The translations under genes were made by a program, and so were the position numbers. A stretch of DNA of 63,009 nt, the filler included, from Octopus bimaculoides (lineage: Eukaryota): assembly GCF_001194135.2 (NCBI RefSeq). It is 8 parts of 8 records of this genome, joined end to end, with 100 filler letters (N's around TTAATTAATTAA, not from the genome) between each part and the next. Parts side by side here need not be neighbours in the genome. Positions count along the whole stretch, not along the records: positions 30,180 to 38,881 come from NC_068997.1; 7 more parts are not named here. One strand, given 5' to 3'. The first letter of the stretch is position 1, and every line of letters starts with the position of its first letter. The notes under the pieces are model-generated. The model had not been told where the DNA came from and did no database searches. It worked only from the letters and a program-made list of their open reading frames with translations. Positions 1-63,009 of the stretch are shown here, one piece after another.

Positions 1-7
1 TGTATAG

Positions 8-62
8 GGTTCTGAGGATTATGGTTACATTACGAATCAGGCTGAAGAGAAACAGACAGTCG
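8..62 (+). CDS. Candidate internal exon of an unidentified + strand gene (GSEDYGYITNQAEEKQTV, phase 0 to 1)
   Basis: tatag|GGTTCT...ACAGTCG|gtaaga; 55 nt, open in phase 0. The window edge hides the polypyrimidine tract, and I recognise no homology. Confidence 0.3.
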
Positions 63-265
63 GTAAGATTGTTAATTTTGAAACCGGTCCTTGTTTAATA
101 ATGATTTTTTCGGTAATTTTAACTGTCTTGCCCGCTTACGCTTTGGTATTCCGCTAAATTTCATTTTGAGAACAATTTAGGTCTTAATAGACACAAGATG
201 TGATCTATCTCTAGCACATTGAATGTCCACGTTAGTGGTCAACGTTATATATATATATATATATA

Positions 266-458
266 TAAATACAGAGGTCCATTAACGGTACTACTTAAAT
301 ATACAGGTGTTACGAACAAAACATTTTAAATGTATGCTGTGTGGATGTGTAATGACACCCTAACTCTAAGCCTAACTAATCCTAAAACTAACTCTAACCC
401 TAAAAACTAACCCTTCTTTTCATATCATTACATAGATGCATTGGGACCTCTGTATTTA
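266..458. mobile_element. MITE with 15-bp perfect TIRs and a degenerate (TAACCC)-like core
   Basis: TAAATACAGAGGTCC (266-280) and GGACCTCTGTATTTA (444-458) are exact reverse complements; the interior carries accctaactctaagcctaac...ctctaaccctaaaaactaaccc. Confidence 0.75.
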
Positions 459-1784
459 ATTAGTGCAATGAAAGTAACGGTTTCTGTGTGTTCTTGAATG
501 GTTTACAAACATCTTCTATGCTGCAATTGTTTTTGTTTTAGCACACGATTTCAGATCAAGTCATTTGCTAAGCAAGTACATCTCTGTAATTTTTTAAAAT
601 CAGTGTGGATAAATAATGCCAGCAATGACCTTCTCGGGCTCTCCAATATTTTAATTTCAAACAGAAACAATTGGGGTCATGGAGTGGAGTTGCAAAAAAT
701 TCATATTTTCTCAAATTTTCTTTTTTATAACATAAATTTTTTGGGGAAAAAAATATTGTAAAACATGCGAGAGTGATAAAGAAATGAGGAGGATTGTCTT
801 TGGATATGCTAGAAACAACAGCCAAGTTGCCCTTAAATCACTCACTTTTCCCTCTGAAAATATTAACAATTTAAAAAAATTTGTTTACTGAAAATGCACT
901 TCCCATGATTTTGAAGTGCAAAAAGTCCAAAAAAAAAATTGTGTAAAAATTGGTGTAAAAAATAAGAGTTTTCAAAACTTTTTCATATAGAGATGCCCCA
1001 CCCCAAACCCTATCATTTCGAAGGCTGTAGCTTTAAAAACAATGGGGAAAATCCCCGAAAAATTTTTCTCACAAATTTCTTCATAATTGTAATCTCTGCC
1101 ATTTGAAAGGGATTTGTATAAATTTTCATTAAAAGATACCCATCTTCCTGAAAGTTATGAGGCAAAAAAGTCAGATCATGTGAATTTTCTGAAATTCCTT
1201 TCTCCACCCCTCAGAAAAATTCTTTCTTATAAATCCCTATATACTCTGAAGCCACAACATCTAAGTAGTATTTGTAGGAAATTTTGTTAAAAAGGATTCA
1301 TTTTTCTGGATGTTATGAGGCAACAAAGTCAGGGATGTATACATCTGTAGTGATGCCCTTTTATTTATACAATTTTTTAATTTCATGTTTATTTCATTCA
1401 TTGTTTGCAATACTCTCTCCTTCTCTCTCTCTCTCTCTCTCATACACACACACTGCAAAGATGACAGAGGGGGTGCTGAAATGAAATCTCTATGTTGCTT
1501 TGAGGGAAAGGTAAAACTTGACAAACAGCTTCTCCCTCTGTTGATGGACTACCGTAATGTTTGTTTAAAAAAGAGAGATTATGACTGTAATAAAATAATG
1601 AAAGTAATATTTACTAAGCGAGTGAGCACTATTATCCAAAAAAATAGTCAGATGTAAAATATAAAAATTATTAGAACTGGGAATCAAATGTGAAAACATT
1701 ATCAAGGGGCCAGCAGAAAACCGCCCAGAGGGCAGTCTTTCTGGTAGTATATATAATATATATGCATATATATATCCTCATCAT

Positions 1785-2030
1785 ACTCACCATCGTTTAA
1801 CGTCCGTTTTCTATGCTGGCATGGGTTGGACGGTTCAAATGGGTTTTGGGAAGCCAGGAAGCTGCACCAGGCCCCAATTTGATCTGGCAGTGTTACTACA
1901 GCTGGACGCCCTTCCTAACGCCAACCACTCCGAGAGTGTAGTGGGAACTTTTTACATGCCACCAGTACAGGGGCCAGAGGAGATGGCATCGACCACAATT
2001 GCATGGTGCTTTTTACTTGCCACCGGCACA
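1785..2030 (-). mobile_element. RTE-LINE 3' end / RTE-tailed SINE fragment
   Basis: catcgtttaacgtccgttttctatgctggcatgggttggacg...cagctggacgcccttcctaacgccaaccactc is the reverse complement of the (GAT)n-tailed copy at 57578-57740. Confidence 0.7.
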
Positions 2031-2140
2031 AAAGCCTATATATATATATATACATATATACGACGGGCTTCTTTCAGTTTCCGTCTACCAAATCCACTCA
2101 CAAGGCTTTGGTCGGCCATTNNNNNNNNNNTTTAGTCGAT

Positions 2141-2292
2141 CAAATCGACCCCAGGACTTATTCTTTAAAAGCCTAGTACTTATTTTATCAATCACTTTTG
2201 CCGAACCGCTAAGTTACGGGGACATAAACACACCAGCATCTGTTGTCAAGCGATGTTGGGGGGGGGGGACAAACACACACATACAAACATAT

Positions 2293-2325
<33 letters not shown>

Positions 2326-2393
2326 CATATATACGACGGGCTTCTTTCAGTTTCCGTCTACCAAATCCACTCACAAGGCTTTGGTCGGCCATT
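2141..2393 (-). mobile_element. Partial copy of abundant tRNA/CORE-type SINE
   Basis: Same body as the full copies at 27172-27550 and 33875-34268 (gcctagtacttatt...ccgaaccgctaagttacgggga...acgacgggcttctttcagtttccgtctacc). Confidence 0.85.
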
Positions 2394-2469
2394 ATATCCC
2401 CACTCAAAAAAAAGAAATTACATTTAATTTAATATTTGTACATATTATATACTTAAATATTAACTTATT

Positions 2470-3200
2470 AGATGGTATCTATAGAGATTGATCAATTTGC
2501 ATGATCTTGCCAAATCACAGTCAAGTTACCTGTACTTCTATTGACCTCCTGAATCAACTGGCTGAGAGTTCCAGTGTACTCCAGACATCCTTAGAAACCT
2601 AGAACCTCGCCTTTCTGGATAGAGGTGTTTACATATCCATTCTCAGTCATATATGAGGTCATCCTTTTGCCTAGTACAGATCGTCCTGAATTGGTTAATG
2701 GCTGAGGAGTTTTCTTCCTTTGGCACAAAATATTCATCTGCCTTCTTCCAACATGGTGAAATGATATCCAAATCTTTTGGAACAGCATCCACAGCTTCTG
2801 AAGGAGCCGTGGGCATTTCTTTATACTTTATAAGGTATACCACCAGGGCCAAGAGCAGATCTGGCCTTTTTCATCACCTTTTCTACTTCTTTCCAAGATG
2901 GACAGTTGAGGTTGAACTTTGGTTCTACAGACATTTGAGTTAACATCAAGGGCTTGATTTCTGAGGTTATCATTATGGGCCTCCCTCAAAAGTGCTTCTG
3001 CCTTTTCTCTGGGGCTGGTCAATTTCCCTGATTTGGTTTCCCCCAACAGTGTTTGGGTGAACTTAAAAGAGTTTTTGACAAATTGCACCTGTTTGGTCTC
3101 CCTTTTTTCCCTCTGCTTCGAGATGCTTTCTGCCCTTGAAAGCCTTCTTATGAACGTGATATCATGACCTATAGATACCCACCCTGCAACTCGCACTTGA
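2470..3200 (-). mobile_element. HERO-like (RLE non-LTR retrotransposon) RT-region fragment, frameshifted
   Basis: Joined frames read RAESISKQREKRE..NSFKFTQTLLGETKSGKLTSPREKAE..WKKADEYFVPKEENSSAINQFRTI..KRMTSYMTENGYVNTSIQKG..GCLEYTG..GNLTVIWQDHAN, matching recalled HERO/NeSL-group RT N-terminal motifs. Confidence 0.75.
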
Positions 3201-3228
3201 AAACTTTGAAAAAGACCTAGTCAACTTA

Positions 3229-4535
3229 GTGAAGAACATAAAATTCATGAAAACTTCGAATCATATTCAGAAGAAACTATCCAGCATAATACTTACTATA
3301 AAGAACTCTGATAATATTCATGTCCTCTCTGATAAAAGCAGATACTTATATTCCTTACCAATCAATACCTACAATAACTTTATCTTAAGAGAGCTACAAT
3401 TGAAATATAAAACAGTAATGGATGCCGGAGTGAAAGAAATTAATGAAAATCACTTTGACATGATTGAAGTGTTTAAACTGCTAGATAGAACCAAACCTCA
3501 TGCCCCTATGGCCCTGCATTTTACTCTGAAGGATCATAAAAAGGATTTTGAAAGTAAGCTAGCAATTAGATTGATTTGCTCAACCAAATCTAACCTGGGC
3601 AGAAACATTAAGTCCATCATCGATAAGATCACCCCTAAAGTAAAAAATAAAGAAGATCTACCACTTGAGGTTGTACCAACGATGTTATTAAGTCTTTTTG
3701 TTTGATAAACGAGAAGAAAACCCATTTTATACAGCTCGATATATGTAACTACTTCCAGTGTGTTACAAAGGATCTACTGGTGAAAGCAATTACATTCACC
3801 GAGAAAATTGTGGATATAACCCCTTTAGAGAAAGACATTATTTTCACAGCAACAAAAACCTTGATTTCTTTTAAAAACAAATTCTGGACCCGTAATGATA
3901 CTGACGAAAAATTTGACGTTACTATGGGTTCCTCTGATTCGGCCCAGATCACGGACCTGGTGGGTCTGTTCCTCCTTTCAAAAATTAAGGAAGAATTCCT
4001 AAACATCAGAGGAGGTTTGTATAGCGACAACACCCTATTTGCTAGTTCATGTTGTACATTACAAACAATCGATAGAATGAAGTAAAAAGATTTATTAAAT
4101 TTTGTAAGGTAAATAATTTGGCGGTCTGGTTTGAAAATACCACTAAAACTGTTAACTTTCTAGACGAAACATTAAATTAGGATAATAGGCTATTTTAACC
4201 CAACTATAAGCTGAATAAAACCATTCAATATATCCACACATTATATAACCATTTCCAAAGTATCATTAACGGAGTGATTAGGGAAATTTCGATTGTCGGC
4301 AAGCTAAATAGTTTTTAATAACATAGCACCTATTTTTAAGACAGCTTGGAGGAATAGTGGTTTTAAAAATGATATATATTATATTAAAGATACCCTATTC
4401 AAATACAAATTAGGTAAACGTTTTCCAAACCTAGCTGAAGCCAGTATTAATATCTTGTTCGTAAATAACCCTATCGTTTTAGGAGATTTCCTAGGTATTT
4501 TAGCATGTATAATAATAATAATAATAATGATGATA

Positions 4536-4569
<34 letters not shown>

Positions 4570-4625
4570 CGATAATAATAATGATAATAATAATAATAAT
4601 AATAATAATAACGATAATAATAATG

Positions 4626-4666
<41 letters not shown>

Positions 4667-5430
4667 GATAATAATAATGATAATAATAATAATAATAATA
4701 ATAATAATTAATAGCAACAACAACAACAACAACAACAAACAGCGGCAAACTGAAAGTAAGACTGCGAGAAAACAGAAAATTATATGGTTTAACCCCCTTT
4801 TCCCCTGCAGATTAGAAATCTCCCCTAAAATGTTTTTCAATATCGTCGATAAGAATTTCCATGTAGGCCATAGATACCATTCTATCTTTAATAGATCCTG
4901 TTTAAAACTTTCATACTTGACTACGCCTAATTTAGGATTGATAACTGTAGGGAACAATAGATTCAAGCTTGGGAATAACGGGAATATGGGTAGCCCCAAA
5001 ACGAGTAGGATTAATAATAACATAGATAAAGAATGCACAGGGACCAGCAACTGAAATAAAGCCTGCACTTGTCGGAACTGCAGTTTATGTGCATTAGGGT
5101 TTCCTGTCTAACTGCCAATCAATGTAAGAAAGTATACATAAGAAGTACCATGGATTTCAAAACGAGATATAGAGGACACATCAGCTCGTTCTCGAATCCA
5201 GGAACAAAAAAAAAAAAATGCAACAACACTGGCTAAATATATTAATGGTCTAAAAATGCAAGATAAGGGATTTAGATTAAACTGGTCAATCATAATGGAA
5301 ACCACCCCATATAAAACGTATACTGGAAGGTGTAAGTTATGTACGAAGGAAGCAATTAGTATACTTCGTAGGCATAAATATTTAGCTACATTTAAGTTTT
5401 TTAAAAAGTAGAAAGGATAGAATCCAAACA
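3229..5430 (+). mobile_element. Decayed Penelope-like element (RT + C-terminal GIY-YIG endonuclease)
   Basis: Motifs NIKFMKTSN..SDKSR, FIQLDICNYF, FDVTMGSSDSAQITDLVGLFLL, GGLYSDN (GLYRDD-like), RKQKIIWFNP..HRYHSIFNRSCLKLSY and LNWSII..YTGRCKLCTEEAISIL; multiple stops and frameshifts. Confidence 0.85.
4508..4740. repeat. (AAT/GAT)n then (AAC)n microsatellite inside the PLE RT-EN linker
   Basis: Directly visible; source of the poly-I/N/Y ORFs. Confidence 0.95.
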
Positions 5431-5921
5431 TCGACCTACCTTTATGAAATAATTTCTTTCACTTTATTTAGATTTGATCAACTTAGAGTTTAAGTGTAAA
5501 ATTCTTTATACTTTAGCATCTTAGTAATTCACAGGTTTAGCGTCACATTTGAACATATTAACCTTCTATATTTAAGTTGTAAGTTGACAATCATTGTAAA
5601 TTGTAAATCACAAATATCAGTGAATTTTTGGACTGTTCCCACTAACATTCTGCATATATGCATTCACCTTACTTTAATTATTTACTATTTTTAATTATCA
5701 GCTATCCGTCTTATATGGTTAACCAGGTTTAACTTGGAATTTGAGTCATTTTATTTTATGCAGTTTGCTCATCATTTGAAATTAGTGTTGTTTTGTGAAA
5801 TTGTACAGCGTGATAACCCCGGTAAATTGTTATATTATTGTCGCTGTTTGTTTTACTTGTTTTGTGTTAAACAACACTTTGTTTTACTGCCTTTTTGTTG
5901 ACATGTTCCCCACTTTCTTAA

Positions 5922-7300
5922 GTGGGTTGCACAGTTTGGAAAAAGATGGAAATTGAAAGTCTAAGTTCCTCTGAGGAGGAATTGCTACAAGTGATTCACA
6001 AAATTGACAAGAAAGAAGAGGAAGGAAAGATGAATTTTGCGACCATGGCCAAAAGCCACAACAAAGATATAGATATGCAGGAAATAAGCAATGATAAGAA
6101 TATGCTTTGTAGGGAGGGACACGATGCAAAGGTGTCCCCATCCCAAGAATTTTTGCAGGAAGCAAAGGTCAGAATTATAATATACAAAACCTACTCTATA
6201 AAGGCCCAGAAGATTAAAGTGATGACCACCATGCAAATTGAAAAGGTACTGAAACCTATATGGCAGGAAATTTCATACCTTTCAAGAGGGTGAAAATTTG
6301 GAACGGTGGAGGTGCGGTTCCAGGATGAAGCCATAGCCAGGCTATACTCGGTAACCCCCATGAAAACTGATGAGGTGGTTCTTCTACCCATATACCTTGG
6401 AAGGCATGCTTCTAGGGTAAGGGTAGGAGACATACCTCCAGAAATAAATGTGGCTTGGCTGGTGGCTGCCATTCTTCTAGGTATGAAGGAAAAAATAATG
6501 GTCCTCCAAGCCACCAGCACCTCATGAAAAAATTGGCAGGGGTAGAGCCTGAATATGACGATTCAGGCAGCCCTGGAGGCCTTAGAAGAGATGGTGGAGA
6601 CCATAACGGTTGTCAACATGATACTCAGGGTAAGAGTGGAGAGCAGGACCCCGCATTGTTACAAATGTGGTTAAAAGGGCCACATTAGGGTAGAATGTCC
6701 TCCACCACCCGTAACAAGAAGAACCCATAATCACAAAAGAAACCGTACCTCTACCAATGACAAGAACCAGTGAAAGTACAGAGGAAGATGGTAAATGAAA
6801 ACCAGTGATGGATGGGAGATTACAGCAAGGAAGAGTAGAAAGAGGAGAAAAAAAGGACAAGTTATGAACGATGACGCCCATCCCACACCCACCCATCTCC
6901 CATCCGGACCCACTTTGTCCCACCTTTCCCGTACAGACACCAACCCCTACTCTGCCTCACCTGACACTGACAAATTATCCACAAGCATACAGGAGCCCCA
7001 AATTCCCCAACCCCCAACCTATGAGGAAAAAAGCATAGTAATGTTTAACTTGAAGAACGCCGAGTTATTAAAGGTCACAAACAGTTGAGAAGAAAAAATA
7101 AATGTAATCACTGCAGACTGTAGGGCGGTGCCATTGCACTTTAAGTGTGTGGGAGTACATCTCAAATACATAACAGAACTGGATGGATTTGGAAATAATG
7201 TTCTACACTGGCAAAAGAAGATTGATACCAGGTGTCTATCAGTAACGTTAGGATATAATGAACTTATTAATAATTTCAATATTGATATTTTAAATGATGA
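5922..7300 (+). mobile_element. Decayed gag-like / LINE ORF1-like coding region with CCHC zinc knuckle
   Basis: Near-continuous frame broken by stops (..EISYLSRG*KFGTVEVRF..RVRVGDIPPE..), then PHCYKCG*KGHIRVECP (CX2CX4HX4C) at about 6650-6710 and a basic stretch (GWEITARKSRKRRKK). No RT follows. Confidence 0.65.
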
Positions 7301-7724
7301 ATAAGGACTAAAAGTAATTGGATAACAAGGATAAATGAAGTCCCCTGGTCATGGGGTTGCGTGACTTCATTTCATTTTTTCATTTTTATACTATCATTAA
7401 TTCATCCTTTTCATTCATTTTTTGTCCCCACAATGTTTTGTTTTGCTTTGTCCCTCTACATTCACCCCCTGTGGGTAATAAGAAAAACCCCTCATTTTAT
7501 TTTATTTTATTTCAACGAATATTTTAACTTCATTTTCATTCACACAAATATTTTACTTCACAACTTTTTCCACTTCACAAAGCCTTTCTATATCATTGAG
7601 AACTTTTTAAAACATACTATAACATCTAGAACAGAATATAACATTACTCAATATGACTTGAAGTTCTGTAAGTAGGAGATATTTTAAGGTTTCTCAATTT
7701 TTAAACTATTTTAATCGATTTATT

Positions 7725-7845
7725 TGTACTTCTGATGAGGGAAATGCAACTATTTGTATCGGCTGGAAAACTCATCCGATACAAACGCATTCCTCGAAAC
7801 AATCATAAGGTTTTGTAATACTGCATTTCTTTCGATTGTAATATT
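7725..7845 (+). ncRNA. Hammerhead-ribozyme-like motif (probably degenerate)
   Basis: CTGATGA at 7732-7738. A long stem II includes the perfect pair TTTGTATCGG/CCGATACAAA (7753-7762/7776-7785). GAAAC is at 7796-7800, with CAATC/GATTG and a GUA triplet at 7838-7840. Stem I pairs poorly. Confidence 0.45.
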
Positions 7846-8068
7846 GGAGCACTTGAAATCTAACATCTCGATGAATTTCTTTATGTATTTTGTATTCCCA
7901 TGATAAGGAAACTTGACCTACGAAAATCTGTATTCCACTTTGACTTTTGTTATATATATATACACATACATACATATATATCTATATCTATACACACACA
8001 CTCACACACACATAGTAAGAAAAAAGAGGAGGAGAATTTCGATTATCCAGACATGGTGAGTTGTAATG

Positions 8069-8112
<44 letters not shown>

Positions 8113-8464
8113 AGGAAAATGCACAGTTTACATAGTTTTAATATATTTTATAAGTGTTTGTTGACTGGTATCACTTTCGCTAATCAAGCCATTGAAATTG
8201 TTGTAATTTTGTATTTTCCTAAGAAGATTTTAATCCATGTTGTGTATGGAATAAAATGAAACAACAGGTAGAAAAATCTAAGGAGAGGTAATTGGTGATC
8301 ATTATTATTCAGGACTCGAGAGGTAATTGCTCATTTTTGGAGGAGGTGTAAATAAATATACAAAAACTCAAAATCTAAAATATTGAGATGAAATATTTAC
8401 AGTGAAGTGTATGCGGATATGAATTAAAATATATACTAAGAACAAAGTTGGTTATGCATTCATA

Positions 8465-8903
8465 TGTAGGCCTGGTGAGATGCAGGAGAAATCCAGGCAG
8501 GAAGCACTCCACAGGACTGGAAGTCTTTCAGCACCTGTGTCACCTCAAGTCTTCAGTTGGGGAAACCCACCCAATACCACCCCAGAGGCCCAAACCCAGC
8601 TAGTGAAAGATTGAACCAAATGGCCCAAGAGGAATAAAACAAAGGAATGGCAACAACTGGACCGAGACCTCGACATAATATTGGATTGTATACTTGCAGG
8701 AACAGCTGAACAGAAAGTGAATTCTCTTGTAACTGTTGCATTCATTTTGGCAAAAGATTGCTTCAGGACAGATTGGTTAGCACAGCAATCAAAAGGAAGC
8801 CTAGCAGAAGAGAGAGATGCACCATCTGAGGGGAGAGATCAAGGCTCTCAATAAGCAGTATAAGTGGGTCTCTGCTGATGAAAGGGAAGGCATCAGGGAC
8901 TTG
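8465..8903 (+). mobile_element. HERO-like ORF fragment (region upstream of RT)
   Basis: Translates TKWPKRNKTKEWQQLDRDLDIILDCILAGTAEQKVNSL..EIKALNKQYKWVSADEREGIRDL, matching the recalled HERO pre-RT segment. Confidence 0.65.
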
Positions 8904-8912
8904 TCAAGTCCC

Positions 8913-9130
8913 CGAAAGAAGCCCGTCATATGTGTGTGTGTGTGTGTGCGTGTGTGTGCGTGTGTGTGCTGTCCTCTACCATCGCTTGACAACTGATGCT
9001 GATGTGATTACATCCCTGTAACCTAGCGGTTTGGCAAAAGAGACCAATAGAATAAGTAGTAGGCTTGCAAAGAATAAGCCCTGGGGTTGATTTGTTTGAC
9101 TAAAGGTGGTGCTCCAGTATGGCTGCAGTG
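8913..9130 (+). mobile_element. 3' part of tRNA/CORE-type SINE
   Basis: gaaagaagcccgtc-(TG)n-catcgcttgacaac..gcggtttggcaaaagagacc..ggtgctccagtatggctgcag is the reverse complement of the 33875-34140 body. Confidence 0.8.
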
Positions 9131-9148
9131 ATATATATGTATGTATAT

Positions 9149-9372
9149 GGGAGAAGTACCACAAATGCAATCTTCCTAGTAAGACAGTTACAAGAAAAGC
9201 ATTTGGCCAAAAGTAAACCATTGTACTTAGCTTTCATTGGCCTTGAGAAAATTTTCAACAGGGTTTCCTGCTCTTTTATCTGGTGGTCTCTAAGGAAGCT
9301 AGGAGTAGAGGAGTGGCTTGTTAGAGCCATACAAGCTATGTACAGTGGTGCTGTCAGTAAGGTGAGAGCCGA
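9149..9372 (+). mobile_element. RTE-clade LINE reverse transcriptase fragment
   Basis: GRSTTNAIFLVRQLQEKHLAKSKPLYLAFIGLEKIFNRV..WWSLRKLGVEEWLVRAIQAMY. Confidence 0.9.
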
Positions 9373-9899
9373 TCTTTAATACAGATTCCAATATTTGACA
9401 ATTTTGAAAGTAAGATATTGTGGTAGACTCTGTCGAACGCTTAGGGCCTCCACTAATGAAGAAAAATATAAAAACATCGACGAAGAGATGCACAGGGAAA
9501 TAAACAAACAAACCGAGGGACAACCCCTCGAAAATACCATAAATTTTTGGAAAGAAGTCTGTGAAATGGAAGAAAGAAACTCTCTCCTACGCTGGGAAAA
9601 AAGCAATGATTTCTTCCAAAGATATGAATCAACTTTTAAAAAAGAATTCAGCACAGATAATCCTTTTCTAAAGAAAAGAACTATAAATAATAAACAAAAA
9701 CTGAACAACGCACAAACCACCACCAATTTCAACCACTTAATCAACAACAACCCTCCTCATTACCCTCCATACACCATAAATAGAAATCACTTACAACCAN
9801 NNNNNNNNNNNNNNNNNNNNNNNNNNNNNNNNNNNNNNNNNNNTTAATTAATTAANNNNNNNNNNNNNNNNNNNNNNNNNNNNNNNNNNNNNNNNNNNN

Positions 9900-9988
<89 letters not shown>

Positions 9989-10106
9989 TAAATTATATAC
10001 ATATATAAATGTGCGGATATGTATGTGAGAGTGAGTGAGAATTGCGGTGAGAATGAGGCAGAGAGAAAGAGAGAGACGAAGAAGCTGAAAACAAGGCAAA
10101 GAGAGC

Positions 10107-10146
<40 letters not shown>

Positions 10147-10223
10147 GAGAAACAAACGTACATGTGTACATGTACATATATCATTTATTGTTATATATAT
10201 TGTATATATATTATTTATTGTTA

Positions 10224-10256
<33 letters not shown>

Positions 10257-10451
10257 CAATTCAAAACATGCGTTTTACATTGTCTGGAATTTTTAATGAC
10301 GCCATAAAATACAACATAACATAAAAACTTTCGTGTGTTTTTTTATTATGTGGTTTTAAAAACATAGTGGAAACATTTCGTCTAAATTACATACATAGAA
10401 TTTATATATACCTTTACAGGGGTAAAACATATGTCACTAGATATGGTGAGA

Positions 10452-10458
10452 TATAAAT
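10452..10458 (+). promoter_or_regulatory. TATA box of the secreted-peptide gene
   Basis: TATAAAT starts 74 nt upstream of the ATG at 10526, consistent with a TSS near 10480 and a short 5' UTR. Confidence 0.55.
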
Positions 10459-10525
10459 GATATAACTTAGATAGGTTTGAAGAAACATTCTGCCAAGACC
10501 GCTAAACTCACCAGAGAAGTCCACT

Positions 10526-10562
10526 ATGCTGCTTTTCATGGTTATTCCTCTTTTATTTATTG
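10526..10562 (+). CDS. Secreted Cys-rich peptide precursor, exon 1 (MLLFMVIPLLFI+G)
   Basis: ATG, 12 hydrophobic codons, then phase-1 consensus donor G|GTAAGT at 10563. Confidence 0.7.
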
Positions 10563-11861
10563 GTAAGTAACCATAGCAATATTGCTTCATATTTACGGCA
10601 TTTTTACTATTTCGGCAGTGTTCATAATACTTAACTATGAATAAACCCATCTGTATATGTATCTCTTTATCTATCATTCTATCCACTTAATTGTTTCTAA
10701 ATCTACTTGTCTATCTGCATAGGAATCAGCTGCTTAAAAACATTCGAGAAGCCTGTCATTTTGTATAGATTATATATGTGTATATGAGTGAGTGTGAGTG
10801 TATGTTTGGTAAATCTTGTATTATTAAACTTTTTTGTTAATGAATATTTTTATAACTANNNNNNNNNNTGTTTCAGCCAAGTGGCTGCGGTCATGCTGGT
10901 GCACCACCGTTATATATAATGATTCACTATACAGGGCATTTATTGATTATAAAAAGGCCTTCGAATTCGTCTGACGTTTCTCATTGTAAGAGGTATAACG
11001 GTTGACGGGCATTAAGAATTCAACGGTGGATGATAATGGAATGCAAGCTAACGGATAGGTATATAGCAAGAGAAAAAGAAAAGATGTTGGGAAATATTAT
11101 ATTTCATCCATATACTTTAAACTCCATTCTGTAGAAATGATGTGGAGGGCCATGGCAGGTGTTTTTACTTGGATCAATATATCATATTAAAGACTGTGAT
11201 TAAATGAACTTTGTGATAGTGATGGTAAACTACTTATTTATATGTCACCAGCTTAACTCTGTAGATATATTGAAAAATGTTTATTCTTTTGTGGGCTAAA
11301 GATTTAGCTCTATTGGCAAAAAAAAAAAGAAATAGAAAAGGATCAATATTATGACAGCCAATTGGGAACCGGAGAAGCTTACAAAGACAAAGGATCAATT
11401 TATCTCGGCTTGATGAGTTCAAAACTTTAGCCTTAACGTGCTGAACAAACGGCAAATTGGAGCCACGAAATCAAAGATATCATGTAGAAAAATAGGTCGT
11501 TGATGATAATCAATAAATATCTACAGATTCTGCTGTCAGCCACATCCAGAATGTTTGTGTATTGCAAATACAAAGATGAACAAAGCTGTCATAAATTTCC
11601 TGAAATTTTTCGGTGACCAATCAAAAACTCACGTAAATTGAACCTGTCTTTATTCACCGTTGTTCAACTTCTTTTTACGTATATAAACTATTACAATTGC
11701 TTCTCTCATGTTTTTCTTTCTTCCTATCATTTATGTTCCGTTGTCGAAACAATATAAATTCAATTCTCGAAGTTCTTCCTGTATTATCAAATAAGTAATT
11801 GTGACAATGTTCTAGTGAATAACCTTTGGTATCTGCACTAATTCAGAAGATTCCCTGAACA

Positions 11862-11904
<43 letters not shown>

Positions 11905-11940
11905 NNNNNNNNNNNNNNNNNNNNNNNNNNNNNNNNNNNN

Positions 11941-11991
<51 letters not shown>

Positions 11992-12418
11992 GATACACAT
12001 ATGTGTCTAGGGTGTGTTTGTGTTCCGAAGTGCGTAATAGATTATGAAATTCTTCCTGATGGATGATTTCGCGCTATAAAATTTCGCTTAGTTATTGTGA
12101 GACTAACAACCCGGTGTAGAATTCAATTTACATATGCTTCAGAATGCAGAGTAAGTCCTGCACAGAGCAGTTATAGGAAAACATGATGACGAATAAAAAT
12201 AAATTGTCTGAGGAGACTCAGGCACCGTTTGGCGCAGAATATGCAACAATGATATCGACCGACATTCCTCTTGCACACTTGGCGGAGTTAGGACGCTAAT
12301 CTTGTTCACTAATTTTTTTTTCTTATCATGCTTCTATTAAGTTTCTGAATCTTCTATAGATTAGAATTTTGACTGGTATTTTTAGCGACGCAGGTTCTGA
12401 TATAGTACCCCTGTATGC

Positions 12419-12458
<40 letters not shown>

Positions 12459-12770
12459 GAAGGTCACCAGTGAAAGAAGAACACAAAATAATTAGGTAGA
12501 TTATATTTAAGTCTTTAAAGATGTGTTCAGTCAGATCTACCATGTTTAAAGCTCAGATTTGCTAAGTGGAGGACAGCTCCTTATCGACAGGCTAATGACT
12601 TCCATATATATGACAAGGTGTTCATGGTCTGCGCCCGGGTAACATCAATATAGGGCATATAGACATGCACACCTTCGCACATATACAGACACACGTACAA
12701 AAAAAGAAATTGAGTTGAGATTAATATGATTTAGATCAAGTAACTGAGAAGATTATTCGGTGTTCTTTAG

Positions 12771-12861
12771 GTGACGCTGTCGCTGAAGATTGCGAAGAGT
12801 TGGCATGGAAGCATTGCCCTTACTCTTATAACATGACTTATAAAGAGGACCCTCATTGCTG
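12771..12861 (+). CDS. Secreted Cys-rich peptide precursor, exon 2 (GDAVAEDCEELAWKHCPYSYNMTYKEDPHC)
   Basis: tgttctttag|GT...TGCTG|gtatgt; 91 nt, phase 1 to 2, open; completes an A-V-A signal-peptidase motif. Confidence 0.75.
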
Positions 12862-12927
12862 GTATGTTTGATTTATTATTTATTTATTCATTTATTGGCA
12901 CACACACATACAAGCTCATGTGTGAGC

Positions 12928-12960
<33 letters not shown>

Positions 12961-13174
12961 AGGATATATATATATAAATTATATCTTCGTCAAACCAATG
13001 AGCAAAAGTAAAAATAAGATTGCAGCTGGAGATGCACCAAACTGCGTTGAATGAAATATAAGCTTATACAATCATATTTAACATCTCCCTGTCCATTTAG
13101 ACCTGGAAAGATAGTACAGTTTCTATCCGTAAGCGGATATTTTTCTGTGCGCGCAAGTGTATATTTGCTTTCAG

Positions 13175-13217
13175 CGTCAAAACTTACGTCAGCCAATACA
13201 AGCTGAATGCGCAATGA
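13175..13217 (+). CDS. Secreted Cys-rich peptide precursor, exon 3 (CVKTYVSQYKLNAQ*)
   Basis: atttgctttcag|C; phase 2 completes TGC, giving a CC pair; stop TGA at 13215-13217. Confidence 0.65.
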
Positions 13218-13411
13218 GATGCACCAGGTCGACAGTCTCCAAATATTTGCGCCAAATCATCTCATTTCATTCAGCAGTGGATGCTAATGGGTTGGTGTTA
13301 AGCAAAGTTTAATTACCCAATCATACTTGCATATTTTATAAACTCAAGAAATGTATAATCTAAAGTGTGACACAATTGAATTTCCGTGTCAGAACATAAA
13401 ATCTAAATCTT

Positions 13412-13417
13412 ATTAAA
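13412..13417 (+). terminator. Candidate polyadenylation signal ATTAAA for the peptide gene
   Basis: Variant hexamer about 200 nt after the stop; not distinctive in AT-rich DNA. Confidence 0.3.
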
Positions 13418-13759
13418 GAAATTTCCAATGATTTTATATGCTATGTCTTGATAAATTCTTATTTTCCAGGGCTTACACTAGTTTTTACGAGTGCTTTCGA
13501 AGAATTGACGAATATTGCACTAAATACTTTAAGTTCAAAAATTACAATATATGTGGGGTAAGCTACATTTCTTTTAATTCATTCAAACGTGAAGAAATAT
13601 GTATCAATGAATACAAAACGAGGCCCTATATGTTTTCTATTCCATCAATTTCCCTCTGACTTAAAGTAGTATTCGATAAATAACATAAGTCCTTTAGGTA
13701 ATATCGTTACATATATTTTTAGAATTTGAGAACTCATAAGATCGGTTACTCGATTTCCA

Positions 13760-14255
13760 AGGCGTATAAGTGACCGAAATCACCGCACTCGGCTGAGTCC
13801 TTCATCCGGTTCAAAACCAGCAATTTTGAGGCGAGGTTACAAGTTGATTACATCGACCCCTGACTAGACTAGTTCTTTGATTTATTGACCCAAGCAGGAT
13901 AAAAGGCCAAGGTGACCTTGGATAAATTCGAGCTCAGAACATAGAGAGCAGAAGTAATGCCACTATGTATCTCGCTCACCATGCTACCGATTTTGCCAGC
14001 TCGCCGCCTGCTTTTTATTAATGTAAACACGCATTACCTTTTCTGATATTAATGTAGAATTTTGGGGCAAGTTCGGCAATTTTGTGGGATGTAGTAAGTC
14101 AATTGAATCTGCTCGAATACTCAACTGGTACATATTTCATTGGACATGAAAGGTTGGAGGCAAAGCCAGCCACGGCGGAATTTGAACTCAGAAGGCGAAT
14201 ATAGACGGAAGCTTTCCAACCGGCATGCTACATATTCTGCCAACTCGCCGCCTGA
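13760..14255 (-). mobile_element. Two degenerate copies of tRNA/Deu(Nin)-domain-type SINE
   Basis: Reverse complements of the aaggcggcgagctggc..ctgagttcaaattccgcc..cctttcatcc family at about 13760-14000 and 14050-14255. Confidence 0.7.
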
Positions 14256-15329
14256 CTTTTGGTAATATAAAGATTTATTATCACTTCTGATATTGCTCTC
14301 AGAGGGAACTAAGTATCAATGTGTTATGGTGTTATCGTCTTGAAACCGAATCAACTACATGGATGAATAGGAGAAAAATACGGTGACTATGATTGGAGAG
14401 ACTATGCTCAGGTGTGGCTTTCATTATAATGTACTATTCTTTAATCAATTCTGTCTTCAATGTATCCATTTACTATATAAGTTTGGAAAAAAGATTCACG
14501 TTGAATTACTGCAAATATATATATGATGATTTCCCAAAAGCTGTTAATAATAGGAAATCCTGTTTTACTGGAAAACAGAATTCTATATCCGATCGTGTTA
14601 GTACTTGTTAATAACATGATTGAGAGTCTCGGACATGAGAAAGCTCGGATCATCATTATTCAAGTTTCTCTTGGGGGAAAAAAAAAATTCGTCTATACAT
14701 ACTTGCAGTGAAAAATGTAACAATTCACAAAAATTAAAGATATGATTTATTCTGAATACGACAATAATATAGCAATCATATTATCAAGAGCCATCGCCCG
14801 AAAAAATGGCTTTGCAATAATTGTTCTGGCTTTACATTTCTGCGTTCAAATCATGCTGAGGTCAACATTGACTTTTTCCCCTTTAGGTGTCAGTCAAATA
14901 TTCCTGTCCATGAAATCCAGTAATCGTTTGCTACAAATCTGCTAACCTTGTGGTTCAAATATACATCATTATCACCAGATATTGAATATTTATCAAAAGT
15001 ATCCAGCGATTTTTTTTCTAGGACTAGATTGCAATTTCTTATTTGAATTTTACATCTGTTAATACATAATCTAAAGTTGTCACCACTTGAAGCAAGAATC
15101 ATGAACTGGAGATATTCTCAGGAAAAAGTAATGGTATGTATTATCCTTCAAGCATTTTGTTACAAAACAAAAGCGTCCCACTGCAATGTTGGTGGTTTGT
15201 TGTCGTGCTTTTACTTTCACTGTATTCAAATTGTTTTACAGAGAATGTATGCAGTGAACGATGTTTTAGCAAACCTAATGCGCCTACTGTAATAGGAATT
15301 GTTCTGGTTTTAGGATCCACGTTCCAGTT

Positions 15330-15538
15330 ACCTCTATTTACACATCTTTGTATTTTGCTACTACATTCTGAGTTCAAATTCCAGTGAGGTCGACATTGCC
15401 TTTCATCCTTTTGGAATCGATACATCAAGTATCGATAAATTGATTTATCGATCTAGTACCAGTTACACACTGCTTTGGATGAAATCGACTAGACCCTTAC
15501 TCCAAAATCACTGCCCTTGTAGCAAAATTTGAAAACCA

Positions 15539-15540
<2 letters not shown>
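15330..15540 (+). mobile_element. tRNA/Deu(Nin)-type SINE with (TTA)n tail
   Basis: cattctgagttcaaattccagtgaggtcgacattgcctttcatccttttggaatcgat..., followed by (TAT)n. Confidence 0.75.
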
Positions 15541-15590
<50 letters not shown>

Positions 15591-16404
15591 GCATTTTTTA
15601 CTTCTACATATACTGACGTTTAATTATCTGTGTAAAATGAGAGGAATCCTTTAAGCGCAACAAACCTTTACCTGTAATAATATCCCTTTAAACTATTGCG
15701 TTCCTCTAAAATGAATCAATAGCCACTTATAAGGATATTATTTCAGGTATGGCCTCCGTATTTCCGTTCAGGCATTTGTTTGAAATCGATTATATTCTAA
15801 AGACTGCTCTCTATAACAATTATATTAGTATCCTAGAAAATGCCCTTGTGGGTGTTCCTTGAAATTGCGGAAAATACTGCCACTCGACTGCTTTTAAGAC
15901 CGTCTTATAAATGATTATTAGCTTTTAAATAATATGTCAGAAGTTTCAAAGGACGAACGGTCTGCATTGTTTTGATGCAACGTTTCGTAAAATAGAAAGG
16001 GTAATTTCAGGTGGGAAAAATGATGAAGATACGGTATATCTCAAATTTTTGAACTGTTAACAAAGTCTTAATTCTTTTATTACAGTTTTTAGTTGGAAAC
16101 TCCAGCCAACGCAATCAGGTACGTAACATCGTCTTAACAGTAGAGCACCAGCAATATCTTTGTTACTATAATATCAAGGTTAAGAGATTTGTTCAGATCT
16201 AGTAGAGTGAGAATAATAGTGTAGCAATGATACATAATTGTTACTCAAAAAGCTTCGTTGAATTTTTATCGGTTAGATCGACTCCGACGCTTCCTTTTGG
16301 ATAGCAGAAGCATCATATTACAGAAGGCTATTAATATTTGTTATTGTACATGCTTTAAACTAATATTAATTTAATCAATTAATATAGTGATATCGTCATG
16401 CAGC

Positions 16405-16830
16405 ATAAGGCAGCGATCTGGCCGAATCGTTAGCATACCAGGCGAAATACTTAACCGTAATTCCTCTGTCTTTACGTTCTGAGTTCAAATTCAACCGAGG
16501 TCGAATTTGCCTTTCGTTCTTTTGGGGTCGACAAATTAAGAACCAGTTGAGTACTGGGATCGATCCAATCGACTGGCACCCTCTCGCCGAATTCTGGGCC
16601 TTGTGCTTAGAGCAGAAATGAATCGTTAGCACGCCGGCCGAAATGCTAAGCGGTGTTTCGTCTGTCTTTACGTTTTGAGTTCATATTCCGCCGAGGTCGA
16701 CTTTTCCTTTCATACTATCGCGTTCGATAAATAAAGTACCAGTTGCGTACTGAGGTTTGTCTAATCCACTGGACCCCTTCCCCCCAAATTTCAGGCCTTG
16801 TGCCTATAGTAGAAAGCATTATTTATTATA
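16405..16830 (+). mobile_element. Head-to-tail dimer of tRNA/Deu(Nin)-type SINE
   Basis: Two consecutive units, each gaatcgttagca..ctttacgtt(c/t)tgagttca..ccgaggtcga..cctttc..ccagttg..ggccttgtgc. Confidence 0.85.
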
Positions 16831-17352
16831 CGTAGCATATCATTGTTTTACAAATTCGTTTTGGGTTATAGTATAAATTCATTGACTAATTCTAAATACT
16901 ACAATTAAACTGGTGAAAAACAAAACAAACAATACTACGCAAAGCAATATGGCGATCCTACCGTAATACTAATAAAGATGTAGACGTTTCAATGACATCT
17001 TAGATATCTCTACTATACTCATACCTAACCAAAGATAATCATTTTGTAAATCTAAACCGATTATCAATGCTCAATTATAGTTAGGGAAAATCAAAAACAC
17101 ACATACTTCAAGTACCCATATAAAAATTTGTATAAAAATTGTATCTCTATCTATCTCTTATCTTAACAGGTGGTGTTCCAGTCTGTATTGTTCTCTGTTG
17201 CAGCAGCTATAAGACTAATACAAATTTCAATAAATCTGATGTTAATCTAATTGTATGTCTGTCCCAAATTTTATTGACCCATTACATTCTAATTTTGCAG
17301 CAAGTTACTGAATACATGTAATTACATAAATGATTTTACATTATTTACATTA

Positions 17353-17387
<35 letters not shown>

Positions 17388-17411
17388 TTTCTATGTATCT
17401 CTATATAAATA

Positions 17412-17445
<34 letters not shown>

Positions 17446-17545
17446 NNNNNNNNNNNNNNNNNNNNNNNNNNNNNNNNNNNNNNNNNNNNTTAATTAATTA
17501 ANNNNNNNNNNNNNNNNNNNNNNNNNNNNNNNNNNNNNNNNNNNN

Positions 17546-18287
17546 GCCCTTTTGTGTCTAATATCTATGGTTAAAATTTCATCGACAGCAAAAATATATG
17601 AATTTTCATGGGGGTTATGGCCTCATTTATGTCCCCTCACTTTCAAACATATACTGCATTACATTCGCCCTTATGCATAGAATACAATTTCCAAATTTCA
17701 TAAAGATCCATTCAGTACTTTTGGCCTTGTTTTGAATCATAAAAATTGACTAAAATTTGGGAGTTAAGGCCCCCATTAGGGGGTCTTAGAATCCTCGTGA
17801 GAAGCGGAAACTTTGGGAATACTTCTTGATTTGTGACAATTACGTATGGTTGAAATTTCATCAACATCAGAAATTTATGAATTTTCATGGGGGGTTTTGC
17901 CCCCTTTAAGCCCTCTTGAATTCAGACCAAACATACTGCATTATACCCACCTGTATGCATTGAATCTAAGTTCCAAATATCATTCAGTAATTTTGGTCCA
18001 TGAAAAATGACTAAAATTTGGGGGTTAAGCTCCCATTAGGGGTTCTTAGAATCATCCAAAGAAATGGAAATTTTGGGTATATTTTAAAATTTTTTTCTAA
18101 TACCTATGGTTCAAATTTCATCAAAATCCAATTTTCACAGAGGGTTCTGCCCCCTCAAAATTTCATGAAACATGGCATTACCCTTTTTGGGATTAGATTT
18201 TGAGTTCCAAATCACATTAGGATCGGTCCAGTAGTTTTCAAGTCTATAAGTAACACACCAACAAACAAAGACATTGACTTTTATATA

Positions 18288-18295
<8 letters not shown>
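17546..18295 (-). mobile_element. Non-autonomous Helitron-like element with ~300 bp internal tandem duplication
   Basis: Terminus ..gatcggtccagtagttttcaagtc..acaaacaaagacattgacttttatataata resembles Lep1-type Helitron ends. The block tatggtt(a/g)aaatttcatc..gaattttcatggggg..gactaaaatttggg..ttagaatc occurs twice, with a partial third copy. Confidence 0.55.
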
Positions 18296-18334
<39 letters not shown>

Positions 18335-19109
18335 TCAATGAATTGTTAGAAACAAGGGAAAATGAGAAAAATAAAATATTAGTAAATAATTACTAAGTAT
18401 CAACTCTATAAAATGTAAAGCTACAGATATAACTACAAAATATCTTAATGTAAATATTTTAGCTTCTGTTTACATCATTGACATTAATTCTTAAATGAAA
18501 TGGATGATTTATCATGGAAACTAAATTGCATTATAGCAAATACTTAGCAGTATTCAAGCCAGTTCTTTGTTCAGATCACATCCAAATTTCTTTGTTTTTC
18601 AACTCAGTTATCCAATAAAGGTCAGTAATAAATAAGCTTTTAAAATGATGCATTCACAGAATCAATAGAATGTTTGCTTTTTGTGTTCTGTGTTAAAATT
18701 CCACCATGGTTAACATTGGTTCAAAAAAAAATATCAACCTCTGGGAAAGTTTAAAATTACAAACATTTAGAGAAAGTTGAGATGAATATAAAGAGTTATA
18801 CTCTCAATTTCAATAAGTTGTATTTGATTTTGGCTAATTGAATCAGCTGTGATGAACATTTGCATCCAGGGAATTCAGTCTGGAGACCTAGTCTAAATAT
18901 TTAAAACACAGTGGACTCCTTGTACCCATAGACCAGATAATGTTCAACAGATTAAGTCTGTCATGTGCATGTCAGCTATACATTTAAAACTATTTCCTAT
19001 TTAAACAGAAATAAATTACTGTGGTTTTTAAAAATTTTTTATCTTAGTTATAACTTCACCCAGAAGCAGTCTAAATAATTCACAGTACTGTAAGGAGAAA
19101 ATAGTGCCA

Positions 19110-19440
19110 ATTTACCATCATTATCATTTAATGTCCATCTTCCATGCTAGTATGGGATGGATGGTTTGACAGGATCCAGTGAGCTGGAGAACGCCATCAA
19201 ACACCAATGTCTGTTTTAGCATGGTTTGTATGGTTGGAGGCCCTTCCTAACATCTACCACTTTTCAGAGTACTGCGTGTTTTTTTTTTTGGTGACACTAT
19301 TAGTGAGGTCATCATTTAACTTGCAAGACAATGAAAAAAGCTCTTCAACTGAGTGGGATTGTAGTAGAGGAGTTGGTTTTATGCCAAGTATTGAGAGGCT
19401 GAAGTATGACTAAAAGAGATACATGGCTACCCTGTATGAT
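19110..19440 (-). mobile_element. Degenerate RTE-tail repeat
   Basis: catcattatcatttaatgtccatcttccatgctagtatgggatggatgg..gcccttcctaacatctaccac, same family as 57578-57740. Confidence 0.6.
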
Positions 19441-22400
19441 ATAGATGTGAGAGTAGTTAGAAAGGAGATAAAAATGTTGGTTACAAGGTGTCAGATTATA
19501 CTCTCAAGGTATAAGAAGGTGAGTATAAGAGAATACAGACTGAGGATTGGGAGGGGTAGTGGATAAGTTTATAGGAGTGTGAGAAGAGAGTGACTGGCAG
19601 TTATCATCCATTTGCTTGGGGATTGTTTTAGTTGGGTTGAATAATGTTTTAATATATTTTCTAATTATATTAATATCATTGCAGCTTATGTTGTCAAAAT
19701 TTTCTGATCCCAATTTCAATGAATTTCAAGGCTCAGGTATATTTTATGCACTCTTCCTATTAATTAGCATCTTATTCCCTGTAATCTCCCGCAAATATTC
19801 TTCATTGGCTTTTGACATCACTTTACAGTCCTCACTCAGTTATTGCACACCAAATAAAATCTCTCTAAAGTGAAAATCATAAAATTATTGGGTCTTCTAA
19901 ACAACTGAGTAAAAATATTGAACAAACTTCAAATGAAATCATTTAGACTATGTCCAGATGTACTTCAGATGGAATGATAATTTGCATGCTACGTACATTA
20001 AACTTTTCCAACAGTCCTTTTTCACATATTACTGATGATGGGTAACTTGCTTCACTGAAGTCTGTCCATAAGGAATAAAGATATTAAAGTATATCCAAAA
20101 CAATTGTTTTCACTCAATTAGCTAAATCAAGTAGATTAAAGATGAATAATTAATTGATTTGGATGATCCAATGTGTAGTGTTCAGCTGCAGAAAGATATG
20201 GTGATGGAGAAATGATTAAATGATACAACTGGTACAGATGCAGAGAATGAAAATAGTCACACATTTCTGAATATGTTGTTGCCATATACTCAAACATAGC
20301 TTTCTAAAGAAAGTCATTTGACTTATTGACAAACATTCACTCACCTTCATACTGTAACCACACTGTCAGAAAGAAACTGTCTTCTATCAAAAATACAATG
20401 GCCCCTGCTCTTCTAAACTAATTAGCTGCATATCCCTCTACTTGACATGCTCGGTTTTACTTCTTTTCACCCCCACCCCCTCATGTTTCATCTCCTGTAA
20501 CCTGCACTTTTTCTCAGTCTTCTCTTCCACATACTGAGAATTCACTACCCACTTACAATTTTTTCCTACAGAGAATGTCTGAGAGATGTTCAAATCAAAC
20601 ATAGCAGACTCACACTCATCAGTCTATAAGGGTAGGCAAGAGTCAGTCACAGATTTAATAAATTAATAAAGAATGGTGCCCTTCACCTTTGTAGGTTCTG
20701 GCAGACTAGTGTGACTGATGGAACTGATATCTAGCCTGAATATCAGAAAGTCAATGTCCATGAAGAAAGATGAGTGAGAAAAGAAGTGAAAATTTGATCC
20801 TAATAAATGTAACAGCAAACTTCACTAAAGGTTCCTGAGAAGCAGATAACTGGATTATTGTTGTTTATTAACCCCAAATTAACTGTAATTCAGCAAACCT
20901 ATGACCAAAGGCATTCTAGCCATGGTCACCTTGACTTTTTCAATCTATCTGGGGACTACAGTGTTAACCATTTTTAAGACGGTAAGGTGTGATTTGAGGG
21001 ATATTTTGCGGCTATCTCTAGCAACTCGAGTGACTGTAGGGGTTCCCTCATTGCATTAATGACAGTGTTAACCTGAATGATGTGTCTGTAGAGTACACTG
21101 TGGAGGTCAGCCTAATAGAAAAACAATTTGGATGTGATGTAGATTTCAAAAGACTTAAGAAATCGCATGAACTGATCTTTCTTACTGAGTATACAGAGCT
21201 TTGTGAAAATGATTAATAGAGGCATGATGTAAGCATTCCTGTTTTGGCCCCTTTAACATAACCAATTTTGAGAGAGATGGGGGGAGGTGATAATTGTCCC
21301 CAGTACTTGATTGATACTTTATTTAAAGATTCCCAAACTTGGAGAACAAATACTGCTAGTTTTTCTATCATTGCATCTTTAATTGTGTGTTGATCAAGGA
21401 TACATGTAGAAGAGGCTCTTAGCTAGTTTAGATTAAAAACAAGGGCAAATGATTTGGTTTGATGATTAGTATAAAATGAGTGTGGAAGCCAAGAGAAGTT
21501 GTATGCATTGGAGGCTTGAAGTATAAGCATTTCAAAGACAAGTGAATGTGCTATGTCATGAATGATGATGGTCTACTGTACTAGGTTTGTAGTATTATAA
21601 AGATTGCTAAAATGACATATAGAAGATGGTTTTTCTGGCTGTAATGTAGGAATTCACTTGATGACTTCCAGATGAAAGCAATAAGTAATTAATGAAACTC
21701 CTATAAAAATATGTAGTCACCTTTTGAGGACGAAAGTAGAATAGATTTTCTTGAGCATATTGGATGGATTAATTATTGAGATTGATAAGCTTTGAATTAA
21801 AGATGAAAAGCAATTGAAAACTGTGCATTGGTGGTGGATGGGATCAAATTTGCAATTAGAGCCATGTATCTTAGCATAAGGAAAGGAAACATGTTCAGTA
21901 GATTGAGCATTATTCTTTCTAATTTTTTAAAAACTTTTGAGACAATTTTATTTTTTCCAGTTTAGTTGGACCAGCAGCATTTGCACAAAACACATTCAGA
22001 GTCAAAGAGATTTTGTCTATTTAATCATGCATTGGTGTTCAAGAGACAATTTATGTTATTATATTCTTGTAAGGAGTTTGTCTTAATTCCATTTTTAATT
22101 ATAGTTCTTGTTTAAATAATTGTGATATTCACAAAATTCAGTTTACATTAAGTCCATTATTATATCTCTCAACAATTGCTTAGTAAGTGAATATATTCAT
22201 CTGTGTAAATATATCCATATGTATTAGGTCGAGCTGCAATGACTGCAAGAGCATATTGAGACACAAAATCTTGCCATATAATTGTTCTATAAGAAAAAGA
22301 AAACACTATGTTTAGTATATATATATATATATATAAATCATATTTAATATATTAAAATTGTGAGAAAGAGTGAAAGACAAATGTAATGGTCAAATTTTCT

Positions 22401-22862
22401 CCTCAAAAAAATAAAAAACAGTCAGGAAAGTAATGTCAACTAGATACTGACTTCTTAAATTAATCATTACATTCAGTTCCCTGTTTGATTATATTATTTG
22501 AATAGGGAATTGCTATGTGGTTGTTGAACTTGCTGGAATTTGCATTGAAGAGTACCTCAAATAACAATCCACCATATTAGGTAAATTATTGGTTAATACA
22601 TATCTTCAACAATATTCATGGTTATAATCACAATAATCAGTACTAAAAGGTAAAGTAACATCCCAGAACCAGTGCTGAATGTGCCCTTCTTTAAGGTAGC
22701 ATTATATATTGTTTGTATTATTCAAAGATGACTGTTTTAGACTAAATTTCAGGAGCCAAATTATTACACAGACCTCTTTCTGAGGTGTTGAAATTCAAGG
22801 TATACTCTAAAGTACTGTATGAGTAGCAGCCCACCTGACAACCAATGATCTTTTAAATGAAT

Positions 22863-22906
<44 letters not shown>

Positions 22907-23986
22907 CGATGAATTATATTGGTAAATGCATAACATTAATTTAATAAAATAAATGATATTGTGGTGTATTTTGTATCACATTAACTATATTAGAGTATTT
23001 GCAGTGGTTCTTTGATAATGAGCTAGAGTACTTAATATTTGTGTAAAGTGTACATCAAAGTAGATTGTAATGATGGTGAATTCCATATTCTTATCATAAC
23101 ATTTATATACAGGATAATCTCCATACTATCAAATGCTATTCTGTTGCCGGTGAAAATTTAGGAATGACTTGAGATTTTTTTTTAGCTCCCATAAAAAGGG
23201 GTTAATTTTTTTTACATGAAATTGACTTTTATTTGAATATATCCAATCATTATTGAGGCAATATAACACAAACCAGGTATCATACACTTTGTAATGCAAA
23301 TATCAATAAGATGTGTATAAATCAAACAGTCTATGCAGTTATCACTAACAAAACTACAATGGTTACAGTAGTCACAATGTAAGATAAGTAGCTCTCCTAA
23401 ACAACTAAACATGGTAAACATACATAGAGAAAGGTAAAATGTAAAATAAATTGTTTCATTTCTTAAGGAAATCAACATCAAAAAGATGAATAAAGGAAAA
23501 AAAAAATTAAAGAAACACTGCTGATTCACAAGATATCCAAAAAAAAAAAAAAAAAAGAAATCAAAGAATATCTATAACAGGATATCACTAAATATCAAAG
23601 AATCTGTCAAGAAAAGTGAAAAGTCTTTGAAGAAATTATAAAACATAATTGATTCCTGCATAAATCAATATTATCAAGATGTAAAATCAGAATGTACATC
23701 AATGTACTGTCAACAGCCAGAGAAATAAAAGAAATATAAGGTAAGAACAGCAAATGAACTGCTATGGATGACAATGTTCAAAATAACAACCAGAACACCT
23801 AAAGGATTCTGGGAAGCAATAACCACAGAAGTAGCTGACATACTACAAAAAATAAATAGTTGGAAAAGAGCAGGAAGGGATAAATATCTGCTTAAGATAT
23901 TTTGCAGTTTTACACAAAATACTCGCAAATTATTGAAAGATCACTGAGAGAAAATCAATTTAACCCTTAAGACTACAAAACGTTAA

Positions 23987-24596
23987 CCCTTTAGCATTCA
24001 GATTATTACCTCTGCCAAGGAAGGAGGTTATGTTTTCATCAGTGTTGGCGTGTCCATCTGTGTACAAAATAACTCAAAAAGTTGTGAACAGTATTTGATG
24101 AAACTTGCAGAAAAAGTTGGTAATGACACAAGGAACAGATGATGAAATTTTGGTAGTTATCTAGGAATTTTTATAGATTCTTGAAGGATTTTTTATTTGT
24201 TATATCTACTTTAAATGAAGCATTACATTGTTACGTTCTTTGATTATCTCCCTTGAAAACACATCACTTCCACGTAACTTATGGTGGCGTTGCTCTTTCC
24301 AAAGTTTATTTTCGTTTCTCTATTAGTAATTTTACTCACATATCTATCTTATGAGCTGCTTGGCAGAGGTCTGTGTTCTCCAAGTGCTTTTCTAGTTCTT
24401 TTAAATGTAATGTTTATTTATTCACACTGTTTTGAATCATACATTATCTAATAGCTTTGAGATTTTGATGATGTGATTTTTAATTTTTAGAATGATATTG
24501 TAGGGTAGGTAGGTGTGAGATACTTGATCTAGCCAGTTTTAATGTAAAACAGGTAGGATTATTTGGCTGAATGTGGCTGGTGTAAATGCTAAAGGG
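23987..24596. mobile_element. piggyBac-type MITE (TTAA|CCCTTTAG...CTAAAGGG) interrupted by a nested element
   Basis: TTAA-CCCTTTAGCATT at 23983-23998 and AATGCTAAAGGG ending at 24596; 24400-24596 is the reverse complement of the 59328-59548 copy. Confidence 0.75.
24004..24397 (+). mobile_element. Helentron-associated (HINE/DINE-1-like) non-autonomous element
   Basis: attacctctgccaagg..ggaggttatgttttc at the 5' end and cttggcagaggtctg..gtgcttttctagtt at the 3' end; subterminal IR cctctgccaag/cttggcagagg. Confidence 0.7.
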
Positions 24597-25129
24597 CTGG
24601 ACCCTCAACTTTATGAATCCCTCACTACAAACAATGGACCTCCATCATGGAGAAATGTACAGTCTGGTTCAGTCTACTGCTTAGCAACAACACTATAACC
24701 TACATAGCAAAATTGTCCCTCTCTTTAATCAACAAACACTTCAATGAATATAACTAGCTTCATAGATTATTCAGCAACAACAATATAAAATAGGGTATAC
24801 TACGAAACTTTATACAAGGAAAATCTATTTTCTGTAATACAAATAGAACAAACCAAAAGGAGGAAAACTGAAATTGCTAAAGCATAGTACAGTATCACTA
24901 ACATAAGCAGCAACTGAGTAACTGCATTGTGTCAGATCTCTACAAATAACAGAACAAAAAAATGAAAGCAATAATAATGTTTTCCACATTGGTCTGACAA
25001 AAAACGCTCTTTAAAGCAAATACAAAATGTTTGAATCACTATAACTAAGAAAATATCTAACTGTTTCTGATACACATCTAGAAAAACAAATGTGGCTTCT
25101 TCTTTTTCTTCTTCTTATTATAGTTAATT

Positions 25130-25335
25130 GGCAAACTGGCAGAATTCATAGTGTGTTGGACAAAATGCTTAATGGCATTTTTTTTGGTTCTTTACATGTT
25201 AAGCTCAAATCTCACATAGGTCAACTTTGTCTTTCATCCTTTTGGTGGGTTGATATAATAAAAGACTTGGCATTGAATAAACCCCTACTACTAAAAATCA
25301 CTGGCCTTATGCCAAAATTTGAAACCATTCTTCTT
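25130..25335 (+). mobile_element. Degenerate tRNA/Deu(Nin)-type SINE
   Basis: ctggcagaattcatag..aagctcaaatctcacataggtcaactttgtctttcatccttttgg..ggccttatgccaaaatttgaaacc. Confidence 0.6.
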
Positions 25336-25809
25336 TCTTTATTTATTTTTTATACCATAAAGTTTGTGAAACTTACTTGGAATTATCTCCAGGTAGTGAT
25401 CGTTTGCGAATATATTCTTTGTCTCTTTTTTCATCCAAAGAACTGAAGCAATAAACAAACATTGAATGAATAAATATTTACTCAGTTTCTGAAACAGTTT
25501 TCTGTTAAATTATGAAATTTAAACTCTTACAACATTGATATTTGAAATTTAGTATAATTTTCATAATAAATTCTTAAAGGTCTTACTCGTTTCTTTAGTG
25601 GATGTAATAATAATGGTTTACAAGGCACTACAATCAATTAAAAGTTGTAATTACAATTGTTATATTACTGACAATTCTTGGTCAAGTTAATCATGTTAAA
25701 CATCATAAACATATATATTGAAAATGAACCAATGAGAGAGCATTTATCTACATAATCCTTTGACATGCTAGAAATAACATTCAAATCTCTCTCAATTTAT
25801 ATTTTACAG

Positions 25810-25915
25810 TCACAGAAAAGAAGGACACACAAAATAATTTGGTCCCAGCACTTGGGTGGTAATATTCCACCTTCGACCATAGCTATACTCAATCAGGGAT
25901 ATTCTGGAGGTTAAA
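25810..25915 (-). CDS. PHF24: Candidate terminal exon of PHF24-like gene (CLTSRISLIEYSYGRRWNITTQVLGPNYFVCPSFL*)
   Basis: tttctttcatatgtag|T acceptor 99 nt after the preceding donor; phase-2 compatible and open to TGA. Little similarity to the recalled vertebrate PHF24 C-terminus. Confidence 0.4.
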
Positions 25916-26014
25916 CTACATATGAAAGAAATAAACAAGTTATATTAAAAGACTCGAAAATGACTATATCTATCTATTGTGTAAGATATATAGAATCTGA
26001 TATAACTGACTCAC

Positions 26015-26190
26015 CATTTTCTGGATTTACTTTTTGAAACAGAGATTTTCTTCCTTTTAGCTAGCCATTTAATGAATGCACCTTGAACAGCATTCTTTTT
26101 GGCAGATCCTTGGCCAAGGCTATCAATACTTCTGAATATGGCACGCACTTCTTCTATTTCTTTTGGTTTTAAAAGACATGTTATCTTATG
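26015..26190 (-). CDS. PHF24: PHF24/GINIP-like exon (HKITCLLKPKEIEEVRAIFRSIDSLGQGSAKKNAVQGAFIKWLAKRKK...)
   Basis: ttttatttatag|CAT...AAAATG|gtgagt; 176 nt, phase 0 to 2. Aligns with recalled human PHF24 LLRLLTVKERERARAAF..HSWFCKR. Confidence 0.75.
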
Positions 26191-26444
26191 CTATAAATAA
26201 AAATTGCCAAAATGGTCAACCACAGGATTTATGCAAAATCATGTTAGAAAGGTATATATCACAGGGAAAATAATTGCCTAAGCATATAAAAATGAAGACA
26301 AGGACAAATTCTCAAATATAAATTGAAAGTTGCTCAGCTACTATTTAAATATCATGAGTAAGAAATTTAAAATGATAAAATTGCTGAGTTCATGATAAAA
26401 TTTTGAATAATTATAAAATTTACTCAAATATTTTAAGACATTAC

Positions 26445-26644
26445 TTCAGGCCGTTGCTTGAGAATTCTGATGACTTCACTGTTTATGAAATCTTTCCGGG
26501 TAATTTCTCCTTTGTCATTCACATCCATATGTTCAAAATGCTGCATTGATTTCTTCATTTCATCAGGTTTCATATCCTCTCCATGAATATTATTGTAAAC
26601 TCCTCTTCGGAAACGTAAAAAGTTTGCATGTGTAACAAGAGTAT
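26445..26644 (-). CDS. PHF24: PHF24/GINIP-like EF-hand exon (TLVTHANFLRFRR..QHFEHMDVNDKGEITRKDFINSEVIRILKQRPE)
   Basis: ctccatttgtag|AT...CCTGAA|gtaatg; 200 nt, phase 1 to 0. EF-loop DVNDKGEITRKD; aligns with recalled PHF24 FLRYR..[21 protein letters not shown]..LRPQ. Confidence 0.8.
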
Positions 26645-26819
26645 CTACAAATGGAGAAATATCAAACAATTTCTTAAACAAAAAGAATGAAGAATAATTT
26701 GGCATTTTCAAACTATCCTCAGCTGTTTTGCTTTTAATGAAATATTGTAACAAAAAAATATAGCAGAGTTGACTGACTTAACAAATTGAGATACAATACA
26801 TAAATGGCAAATGGCTTAC

Positions 26820-26868
26820 TACCCACGAAGGCAACAGTATTTGATTTTCCAAAATAGGCTACATCACT
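26820..26868 (-). CDS. Candidate small exon (SDVAYFGKSNTVAFVG+A) of the PHF24-like gene
   Basis: gatttcag|AGT...GGTA|gtaagc; phase 0 to 1, the only open frame; phase-compatible with both neighbouring exons; no recognisable homology. Confidence 0.35.
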
Positions 26869-27171
26869 CTGAAATCATTATTAAATATATAAGCAAAAAT
26901 TACTACCAGCTGAATAGGAGTTAATTTTATTTAAGTAGACCATCCTGTTTATTTTGAAATGATTGCTGAGCCATTATACCAAAACCTCAATGATGAATAT
27001 AAAAATTAGAATGTTGCAGGAACAAACTGCAAGATGAATTCTTCAAGCCAAGCCAACTGGTGGGAGAGCTAAGTGTAGCTCTGGAATGAAATGTTTGAAT
27101 AATATCCATAGTCTCAGTTGGCCACCCTTGGGAATCTAACCAGAACTTAGAAAACTTAAATATTTCCTATA

Positions 27172-27550
27172 CTCTTTTACTCGTTTCAGTCACTTGACTG
27201 TGGCCATACTGGAGTACTGCCTTTAGTCGAGCAAATCGACCCCAGAACTTATTCTTTGTAAGCCTAGTACTTATTCTATCAGTCACTTTTGCTGAACCAC
27301 TAAGTTATGAAGACGTAAACACATCAGCATCGGTTGTCAAGTGATGCTGGGGGGACAAACACAGACACACACACACATATGTATACATATATACGACGGG
27401 CTTCTTTCAGTTTCCGTCTACCAAATCCACTCACAAGGCTTTGGTCAGCCCGAGGCTATAGTAGAAGACACTTGCCCAAGGTGCCACACAGTGGGACTGA
27501 ACCCGGAACCATGTGGTTAGTAAGCAAGCTACTTACCACACAGCCACTCC
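27172..27550 (-). mobile_element. Full-length tRNA-derived CORE-type SINE (OR-like)
   Basis: Minus strand: A box GGAGTGGCTGTGTGGT, B box GGTTCAGTCCC, then GCACCTTGGGCAAGTGTCTT (CORE-like), an internal microsatellite and the 3' tail. Confidence 0.9.
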
Positions 27551-27712
27551 TATGCCTATATTCATATATATTACACATGCTCACGTGCACACCCACACAT
27601 ACACATATGTATGTGTGCAACTTAAAAAAGAAACCTTGAAAGTTTGGTATATTTTTAATTCCATGTTATACATGTATATCTTCACAAAGATATACATGTA
27701 GAAAAAAAGTAC

Positions 27713-27909
27713 TTTTGAATCAGTTTGAAGAATTACAGACAGGAGGTTATGTACATATTTTTCTACATGTGTACGCCTTTGTGACTCCTGTCCTGTAATG
27801 AAGCATGTGTAACATGGAATTAAAATTACACCAAAGTTTTCCACTTTTGACACGTAAATACTCTGCAAACAGAATTCACTTGAAGTTTCAATCACTATGT
27901 ATATCCCAT
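27713..27909 (-). CDS. Candidate exon with degenerate PHD-like Cys spacing (DGIYIVIETSSEFCLQSIY..LIPCYTCFITGQESQRRTHVEKYVHNLL..)
   Basis: Strong acceptor tattttatttcag|AT; 197 nt open, phase 1 to 0 with a weak GTACTT donor. EFC..LIPCYTC loosely parallels recalled PHF24 EMC..LFPCRVC. Confidence 0.4.
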
Positions 27910-28419
27910 CTGAAATAAAATATTGATATAAATACATTTGATTAATGTGAACATGCAAATGTGCTTTATAAGAACACAGCTTGAACTATAACCCCTTCTG
28001 CATACTATATATTCATGTGTATATTGTTTGTGTCTATCAATCTATCAATCAATCAAAATTTTGTGTTTGCAGCTGCTCAATAATATAAACATTATCAATA
28101 CCATATCATGTATGTGTAAATGTTAAATGCTTGTAGCTATGATATTTCATCTGAGGGAGGTGCTTTTAATGCTATATAGTGTTAAAAAAACACAGTATAC
28201 TGCTAAGCTAGGTAAAATGAAACTGCTCTACAAGTGAATGAGAATGACATAAATCAATATTTCGCAGTATCTTCAGCTCATCAGTACCATATACTGACCT
28301 CACTTCTGAAATAAATTCAAACTGCTAGCCAGAAGTACATGCAGATAGCATGAAATCTATCTGCTGATGTGTAAAAGCATAGCAAAGGTATAATAACATT
28401 CAAATTTGTTAGAAGCAGC

Positions 28420-29177
28420 CAGGGTTGCCAATTTATCATATTTTATGCCAGATCTAGCATTTTTTTTATTTCAGTATTTAGCAGAAAATTTTTGAATCTA
28501 GCATTTAGCAGGGAAAATAGCAGGTTTAAAATTTTATTTGGCATTTTTCTCTGATCAGGACATTTCCACAATAGTTACCCTTTTTTCTTCTTTTACCTCC
28601 TTTCATTAATGTATCTTATAGTCAAATTTTAGTCCTATCAGCTATTGTTAAATTTTTCTTTCACTTTCTTGAAACTTCAAATGAAAGTTTATCAAGTTAT
28701 GATCTTTTCCAGTCACCCCCACCCACCCCACCGACTTGGATACAGAGTAGTGCTGATGTGGGGAGGGGGAGAAGATAATTCATGTCAGCACCTCATTACA
28801 CAATAATGTAAATATGTTGCAAAGAATGAAAGCATGGAAATTGGTCCTAACAATGCTTTATTCTGTGGTGATGAGTTTTTATCATGACAGGTTGACTGAT
28901 TTACTTCCAGTTTGACTGTTTTAAAACAGGCCTGTGTTTTTTCATGCTTGTTTTGGATTATATATCTTGTATAGAAGTATGGGGATGGTGGGGTCTCCCC
29001 CTTTATATTTTTACTTACTTTTTTTATTTTTCAAGTACTTTAGTTATATTTGTGGTTTTACCAATAGATATTAAATTTAAGATTGGAAACAAAATATGAT
29101 GTTTCCAGGTTCATGTCAGAACACAGTTTTAAGATTTCTGCAGATTTTACATTTCCATTTATAAGTTGGCCACCCTG
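28420..29177. mobile_element. hAT-type non-autonomous element
   Basis: CAGGGTTGCCA (28420-28430) and TGGCCACCCTG (29167-29177) are imperfect TIRs; the 8-bp TSD is not preserved. Confidence 0.5.
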
Positions 29178-29339
29178 CATCCTGAATCAGTATTTTTCAC
29201 CTCAAGAATTTGTAAGCAGCAAACATAAGAATTGTTAATAATGAATGAAAGAATTGTTAGCAGCAAACTGATAAGTTGTGTTTTCAATTTTATATTTTTC
29301 TTAATCATTCAATTTATTGTCTTGCTTCCCACTACATTA

Positions 29340-29865
29340 TAATGAACAAAGAAAAAACAAAGTTGTACCAGCAAAAATCCTGAAAGTAATGGCTTAAGAT
29401 GCCAACATTTACTAAGTGGTTGTGTGACCAATCTAAAGCACATTGCAGATATTGGAGATGTAATATGTTGACAAAATATTCTCTTTTAGTAAGTCACTGT
29501 GAAGCAAAGAAACATAAGGCATCAACTCCACAGCAAATGATTCCTCTTAGCAATTTTATTAAAACCAAAAATGATAAGACCTTTATGCTTGAAGCAAATT
29601 TAGAAATGTTTATTTGTTGCCACTCATCATTTAATAGCTGTGATCACTTAATAGAATTATGTAAGAATTACATGTCTGATAGTGATATCATAACCAAAGT
29701 GAAGTTGCATCGTACAAAATGTACAAATATCGTGAGAAATGTTTTAGCTTCATATTTTGATGGAGATTTGATTTCTGATGTAGGAGATAGAAAATTTAGC
29801 CTGTTATTAGATGAATCCAATGATATATCGATAAACAAATTGTAAGGAATTGTTATCATATATTA
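29340..29865 (+). mobile_element. hAT-superfamily transposase N-terminal fragment
   Basis: Zn-finger-like KAHCRYWRC..H..KKH, followed by KLHRTKCTNIVRNVLA..KFSLLLDESNDISINKL; ends at a stop beside the RTE junction. Confidence 0.8.
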
Positions 29866-30079
29866 TAGTAGAGCGAATCAATTTAGATGAGATGCAGTTT
29901 GGGTTCGTGCCAGGTAAAAGCACTACTGATGCCTTATTTCTAGTGAGACAGTTGCAAGAGAAATACCTAGCCAAGGATAAACCTCTGTACCTGGCTTTCG
30001 TTGACATGGAGAAAGCCTTTGACAGGGTCCCCCGATCCCTTATCTGGTGGTCAATGAGGAAACTTGGGATAGAAGAATG
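29866..30079 (+). mobile_element. RTE-clade LINE RT fragment
   Basis: ERINLDEMQFGFVPGKSTTDALFLVRQLQEKYLAKDKPLYLAFVDMEKAFDRVPRSLIWWSMRKLGIEE; runs into a gap. Confidence 0.92.
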
Positions 30080-30489
30080 NNNNNNNNNNNNNNNNNNNNN
30101 NNNNNNNNNNNNNNNNNNNNNNNTTAATTAATTAANNNNNNNNNNNNNNNNNNNNNNNNNNNNNNNNNNNNNNNNNNNNTAGATAGATAGATAGATAGAT
30201 AGATATTACCGATACGTTAGTAACGTAATGTATATGTACACACACATACACATGCACACACACATACACATGCACACACACATACACATGCACACACACA
30301 TACACATGTACACACACAAACATACACATACACATACAAATAAGTCTGTGTGTCTGTGTGTTATTTAAATGATATAACATAATGCATAGAATATTTAATA
30401 TCCAAAATCAATGACAATAGCTAGTAGTCGGCATCGACTATACTTAATTTTTAGAATCAACATTGTTATAGTTGTTGCTGTTGTTGTTG

Positions 30490-30612
30490 TTCTTCTTTTT
30501 CTTCATCGTCATCATCATCATCATCATCTTCTTCTTCTTCTTCTTCTTCTTCTTCTTCTTCTTCTTCTTCTTCTTCTTCTTCTTCTTCTTCTTCTTCTTC
30601 TTCTTCTTCTTC

Positions 30613-30677
<65 letters not shown>
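30490..30677. repeat. Compound (CAT)/(TTC)n/(TTA)n microsatellite
   Basis: Directly visible. Confidence 0.95.
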
Positions 30678-30678
<1 letters not shown>

Positions 30679-30895
30679 AAGGGCGATGAGCTGGTAGAGT
30701 CGTTACAGCTGGGCAAAATACATAGCGGTGTCTTGTCCGTCTTTTCATTCTGACTTCAAATTCCACCGAGATCAACTTCGCCTTCCATCCTTTCGGGATC
30801 AATAAAATAAGTACCAGTTGAATATTGGGATCGTAGTAATCGACTTAGCCTCGCACTCCAAACTGCTAGTCTTGTGCCAAAATTTGAAAGTATCA
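30678..30895 (+). mobile_element. tRNA/Deu(Nin)-type SINE between (TTA)n tracts
   Basis: gggcgatgagctggtagagtcgtta..tcaaattccaccgagatcaacttcgccttccatcctttcgggatcaataaaataagtaccag. Confidence 0.8.
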
Positions 30896-30904
30896 TTATT
30901 ATTA

Positions 30905-30959
<55 letters not shown>

Positions 30960-32245
30960 CGTGTTTTCCTTCAATTATCATTCCATTTCTTGCTTAATGC
31001 CTTACCGACACCCAGGGCATATTAACTCAAACTATGAATTGATACGGTATTTAGATAAAATTCCGGTTTCTTTATTTACAGAATCAAATAATGTTACGTA
31101 AAAAAAAACAATAACCATTTATTAGAAAGAATAACAATATTTATATAATTATTATTAATACTGCAGTTCTTGTTATCATATCCAGCATTTGGTTCATACT
31201 ATTTACAAGCATATAGGAGAATGTGTCTGTCACGCACCCTTCAATTTTACAGCGTATTATCAATCGTAGATTTTCATTGGATTGTATGTACATTCATGGC
31301 TGATAACTTAAACGTAAAATATATTTCAGATCGAGAAGAGAATCAGGTCGATATCCTTCAGAAAAACATTTGCAGAGTAGATCCACATAGGACTGGGATC
31401 ATGGAAGTGAAACACGCAAATATGTGTGTAAATATATGCATACGTATGTATGAGTAATATATATATATATATATATATANNNNNNNNNNNNNNNNNNNNN
31501 NNNNNNNNNNNNNNNNNNNNNNNNNNNNNNNNNNNNNNNNNNNNNNNNNNNNNNNNNNNNNNNNNNNNNNNNNNNNNNNNNNNNNNNNNNNNNNNNNNNN
31601 NNNNNNNNNNNNNNNNNNNNNNNNNNNNNNNNNNNNNNNNNNNNNNNNNNNNNNNNNNNNNNNNNNNNNNNNNNNNNNNNNNNNNNNNNNNNNNNNNNNN
31701 NNNNNNNNNNNNNNNNNNNNNNNNNNNNNNNNNNNNNNNNNNNNNNNNNNNNNNNNNNNNNNNNNNNNNNNNNNNNNNNNNNNNNNNNNNNNNNNNNNNN
31801 NNNNNNNNNNNNNNNNNNNNNNNNNNNNNNNNNNNNNNNNNNNNNNNNNNNNNNNNNNNNNNNNNNNNNNNNNNNNNNNNNNNNNNNNNNNNNNNNNNNN
31901 NNNNNNNNNNNNNNNNNNNNNNNNNNNNNNNNNNNNNNNNNNNNNNNNNNNNNNNNNNNNNNNNNNNNNNNNNNNNNNNNNNNNNNNNNNNNNNNNNNNN
32001 NNNNNNNNNNNNNNNNNNNNNNNNNNNNNNNNNNNNNNNNNNNNNNNNNNNNNNNNNNNNNNNNTATATATATTTATATATGTATGTATGGATATATATA
32101 TATGTACACAGTAAGATTTCGATATTTCATTTAGGCACACCTGTTATAAAAACTCAATGTACGTATATTTCAGAATAGAGCGTTGGGTGATTAGACACGC
32201 GCGCGCGCGCATAATTTAAAATGACGACGCTAACGATGATGACCA

Positions 32246-32462
32246 CTATCCTCCTCCAGAATAGAACGCACCACACAAAAACTTTATGAATAAAATATTA
32301 CCCCATTCAGACATAAGCAACAATGGAAACCCTACCGACCCATATTCGACATTAAATCCAGAAAGTAACTCTGACTCCCCTTCAACAAAATCAAATGAAA
32401 CTCGATGAGTTTCCGCAATTATAGATATCACTCATATTATAAATATAAAAAAAATTAACAAC
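32246..32462 (-). pseudogene. nad1: NUMT: mitochondrial nad1 fragment
   Basis: With the invertebrate mitochondrial code it reads [52 protein letters not shown]; an in-frame TGA sits at a Trp position; matches the ND1 AETNRxPFDxxEGESELVSGFNVEY motif. Confidence 0.88.
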
Positions 32463-32724
32463 ATATATATATAGATGCGTACATACATAAAGTAATAGAG
32501 ATAGACTGTCGGCAAAACAAAGACGTATAGAATAGACATAGACAGAGAAATTATCTGATCGATGAATGTATGGAAAGATAAACTGGTAGAATAGGCATAC
32601 ATACTTGCATCTCATGCGACTTCTTCGTGGCCGGTCTATTACAAGTGTTCGTATTTGAAAGAAAATAACGAAGAGTTGAAGAAAAGTTACACTAATCTCA
32701 TGTATACGCCCATCACCACCACTA

Positions 32725-33160
32725 TCTCCACCACCACCACCACAGTCGCCAGCAAATAAGGTCAATAATAACAAGAAGAAGATTATGAACACATTTTACG
32801 TTCTTCGTTTTGATAGTTTCTTTTTCTCTTTTCAGTATTCTTCTCTCCGCTTGAATACGAAAGAAAATGAAGTCGAGATCAAAGAGAGAATTTCGCCTGA
32901 ATTAACACAAAACAACGCACCGAGAAAAAGAAAGTTAGCAATGGATGTCAAACGAGGAGTAGGTCACTAAGTCACCTGGCCAGTCTGGACAATCAACAGT
33001 ATTTAGATATCTACAATTGTCCTAGCGTAAATTACAGAGCGGCCATATTTCGCCTCAGGGATGATTTCCTTTAAAAGTATCGGCGGGTGGTTATTTCTGA
33101 TCCAAATTTACCGACTTCACACAAAATTATTTACCGACACAGAAAACCCGTCAGTTACAC
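32725..33160 (+). repeat. Left arm of long inverted repeat
   Basis: Reverse complement of 34699-35160 (e.g. cctagcgtaaattacagagcggccatatttcgcct / aggcgaaatatggccgctctgtaatttacgctagg), with indels. Confidence 0.9.
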
Positions 33161-33202
33161 TATATTTGATATTATTATTACTATTATTATTATTATTATA
33201 CG

Positions 33203-33246
<44 letters not shown>

Positions 33247-33874
33247 GTACACATACACACGCACATTCATATATATATATATATATATATACATTCCCGG
33301 ATCTTAGCGGTTGGCTAAAAGAAACGACCACTAGAATAAATACGAGGTTTAAAAAAAATAATAATAAATACTGCGGTCAATTCGTTCGACAAAAAATTTT
33401 CAAGGCCATGCCCCAGCAAGGCCGCAGTCTAATGAGTGAAACAAGCGAGAGAGAAATAAAAGTTAAGGAGATAAACATGTATAAAATCAATATGCAGATA
33501 ACAGCTATATTGGAAACAATTTTATAGATAATTAATATACAGATAATAATTATATAATTAAAAATTATTTATGTAATTCATACATGGATAACAAATATGC
33601 AGATAACATAAATACAATATATAGAGGATAACTATGCATGCAATGATACGTATGTAATAGATATGTAAATAATAACTATATAGATCTTAAATGCATAAAG
33701 AAGTAGATTTCTAATAAATAATTAGAAATACATACATTTAATAGATAATAAATATGTAGATATTAAATATAGAGAAAATAATATTAAGGAATTATGTATG
33801 AAATAAATATAATTATGATAGGAATGAAGATAAATATTTTGATAATATATATATATATATTTACTATTTTTTTT

Positions 33875-34268
33875 TTTACTTGTTTCAGTCATTTGACTGC
33901 GGCCATGCTGGAGCACCGCCTTCAGTCGAGAAAATCGACCCCAGGATTTATTCTTTGGAAGCCTAGTACTTATTCTATCGGTCTCTTTTTGCCGAACCGC
34001 TAAGTTACGGGGAAGTAAACACACCACCATCGGCTGTCAAGCGATGGTGGGGGGACAAACAGACACACAAACACACACACACATATATATATATATATAC
34101 ATACATATATACGACGGGCTTCTTTCAGTTTCCGTCTACCAAATCCACTCACAAGGCTTTGATCGGCCCGAGGCTATAGTAGAAGACACTTGCCCAAGGT
34201 GCCACGCAGTGGGACTGAACCCGGAACCATGTGGTTGGTAAGCAAGCTACTTACCACACAGCCACTCC
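33875..34268 (-). mobile_element. Full-length tRNA-derived CORE-type SINE
   Basis: A box, B box and CORE-like segment as at 27172-27550. Confidence 0.92.
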
Positions 34269-34321
34269 TATATATATATATAGAGATAGATGATATGTAC
34301 ACATTGGAAAAATGATAATAG

Positions 34322-34355
<34 letters not shown>

Positions 34356-34586
34356 ATAACAAATATGTAGGTAATAGGTATATTGATAATACGTACGTGG
34401 ATATTAGATATATAGAAAATAATATGCAATATACGTACAGAATTAATATATACATATAACAATTATGCAGATTATAAACCTATAGGATAGAAAATGTTTA
34501 TGTAATATGTATATAATATATTATTGATAATATATATGTATATTATTAATTTCTAGATAGTAAATAAGCAGATACGATTCTATAGA

Positions 34587-34660
<74 letters not shown>

Positions 34661-34698
34661 GTGAATGTATGTACATAAAAAGAATACAATGAAGTGCG

Positions 34699-35160
34699 CA
34701 GTGAAACTGACGGGTTTTCTGTGTCGGTAAATAATTTTGTTTTGTGTGAAGTCGGTAAATTTGGATCAGCAACAGAAATAGTATCACACCACCCGCCGAT
34801 GCTTTTAAAGGAAACCATCCCTCAGGCGAAATATGGCCGCTCTGTAATTTACGCTAGGACGATTGTAGATATCGAAATACCGTTGTTTGTCCAGACTGAC
34901 CAGGTGACTTAGTGACCTACTCTTCGCTTGACATCCATTGCTAACTTTCTTATTGTCTGTGCGTTGTTTTGTGTTAATTCAGGCGAAATTCTCTCTTTGA
35001 TCTTGTCTTCATTTTCTTTCGTATTTAATTGGGGAAATGAAATCTGAAAAGAGAAAAAGAAACTATGAAAACGAAGAACATGTAAAATGTGTTCCTAATC
35101 TTCTTCTTCTTCTTGTTATTGACCTTATTTGCTGGCGATTGTGATGGTGGAGGTGGTGGT
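34699..35160 (-). repeat. Right arm of long inverted repeat
   Basis: Reverse complement of the left arm at 32725-33160. Confidence 0.9.
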
Positions 35161-35313
35161 GTGGAACATTTTAATGTAAATCTGTTTAACCTTCCTTTCC
35201 ATTTCTGAAACCTCAATATACAAAGAAAATATTGTATTATTAATAATTGAAAAGGAACAGCAATTTGGAAGATATTTTGAAGGGCATATACATATAAGTA
35301 TACATATACACAA

Positions 35314-35348
<35 letters not shown>

Positions 35349-35389
35349 CATATACATTCATTGATGCGCGCATGTGTGTGTGTATTTGA

Positions 35390-35625
35390 AGTCGTAACTC
35401 AATAGTAAAGGTTTTGCAGTCATGATCGTAGGATTGTGCGTTCGATTCCTAGACGAGGCGCTGTGATGTGTTTATGATCAAAATTTCTTCATTTCAAGTT
35501 ACCCCAGTTCATTGTGCCGGAAAAAGTAGTAAATCTGCTTCTGGTCCGGCGGAGAAACATATACGCCACAAAATCTGGCAAATCGACCCTATTTGCCTAT
35601 GGCTCATGCAGTGCGTTGACCTTAT
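35390..35625 (+). mobile_element. Degenerate tRNA-headed SINE
   Basis: A-box-like gtaactcaatagtaaagg and B-box gttcgattcc, followed by a non-tRNA body and (TA)n. Confidence 0.5.
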
Positions 35626-35626
35626 A

Positions 35627-35682
<56 letters not shown>

Positions 35683-36322
35683 TATAGACATATAAATACA
35701 TATATATATATAATGTCAAACGAATGAGAGAGGCATGCTCAATTCATTTTATAGAGTGAATGGTTTACTGAGACTGACTGTTTGTCTCACAATACCATTT
35801 TTGGCGCCATTGTAATCTGTACCTCTGAAGATCTCAATGGCTTGATACTTGACTCACGAGACATTCACCCATTTTCAATAAACTATAACTCCATATTTAT
35901 AATATTTCGTTCAATGACAGTTCGGGATATCGATACCTCAAATCAGTTTGCTGTTAAACATGCAGATAACAACTATTCGCTGTCCCTCTGCATGAAATAT
36001 CTCCCTCTATCTCTGTGGCAAATGAGTTCTATTATTATTTCTTTATACAATGGTGGATATCTTATAATACAAGACTTCAAATAGGCAAATTTCTTAGAAT
36101 ATCTGCTAGAATGCTTTACGGTATAGGTTCCGGTTCCCTGCGTTCAGAGATCTAATTGCACCAAGATCACTTTCGATTTTCATATGTTCGTGTAAGAGAA
36201 ATAAGTAGCAGTCCATCACAATAATTGGTTCTTCGCTGCCTATCTATTACTCTTATTATCTCTCTCATCCTCTCACTACCTCACCCCACTTCTCTATTTA
36301 TTTCTCTCTCTGTCTCTCTAAG

Positions 36323-36452
36323 AAGTATCAGACGAAAAAATAAGTTGTACTCAGATCAGTAGAGGGCTGGACTTCCGATTTAAATGTCTTAGATACAACA
36401 CTTGTGACAATGACACCGTCACGCCTCACTTCAGATCTGTTATGAGCCCGCA
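36323..36452 (+). CDS. Homeobox gene, candidate upstream exon (VSDEKISCTQISRGLDFRFKCLRYNTCDNDTVTPHFRSVMSP)
   Basis: tctctctgtctctctaag|AA...CCGCA|gtaagg; 130 nt, phase 1 to 2, open and phase-compatible with the next two exons. Confidence 0.5.
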
Positions 36453-36652
36453 GTAAGGCAAGTCAATATTGTATTTTCTCTTCTTTAGTTTCTTTGGGAC
36501 CATACGACCAAGTCCATGCTGGAGTACAAACTATAGAACTTTAAAAATTGTAATTTACGATGAATATGTTGACATTAAAATAAAATTAAGACTCCTATCT
36601 TACCATTTACCATATTACATTTACATATAATATATTTCATGTATTGCTTTAG

Positions 36653-36672
36653 AATGAAGAGAATTCGATGTC
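36653..36672 (+). CDS. Homeobox gene, candidate 20-nt micro-exon (QMKRIRC/R)
   Basis: gtattgctttag|AATGAAGAGAATTCGATGTC|gtaagt; phase 2 to 1; followed by a 60-nt intron. Confidence 0.5.
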
Positions 36673-36732
36673 GTAAGTCTTAAAAATGTTTCCTCTTCAC
36701 AACCATTATAAATTGGAATCATCTTATTTTAG

Positions 36733-36887
36733 GGGATGGCCTCAAGTCTCAGAGACGCAAACGCTGTCGGACATCTTTCACACCAGAACAAGTGGCAACG
36801 TTAGAGAAGGAATTTCAGTTCACCAAATATATTTCTGTTTCAAGAAGGATTCATCTCTCACTGACCTTGGGACTCACAGACACGCAG
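36733..36887 (+). CDS. ANTP-class homeodomain exon (HD positions 1-44): DGLKSQRRKRCRTSFTPEQVATLEKEFQFTKYISVSRRIHLSLTLGLTDTQ
   Basis: cttattttag|GG...ACGCAG|GCAAGT. Conserved HD residues R5, F8, L16, E17, F20, Y25, R31, L38, L40 and Q44 are all present, and the phase-0 intron is at the classic 44/45 site. Confidence 0.9.
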
Positions 36888-37777
36888 GCAAGTGTACCGG
36901 TATGAATGTATGTGTGTGTGTGTGCGTGTGTATGCGTATTGTTATATTTGGGGGTGATTATATCTTTTTGCCAATTACCCACACGCATTTTATACTGGGT
37001 CTTCACTTCAGCTTCATCATTATTCTTATTTTAATATCCTTTGACATCTCAACCGGCACCGAGATGAGAAGAGTCAATATGAATCGTATACTCTTTGTGT
37101 GAAAAATCATAAACGATAAATAAATTTTTAATTCACCTGAAGAAAACGTCTTTTATTACATGATGTAACTGATTTGTTAATTAATTAAAAAAAAACGCAT
37201 CTGAAACAGCTGTAGTACACCTCAGCCTATATGCGTTATAATTTATACTACCGCCTACTTGGAACCTTGTATGTACGGTAGGCTGTGGATTGCATGACGG
37301 AATATTCTCTTTTGTGATTTTACGTACACGTTGGGGTGTTTTGTTCTATACATATGAATATATGCGTAACTGGAAGGAAAAATTCGTATTTCCTTTAGTA
37401 AGTACATGGATGTTCGTAAACACCATTAATACACAGGTATGCTATCTCCGACTCTACCATGGTGCCTTTGTTATTAGAATATGTTGATTCCATTGGATCC
37501 TGAAAATATATATACACATATATTTACATGGAGCTTAACTATGGTCTATCCACAGCACTTACTCAGCATTAACTGACACCTTGTGGGTCTTACTGACACC
37601 ATTACCTCATATATAATATATNNNNNNNNNNATATATATATATATATACATACATACATACATACATACATATACATTTACGTATATATATATACACACA
37701 CACTACACACATGTTTTTCAATTGCATAGATAAATTAAGAAATGGAGTTAAACGCCGGTGTTATTCAAATCTTTATA

Positions 37778-37866
37778 TTTCCGACATATGTTTCGAAGAA
37801 ACCATTAGTATTCTTCCCGAGGAAATAAAATGATGTAAAACAATGCGATCTTCTCATCAGGCAAAA
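37778..37866 (-). ncRNA. Minimal type I hammerhead ribozyme (PLE-type)
   Basis: Minus strand: tttgc-CTGATGA-GAAGA...TCTTC-GAA-ACATATGT-C-ggaaa. It has a 5-bp stem II base, palindromic stem III, GUC triplet, and a stem I with one mismatch. Confidence 0.7.
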
Positions 37867-37947
37867 AAAAAGAGAGAAACAAAACAAACACATCAATAAG
37901 ACATTAAAACCGGTTAAAATGGCTTTTTAATGTGTTTTCTTTCTCTT

Positions 37948-38037
37948 TTTCTCCTGATGAGATGATTACTTTCTTTTTACATCATTTTATTCCCTCAGGA
38001 ATAATACCAATATTCTCTTCGAAGTATATGTCGGAAG
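37948..38037 (+). ncRNA. Degenerate hammerhead copy (GAAAC mutated to GAAGT)
   Basis: CTGATGA at 37954-37960, ...cttcGAAGTatatGTCggaag at 38017-38037. Confidence 0.5.
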
Positions 38038-38843
38038 TATAAAGATTTGAATAACACCTGCGTTTAACTCCATTTCTTAATTTATCTATGCCATCCAAAA
38101 ACATTTCATGAAACTCTGGAATTTCTACCTTTATAAGTAGGCTGTAACATCCTTGGCACTTCAGTGAATTTTTGCTACCCTGGTAACTATTTAGTCGTTT
38201 TTTCCCTGTTATTTGTACACATTGAAAAATTACACATACATTTATATATATACATACATACATACACACATATATATATATATATATATATANNNNNNNN
38301 NNATATATATATATATATATATATCCATTTAGTATTATTTCCCATTACTCCTCTCTCCCTCACACCTCCATATCTCCATATAATTATTCCTTTTCCGAAA
38401 CTCTTTCACATTTCTTCACTTCCTTCCATTCATTTTCTTTCACTCATTTCACACACACATCCAAACATTTACCCTCTCGTTTCCCTTCATCATTCCCTAA
38501 CACTCCTAACTCTAAAGGTCTCTCTCTTACTCCCAGTATATCATCTTTATATATTTCATTTCTTCTCTCCCTACATCTCCCCCACCTGTCTCTCACTATC
38601 TCTTCCCCCTCACACACACACACACCCAAACTCTCACACTCACATCAAACTATTTTCTGTCTAGTTTTGTATCTTTTTTCCTGTGTCCCACTCTGTCTTT
38701 ACCTTTCTCACTTTCTCCCTTTATTTATATACACATATAAACAAACACACACACACACACACACATTTATATATACATACATATATGTTAATGTCTATAT
38801 TTATAATGTGATTATATACACACACCTATATATCCTTACACAC

Positions 38844-38881
<38 letters not shown>

Positions 38882-39083
38882 NNNNNNNNNNNNNNNNNNN
38901 NNNNNNNNNNNNNNNNNNNNNNNNNTTAATTAATTAANNNNNNNNNNNNNNNNNNNNNNNNNNNNNNNNNNNNNNNNNNNNTTTGATCGACCCCCCTTTT
39001 TTTCTTCCCCCTCCCAAAAAGAAAAGCTCTACATTGTATTTGTCCCATCTTCGTTGAGCCCTGTGTGGCTAATAAAAGAAATG

Positions 39084-39132
<49 letters not shown>

Positions 39133-40899
39133 CTCTATCTCATATATATAGAAAGATAGATAGATAAACAGATAGATAGATAGGTAGGTAGCTTACTGTT
39201 ACTTTAAGGTAGGCCAACAAAATGTCCTCCATCCAGTAAGACAAATATTATTTAATGTACGCAGTACGAAGATAAGAGCCACTAATAGTTTCATGCTGAC
39301 AATATACATGTCTAGGCAAGTTTTTTAAGCAATCTTCTGTTCTATGATCTATTCTATTTGAAAATCAGGACGCTGGTACGCGAGAAATCATGAGAAAAAA
39401 CGTGAAGAAGATTTATGCAAAAAGTGGAAGCGTGAATAAAAACAGAAAGAAAAATAAAAAGAAAGAAAATTAAAAATTACATCCCTTTTGATCGTAGAAT
39501 CATAATTAAACTAATTATTGCACAATAATTTAACGGAGAATGGCTCAAAGTCTGTGAGACAGTTTTTCAATCTGGAGAGGGTGATATCGCCCAGTCTGCC
39601 ATAGGAAATTTGTCCATTTGCTTGCATTTTCAGAAAATTTCAGATCTCGAATCAAGTAGTGGGGCAGAGTTCTTAGAGTTAAAAAGAAAATGCGATGCAT
39701 AATTTGCATTTCTTAGATTCATTAACATATAGTACAGATTTCTATGATTCTCCACTTGAAAGTATGTTGAGTGCAGTTGGTCTTCATACCCCAACTTAGT
39801 GGCTTTCCTTTTGTCGATGTGCTAAAAAGAAGACTAGTGGTTTTGAAATTGCCTTCGCATAGACCGATGTAACTTTTCTTTTCATTTACACTGTCTCGAA
39901 GTGTTGATGAGGCAGAAGTCATTAGCATTAATGACAAACGGTGTCAAAGACGAGAATTCCAAAATTTAAATTTGTTCAAACTTAAATAGAGGCATGCATT
40001 TGGCTTGGGCTATAGACATACAAGGAAGGTTGAGTGTGATTTTGTGTCAGTACAATGACAAATCCAAACATTTTCAGTGTTATCAGCACGTCTCATGGAA
40101 GCAAACCATACATACCAGACATTAGAACCAATGAGATTATATAATATTTTGTGTAAAAATAATTTGCTGTTTAAGTAATTGAAAATTATGGCATAAATAC
40201 ATCTCTCAAGAATGATTTCTGCTTAAAAAATAGACAGCAAAGCTCAGACTATCATATTTAGTGTAGCGTGTCAAAACAGATTTTAGACAGTTGTAATTAC
40301 GTCCGTAATAAAATTATAAATATTAATGGCAATTTTTATAATTGAATACAAAGGAAACTATTAAATTATTCACGGCTAGCAGATGATTAAACACGGTAAT
40401 CATCTTCTGGTTGATATTTGCTTGTAGTAAGATATAAATGGAAATTGATAAGTTAGGATAATTTTGTACATCGATGGGAGGAATGGTATCTCACATAATG
40501 GGACTGACACTTGGACAGATATGTAGAAAAAATAATTTCCAAATCAGATCAAAAATGTTTTTTTTTTTTCTTCTTTCAGCTGAAGGGTTTGTTATGATAT
40601 GTTAGATTGCACTGTAAGATACAGAAGCTGGTAGAAAGTGAGCAACGGAATATATGAATAAATCATTGCATTGACTTGTTTGGCAACTAACATTAATCAA
40701 AAGATATCAGTTTGGCGATAGGATCGCTACAGGAACTATGTCAGATGTCGTTTCTCTATTCCAACCGTAGCAAAGATTAAAACACACACACACACACAGA
40801 CACACACACACACAATCTCCCACACAGATAAACGCATACGCATGTATGTTTATGCCTACATGTGGCCATCGATCGATCCATCCATCCATCCATGCATCC

Positions 40900-40914
40900 A
40901 TCCATTCATCTATT

Positions 40915-40971
<57 letters not shown>

Positions 40972-40990
40972 ATGTCTGTGTGTTTGTGTG

Positions 40991-41037
<47 letters not shown>

Positions 41038-41382
41038 NNNNNNNNNNNNNNNNNNNNNNNNNNNNNNNNNNNNNNNNNNNNNNNNNNNNNNNNNNNNNNN
41101 NNNNNNNNNNNNNNNNNNNNNNNNNNNNNNNNNNNNNNNNNNNNNNNNNNNNNNNNNNNNNNNNNNNNNNNNNNNNNNNNNNNNNNNNNNNNNNNNNNNN
41201 NNNNNNNNNNNNNNNNNNNNNNNNNNNNNNNNNNNNNNNNNNNNNNNNNNNNNNNNNNNNNNNNNNNNNNNNNNNNNNNNNNNNNNNNNNNNNNNNNNNN
41301 NNNNNNNNNNNNNNNNNNNNNNNNNNNNNNNNNNNNNNNNNNNNNNNNNNNNNNNNNNNNNNNNNNNNNNTAATAAAGAAAC

Positions 41383-41416
<34 letters not shown>

Positions 41417-41433
41417 GTCTGTCTGTCTGTCTA

Positions 41434-41489
<56 letters not shown>

Positions 41490-41509
41490 CCTGTCTGTCT
41501 GTCTGTCTA

Positions 41510-41552
<43 letters not shown>

Positions 41553-41560
41553 ATCTATCT
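40900..41560. repeat. (CT)n and (TATC/TGTC)n microsatellites flanking a gap
   Basis: Directly visible. Confidence 0.95.
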
Positions 41561-42220
41561 ATTTTTATTGTTGGAATGGAAAGTACAATGCATCAGAGTA
41601 ACTGACCAGCGTCAGTTCCGTCGAGATTAGATGAATTAATAAAGTATTATACATGGTTCTGATTGAATTATTTGAGATTATCTAAGTAATATATTCACAT
41701 TCTATATTGCTCAACATGACAGCTTATATGGAGGGATAGGAAATACGAGATGTAGTTTACATAGGATATACACTATCAAATTTACCGCTTCCACTTCAAA
41801 TGAAGTGAAATCCAGAGTCACTGAAACCGGGTCCTCCTACCCAAAGAGAGACATACAGCTACAGCTATTTATAGTCACTACATAATAGGGCGTAGCTAAA
41901 TCAGGACGTCTGGGTTTGATTAACGGTAATTCTGATGGTAAGACAGTTAATAAAACTGAAGATGTAATACAAAGCCTATATTGGATAATCTAAAGTAAGG
42001 AGTATCTTCGCTTATACAATCCAACTTTGGTATACAATGGAATAATCGGGAAAATGCGTCTTTATCACTTCATAAAAAGAAAAGAGTTATTGGTCTTAGA
42101 CATTATTTTCAGGTCTAAGTGGAACAACATCAAATTCTACCCATATACATTATGTGATATANNNNNNNNNNNNNNNNNNNNNNNNNNNNNNNNTATATAT
42201 ATATATATATATATATATAT

Positions 42221-42260
<40 letters not shown>

Positions 42261-43979
42261 GTGGGTATACACACATATATGATTATATGTATGCATCTAT
42301 GTTTGTGTGCTTGTGGCTTTGTGAGTATGTTTGAATGTGTGTGTGGTGTGGTATGGTGTGTGTGTGTGTGTGTGTGTGTGTGTTCTAAGAGAAGAAAAGA
42401 AACTGAAAATGCATTTCAAGTCTACGAAATTGTAATTACAACTACTGAACCGGTTTCACAATTACTTCATTTTCAAAAGTATTACGAGATAGTGAGTCTT
42501 TGAGCTATAACTAATTTGTCTCGATTCTAAGACTTTTGTGGGTGTTTTTGCCCCGAAATTTCGCGTCGCACTTTTTTGTTAAACATATATTTAATAGGTT
42601 TAGCTCTTGAAGCAGAGTTGAATATTCAACTATGTTTGATTTTATGCTTGGTTCCTTCCGTTTCCGTATTTGTTCCGGTAGTTTCAGACTAATCTTGTAT
42701 CAGAGCTGGACGATCCTGATTGGTTAGCACCCCACTCCTAACGTCATCAAATGCATTTGTGGAATTCCACTTGTTAATTTCTTACTGATGTTAATCAATA
42801 AGTTTATCCAAAGAAAACCTTTGGTCATTAAATTTATGATCTCATTATTCAATTTGGATGGTCTGGTCTTTCGAAGATGTTCCAAACATGTTATAACGAG
42901 AATCTTTGCGAAATTCTAGGCAGGAACAGTTACATATCTCTTCGGTATGTTGTCGTGGTTTAGATTCCTTAATAAACATATTTTATATATTTTTTCGTTT
43001 TCCATCTGTTTTTTTTTATCAGAAAAAAGTTTAAAAAGGAAATAGTAAGAATAAAGACTAAGAATTTTGATAATTTTTAAAACTTACGTCTATACGTACG
43101 CTTAATGGGATCTCTCTAGTGTTAGGATCTTGTAGTTGTGGCCGATAAACGGAAAGTCTGTTTCTCTAAATAAGTTTCCATTATATGGAAATTTCCATTA
43201 TATCTAATTTCTGTTATATCTGTGACGGTAATTCGAAACACTAGCCGTTAGATAATCGGTCAGAAACCACGCGCAAGCCATCACAGTTTCATGTAACCGC
43301 TTTATTAATCAACTAGTCAGCGTGAGGCTGTGACGCAATATGGTCTTCTCGCAAGGTCTTTCTTGTACACTATAAAAGACTGTTTTGTGGTTCGATTAAT
43401 TGCAGAGTGATATGCGCTTCCACTCTTGCCATCAGATGATTCCAGACGTTTACGCAGACGGCAAAGGTTAAGGACTTATGTTACCACGAAGATTCACGCA
43501 ATTGTTGTGACACAGATAGCTTTCTATAATTTCAGAGCAGTCTGTCTCTCTTCCAGTCAGCACATATTTATGTTGTACATTGTAAATACATTTATGTCCG
43601 GCAATGAATATTCAATTAGATTTTTGCGAGTTGCTTCACTTATCATTAACACATCCAACAGAATATATCTTCACTAATCAGCTCAACTCGAGTGGTAAGC
43701 AACTGGTGGTACAACAATTACTTTTTTAAAGTAAATTCAACTTTTTAGGAGAACAGCTGAATGGATTTTGTGATAGAAATATGTTCTGATTAAAATATGT
43801 ACGTCTTCTATAAGGCTGAGGCAGGCCTCACTGTGGGGGCGACCACAATTTTTGACTACCAGGGTTGTGTTTTTATTGAGTTGTTCTCTCTAAACTAAAT
43901 ATGATTTTAAAGCCACTGTTGGTTTCATAAGTAGGCACTGTGTATATAACTGCCAACCTTAACGTAACCAGTGATTAAC

Positions 43980-44021
<42 letters not shown>

Positions 44022-44899
44022 ACGTGTAATTGCACTTTGCTACATCATTCGACTCACAAGATTTTTACAGATATGCTATCGCTACATGGCGATTGCAATT
44101 GAGTTTCTGATTGCACTGTGGCAATCGATTTTCTTGTTTCGTATTTTTCTTGTATTTTATTTGTCTTTTGTTGTCGAAGGATTAAGGATAATTTATTCTA
44201 TGAATATCAAATAGAACACAAGATTTCAAGGTGACAATTTATTCGATAATTAGAAAATAAAACAACATCCAAAACGGCCAAAACCATTATAGTTCTTCTA
44301 GAAAAGAATCGGAACTAAATTTTGAACAGAAAATAAGATCTTTTATATGTTATAGCAATTTCTTTCTGTTCAGATGAATAGCGTCTTGCTTGCTAAATAA
44401 ATCTTAATTTTTGTCCATGCTCTTAAAACTCAATTTGTTCTCTAATCTCATAATTATGCTGGTTTATCTTATATATTCATGTTATTTTCATGTTGTGGTG
44501 ATGAATTTATATCGAATAAAGCAGCTGAGTATTGTACGTAAACGTTAACCCTTTAAGCAAACATCAGCTTTACACAACCGAATAGATTGGAGTCATACAA
44601 TTGCATAAATGGATGACAGGAGAATGGGCAGTAACACCACTGGACTGATTGTGTAGTTACTAACTTTGAATAGGTTTGTGACATAGTTGACCTCAGAGAA
44701 ATTTGAATTAAGTGTATGGAAGACCGGAATGAACAACGCGCAACGATCTATCCGACCGACGAACGAAGCTGCCATTTTATTTACGTTGCAGCTTTGTGTG
44801 TGAATCGAAACAATCATACATGAGCGAGAGTGATAGATACTCCAGTGGCTATGTAAACCAATCTTCGACAGTGTAGAGTTTCTCTTCCTGCTGTGCTTA

Positions 44900-45390
44900 G
44901 TAGGTTTAAAGTGAGAGTCTCCACCGTTCGCTCCCATCCGACAGATTTAGTTCCTTCTTGTTTGAGCGCAAGGGCCTTAGCTCTAACAACGCAACCTTCG
45001 TGTTTCGCTTTGAAGAAATGTTCAAGGGTCATTCTCGCCGCTAAGACGTCGGTCGCAATGTCTTTTTCTAATCGCCTCTTCTTATTTGCTATCTAATCTA
45101 CCCTCTTATCTATTCCTTTCTATTGCTAACTCTTTGCTAAATGCTATCGATTCTACTCTAATCACCCTCTTCAGGGCAGCTCACCAACGGTTGTTGACGA
45201 CTGCCCCCGTCAACTGTCACTTACCTAGTTCGCTAATCCAGTCCCTCTAGTCTTTCCATGCCAGAAAAGACGCATTTAACTTCCAGTAACCAGGTCCCTA
45301 TCTACGGATCTTATCTATCTCGACTGTGCAGATCAGTGTGATGAATGTTGTGTTCAGGGTACTAATTTCTGGGTGGAGGTCGGGTTCCTA
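44900..45390 (-). mobile_element. Tx1/L1-clade LINE ORF2 fragment (post-endonuclease linker)
   Basis: GPGYWKLNASFL at about 45265-45297, then ..AALKRVIRVESIAFSKELAIER.. and LEHFFKAKHEGCVVRAKA..KQEG. Confidence 0.75.
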
Positions 45391-45529
45391 TTAAAAAAAA
45401 AACGATTTCCTTTCAGTTTTGTGGAGATTTATCCCTAGGATATTTTTCTCGATAATCTGGAGTGTCAAAGTAATAGATGATGCTTATTTAAAGCATTTTG
45501 ACTACACACACACACACGCACACACGCAC

Positions 45530-45603
<74 letters not shown>

Positions 45604-45902
45604 GCGCACACAAATATATAAATGGCTTTCCAACTCGCACACATACACATATAAATACGCATACATTAGCATGTAGGGGGTCTATAGAGCACCACAAACA
45701 TATGGAACACACAAATACACTAAATCAACTACACACACTCACACACACATAAATACACCCAAACAACCATGCACATCCACGTATATAAACATATACACCG
45801 ATAGTCAAGCAGATGCACCCACAACATCTAGCTACTACATACCCACGCACATACAGCCACCCTTTGACTTTACACGTATGTATGTGTCTATGTATATAGG
45901 TT

Positions 45903-45933
<31 letters not shown>

Positions 45934-46499
45934 CTATGCATACACACGCACATATATATACACACATACATATATACATATACATATATATATGTATGTA
46001 CATTTTTACGTGTGTGTGTGTGTGTGTTTGAGCATATATATATAAGTGAAATGTTAGATTGAAATTACGAAATAAGCCATAAAAACTGTCAAGAAAGACA
46101 TAAAATGAATTGAGTGAAGTTGTTTGAATGGATCCGACTTTTTCATGAAAACTAAAAATAAACGACAAGAGAAAAGGCAGTCAGAGAAAAGAAGAATCTC
46201 TTGACGGACGGACAGAGGTTGAGATTTATGGCATCGTCGCTGTTGTATTAAACACATCGAGTCGTCATGAAACATCGCTGGTTGTAGCTCCTTGTTATTC
46301 TTGCAGTTGTTATTGTTGCTGTTGTCGTTGACGCTTTCGTCCAGATCAGGACTGAGTCAGCCTGATGAGCAGGACTCAAGATACTCTGCCATACGTTCGA
46401 ACTCATCGCATCGCTGCGAAATGAAATCCTCACCGATTTGCCAGTATTACTGACTGCTCCACAAAACACGTACACACAGACGCGCGCGCGCACAAAATC

Positions 46500-46557
<58 letters not shown>

Positions 46558-46582
46558 AAATTTGTGTGTGTGTGTGTATGTA

Positions 46583-46615
<33 letters not shown>

Positions 46616-46689
46616 ATATCAAATATTATATATTATGTGTTACATATATGTGTTACATATAAGTTGGCCCAGGCCATATCTAATTTAAT

Positions 46690-47210
46690 AACACCACCTG
46701 GAGGAGATACACAATCAGTTCTTGGGCACCATAGCCCATTCGTGCAGAGACTTATGGTTTTCAGAGACATATCCGGGTGTGGGTGGTTTGGCTGGAATTT
46801 GTTGGATGTAATCATTTAGGGACCATTTGAATGCTGCAAAATCACTTTCCTTCTTTATGTGGGATGGCACGTCGCTGAAGAGAGCAGGGGCAGTTGAGGT
46901 GAAATAGTTCTGTCGCAGTGTTGTGATACGACACGAACATGATTTGTGTAGTGGACGGATGGATGGCACGGGGGCCAAGTCTCCGTTGAATTTTAAAGAG
47001 GATACCGATATCATTTGGGCAATGTTGATGGAATATTTTCCACGTCATACAGAGGATATAGCGCTCATGGGCGGTGTTTGAGAGTGGTTTTTGAGTCTCG
47101 TCATGTCATCTATTTTTTAAGTGATTGTTCTTTGGGGAGCTTCAATTTTCATAATATCCTGTATCGTGTGGGAGTACCACAGCGAGCAACAGTAGTCAAG
47201 GTGAGGTAGA
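46690..47210 (-). mobile_element. CR1/L2-group LINE ORF2 C-terminal fragment
   Basis: TWKIFHQHCPNDIGILFKIQRRLG and TAPALFSDVPSHIKKESDFAAFKWSLNDYIQQIPAKPPTPGY..SLHEW. Confidence 0.75.
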
Positions 47211-47829
47211 GGAAAAGTAGAGAAAAAGTAGGATAATGGCAGGGGTGTCTCTAGACTGGAAAGTCCTGAGGATCCAGGAACACGCCCTTCGTTGCGTGTA
47301 TCAGGAATTTAGGCGTGAAATATTGTGCTCACATTTGAAGTGAAGTCAGTTGTGTGATTCGATCACGCGTTGCTTCGTGTCCGACAATGAAGTATTGGTG
47401 TAAAATTTCCATTAAATATCCCTCTACTTCGACACTGGCTCTGCATTAAATGCAATGAAAACAAATAAATACATTGTTATTAATCACTTTTTCTCCTTCA
47501 TTTTATTGCTGTCGTTGCATTGTTTAAGTTCCTCTTTCAACACAGAAAATATAAAACCGATATAATTCAATCAGTGAAATATGGTGAAAGTCATCTGGAG
47601 GGACACTTCAGCTGAAATAAAACATACTCAAATAGTAAATAAACATAGGTAGTAGATCGGATGGACTTCGTTTTCTTTTGTTAATCAGAAACAAAACACG
47701 AATTTTACTGGGTTTGAACACCACATGTTGTTCATAATAATATCATATACAGCCAAATATAGAGCAGGTTTAATTTAGACAAAAATCATTTATTTATCAA
47801 TGTCTTAGTTGTGTTAGAGATTATTGTGG

Positions 47830-48290
47830 CAATTAGAAATGCAGCCGAGTGTTATTACTACCGTTTTGAGCATCTGATTGTTTTCCTCACAGCTCAATCT
47901 ACCATGTTTCGAGTTACACATTAAACCAGAGATTTTGAGGTGGTTGGGATTATTGGATATCATCGAGCACAACACTTGATTGATACTTTATTTTATTAAT
48001 CCCAGAAAGAAGAAAAGATACTTTATGTCATTGATCCCGGAAGGAATAGATGTATTTTATTTTACTGATCTCAGAAGGAAAAAAAGTACGTTATTTTATT
48101 GAACCTGGGAAGAAAAAAGGTACTTAATTTTTGGATCCCGGAAGGAAAAAGTTATCTTATTTTATTGATTCCGGATGTGAAAAAAGGTACTTTATTTTAT
48201 TGATTCCGGAAGGAAAATTGTAATTTATTTTATTGATCCGGAAGGAGAAAAAGTATTTTATTTTATTGATCCTCGAAGTAAAAAAAGTAT
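47830..48290 (-). mobile_element. Deu(Nin)-type SINE with tandemly amplified core
   Basis: Degenerate SINE tail at 47830-47983, then 9 units of about 33-35 bp (TACTTTATTTTATTGATCCCGGAAGGAAAAAAG) matching the reverse complement of the SINE core CCTTTCATCCTTTCGGGGTCGATAAAATAAGTAC. Confidence 0.75.
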
Positions 48291-48759
48291 CTGAACTGAA
48301 AAATGTAAAACCAGAACAAATACCATAAAACACTTTTTCTGGTCCAGTAACGAACCCACCATCTTGATCCTATTGTCATTATTTATTTATGTATGCTTTA
48401 GATATAACATGATGGATTATGGTAACAGAATCCCTTTTATAATCTAAATTGGCTCATGCAGTTTACGTTCTAGTTATATTTTGAACAGCCGAGAAGAAAA
48501 AGTTCATACATGAAAACATCGTACTATGACGACCTTAGATTTAGGAAATACTGACTCAATCCTGACACGATTTGATCTCTCTACTAGCGGTGGGGTGGGG
48601 GAGGTCTGCTAATACTTTTGTTTGCACCAAAAATCTGCTGGAGGACGATTGATTACATGGACCAAGGTCATCTCACAAGAAAAGATGGAAGAATAATCTC
48701 ACTNNNNNNNNNNGAAGAGAGATATAGTGAGAAGGAGAAAGAGAGAGAGAGAGGGGGAG

Positions 48760-48799
<40 letters not shown>

Positions 48800-49185
48800 T
48801 TTTTATGAGCTAATGTAAATGTCAACATTCAATTATCTGATGTTGGAATTTGTTCTTCAGTAGAATTTGCCGATGCCATGGCCTACTGTTTTGGCTAAAT
48901 ATCTCTCCTGTGAAATCTCCTTCATTCTATTTACTATTTACTTATTCTGAAGTGTTTTGTATGTTTTTCACCTAATCAGAGCCTATCACCTCATTTTTAA
49001 CCAGTTAACCCCTCCACTCCACTGCACACATCATCCACCCAGCAGAAACTAATTTAAACAAATTGAAGTAGAAACAGCTGGTAAAATTTTAGTTGATTCA
49101 TTTTGTAAATAAACTTCACATCTGTCTTTCTGGATTAGCCGTGCATTATACATTCAGGCGAGCATATTTATTTACTTATTTATTG

Positions 49186-49238
<53 letters not shown>

Positions 49239-49968
49239 GCTAGCTAGCTAGCTATGTATGTATGAGTGCGCAATTTCGTGTATGTATACATATACGCATA
49301 TTTACATACACGCACACACACATTTATATGACCGTCGATTTTTATTTTGTTATATTTTGGGTTGGTAAGTTTTTCTTTGCCAAATAAACACACGCAATAT
49401 AAATTCGTTCTTCAGTCTTTATTATTGTTTTTATCTTATATTATGTCCATTGTCTGGGAATCTTTCGTCACACATCTGTTACCTCTTCAGTAACACATCT
49501 ATCCTCGTGTGTCGTCTCGTTCCGCCTAGTCCATTCTGTCCTTGTATGATGTGTATCCTTATCTGCACACTGTGTGTGTATGTGTGTGTGTGTGTGTGTG
49601 TGTGTACTTGGTGTGTGTGTACGTATGTGCGCACGTGCGTGTGAATACCCGTGTCTATGCATTTGGCATGTATACTTGTGTGTGTATATGGATTTGCTCA
49701 CTACCCTGTTTCTACCCGTGCCCTTTATATAGTTGATGTTAACGTTATTATCGCTGTCCTAAGAGATATCAATACTAGGTACGTTGACCTTCCCCCCGCC
49801 TATATTTTCTCTCCTGTTCTCGTAGCTGCTGCTGCTGTTCTTGAATTTTATTTTGATATTTTTCTTGTATCTGTTTTTGTTTCTGGTCGTTCATGTTATT
49901 GTCATCGTGGTAGTTGTTATTGCTGTTCGTGTTGTTGCAGCCGTTTGTGAAGTTACTGTATGTGTGTT

Positions 49969-50001
<33 letters not shown>

Positions 50002-50379
50002 TGATTTACTTACTATATTATTTATAGCCGTGCCCTTTATATATATATTCTTTTGTTTATTTATGTCTATTTCTTATATTTCGCAATAAGTATGTGCATG
50101 TTTGTCTTTTTCGTGTGTATTACATTATTTGTATCTGTGTCTTTTTCTCCTTTCTGCCTTTAGTCGCCATCTTGCGTGGTGTAGTGGTGGTGGTGGTGGT
50201 GGGTGTTATTGTTCCGTTCATGTTTTCTGTTGAAGCTCCGTCTGTCCATTACTATGTCTGTGGCTTTCATAATTTGTCTTTGTGTCGTGTCTCTTCTATG
50301 CGCTGATAATACCTTTACTTCTATGTTATTAACCGAGCTTCTTTGTTCTACTAGAGCCATTTGGTAAAGCACTGACATA

Positions 50380-51060
50380 TTTTTCTCCTCTTTGAACTCT
50401 AGTGTCACTCCTCTGGGGGTTCCTGGCCTTTCTACTAGTCTAATTGTATATTTACCTTATCGAATGCTTTCCTAAAAAGGTATGCTAGTTTGCTGCCAGG
50501 CGTAACATCAGCAAACATGACACTCGTATTTTCTGTTGTCATACCATGAGTTACCTTGTCTCTCTTTTTTCTTGGTCCTTTCTGTGCTGTTCCAGGATTT
50601 ACTCTTGTGTAACGAGCAGATCCCATTTCTATCACTCTCTATCATGGACTTGTGCATAGAGCTCTTCGGAATTACGTACGTTTGTGCTTCTTCGACCAGA
50701 TTATGGACGACAAGCGCCAAATCTGCCATGCAATCCCATGTCGGGACATAAACCAATCTTCGCTACCATTCACGTCTTGCACCACTAACCTACTGACCGG
50801 ATCCAAGAAGACAGACCTTACTTTGAGACCTAACATGTTTCGGAATAGCACTGCTACACTGCTGCTTTCTCCCCACAAGATGAGGATATATCATAGTCTT
50901 CGAAAATGGATGATAGAACATGCTTCCCGGAAATTATTTTCTCATTACCGGAGGTCACATTTAAATCAAGGGACTTGAGGTCATTGCTCAGGGGACCCTG
51001 ATTCCAAACCGAACCCAGTCCCCGAACCTTTACATAGTCTACCTTAAGTGTAGCCATTTA
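50380..51060 (-). mobile_element. Naiad-like PLE, RT thumb/C-terminal fragment
   Basis: Joined frames: LDLNV..KSMIESDRNGICSLHKSKSWNSTERTKKKERQGNSWYDNRKYE..SVMFADVTPGSKLAYLFRKAF..(I)RLVERPGTP, matching recalled motifs of PLEs with C-terminal RT. Confidence 0.6.
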
Positions 51061-52658
51061 AATCAGAGAAAATAAAATGGAGTTATTCAATTGAAACAGT
51101 CTTCCTTTTGGCCGAACGGAGAATGGAAAAGAAAGTTTTTAGGAAGTTTTTGGGAAGTATTTATTAATCCCTCGATTGTCCTGGGGAAACTTTTGTTTTA
51201 AATCTAGATATGTATTTGTATGTGTTTGAAATACCATTCTGTCAGATGGAGTTTTCGGTAGGATTTCAGCAAAACCTTCTTTACTTGCTAGAATGTTTTT
51301 TCTTGTTAATTATTTCCTCACGTTATTCAATGTTGCTCTTCTGAACAACAGTGAAATTGATGAAAGAAATACGTGTGACTGTTGGTCATTTTTGTTTTTC
51401 GGGTGTTTCGTTTTGATTTTTGTGGTTGCGAAGGTGTTGATGCTTATTTATATTCGGTTTTGTGATGGATTCTGTTTTTACCGCTGCGTCTTATGGCCTT
51501 CAATTTGGGTGAGCGTCTGTTTATTTCAGTTTCAGTCGTACTCTTATCCCTGATAATAACTTTATGGTGCGATTTCAACGAGGTCTTTGCTTTTGTGAGG
51601 CTTGGACAGGAGGAAAGAGGCAGACGTGAGCTAGTTGTAGCGTTCATACCTTAAAGATTTAGTAGTGACGGTGGGGAGCTTCGTGATTTCTCCTTCACTG
51701 GGCAAGAGGTATTGAGGTGGTTCGTCTTCTCCCACACGAAACATTTCAGCTTTTTACCTTCTATAAAAATCGGCATCTGTTCTCATTCGGCGAAGCAGGA
51801 AAAAAAAATCGGGAATACGATTTATTTCTTCTGGAGCAATTAGTATATGGAATTCGATAAGAATTCCAGTCCTGATGAGTTGGGAGCCGCACTTCACCTC
51901 CACAATCTCCCCATGATCAACCAGAATGGTTAAAACTCTCACCGAATCACAGTGAATTGGTACATTCTTGACTCGAAATTGAGTCAGCTTGTTACCCAAA
52001 TAATAGGGAATTGTAATAATGAAGTCTGGCTTGTGCAAGTAATAGTTGTCATTATTATTTTTGTTTTTTGCTCGCTGCTGGATATAGCAACAGCCGTCCA
52101 GTATTACATACCTTTGTATATGTGGGTCACATATCTTGAAGGAATGGTTCTGTCTATGCCTGAGTAGGAAACTTAAGATATCTCTCCTTACGAAGAACGC
52201 AATGGTTTCTCGTTCGGAGCGTTTTTTTTTATCTCCTCACTAAATCACTTAAAACCTGGTTTCCAAATGTCATTTTTTATACTGGGGAACTTTACCTTTC
52301 AAATCTTGCACCGAATGCAAGCTCCACTGGTTGACTGCTCTCGAAAACGATAAACTGTTGTCGTTAGTGTTTATGTTATTGCTTCTGTTGTTGTTGTTTT
52401 TGTTTTCCAAAGTTTTCGTTATTACAATTGGTAACATTGATAACTGCATTCATGTTTTAGGCGTTGTTGTTTTTTGTAGTGGTGATGTTGGTGTTGTTGC
52501 TATTGTTTGTAGTAATGGTGTTGGTGATGATGTGGTGGTGGTCGTCGTTGTCATCGTCATCGTTATCATTAATATTACTATTTTTATCATCAATATTAGG
52601 CAGAAGTCGACTTTGTCTTTTATTAGAAAGAATAATTATTATCATTTTCATTGTTGTC

Positions 52659-52659
<1 letters not shown>

Positions 52660-52742
<83 letters not shown>

Positions 52743-52960
52743 TAGTTTTATTTTTATAGCGTGATTTCACTTCACTACCGAGCGCAGCTCTGTGTGCCTT
52801 GGGTATGTGCTGTGGTTTGCTGTGGTGCTCTTATGTTTACTGTATTGAAAGTGTTTTGCGTAGAATGTGTGCAGTGCCCAGTAGTGCAATTTTCTGTATG
52901 TAATATATATTTGTAAGTCCTGGTGTTTTTGTTATGTATTTGTCTGAATATTTTTTTTAT
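52660..52960 (-). mobile_element. R4/Dong-type LINE 3' end with (TAA)n tail
   Basis: Minus strand reads IYYIQKIALLGTAHILRKTLSIQ*, followed by a short 3' UTR and then (AAT)n. Confidence 0.75.
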
Positions 52961-53064
52961 TATANNNNNNNNNNNNNNNNNNNNNNNNNNNNNNNNNNNN
53001 NNNNNNNNTTAATTAATTAANNNNNNNNNNNNNNNNNNNNNNNNNNNNNNNNNNNNNNNNNNNN

Positions 53065-53125
<61 letters not shown>

Positions 53126-54087
53126 TGTGCGTGTGAAAGAGAGAAAGGAGTGGAGAATAATTGTCGGAGATGGCTTCATCACATCTATAGATAAAAAGCG
53201 CTAGTTTTTCTTGATAATTTAGTTCAGTATATTAGCAAAAGGTCAAATTCACACAAAAGGTCATCTCGTAACACTAAGTAAAGGTCATGATGTAATTTTA
53301 ATGAAGTAGCATATTTTAAATGTCCCAACAATTCGACTTGACGAAAGAATATTGAATAGAAGACTTTCAAATTCTATGAATTGTGTTTAAAGGTGAGATA
53401 GTAGATGACAACAAACAAACTAAACCGAAATATACTCATTTACAACATAAATGGTATAAGAATCGTCGATAACGTCGACGACGATGACAAAAACAACAAC
53501 AGCAACAACTAGAAAACATCGCAATATTAACTGAATTATTTCGTTCGTTTTCTTTTTATTGTTATGTTCTTCTTATTATTGTTATTCTCTTGCTGTTTTG
53601 AAACAGTGTTATGGTAAGGACAATAACATTTTAGAGCGAATTTGTTTGGTTTTCGTGTAGAATATTCAAAGACAGATTGCTGAATATATTTGCTAGATTC
53701 CTATTCGTTTACAAGACTGAATAAAAAGACGTCGAATGTTTTTGATTTTTCCAATTCTCTCTTGTGTGTACACAGCTATGGCGTACACAAAGAAACCTTC
53801 CAAATTTTAAAAGTTGGTTCCAGTGAAAGTAATGACCAAATTAAATTACAAAATTCTAACTTATTTCCGAAAGAAAGTTAGTTTTCTGGCTTATATAACA
53901 TTACGAGTGCAAACTAACATTTTTAGAACTCGGCGTAGGAAGAACATATTTATTGTCAGAGTAAAGAAATAGTGCAATTGTGTTACCGTTATTTAATTAT
54001 TTATTTATTTATTCTTTCATTTTTCTATTTGTTTCTTTACTTTTCTCTCCTCCTCCTCCTCCTCATCATCATCATCGTCTTTTTTCA

Positions 54088-54166
<79 letters not shown>

Positions 54167-54636
54167 TCTATCTTTCTATATTTTATATACTCTTTTTGTT
54201 TTCTTTTTTTCGTTTTTTTTTTCTTTTTTGTNNNNNNNNNNNNNNNNNNNNNNNNNNNNNNNNNNNNNNNNNNNNNNNNNNNNNNNNNNNNNNNNNNNNN
54301 NNNNNNNNNNNNNNNNNNNNNNNNNNNNNNNNNNNNNNNNNNNNNNNNNNNNNNNNNNNNNNNNNNNNNNNNNNNNNNNNNNNNNNNNNNNNNNNNNNNN
54401 NNNNNNNNNNNNNNNNNNNNNNNNNNNNNNNNNNNNNNNNNNNNNNNNNNNNNNNNNNNNNNNNNNNNNNNNNNNNNNNNNNNNNNNNNNNNNNNNNNNN
54501 NNNAAGAAACACATTTTCACAAGAAACGCCGATTCATTTTCTGATATTTCAATGCATAACTAATTAATTATTATTTAACATTATCTTTGCCCGTGAAAAA
54601 TAAAATGTCACAAATAATAATAATAATAATAATAAC

Positions 54637-54689
<53 letters not shown>

Positions 54690-54934
54690 TAATAATAAGT
54701 AAGTGTTCTGACGTGTTTTAAAGATGGCGCTGTTTGTCATCTTTAGAAAGCAATAATTCGAGTGGAATAACTTTTAAGGAAATTAAAGACAAACACGTGT
54801 TGGGATATATATGTCTTCGGAGATAGAGATAGTTAAATCTAAGCAAACACTATATATACAGACTTGTATTCTATTCGCTAAAGAAACATCTAAATTACCT
54901 ACCTACCTATCTACCTACCTACCTACCTACTTAC

Positions 54935-54976
<42 letters not shown>

Positions 54977-54996
54977 ATCATCATCATCATTATTAT

Positions 54997-55450
54997 AATG
55001 CGCTAGCAGAGTCATTAGCATGCTGGATGGAATGCTTAGCTGTTTTTCGCCTATCTCTACGTTCTGAGTTCAAATTCCGCCGAGGTCGACTTTGCATTTC
55101 ATCCTTTCGGGTTCGATTACTTAAGTACCAGTGAGATACTGAGGTCGATGTAATCGACTAGCCCCCATTCCCCACCAAACTTCAGGTCTTGTACGTATAT
55201 TAAAAAGGATTATTATTATTGTTGTTCTTGTTATTAATATTGCAATGGTGCGCCGGCAGAATCATTAGAACAGATACAATGATTCACGGCATTTCTTCAG
55301 TTTTTTAGTTTCTGAGTTCATATTCCACCAAGGTCCACTTTGCCCTTCATTCTTACAGGATCAGTTCAACACTGGGGGTCAATGTAATCGATTTTCCTTT
55401 CGCCCCATAAAAAATTTCAGATTTTATGCCCATACTTGAAAGAATTTTTA
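54997..55450 (+). mobile_element. Two tandem tRNA/Deu(Nin)-type SINEs
   Basis: Units at about 54997-55215 and 55245-55450, each with ctgagttca(a/t)attcc(g/a)cc..ctttgc..tcat.. Confidence 0.8.
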
Positions 55451-55962
55451 TTACTGTTATAAATGTTGTTGTTGTTGTTGTTGTCGTCGTCGTCGTCGTC
55501 GTCATTAAATCAAAACTCTCAATATGATTTGAGGAGAGAAATATTTATCTGTTACGAAATCATTAGCAGCTAATCAATCATTTAACAACAGACGAAAGTT
55601 AAAAACAAAACATGAACAAGTAGACATTTTATGTCAATAAGGATTACTTTGTAAAAAGAAATTTACTGTCTACATACGAAGTGAATTTCTTTTTTATTTT
55701 TTCTATTCTTTTAGCTCAGCCAGGTCTTGTTTAATCTATGAAATAAGACGGCATTATATATTGGAAAGTAATTCACTACTTTACTGTCTACATATCTCGA
55801 TTTCGCCTGTCTATACTAGCATACATTTGAATATCAAAGGCGTCCTTTAAAACACGAACGCGCGCGGGCAAACATACGCAAGCACTACACACACACACAC
55901 ACATACATAGACACCTCTACATCTATATATAAAATATATATTTAACATATACATAATTCCAT

Positions 55963-56008
<46 letters not shown>

Positions 56009-56490
56009 GTCAGTCTATCTATCTATCTATTTATTTATCTATCNNNNNNNNNNNNNNNNNNNNNNNNNNNNNNNNNNNNNNNNNNNNNNNNNNNNNNNNN
56101 NNNNNNNNNNNNNNNNNNNNNNNNNNNNNNNNNNNNNNNNNNNNNNNNNNNNNNNNNNNNNNNNNNNNNNNNNNNNNNNNNNNNNNNNNNNNNNNNNNNN
56201 NNNNNNNNNNNNNNNNNNNNNNNNNNNNNNNNNNNNNNNNNNNNNNNNNNNNNNNNNNNNNNNNNNNNNNNNNNNNNNNNNNNNNNNNNNNNNNNNNNNN
56301 NNNNNNNNNNNNNNNNNNNNNNNNNNNNNNNNNNNNNNNNNNNNNNNNNNNNNNNNNNNNNNNNNNNNNNNNNNNNNNNNNNNNNNNNNNNNNNNNNNNN
56401 NNNNNNNNNNNNNNNNNNNNNNNNNNNNNNNNNNNNNNNNNNNNNNNNNNNNNNNNNNTATATATATGTATGTATGTATGTATATATATA

Positions 56491-56530
<40 letters not shown>

Positions 56531-57247
56531 GTACGTAAATACACACACGCGCGCACACACGCGCGCACACACGCGCGCACACACGCGCCCACATAAGGAA
56601 GTAGAATACGAGAGAGTGTTTAGAAGATATCTAGTTACACCATCTTACGTGTGTTTCAATCACAAACGGCGGTTATTAGTTACATAACGTAAATCACATA
56701 CTGAAAACCTCATGTCGAATCGTCAGAGACATGTAACCTTTATACGTAGCATTATTGAGCGACAGAAATGTTGACAGCTGCAAGTTTTATGGAGATAACG
56801 AGTGAACGTATTCAATTAACAATGAGAACTACATAAGTATATGTGTATACACACACAGAGAACTATATAAATATACCTGTATACACACACACACGCGCGC
56901 ATAAACGCACACGAATGTACAGCTGCAACACTATATTTCCGCCACCATTGGTCGCAAAGCCACACTGAAGGTAGCAGCTTTGGTGATCCAATAGTGGTCA
57001 CTATTGCTAGTATTCTATAATCAATGTCATTATGTGCCTTTTGTATCTCTAAATTAACACAGACTGCTGGAGTCTTAAACTCCATCTCTACCTACAGAGT
57101 AAGCGATCTAAAATTGTGTGGTTACACGCAACACTATCTGTGGGCCGCCTAGTAAACAAGTCCGGTCACCACAGGAATTTCAAGTTCCTGGTAGAAATTT
57201 TGTCAGTATTAAAAGAGTTATCGGACTAGCCGTTACCACAAATTCTG

Positions 57248-57316
<69 letters not shown>

Positions 57317-57577
57317 NNNNNNNNNNNNNNNNNNNNNNNNNNNNNNNNNNNNNNNNNNNNTTAATTAATTAANNNNNNNNNNNNNNNNNNNNNNNNNNNN
57401 NNNNNNNNNNNNNNNNACTGCGATTTTACACACACACACACACATATACATACACACATATATATATATACATACATAGACCTACATATATATATAAATA
57501 CATATATACACATACATATAGATACATATACACACACACACATATATATAAACATACATATGTATATATATATATCT

Positions 57578-57740
57578 GAGTGGTTGGCGTTAGGAAGGGC
57601 ATCCAGCTGTAGAAACTCTGCCAAATCAGACTGGAGCCTGGTGTTGCCATCCGGTTTCACCAGTCCTCAGTCAAATCGTCCAACCCATGCTAGCATGGAA
57701 AGCGGACGTTAAACGATGATGATGATGATGATGATGATAT
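57578..57740 (+). mobile_element. RTE-LINE 3' end / RTE-tailed SINE with (GAT)n tail
   Basis: gagtggttggcgttaggaagggcatccagctgtagaaac...gcatggaaagcggacgttaaacgatgatgatgat. Confidence 0.8.
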
Positions 57741-58650
57741 GTGTGTGCGTGTATGTATATATGTATGTATCTTCAGAAGTGGGGGCGCCATTTTACTATT
57801 AAATACACATACAGTGGTTCAATCTATCTATCTACCTATATATATATATATATATATATCCACACACACACATAGATAGATACACATTNNNNNNNNNNNN
57901 NNNNNNNNNNNNNNNNNNNNNNNNNNNNNNNNNNNNNNNNNNNNNNNNNNNNNNNNNNNNNNNNNNNNNNNNNNNNNNNNNNNNNNNNNNNNNNNNNNNN
58001 NNNNNNNNNNNNNNNNNNNNNNNNNNNNNNNNNNNNNNNNNNNNNNNNNNNNNNNNNNNNNNNNNNNNNNNNNNNNNNNNNNNNNNNNNNNNNNNNNNNN
58101 NNNNNNNNNNNNNNNNNNNNNNNNNNNNNNNNNNNNNNNNNNNNNNNNNNNNNNNNNNNNNNNNNNNNNNNNNNNNNNNNNNNNNNNNNNNNNNNNNNNN
58201 NNNNNNNNNNNNNNNNNNNNNNNNNNNNNNNNNNNNNNNNNNNNNNNNNNNNNNNNNNNNNNNNNNNNNNNNNNNNNNNNNNNNNNNNNNNNNNNNNNNN
58301 NNNNNNNNNNNNNNNNNNNNNNNNNNNNNNNNNNNNNNNNNNNNNNNNNNNNNNNNNNNNNNNNNNNNNNNNNNNNNNNNNNNNNNNNNNNNNNNNNNNN
58401 NNNNNNNNNNNNNNNNNNNNNNNNNNNNNNNNNNNNNNNNNNNNNNNNNNNNNNNNNNNNNNNNNNNNNNNNNNNNNNNNNNNNNNNNNNNNNNNNNNNN
58501 NNNNNNNNNNNNNNNNNNNNNNNNNNNNNNNNNNNNNNNNNNNNNNNNNNNNNNNNNNNNNNNNNNNNNNNNNNNNNNNNNNNNNNNNNNNNNNNNNNNN
58601 NNNNNNNNNNNNNNNNNNNNNNNNNNNNNNNNNNNNNNNNNNNNNNNNNN

Positions 58651-58805
58651 GTTGTGGTCATCGTCGTTGTAATCATCACCATCGTCATTGTCATCATCAT
58701 TGTCATTGTAGTCATCATCATCATCATCATCATCACCGTCATCATCATCACCATCATCATCATCATCCCTATCATCATCATCATCATCAAGGCCATCATT
58801 GTTAT

Positions 58806-58840
<35 letters not shown>

Positions 58841-59060
58841 ATGTTGTTGTCGTCATTGTCATTGTCATCATCAGCATTGTTGTTGTCATCATCATGGCCA
58901 TCATCATCATCATCGTTATCATCATCAACAACATCATCATTGTCATAATGTTCATCATCATCGGTATTTCTATGGTCATTGATGCGGATAGCTATGCTGA
59001 TTCCTCAACAGGAACATGCTTATCTCCCACCACCACCACCACCACCACCACCACTACATC
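58651..59060. repeat. Degenerate (CAT)n/(CAC)n microsatellite
   Basis: Directly visible; source of the poly-M and poly-I ORFs. Confidence 0.95.
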
Positions 59061-59149
59061 CAAGTAACCAACTCATCCCTTAGCATAAAGCTGACCCCCA
59101 TCACCACTTCCCCCAGGTCTCCTAGTCCTTTGAATTACATGGCAACTCG

Positions 59150-59280
59150 AGCAGTATGGGTGGCATGAGAAAAGCACTCAATACACATTGTAAAACGGCT
59201 GGTGTTAGGAAGGGCAACCAACCATAAAATACCCATGCCAGCATGAAACATGGACGTTAAATGATGATGATAATGATGGT
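59150..59280 (+). mobile_element. Degenerate RTE-tail repeat
   Basis: ggctggtgttaggaagggcaacc..cccatgccagcatgaaacatggacgttaaatgatgatga. Confidence 0.65.
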
Positions 59281-59327
59281 TGCTCTGATGAAGTTACTGG
59301 TTTAGTACTCTCTGTGATAACCTTTAA

Positions 59328-59548
59328 CCCTTTAGTGTTTAAACTGGCTATATCCGGCCCAAATATTCTACACATTTTATGCTCAAACTGGCTAGAACCA
59401 ACATCTCACACCAACCCTGCAATGTCATTCTAAAAATAAGCAATTACAACTTTCCTATCTTGAAGCTACAAAATAATATCAGATAATTTTTTTTTAAATG
59501 TGAATAAATAAGGGTTACTTTTGACAAATTAATCTGAACGCTAAAGGG
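59328..59548. mobile_element. piggyBac-type MITE with intact TTAA target sites
   Basis: TTAA|CCCTTTAGTGTT...AACGCTAAAGGG|TTAA. Confidence 0.85.
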
Positions 59549-59727
59549 TTAAACATGTTACCTGCTCTTCTTCCCAGCCATATTGTGTCTCTGTTGAGCT
59601 TCCTGTTACTTATAAGTCCTATATATAAGTCCTCAGGACTACCATGTTATGTTGGTAAACAATCTTTACTGCAAACTACAGTTGCTGAATATCTCACGTT
59701 GTGAGATCTAAAAAATAGTAATTTTCT

Positions 59728-60187
59728 AAATGACAAACTTGTTGATATGACTGGTGTGTCCTGGAGATCCTGCCAATGAATTTTGAGTGAGGAATTGCGA
59801 ATGGAAAGAATTTCAGCAAAATTTGTGCCCTGCTTGTTCACAGAAGATCAAAAGCAGCCATGATGGAATGCGTGTTGTGAACTGAAAGAACAACTGGAAG
59901 TTGACCTGGACTTTTTTTTCAAAGGTCATCACTGGTGATTTAGGAATGGTCACGTGTCGCTTGAGGACCAACCTTGTTCATGGTGACCGTTGACCTCTTG
60001 AACAAATGAAAACATCCTGATAATTCATGAACTGATCTTGGAGGACCATCACCAAACAATTGACAAACTTGTTGATGTGACTGATGTGTTCTGGAGCTCC
60101 TGCCAACGAATTTTGAGCAAGGAATTGCGAACGAAACGAGTTGCAGCAAAATTTGTGTCTTGCTTGCTCACAGAAGATCAAAAGCAG
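59728..60187 (+). mobile_element. Mariner (DD34D) transposase remnants, two overlapping partial copies
   Basis: LEDQP..T.EN..IHELILEDHHQTIDKLVDV..CQRILSKELRTKRVAAKFVSCLLTEDQKQ; the first copy reaches KVITGD. Confidence 0.85.
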
Positions 60188-60589
60188 NNNNNNNNNNNNN
60201 NNNNNNNNNNNNNNNNNNNNNNNNNNNNNNNTTAATTAATTAANNNNNNNNNNNNNNNNNNNNNNNNNNNNNNNNNNNNNNNNNNNNTATATATATATAT
60301 ATATATTGTTTCACTTCACTGAGCAGAAGTTTCTTTCGTTTTTGAACATTTTTATCGTCTAAAAAAATATGGCCACTTCACTTAAAAAAAAAAAGAAAGG
60401 AAAATATATTAATACATGTTATATGTGCTCTCTTTCTGTCGTTCCCGCTCTTTGTCTCTCTTCTCTCTCACTCTCTACTTTAATCACACACAGCATACAC
60501 ACGTATCTATAATATAACTATACACACGCATATACACATACACACTTACACACTCATATATAGATATATGCATAAATATATGTACGTAC

Positions 60590-61440
60590 GTACATATAAA
60601 GAAATCACCTTCAATAATTGAGTCTCAAACCACCTACTATCTATTATCAAACAGGTCACCAAAATCATAAGTAAACACATTTCTGGCTTATCCAGACGAA
60701 ACCACATTCAATAAAGCCGTCCCACACTACAACAACGCACTACCGAGATCCGCCTTCAATGAAGACATCACCTACATTGAACCCACTCCAGCATGAACCA
60801 GGAGACGTAAGCGCAGGGAGATCCAGTGGTTCAATCCACCGTATAGTATGGATATAGTTACAAACTAGTTAGACGTTTCCTCATTCTGGTCGACACTCAT
60901 TTCCCACCAGCGTATAGATATCATCGAATATTCAACAGAAATATTTTAAAAGTAAGTTATAGCTGCTTCCCTAATATGGGTTCACAAATACTCAACCAGA
61001 GCAACGAAAAAGAAAAATGAACATAAGCAAGTCTACACAATGTTCACGTCGCTATAAATCGCCCGATCATTATCCTTTGAACAACAAATGCCCTGAAGAG
61101 GGAAGTGTACAGAGACAACAACTCCGATGTGAAAAGCACAATTAAAAATCAATACTGAACTTACAGGGAACACCTTTAAAGAAAGATTCACATATGGCTT
61201 CGTTTAGAGAGAAAAGCATACGTTACGCAACATCATCATACAAATATATATGGATAAGGAACGCGGAATGACTAACCCATTCGTAAGCTAGAGTATTATT
61301 ACTAAAACTAATAAATATAATGGGTGAAGCAGTAATTATAAACTCTTCCTTGTAGAGAAGATAAAAGTATTGACTTTGTCGTTTTATAAACACGATGTAA
61401 AATTGGAAACATCCTGTCTTTGCTTACATAGAAGGCATTT
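60590..61440 (+). mobile_element. Second C-terminal-EN Penelope-like element, 3' fragment
   Basis: RRKRREIQWFNPPYSMDIVTN..FPPAYRYHRIFNRNILKVSYSCFPNMG, plus a decayed GIY-YIG tail (..YKLFLVEKIKVL). Confidence 0.8.
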
Positions 61441-61739
61441 CAAATTACAAAATTTTAAACATACCGTCATCCCAGTCGGACCACAGACTCTACCGCATCT
61501 CACAATCCCAATCCCAACAGCATGTGTGTGTGGGGGTGTAGATATGTATGTATGTATGTATGTATGTACGTATTAATGTTTGTTTTGGGAGTTGAGTTAT
61601 TATAAAAACAATTTAATATTAAACTGAACAATTAACACTTCTTTGTAGAGTATATTGCTTGTTTATCACGTTTTTACAAGAGGGATAAGAGTGGTTTCGA
61701 AGTTTGAACCAACTAGCTTTAAGCACATATACACGAATA

Positions 61740-61860
61740 TAGACAGACAGACAGATAGACAGCTAGCTAGCTAGCTAGCTAGCTAGATAGATAGATAGAT
61801 AGATAGACATACATACATATATACATATACATATATATATAGATATAGATACATAGATAA

Positions 61861-61928
<68 letters not shown>

Positions 61929-61937
61929 GTAGGTAGG

Positions 61938-61992
<55 letters not shown>

Positions 61993-62470
61993 GTAGATAT
62001 TAGTTTTCCTTGTTTATTAACATACATTTTATTAATTTCATAAAGTGTTTAAACTTTTTAAGAAAATACTGGTTACAACCCCCACCGCATCGCTTGCCAC
62101 AATAAAGAAATTCATAAATAAAATGGAAAGGCAGTCAGTGAGGAAGGAAGGAAGAAAGAAAGAAAAAAAGAAAGAACGAAAGAGAGAAAGAAGGGAAGAA
62201 AGAAAGAAAGAAAGAATTAAGGAACCTCCACCCTTACTTTAACGCTTATTAAGACATCTTTTCTAAAGAGATTAAAATAAATTGCTTTCAGCTTTGCTAT
62301 TTGTTTGATACATTCATAATCTCTTAAATAACTAAAAGAGAGAAAACGAAGAAGACATAATCAAAAAAAAAAAAAAATTTTTTTTAAAGGAAATAATAAA
62401 TAAAATAATAAATAATAACAGCAGTAGTGGCGGCGGCGGCAGTGGTGGCGTTGGTGGTATAATGACAATG

Positions 62471-62537
<67 letters not shown>

Positions 62538-62830
62538 CGACGACGACGACGATGATGATCATGATCATGAGGAGGATGATGATGATGATGATGATGAGGA
62601 GGAGGAGGAGGAGGAGGAGAATAAAACAATTAATAATAATTAAAAATGATGATGATGAGGATGATAAAGGTGGTGTCAATGACGATAATGTTGACGTTAT
62701 TGATAATAATTATGATGATGATGATGATGATGATGAAGTTGCGGTTGATAATAATAATAACAACAATAATAATAATAATAATAATAGTAATAATAATGAG
62801 AAGGAGGAGGAGGAGGAGGAGGATAAAGAA
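61740..62830. repeat. (GATA)n, (GAAA)n and (GAT/GAG/AAT)n microsatellite cluster
   Basis: Directly visible. Confidence 0.9.
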
Positions 62831-63009
62831 ATGAAATTAAGATTCATTTCTACTTTGAAATTCATATATTTATTGTTCCGTCAATTTACCACCACCACCA
62901 TCACCCGCCCACCCCTTTGCTCCCCCACTCCATTTTTTCTTTTTTTTTTTGTTACAGCTTCTTTCATACTTCCTTGCATCTTTGAGAGATATTGGTTGTA
63001 TTTTGTAAG

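What the first reader, a model, noticed from the sequence alone, without database searches (positions are those of the whole stretch)
10452..13417. Hidden 3-exon gene for a small secreted 4-Cys peptide of no recognisable family
Seen: a TATA box, consensus splice sites and phase-consistent exons (1/1, 2/2) splice to MLLFMVIPLLFIGDAVA|EDCEELAWKHCPYSYNMTYKEDPHCCVKTYVSQYKLNAQ* (56 aa). The signal peptide is split across exons 1 and 2, and its A-V-A cleavage motif exists only after splicing, which is hard to get by chance. The 39-aa mature peptide has a C-x7-C-x13-CC frame, is aromatic-rich and carries an N-M-T sequon. Established: a phase-1 intron in or just after the signal peptide plus a short disulfide-rich mature region is typical of toxin, pheromone, antimicrobial and neuropeptide genes. 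Inference: a lineage-specific cephalopod secreted peptide, perhaps from salivary/venom, nidamental, skin or neural tissue. It is absent from the ORF track and short enough to be missed by annotation pipelines.
Basis: partly seen in the sequence, partly recalled or inferred. Interest (0 to 1): 0.85.

Follow-up and report, generated by a model that had tools for sequence, protein, structure and literature searches.

The report
Annotated octopus six-cysteine surface-protein gene

Summary
The piece is Octopus bimaculoides chromosome CM046618.1 (100% match).

Exon 2 splices to 13470-13557, then to 16086-16118 and 17170-17250. The 109-aa product is 100% identical over its full length to RefSeq XP_052830323.1, "uncharacterized protein LOC128249821". 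So the gene is not hidden. The "CC" and the 4-Cys frame come from the wrong acceptor; the true residue there is Trp43.

The protein has three parts:
- a signal peptide;
- an all-helical domain of about 55 aa with six invariant Cys (AlphaFold pLDDT 87);
- a short polar linker followed by a hydrophobic C-terminus that looks like a GPI-attachment signal.

At least 13 paralogues (17-43% identity) are annotated on the same chromosome; those located lie between 49.24 and 50.27 Mb. All six genes I mapped have five exons with intron phases 1/2/0/0. One paralogue lies directly upstream.

There is no match in Pfam, in PDB sequences or by Foldseek, no homologue outside O. bimaculoides, and no paper naming these genes. 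Function is unknown. My best guess is a fast-evolving GPI-anchored cell-surface binding protein. Both assembly gaps lie in intron 1 and break no reading frame.

The parts
10452..10457 (+). TATAAA, 69 nt upstream of the ATG; a possible TATA box, unverified
   Evidence: Present but not enriched in the window (20 found vs 19.1 expected). It is not at a conserved position upstream of five paralogues.
10526..10562 (+). Exon 1, coding part: MLLFMVIPLLFI + first base of Gly13; donor G|GTAAGT, phase 1
   Evidence: Identical to residues 1-13 of XP_052830323.1. It is the only signal-peptide-like phase-1 first exon upstream of exon 2.
10563..12770 (+). Intron 1 (2208 nt as assembled), holding both assembly gaps (10859-10868 and 11905-11940) and a (CA)n microsatellite around the second gap
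   Evidence: The gaps are intronic, so the frame is unaffected.
12771..12861 (+). Exon 2: end of the signal peptide (GDAVA|ED) and the first half of the Cys domain (C20, C28, C42); donor TG|GTATGT, phase 2
   Evidence: Homologous exons exist in all paralogues.
13175..13219 (+).
   Evidence: Acceptor PWM 2.7 bits, rank 37 of 389. Not in the RefSeq model. The 56-aa product is absent from the 15-billion-protein collection. No family member has a Cys after C42.
13470..13557 (+). True exon 3: W43 + AYTSFYECFRRIDEYCTKYFKFKNYNICG, the second half of the Cys domain (C51, C59, C71); acceptor TTTTCCAG|G, donor GGG|GTAAGC, ends in phase 0
   Evidence: best acceptor in the piece, 11.9 bits. Its three Cys are invariant in 13 members.
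16086..16118 (+). Exon 4, an 11-codon mini-exon FLVGNSSQRNQ: polar linker with small residues (G76-N77-S78-S79), the candidate GPI attachment (omega) site
   Evidence: A mini-exon of 27-57 nt sits at the same place in 6 of 6 paralogues mapped.
17170..17250 (+). Exon 5, coding part: VVFQSVLFSVAAAIRLIQISINLMLI + TAA (17248-17250); hydrophobic C-terminal tail
   Evidence: An AATAAA at 17229-17234 lies inside this exon.

Best explanation
Window 10526-17250 (+) is the coding region of Octopus bimaculoides gene LOC128249821. It has five coding exons (10526-10562, 12771-12861, 13470-13557, 16086-16118, 17170-17250) with intron phases 1, 2, 0, 0.

Shown here:
- The spliced product is exactly RefSeq XP_052830323.1 (109 aa).
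- It is one of at least 13 annotated paralogues on one chromosome.
- The paralogues share six invariant cysteines; all six mapped share the exon plan.
- The region between the first and last Cys is predicted with good confidence to be a compact all-helical domain.

Inferred from sequence rules (von Heijne -3/-1 rule; classical GPI-signal architecture):
- Residues 1-17 are a cleaved signal peptide (A-V-A|E).
- The six Cys form three disulfides.
- The C-terminus is a GPI-attachment signal. It consists of small residues G-N-S-S, a short polar spacer, and a moderately hydrophobic stretch running to the last residue with no cytosolic tail.
- This signal would be swapped in the ER for a GPI anchor, leaving a mature domain of about 60 residues on the outer face of the cell membrane.

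Speculative: like other small, tandemly duplicated, fast-evolving GPI-anchored Cys-rich proteins, it acts by binding a partner (receptor, ligand or another cell surface). The tissue and the partner are unknown.

For: Identity and position:
- 100% identity and 100% coverage to the 109-aa NCBI protein, the only hit among 5.8 billion clusters. The accession is XP_052830323.1.
- The piece is 100% identical to CM046618.1:49.37 Mb. The gene called there spans exactly ATG to stop.
- The search found a single exact GT-AG spliced solution for this gene and for five paralogues. All have five exons and phases 1/2/0/0.

Family:
- Exhaustive HMMER over 1.84 billion representatives finds 12 relatives of 99-140 aa.
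- All are O. bimaculoides 'uncharacterized protein LOC...' on the same 55.6-Mb chromosome. Those located lie at 49.24-50.27 Mb.
- Six Cys are invariant at 17-43% pairwise identity.

Coding status:
- An open 109-codon frame has chance probability of about 2.5e-4 at this base composition.

Structure and C-terminus:
- AlphaFold2 on the domain alignment gives mean pLDDT 86.9 with five helices.
- Every family tail inspected (11 of 13 scored; all 13 visible in the alignment) has a hydrophobic stretch of about 13-26 residues. It ends 0-10 residues from the C-terminus and is preceded by S/N/G-rich polar residues.
Against: - No transcript evidence could be examined. The protein is recorded on only one contig, the genome itself, with no transcriptome-assembly copy. 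Splicing and expression therefore rest on the RefSeq model plus paralogue conservation.
- No GPI or signal-peptide predictor was available, so both calls are rule-based.
- The tail of this particular member is unusually long (26 residues) and contains an Arg.
- No orthologue in another species was found. Purifying selection is inferred only from the Cys and exon conservation among old paralogues; dS is saturated, and the closest pair gives dN/dS of about 0.55.
- Continuity across the first assembly gap in intron 1 cannot be proven.
Confidence: 0.8

Rival explanations
1. One reading: a 3-exon gene, or an alternative terminal-exon isoform, that uses the acceptor at 13175 and gives a 56-aa precursor and a free secreted 39-aa four-Cys peptide.
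For: The splice is phase-compatible and has a usable TTTCAG acceptor and an ATTAAA 193 nt downstream of its stop. Some paralogues do have RefSeq isoforms X1/X2, so alternative splicing occurs in the family.
Against: - The acceptor is weak relative to the family (2.7 bits, rank 37 of 389).
- The 56-aa sequence is absent from the 15-billion-protein collection, and nothing sharing words with exons 1-2 other than the 109-aa protein was found.
- The tail peptide has no homologue in any paralogue.
- It would remove three of the six invariant Cys and add an unpaired-looking fourth Cys.
- Any AG in an AT-rich intron yields a short terminal 'exon' by chance.
Confidence: 0.06
2. Same five-exon gene, but the C-terminal hydrophobic stretch is a permanent transmembrane or tail anchor (type I, essentially no cytoplasmic tail) rather than a GPI signal.
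For: In this member the hydrophobic segment is 26 residues long, enough to span a bilayer. AlphaFold models residues 79-108 as one long helix.
Against: - In most paralogues the uncharged C-terminal run is only about 15-21 residues. It is interrupted by S/T/Q/N and ends at the very C-terminus with no basic cytosolic stop-transfer residues.
- A cluster of small residues lies about 8-12 positions upstream.
- This is the textbook GPI-signal layout rather than a transmembrane-anchor layout.
Confidence: 0.2
3. The domain is a very diverged, stand-alone copy of the RGM N-terminal domain (PF06535). That domain is the disulfide-stapled helical module by which GPI-anchored repulsive guidance molecules bind BMPs. 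On this reading the family would be mini BMP co-receptors or decoys.
For: - Two paralogues give weak Pfam RGM_N hits in the same register (P0010 E 0.02, P0005 E 0.11), aligning their Cys 3-5 to profile positions 29/38/46.
- Human RGMA/B/C N-domains, verified against PDB 4uhy, 4uhz and 4ui1, also have six Cys with the identical central spacing C-x8-C-x7-C.
- RGMs are GPI-anchored (established knowledge).
Against: - All hits are far below the gathering score (13-16 bits against 24.2), and LOC128249821 itself gives none.
- hhalign of the family profile against the RGMA/B/C alignment gives probability 2% and P 0.024, over 29 columns only.
- The family consensus gives no RGM_N hit.
- An HMM search of PDB sequences found nothing at E<=10, and Foldseek found no RGM chain.
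- The outer Cys spacings differ (x7/x13/x11 against x4/x22/x21), and there is no von Willebrand D-like / GDPH domain.
Confidence: 0.05
4. The locus is an unexpressed or decaying duplicate (pseudogene) inside the tandem array, and the RefSeq model is a homology-propagated prediction.
For: No transcriptome-derived copy of the protein is on record. The family is evolving fast.
Against: All five exons are open. All eight splice sites are canonical, all six Cys are retained, and the start and stop are intact, despite saturated synonymous divergence from every paralogue. The chance of an open frame of this length is about 2.5e-4.
Confidence: 0.08

Closest known systems
RefSeq XP_052830323.1, uncharacterized protein LOC128249821 (Octopus bimaculoides), and its paralogues LOC128249755/757/820/822/831/832/838/839/865/936/945 and LOC106877823
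   Same: Identical protein. The paralogues share the signal peptide, the six invariant Cys and the hydrophobic C-terminus. All six genes mapped share the five-exon plan with phases 1/2/0/0, and all 13 are on one chromosome.
   Different: Nothing differs for LOC128249821 itself. The paralogues are only 26-38% identical to it. No member has a name, a Pfam family, a structure or a paper.
Ly6/uPAR (LU-domain) small GPI-anchored proteins (CD59, Lynx1, SPACA4/Bouncer)
   Same: Same overall architecture: signal peptide, one small disulfide-rich domain of 60-80 residues, and a GPI signal. They also share clustered, fast-evolving multigene families and the existence of tethered binding modules. This is the best functional analogy.
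   Different: The LU domain is a three-finger beta fold with 8-10 Cys. This family is predicted all-helical with six Cys. There is no Pfam LU hit. It is an analogue, not a member.
RGM N-terminal domain (PF06535; PDB 4UHY, 4UHZ, 4UI1)
   Same: A small disulfide-rich domain with six Cys and the identical central C-x8-C-x7-C spacing, carried by GPI-anchored proteins.
   Different: The similarity is not significant (13-16 bits; hhalign probability 2%). The outer Cys spacings differ, there is no vWD-like/GDPH domain, and no structural match was found.
Small secreted disulfide-rich toxins, pheromones and neuropeptide precursors with a phase-1 intron in the signal peptide
   Same: A signal peptide split by a phase-1 intron, a small Cys-rich mature region, and lineage-specific tandem duplication.
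   Different: The real ORF continues into a second half-domain and a hydrophobic tail. The mature region shows no dibasic processing-site layout. The recently described octopod tandem toxin superfamily SF1 consists of tachykinin/octotensin precursors (bioRxiv 10.64898/2026.02.02.703354), which are unrelated.

Membership tests
Unnamed O. bimaculoides six-Cys family (LOC128249821 and paralogues) | Significant sequence similarity to other members | tested here: met
   phmmer E-values from 5e-11 to 5.5e-4 to 12 paralogues, searched against 1.84 billion representatives.
Unnamed O. bimaculoides six-Cys family (LOC128249821 and paralogues) | Six invariant Cys, C-x7-C-x(11-16)-C-x8-C-x(6-7)-C-x(9-11)-C | tested here: met
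   Alignments A1 and A2: C20, C28, C42, C51, C59 and C71 are invariant in 13 of 13 members.
Unnamed O. bimaculoides six-Cys family (LOC128249821 and paralogues) | Five coding exons with intron phases 1/2/0/0, and intron 1 inside the signal peptide | tested here: met
   Exact spliced mapping of six genes, each with a single solution found and the same phases.
Unnamed O. bimaculoides six-Cys family (LOC128249821 and paralogues) | Location in the cluster on chromosome CM046618.1 | tested here: met
   The window maps to 49.37 Mb, with paralogue LOC128249822 directly upstream. Other members lie at 49.24, 49.77 and 50.24 Mb.
GPI-anchored proteins (class) | N-terminal cleavable signal peptide | tested here: inconclusive
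   By inspection only: an 11-residue hydrophobic core followed by A-V-A|E, which fits the -3/-1 rule, and the pattern is conserved in the family. No SignalP was available.
GPI-anchored proteins (class) | C-terminal signal: small omega/omega+2 residues, a polar spacer, and a hydrophobic stretch to the C-terminus with no cytosolic tail | tested here: inconclusive
   The layout is present in this protein (G76-N77-S78-S79, QRNQ, 26-residue tail) and in the paralogue tails inspected. This is rule-based only; no NetGPI or PredGPI was available.
GPI-anchored proteins (class) | Biochemical release by PI-PLC, or detection of a lipid anchor | not testable with these tools
   Needs an experiment.
RGM N-terminal domain, PF06535 | Score at or above the Pfam gathering threshold (24.2 bits) | tested here: not met
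   No hit for this protein. Two paralogues score 15.6 and 13.2 bits. The family consensus gives no hit.
RGM N-terminal domain, PF06535 | Profile-profile or structural similarity to solved RGM N-domains | tested here: not met
   hhalign probability 2%, P 0.024. Foldseek found no RGM chain. hmmsearch of PDB sequences found nothing.
RGM N-terminal domain, PF06535 | Followed by a von Willebrand D-like domain with a GDPH autocleavage site | tested here: not met
   The protein is 109 aa, and the domain is followed directly by the linker and the hydrophobic tail.
Ly6/uPAR (LU domain) | Three-finger beta fold with 8-10 Cys; Pfam LU-domain hit | tested here: not met
   The prediction is all-helical with no strands. 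There are six Cys. No Pfam hit at E<=10.
   The true ORF continues through exons 3-5 and ends in a hydrophobic tail.

The most novel reading that the evidence does not exclude
The 13 or more clustered genes would define an undescribed, octopus-restricted fold family. Each encodes a helical module of about 55 residues with three disulfides, displayed on the cell surface by a GPI anchor. The modules would diversify rapidly as a repertoire of tethered binding proteins, a helical counterpart of Ly6/Lynx-type receptor modulators. They might instead descend from the BMP-binding RGM N-domain. Roles in neural, chemosensory or gamete recognition are conceivable.
Probability: 0.12. Interest if true: 0.55.

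Novelty: already known. Interest (0 to 1): 0.25.

Why it matters
For the scan, this case shows two things. A tool-less reader can correctly spot the 5' half of a real small spliced gene. It can also mis-terminate the gene at a chance intronic acceptor and so derive a wrong product, Cys framework and biology.

Biologically, the gene adds nothing to the annotation, because it is already in RefSeq. What is worth a note is the family it belongs to. It is an uncharacterised, apparently octopus-restricted cluster of at least 13 small six-Cys helical proteins with GPI-like tails, with no detectable relatives, structures or literature. If these proteins are expressed in the nervous system, suckers or gonads, they would be candidates for lineage-specific cell-surface recognition or receptor modulation.

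Tried and rejected
1. Rejected on several grounds:
- the RefSeq identity of the 5-exon product;
- paralogue exon conservation;
- acceptor scoring;
- absence of the 56-aa product from the collection.

2. TATA box and ATTAAA as supporting signals. Neither hexamer is rarer than chance in this AT-rich DNA, and there is no conserved TATA position in the paralogues.

3. Alternative first exons between the gaps and exon 2. None were found.

4. Searches for a known family or fold:
- Pfam on the protein, all 13 members and the family consensus gave only sub-threshold noise: IgA0_D2, Big defensin, EBA-175_VI, RGM_N and others.
- PDB sequence searches with the profile and with the consensus found nothing meaningful.
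- Foldseek of the full-length model and the domain model against PDB found nothing with E<=0.001; the domain model gave 0 hits.

5. The RGM_N lead was followed with real RGMA/B/C sequences and hhalign. It is not supported.

6. Word-indexed homologue searches:
- The profile search returned only 5 of the 13 known members.
- A concatenated-paralogue query returned nothing, not even the members themselves.
- These two searches are therefore uninformative about other species.

7. dN/dS between paralogues: synonymous sites are saturated except in one pair, so there is no clean selection test.

8. Rfam and tRNA scans of the piece found nothing.

9. Literature:
- No paper mentions the LOC or XP identifiers.
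- Keyword searches found nothing on the family.
- The octopod tandem toxin superfamily SF1 in bioRxiv 10.64898/2026.02.02.703354 consists of tachykinin/octotensin precursors, not this family.

10. Disulfide connectivity could not be read, because model coordinates are not exposed.
Full report
**Where the piece comes from.** The piece (window 9900-17445) is 100% identical to Octopus bimaculoides assembly GCA_001194135.2, chromosome CM046618.1, around 49.38 Mb. Window coordinate = L001 coordinate + 525. GC content is about 27-43%. The sequence is rich in microsatellites and interspersed repeats.

**Checking the observation.**
- An ATG sits at 10526, and exon 1 ends at 10562 with donor G|GTAAGT.
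- Acceptor TTTAG precedes 12771, and donor TG|GTATGT follows 12861.
- Acceptor TTTCAG precedes 13175, and a TGA lies at 13217-13219.
- The concatenation translates to the 56-aa peptide exactly as written.

I noticed a second, stronger acceptor (TTATTTTCCAG|G) at 13470. It is also phase-compatible with exon 2 and opens a Cys-rich exon ending at a GTAAGC donor (13557). Two further phase-0 exons follow, at 16086-16118 and 17170-17250. This five-exon splice gives a 109-aa protein.

**Which model is real.**
- Searched against 5.8 billion protein clusters, the 109-aa product has one hit. That hit is 100% identical over 100% of its length: 'uncharacterized protein LOC128249821 [Octopus bimaculoides]', accession XP_052830323.1.
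- The gene called on the chromosome spans exactly my ATG to my stop.
- The query contained exons 1-2, and it retrieved no other protein sharing words with them.

An exhaustive HMMER search of 1.84 billion representatives found 12 relatives of 99-140 aa, plus one bacterial repeat protein that I treat as spurious.
- All 12 are O. bimaculoides 'uncharacterized protein LOC...' entries on the same 55.6-Mb chromosome.
- One of them, LOC128249822, lies directly upstream of this gene on the same strand.
- Others map to 49.24, 49.77 and 50.24 Mb.

I mapped six of these proteins exactly onto their loci. For each, the search found a single GT-AG solution with five exons and intron phases 1/2/0/0. Intron 1 lies inside the signal peptide, and a mini-exon of 27-57 nt precedes the last exon.

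A position weight matrix (PWM) trained on the 20 acceptors of the other five genes scores the sites as follows:

| Acceptor | Score | Rank among 389 AGs in the piece |
|---|---|---|
| 13470 (annotated) | 11.9 bits | 1 |

The PWM is crude, but the contrast is large.

TATAAA is not enriched in the window (20 found, 19.1 expected). AATAAA or ATTAAA occurs 14 times in the piece.

Conclusion: exons 1 and 2 are right, and the third exon is a chance intronic AG.

**The assembly gaps.** Both N runs (10859-10868 and 11905-11940) are inside intron 1 (10563-12770), so no reading frame crosses them.
- They are present in the public assembly too.
- The second gap is flanked on both sides by (CA)n, consistent with a microsatellite that was not read through.
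- The first gap has unrelated unique flanks, so continuity there cannot be proven.
- Exon 1 is the only signal-peptide-like phase-1 first exon upstream of exon 2.
- Exon 1 aligns with the family's exon 1.
- The intron length, 2208 nt as assembled, is the longest of the six mapped but close to the paralogues' 269-1855 nt.

**What the protein looks like.** The alignment of 13 members shows four features.
- A hydrophobic N-terminus ends in a small-x-small motif (here A-V-A|E) just before the first Cys.
- Six Cys are invariant (C20, C28, C42, C51, C59, C71), with spacing C-x7-C-x13-C-x8-C-x7-C-x11-C in this member.
- A polar linker is rich in S/N/G.
- A hydrophobic stretch runs to within 0-10 residues of the C-terminus.

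Pairwise identity is only 17-43%, and synonymous sites are saturated. The closest pair has dN 0.42 and dS 0.77. The family is therefore old and fast-evolving, yet keeps its Cys frame and exon plan. An open 109-codon frame has a chance probability of about 2.5e-4 at this composition. This argues for a functional coding gene even though I could not examine transcripts.

AlphaFold2 with the family alignment gives pLDDT 77.7 for the full length and 86.9 for the domain alone. The domain prediction has five short helices and no strands.

**Comparison with known families.**
- Pfam gives nothing above threshold for this protein, for any member, or for the family consensus.
- HMM and phmmer searches of all PDB sequences give nothing meaningful.
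- Foldseek against PDB gives no hit with E<=0.001 for the full model and none at all for the domain model.

One lead was followed. Two paralogues give weak hits to the RGM N-terminal domain in the same register (E 0.02 and 0.11).
- RGMs are GPI-anchored.
- Their N-domain, whose sequences I verified against PDB 4uhy, 4uhz and 4ui1, also has six Cys with the identical central C-x8-C-x7-C spacing.
- Against this, hhalign of the two alignments gives probability 2% (P 0.024) over 29 columns.
- The family consensus does not hit RGM_N.
- The outer spacings differ, and the rest of the RGM architecture is absent.
- I treat this as an unsupported resemblance.

The Ly6/uPAR family is the nearest functional analogue: signal peptide, small disulfide domain, GPI signal, and clustered fast-evolving genes. 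It has a beta three-finger fold, so this is not a member.

**Most likely mechanism.**
- Shown: the gene structure, the product, the family, the Cys conservation and the predicted helical domain.
- Inferred from standard sequence rules: co-translational entry into the ER, signal-peptide cleavage after A17, three disulfides, and replacement of the C-terminal hydrophobic peptide by a GPI anchor near N77-S79. This would leave a domain of about 60 residues tethered to the outer membrane leaflet.
- Speculative: it acts as a tethered binding module for a receptor, a ligand or another cell.
- A permanent transmembrane anchor is the main structural rival.

**Literature.** No paper in the searchable library mentions the LOC or XP identifiers. 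Keyword searches found nothing on this family. A 2026 preprint on cephalopod venom describes an octopod-restricted tandem toxin superfamily (SF1). Those genes are tachykinin/octotensin precursors, unrelated to this family. The preprint's 27 superfamilies of unknown function could not be checked, because no supplement is held.

**Limits.**
- No RNA-seq, SignalP or NetGPI was available, and no cephalopod genomes other than the loci fetched.
- Two of the three word-indexed homologue searches under-recovered even known members. 'Octopus bimaculoides only' therefore rests on the single exhaustive HMMER search. It may reflect missing annotation in other species rather than true absence.

**Verdict.** This is a real gene, correctly spotted at its 5' end, mis-modelled at its 3' end, and already annotated. 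Its family is uncharacterised and mildly interesting, but nothing here is surprising to a specialist. Interest 0.25.

Noticed in passing
L001:1553-5843 (+); CM046618.1, upstream of the piece and outside it: Tandem paralogue LOC128249822 (XP_052830324.1, 105 aa, 31% identical). It lies on the same strand, its stop codon about 4.2 kb (as assembled, including a 3.2-kb N run) upstream of this gene's ATG, with the same five-exon, phase 1/2/0/0 plan. I reconstructed it by hand and it matched the database protein exactly.
   Followed up: yes
L004:20554-25763, with an exon at 22600-22704: A gene called with a 171-aa product downstream of LOC128249936 carries a family-like exon 2 (ISGFSTPADCNTLGKKRCPKENIDFNAIKKGDNFC). 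The family is therefore larger than the 13 representatives found.
   Followed up: partly
L003:1678-1740 and 2794-2859: Two extra copies of the exon-1-like sequence of LOC128249755 (67-77% identical at the protein level) lie 7-8 kb upstream of that gene. They could be duplicated or alternative first exons, or remnants of a broken copy.
   Followed up: no
window 13980-14050 and 14224-14294; 15362-15429; 16424-16591 and 16620-16787: Interspersed repeat copies (SINE-like, 76-81% identical to each other) sit in introns 3 and 4, including a tandem pair at 16424-16787. There was no Rfam or tRNA hit.
   Followed up: partly
window 17229-17234: A canonical AATAAA lies inside the last coding exon, 14 nt before the stop codon. 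No AATAAA or ATTAAA follows the stop within the piece, so the poly(A) site may lie almost at the stop or beyond the end of the piece.
   Followed up: no
window 9900-10260, 11865-11990, 12420-12450, 12930-12975, 15538-15591, 17350-17445: Dense microsatellites are present: (TA)n, (TG)n, (GA)n, (CA)n and (ATT)n. The 36-N assembly gap sits in the middle of the (CA)n tract.
   Followed up: partly
P0006 vs P0015 (LOC128249945 isoforms X2/X1); P0009 vs P0016 (LOC106877823 X2/X1): RefSeq lists alternative isoforms in some paralogues. For LOC128249945 the two differ by a 7-residue insertion (CDCDFPV) at the exon 4/5 junction; LOC106877823 isoforms differ by 10 residues and were not compared. Alternative splicing in the family appears to affect the linker rather than truncating the Cys domain.
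   Followed up: partly
P0010 residues 36-60 and P0005 residues 34-72: There are weak, same-register Pfam hits to the RGM N-terminal domain. The central C-x8-C-x7-C spacing is identical to that of human RGMA/B/C, which are also GPI-anchored. The similarity is not significant on follow-up.
   Followed up: yes
(tool behaviour): The word-indexed homologue search recovered only 5 of 13 known family members from a profile containing all of them. It recovered none from a concatenation of 12 members. Negative results from that tool for short, divergent proteins should not be read as absence.
   Followed up: no

What the first reader, a model, noticed from the sequence alone, without database searches (positions are those of the whole stretch)
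36323..36893. Divergent ANTP-class homeobox gene with a GC-AG intron, a micro-exon and a missing recognition helix
Seen: HD positions 1-44 with the core residues intact, ending at CAG|GCAAGT, an otherwise perfect-consensus GC donor at the canonical 44/45 intron site. Two upstream exons (130 nt and 20 nt; introns 200 and 60 nt) chain in phase. I found no properly spliced WFQNRR-type exon in the visible downstream sequence. Established: the 44/45 intron is common in NKL-type genes, and GC-AG donors often defeat gene predictors. Inference: the residues mix BarH-like (LGLTDTQ), Rough-like (YIS.SRR) and Not/Vax-like (RTSFTPEQ) features, so this may be an unclassified cephalopod-specific homeobox. 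Helix 3 probably lies in an N-gap or beyond the window; alternatively the gene is truncated.
Basis: partly seen in the sequence, partly recalled or inferred. Interest (0 to 1): 0.75.

Follow-up and report, generated by a model that had tools for sequence, protein, structure and literature searches.

The report
Divergent Nedx/lms homeobox gene, middle exon
The stretch is a real exon encoding the first 44 residues of a homeodomain, and it is best read as the middle exon of a divergent member of the known Nedx/lms homeobox family, whose DNA-recognition helix lies on a later exon outside the available piece.

Summary
The sequence-level observation holds. Window 36733-36887 (+) encodes homeodomain residues 1-44 (Pfam E = 5e-12). 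It has an AG acceptor and ends at CAG|GCAAGT. No helix-3 exon exists anywhere in the piece.

The "unclassified, cephalopod-specific" reading is not supported.
- Of the 70 most similar homeodomains among 1.84 billion representative proteins, 69 belong to the Nedx/lms family.
- The exon has the same architecture as the middle exon of the Nedx genes of a chiton and a nemertean: phase-1 acceptor just before the homeodomain and phase-0 donor after Q44.
- It carries the E19/V28/R30 combination.

It is nevertheless an outlier: 20-29/44 identities to Nedx, against a within-family median of 37. Five substitutions fall at near-invariant family positions. Its donor is GC where relatives have GT.

The 130-nt and 20-nt upstream exons chain arithmetically but have no supporting evidence. 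No EH1-bearing first exon is in the piece. The missing helix 3 is most simply explained by the piece ending 2 kb downstream.

A relic or pseudogene exon cannot be excluded. The cephalopod origin could not be tested. Interest is modest: a new, unannotated, divergent member of a known family.

The parts
36733..36887 (+). 155-nt internal coding exon. It has a phase-1 start (xGG GAT...), eight residues (x)DGLKSQR, then homeodomain residues 1-44, and a phase-0 end after Q44.
   Evidence: Same phases and same content as exon 2 of chiton Nedx (140 nt) and Lineus Nedx. The 15-nt difference from the chiton exon equals five extra codons.
36731..36732 (+). AG acceptor, preceded by a pyrimidine-rich run (tcatcttatttt).
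   Evidence: An in-frame TAA at 36681 with no ATG in between makes splicing necessary.
36888..36893 (+). GC donor, CAG|GCAAGT, at the position homologous to the CAG|GTATGT donors of chiton and Lineus Nedx. It matches 8 of 9 positions of MAG|GTRAGT.
   Evidence: Of 55 unspliced Nedx ORFs that break after residue 44, 51 continue with V (GTN) and none with A (GCN).
36900..36905 (+). Alternative in-frame GT donor, CCG|GTATGA (6 of 9 consensus positions). It overlaps the in-frame stop TGA at 36903-36905. Its use would insert ASVP between residues 44 and 45.
   Evidence: direct reading of the sequence.
36888..38881 (+). First 1994 bases of the 44/45 intron, with 10-N gaps at 37622-37631 and 38293-38302. 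It contains no helix-3 exon.
36639..36672 (+). Low-confidence upstream coding segment ending at the donor GTC|GTAAGT (36673). The frame is open for 31 codons, with ATGs at 36639 and 36654 (MYCFRMKRIRC / MKRIRC).
   Evidence: It is the only donor-like site within about 830 nt upstream whose compatible frame reaches an ATG. It has no homology to Nedx N-termini.
36323..36452 (+). It is open in the chaining frame and preceded by an 80-nt CT-rich tract and AG.
   Evidence: No Pfam match outside the homeodomain and no similarity to Nedx proteins. An open frame of 43 codons has roughly a 5% chance at this base composition (my estimate).

Best explanation
The exon at 36733-36887 is the middle coding exon of a divergent Nedx/lms-family (ANTP-class) homeobox gene.

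As in the chiton and nemertean Nedx genes, this exon carries the N-terminal arm and helices 1 and 2 (residues 1-44). A phase-0 intron follows Q44. The recognition helix (expected form [IV]K[IV]WFQNRRTKWKRK...) sits on the next exon, which lies beyond the 2 kb of sequence available downstream.

The intron's donor is GC instead of GT, but it fits the U1 consensus at every other position. It is therefore most likely spliced as a normal U2-type GC-AG intron.

The product would be a sequence-specific homeodomain transcription factor.

Shown: the homeodomain half, the splice-site motifs, the family affinity and the shared exon structure.

Inferred: that the gene is transcribed, that the GC donor is used, and that a helix-3 exon and an upstream first exon exist outside the piece.
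For: - Pfam Homeodomain match, E = 5e-12.
- Exhaustive HMMER search of 1.84 billion representatives: the best single-domain hits are 57-65% identical. Sixty-nine of the 70 nearest homeodomains are closest to Drosophila lms in a curated panel, and every complete one carries IKIWFQNRRTKWKRKY (panel from PMC10726417 Table S1).
- Named members among the hits: 'lateral muscles scarcer' of Leptinotarsa and amphioxus 'Linked to engrailed and distalless homeobox b'. Nedx = CG13424/lms (PMC2982225).
- NJ tree on 44 columns and 105 sequences: the query nests inside Nedx, next to chiton and Lineus. Its sister group is purely Nedx in 599 of 1000 bootstraps.
- E19/R30 HOX-like polarity plus V28, as in Nedx (bioRxiv 10.1101/2023.03.14.532566).
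- Gene structure: chiton exon 2 is 140 nt, with a phase-1 start 'G|GT GAC' and the donor CAG|GTATGT after Q44. Lineus has the same phases. The query has the same phases, starts (x)GG GAT, and is 15 nt longer.
- Fifty-five of 70 Nedx-type library entries are unspliced ORFs that break exactly after residue 44.
- The query keeps 21 of the 27 positions that are at least 95% conserved in 82 Nedx homeodomains, but only 3 of the 17 less conserved ones. That is a pattern of purifying selection.
- Introns at or near this homeodomain position in a snail range from 0.3 to about 24 kb (coordinates). A helix-3 exon more than 2 kb away is therefore ordinary.
Against: - Identity to Nedx is only 20-29/44 (median 24), against 37 within the family. 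That is at or below the family minimum of 24.
- Five substitutions (P4C, A7S, K14A, L26I, E42D) fall at near-invariant positions and are seen in none of 82 Nedx sequences.
- Bootstrap support is modest: 60% for a Nedx-only sister group and 24% for the exact clade.
- The Nedx sequences in that tree were picked from the best hits.
- No EH1 motif and no Nedx-like first exon lie in the 6.5 kb upstream.
- No identical or near-identical protein exists in 5.8 billion predicted proteins, so there is neither a transcript-derived nor an annotated counterpart.
- The GC donor is unique among 55 comparable family members.
Confidence: 0.6

Rival explanations
1. It is a relic or pseudogene. On this view the exon is the remnant of a decaying Nedx gene, or of a duplicated fragment. 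The donor has mutated from GT to GC, the EH1-bearing first exon is lost, and the gene is no longer expressed as a complete homeodomain protein.
For: - It lies at or below the bottom of the family identity range and has five unique changes at near-invariant positions.
- Its donor is GC where 51 of 55 relatives read GTN.
- No first exon or EH1 motif, and no helix-3 exon, is present in 8.7 kb.
- No annotated or assembled protein matches it.
- Nedx is missing from a complete gastropod homeobox list, so the family is prone to loss in molluscs.
Against: - The exon has no stop or frameshift.
- All structural core residues are kept, and 21 of 27 near-invariant positions are retained against 3 of 17 variable ones.
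- Both splice motifs are otherwise strong. GC donors with a perfect remaining consensus are a known functional minority class.
- The absence of the flanking exons is uninformative when only 2 kb downstream is visible and Lineus intron 1 is 12.3 kb.
Confidence: 0.25
2. It is a lineage-specific ANTP-class homeobox family that is not orthologous to Nedx. The resemblance to Nedx would then be convergence or long-branch attraction.
For: - Maximum identity to any known homeodomain is 66% over 44 residues.
- The exact Nedx+query clade appears in only 24% of bootstraps, and NK1 is sister in 13%.
- The 44/45 intron is shared by many ANTP families, so it is not specific on its own.
Against: - Sixty-nine of the 70 nearest neighbours in an unbiased library of 1.84 billion proteins are Nedx.
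- The phase-1 intron just upstream of the homeodomain, and the exon starting 'xD', are shared with chiton Nedx.
Confidence: 0.1
3. It is a chance open frame or an assembly artefact with no biological meaning.
For: The piece is rich in microsatellites and dispersed repeats and contains three gaps.
Against: Pfam E = 5e-12 and tblastn E = 1e-14. The match ends exactly at conserved intron positions flanked by splice motifs. The exon is not part of any repeat family.
Confidence: 0.01

Closest known systems
Nedx / lms (lateral muscles scarcer, CG13424) family, ANTP class; closest single member Liolophura sinensis XP_064598547.1 (P0030)
   Same: - It is the best match of all known homeodomains: 29/44 identities to the chiton protein and 27/44 to Lineus.
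- It shares KY[LI]SV in the loop, E19/V28/R30 and LGLT[ED]TQ.
- It shares the three-exon plan, with a phase-1 intron just before the homeodomain and a phase-0 intron after Q44.
   Different: - It is much more divergent than any of the 82 family members compared (median 24/44 against 37/44).
- It has unique P4C, A7S, K14A, L26I and E42D changes.
- It has five extra residues (GLKSQ) before the homeodomain.
- Its donor is GC instead of GT.
- No EH1-bearing first exon was seen.
- Helix 3 and the family's C-terminal motif were not observed.
Abox (CG34031 family)
   Same: It also has E19, V28, K30 and YLSVSKRVELS.
   Different: - Only 18/44 identities by direct count, and not among the 30 best panel matches.
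- Abox has Q6/Y8 (RQAYS), whereas the query has T6/F8 like Nedx.
- The Pomacea Abox homeobox is split near residue 25, not at 44/45.
BarH / Barhl
   Same: YLSV in the loop and LTDTQ at 40-44 in molluscan and human BarH.
   Different: 20-21/44 identities. BarH has S19 and D/E30 (NK-like or uncharged), whereas the query has E19/R30.
Rough (Ro), Not and Vax
   Same: YIS.SRR resembles Ro, and RT.FTPEQ resembles Noto.
   Different: Ro has R28. Noto and Vax have G28 and E30. Identities are 23/44 (Drosophila Ro) and 21/44 (Noto).
U2-type GC-AG introns
   Same: The donor is CAG|GCAAGT, which is consensus at every position except +2. That is typical of functional GC donors (general knowledge).
   Different: The 3' end of the intron and its use in RNA were not observed. 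A second in-frame GT donor lies 12 nt downstream.

Membership tests
Homeodomain (Pfam PF00046) | Profile match above the curated cut-off | tested here: met
   45.8 bits against 22.9, E = 5.3e-12, profile positions 1-43 of 57.
Homeodomain (Pfam PF00046) | Third (recognition) helix with W48, F49, N51 and R53 | tested here: inconclusive
   Absent from the piece. The frame stops five codons after Q44 at a conserved intron site, and only 2 kb downstream is available.
ANTP class | No proline at residue 26 (L, I, V or M instead) | tested here: met
   I26. Criterion from bioRxiv 10.1101/2023.03.14.532566.
Nedx/lms | Nearest neighbours in sequence space are family members | tested here: met
   Sixty-nine of the 70 closest homeodomains among 1.84 billion representatives are Nedx. 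The family's identity is fixed by lms and amphioxus names and by the Drosophila panel.
Nedx/lms | Groups with the family in a tree, with support | tested here: inconclusive
   It nests in Nedx in the full-data NJ tree. The sister group is only Nedx in 60% of 1000 bootstraps and the exact clade appears in 24%. Only 44 columns were available.
Nedx/lms | E19, V28, [RK]30 (HOX-like salt-bridge polarity with valine at 28) | tested here: met
   The query has E19, V28 and R30. The combination is shared with Abox, so it is not sufficient alone.
Nedx/lms | Family near-invariant residues in positions 1-44 (27 positions at least 95% conserved in 82 members) | tested here: inconclusive
   Twenty-one of 27 are kept. 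P4C, A7S, K14A, L26I and E42D are seen in no member, and I13V in three.
Nedx/lms | Exon plan: phase-1 intron shortly before the homeodomain and phase-0 intron after residue 44 | tested here: met
   Chiton L001 and Lineus L002. Fifty-five of 70 family ORFs break after residue 44. The query has the same phases.
Nedx/lms | Helix 3 and tail IKIWFQNRRTKWKRK[YLM], followed by the ..LE..A..YY motif | not testable with these tools
   That exon is outside the piece.
Nedx/lms | N-terminal EH1 motif (FSI..LL) | tested here: inconclusive
   It is present in the aligned members. No EH1-like motif occurs in any frame of the piece. Intron 1 is 12.3 kb in Lineus and the piece has a 585-N gap, so the motif may lie outside.
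Nedx/lms | Linkage to Engrailed and Distal-less | not testable with these tools
   Only 8.7 kb is available. The linkage is described for amphioxus.
BarH/Barhl | Uncharged residue 19 and acidic residue 30 | tested here: not met
   The query has E19/R30, whereas BarH has S19 and D/E30. Identity is 20-21/44.
Rough | R28 | tested here: not met
   The query has V28.
Not / Vax / Emx | G28 | tested here: not met
   The query has V28.
GC-AG intron | GC at +1/+2 with an otherwise consensus donor, AG at the 3' end, and use in RNA | tested here: inconclusive
   The donor motif is present. The acceptor and any transcript evidence are unavailable.

The most novel reading that the evidence does not exclude
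On this reading the gene has lost the EH1 repressor motif. It is spliced through a GC-AG intron, or through two alternative donors 12 nt apart, one of which would place a four-residue insertion (ASVP) between helices 2 and 3 of the homeodomain.
Probability: 0.12. Interest if true: 0.5.

Novelty: new member of a known kind. Interest (0 to 1): 0.3.

Why it matters
Nedx/lms is one of the few ancient ANTP-class families lost from vertebrates. In the sources consulted here it is not listed for gastropods or bivalves. In the protein searches run here, the only mollusc among the best hits was a chiton.

An intact but strongly divergent Nedx-type exon in another mollusc-like genome, missed by annotation, would:
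- add a data point on retention versus loss of this family;
- show that homeobox surveys based on predicted proteins miss split homeoboxes with non-GT donors.

It does not change any general picture. The gene's integrity and expression remain to be shown.

Tried and rejected
1. Word-indexed search of 5.8 billion proteins with the 51-residue exon returned no hit. No annotated or assembled orthologue was available for dN/dS or for finding the joined exon.
2. The metagenome contig scan with back-translated peptides gave 600 pattern matches, none confirmed.
3. The search for helix 3 by regex, tblastn at E <= 50 and an unfiltered HMM found nothing. 'KIYFRSRR' at 31316 (E = 12) is noise and lies upstream.
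4. No EH1 motif was found in any frame. 'HPFSINYNS' at about 35866 lacks the hydrophobic end of the motif, and its ORF has no Pfam match.
5. The supplement of the Hong Kong oyster paper holds an Octopus sinensis homeobox sheet, but that sheet was cut off in the stored copy. Whether this gene was already listed there is unknown.
6. No paper among the top-ranked results of the literature search combined 'Nedx' with a cephalopod term; all 15 listed had zero occurrences of 'Nedx'.
7. Rfam gave only sub-threshold hits on TA/CA microsatellites and a hairpin repeat, and ARAGORN found no tRNA. These results did not help to identify the organism.
8. The first bootstrap run with Biopython timed out. It was redone with my own NJ code.
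9. Abox was considered because it shares E19/V28/K30. It was rejected on 18/44 identity, Q6/Y8 and a different intron position.

Full report
**What is in the sequence**

On the + strand, 36733-36887 reads (x)GG GAT GGC ... ACG CAG. From 36735 it translates to DGLKSQR followed by RKRCRTSFTPEQVATLEKEFQFTKYISVSRRIHLSLTLGLTDTQ. The second part is homeodomain positions 1-44, with R3, R5, F8, L16, F20, Y25, R31, L34, L38 and L40 in place. Pfam's Homeodomain model matches at 45.8 bits (cut-off 22.9, E = 5.3e-12) over profile positions 1-43 of 57.

The frame is closed upstream by TAA at 36681 with no ATG in between. It is closed downstream by TGA at 36903-36905. The exon is preceded by a pyrimidine run and AG (36731-36732) and followed by GCAAGT, so it must be an internal exon.

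- A GT donor candidate (CCG|GTATGA) lies 12 nt further on at 36900, also in phase 0.
- The frame ending at the 36673 donor is open for 31 codons and contains ATGs at 36639 and 36654. The '20-nt micro-exon' could therefore equally be the end of a first coding exon.

**What is not in the piece**

No helix-3 exon exists on either strand of 30180-38881. It was sought by regular expressions, by tblastn with twelve Nedx proteins at E <= 50, and by an HMM of 66 Nedx helix-3 and tail segments run without filters (best score negative).

Only 1994 bases follow the exon, with 10-N gaps at 37622-37631 and 38293-38302. In a snail whose homeobox coordinates are published, homeodomain-splitting introns at or near this position range from about 0.3 kb (Mnx) to about 14 kb (Dlx) and about 24 kb (Nk6). 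The absence therefore says nothing about the gene.

No EH1 motif and no other Nedx-like segment is present in the 6.5 kb upstream, which includes a 585-N gap.

**Which family**

The word-indexed search of 5.8 billion proteins found nothing, so no annotated or assembled protein contains this exon.

The exhaustive HMMER search of 1.84 billion cluster representatives gave 1188 hits. The best single-domain ones are 57-65% identical. I ranked the best 150 by similarity over the 44 residues. I then labelled each by its nearest sequence in a curated panel. The panel comprises Drosophila ANTP homeodomains from PMC10726417 Table S1 and Pomacea ANTP homeodomains from PMC7566022 additional file 4. Sixty-nine of the top 70 are closest to Drosophila lms (family Nedx); the exception is one Hox3-like sequence. 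Every complete one continues IKIWFQNRRTKWKRKY, a tail that played no part in their selection.

The family's identity is anchored as follows:
- A Leptinotarsa protein is named 'lateral muscles scarcer'.
- Amphioxus has 'Linked to engrailed and distalless homeobox b'.
- PMC2982225 equates Nedx with CG13424.

The automatic names of the other members are inconsistent (BarH-like, MSX, HMX, ceh-19, Hox-B7a-like), as expected for a family without a vertebrate member.

Identities over 44 residues:

| Compared with | Identities /44 |
|---|---|
| Liolophura (chiton) Nedx, XP_064598547.1 | 29 |
| Lineus (nemertean) Nedx | 27 |
| Nematostella Nedx | 26 |
| Pomacea En, Pomacea Xlox, Drosophila Ro | 23 |
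| NK1 | 22 |
| BarH | 20-21 |
| Noto | 21 |
| Abox (direct count) | 18 |

An NJ tree was built on the 44 columns with 105 sequences. In it, Nedx plus the query form a clade, and the query sits next to chiton and Lineus. In 1000 bootstraps the query's sister group is purely Nedx 599 times, NK1 131 times, and the exact clade appears 239 times. That is modest, as expected for 44 sites. The Nedx sequences in the tree came from the best hits, which favours the grouping somewhat.

**Diagnostic residues**

A recent analysis of ANTP homeodomains uses the 19/30 salt-bridge polarity and residue 28 as group markers. It classes Nedx/lms as HOX-like (E19, R/K30). The query has E19, V28 and R30, as Nedx does.
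- BarH has S19 and D/E30.
- Rough has R28.
- Noto and Vax have G28 and E30.

Abox shares E19/V28/K30. However, it has Q6/Y8, much lower identity, and a homeobox split near residue 25 in Pomacea.

**Gene structure**

I fetched the chiton and nemertean genes and mapped their exons.

| Gene | Exon 1 | Intron 1 | Exon 2 | Donor after Q44 | Intron 2 | Exon 3 starts |
|---|---|---|---|---|---|---|
| Chiton, L001 | Met to ...FHSG, includes EH1 FSIRNIL; ends G\|GTCAGT (phase 1) | 387 nt | 3901-4040, 140 nt, starts GT GAC CGC CGG ('G-D-RRKRPRT') | CAG\|GTATGT | 1.0 kb | GTG AAG ATA TGG |
| Lineus, L002 | ends in phase 1 | 12.3 kb | contains the last 13 residues before the homeodomain and residues 1-44 | CAG\|GTATGT | about 0.24 kb | IKIW |
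| Query | not in the piece | unknown | 36733-36887, 155 nt, phase-1 start (x)GG GAT ('x-D-GLKSQ-RRKRCRT') | CAG\|GCAAGT, phase 0 | at least 2 kb | not in the piece |

The query exon is exactly five codons longer than the chiton exon.

Across the family, 55 of the 70 Nedx-type entries among the 150 best hits are unspliced ORF calls that break right after residue 44. Fifty-one of them continue with V (GTN, read-through of a GT donor) and none with A. The 44/45 intron is therefore a family-wide feature, and the GC donor is peculiar to this gene.

**How divergent it is**

I compared the query with 82 distinct Nedx homeodomains chosen by their helix-3 and tail signature. That set is rich in arthropods. 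The query is identical at 20-29 positions (median 24). Members share a median of 37, a 5th percentile of 30 and a minimum of 24.

The query keeps 21 of the 27 positions that are at least 95% conserved, but only 3 of the 17 less conserved ones. This is the pattern of long-term purifying selection, not of free drift. Five of its departures (P4C, A7S, K14A, L26I, E42D) occur in no other member. All are conservative or lie outside the hydrophobic core.

**Upstream exons**

However:
- An open 43-codon frame has roughly a 5% chance at this base composition (my estimate).
- The segments have no Pfam match and no similarity to Nedx N-termini.
- The two spiralian relatives have a single large EH1-bearing first exon in that position.

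Among six donor-like sites in the 830 nt upstream, only 36673 (GTC|GTAAGT) has a compatible frame that reaches an ATG. It is therefore the best local candidate. If it is real, the protein would have only 14-19 residues before the homeodomain and no EH1 motif. I treat both upstream exons as unproven.

**Most likely mechanism**

This is a three-exon-type Nedx/lms homeobox gene whose middle exon is seen here. Its 44/45 intron has the donor CAG|GCAAGT. That donor pairs with U1 at eight of nine positions, against six of nine for the GT site at 36900. It would be removed as an ordinary GC-AG intron, joining Q44 to a [IV]K[IV]WFQNRR... exon more than 2 kb away. The product would be a Q50-type homeodomain transcription factor.

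In other animals the family acts in lateral muscle identity (Drosophila lms). In amphioxus it is expressed in left pharyngeal epidermis. Nothing can be said about its role here.

**Rivals**

- A relic or pseudogene exon. This cannot be excluded without transcripts or orthologues.
- A truly separate lineage-specific family. This is made unlikely by the nearest-neighbour result and the shared phase-1 intron.
- A chance ORF. This is excluded.

**Taxon**

The low G+C (about 0.33) and the abundant TA/CA microsatellites are merely compatible with it.

In the protein searches, the only mollusc among the best Nedx hits is a chiton. The complete Pomacea list has no Nedx. The three spiralian homeobox surveys I checked do not mention Nedx in their text.

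**Verdict**

The exon is real and correctly delimited. It is a divergent, unannotated member of the known Nedx/lms family, not a new kind of homeobox. The missing helix is an effect of the piece's edge. The micro-exon is unproven. The GC donor is genuine in the DNA and unusual for the family. Interest is modest.

Noticed in passing
window 32760-33160 (+) and 34720-35120 (-): Two copies of a dispersed repeat of about 390 nt, 91% identical, lie in inverted orientation 1.7 kb apart. Each abuts a TA/ATT microsatellite. They carry no tRNA-like head (ARAGORN negative) and no protein match. They are probably a non-autonomous interspersed element.
   Followed up: partly
window 37711-37840 and 37975-38104: A 130-nt inverted repeat (89% complementary, 134-nt loop) lies inside the presumed 44/45 intron. 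It is a MITE-like hairpin and gives sub-threshold Rfam hits to hairpin-derived miRNA families (MIR4371, 36.6 bits against a gathering score of 110).
   Followed up: partly
window 30490-30677 and 30891-30959: Long pure trinucleotide arrays: (TTC)41, then (TTA)21, then (TAT)23. TA and CA/TG dinucleotide arrays are scattered through the piece. All three assembly gaps (31480-32064, 37622-37631, 38293-38302) sit inside or beside TA-rich arrays.
   Followed up: no
It looks like a very strong polypyrimidine tract and acceptor, but it could equally be simple low-complexity sequence.
   Followed up: no
It is the same GC-type donor sequence as at 36888.
   Followed up: no
L001 (Liolophura CM072720.1) and the protein collection: Members of the Nedx/lms family carry a dozen different automatic names in public records, including Hox-B7a-like, BarH-like 1, MSX-2/3, HMX3-like, ceh-19, koza, vex1 and GBX-2-like. 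Name-based surveys would therefore miss the family.
   Followed up: partly
P0047, P0049, P0053, P0055, P0072 (library hits): Several unspliced Nedx ORFs from environmental assemblies share ...SESTSDGKKRPRT and diverge immediately upstream of it. This suggests an intron about eight residues before the homeodomain in that unknown organism too, at the same distance as in the query.
   Followed up: no
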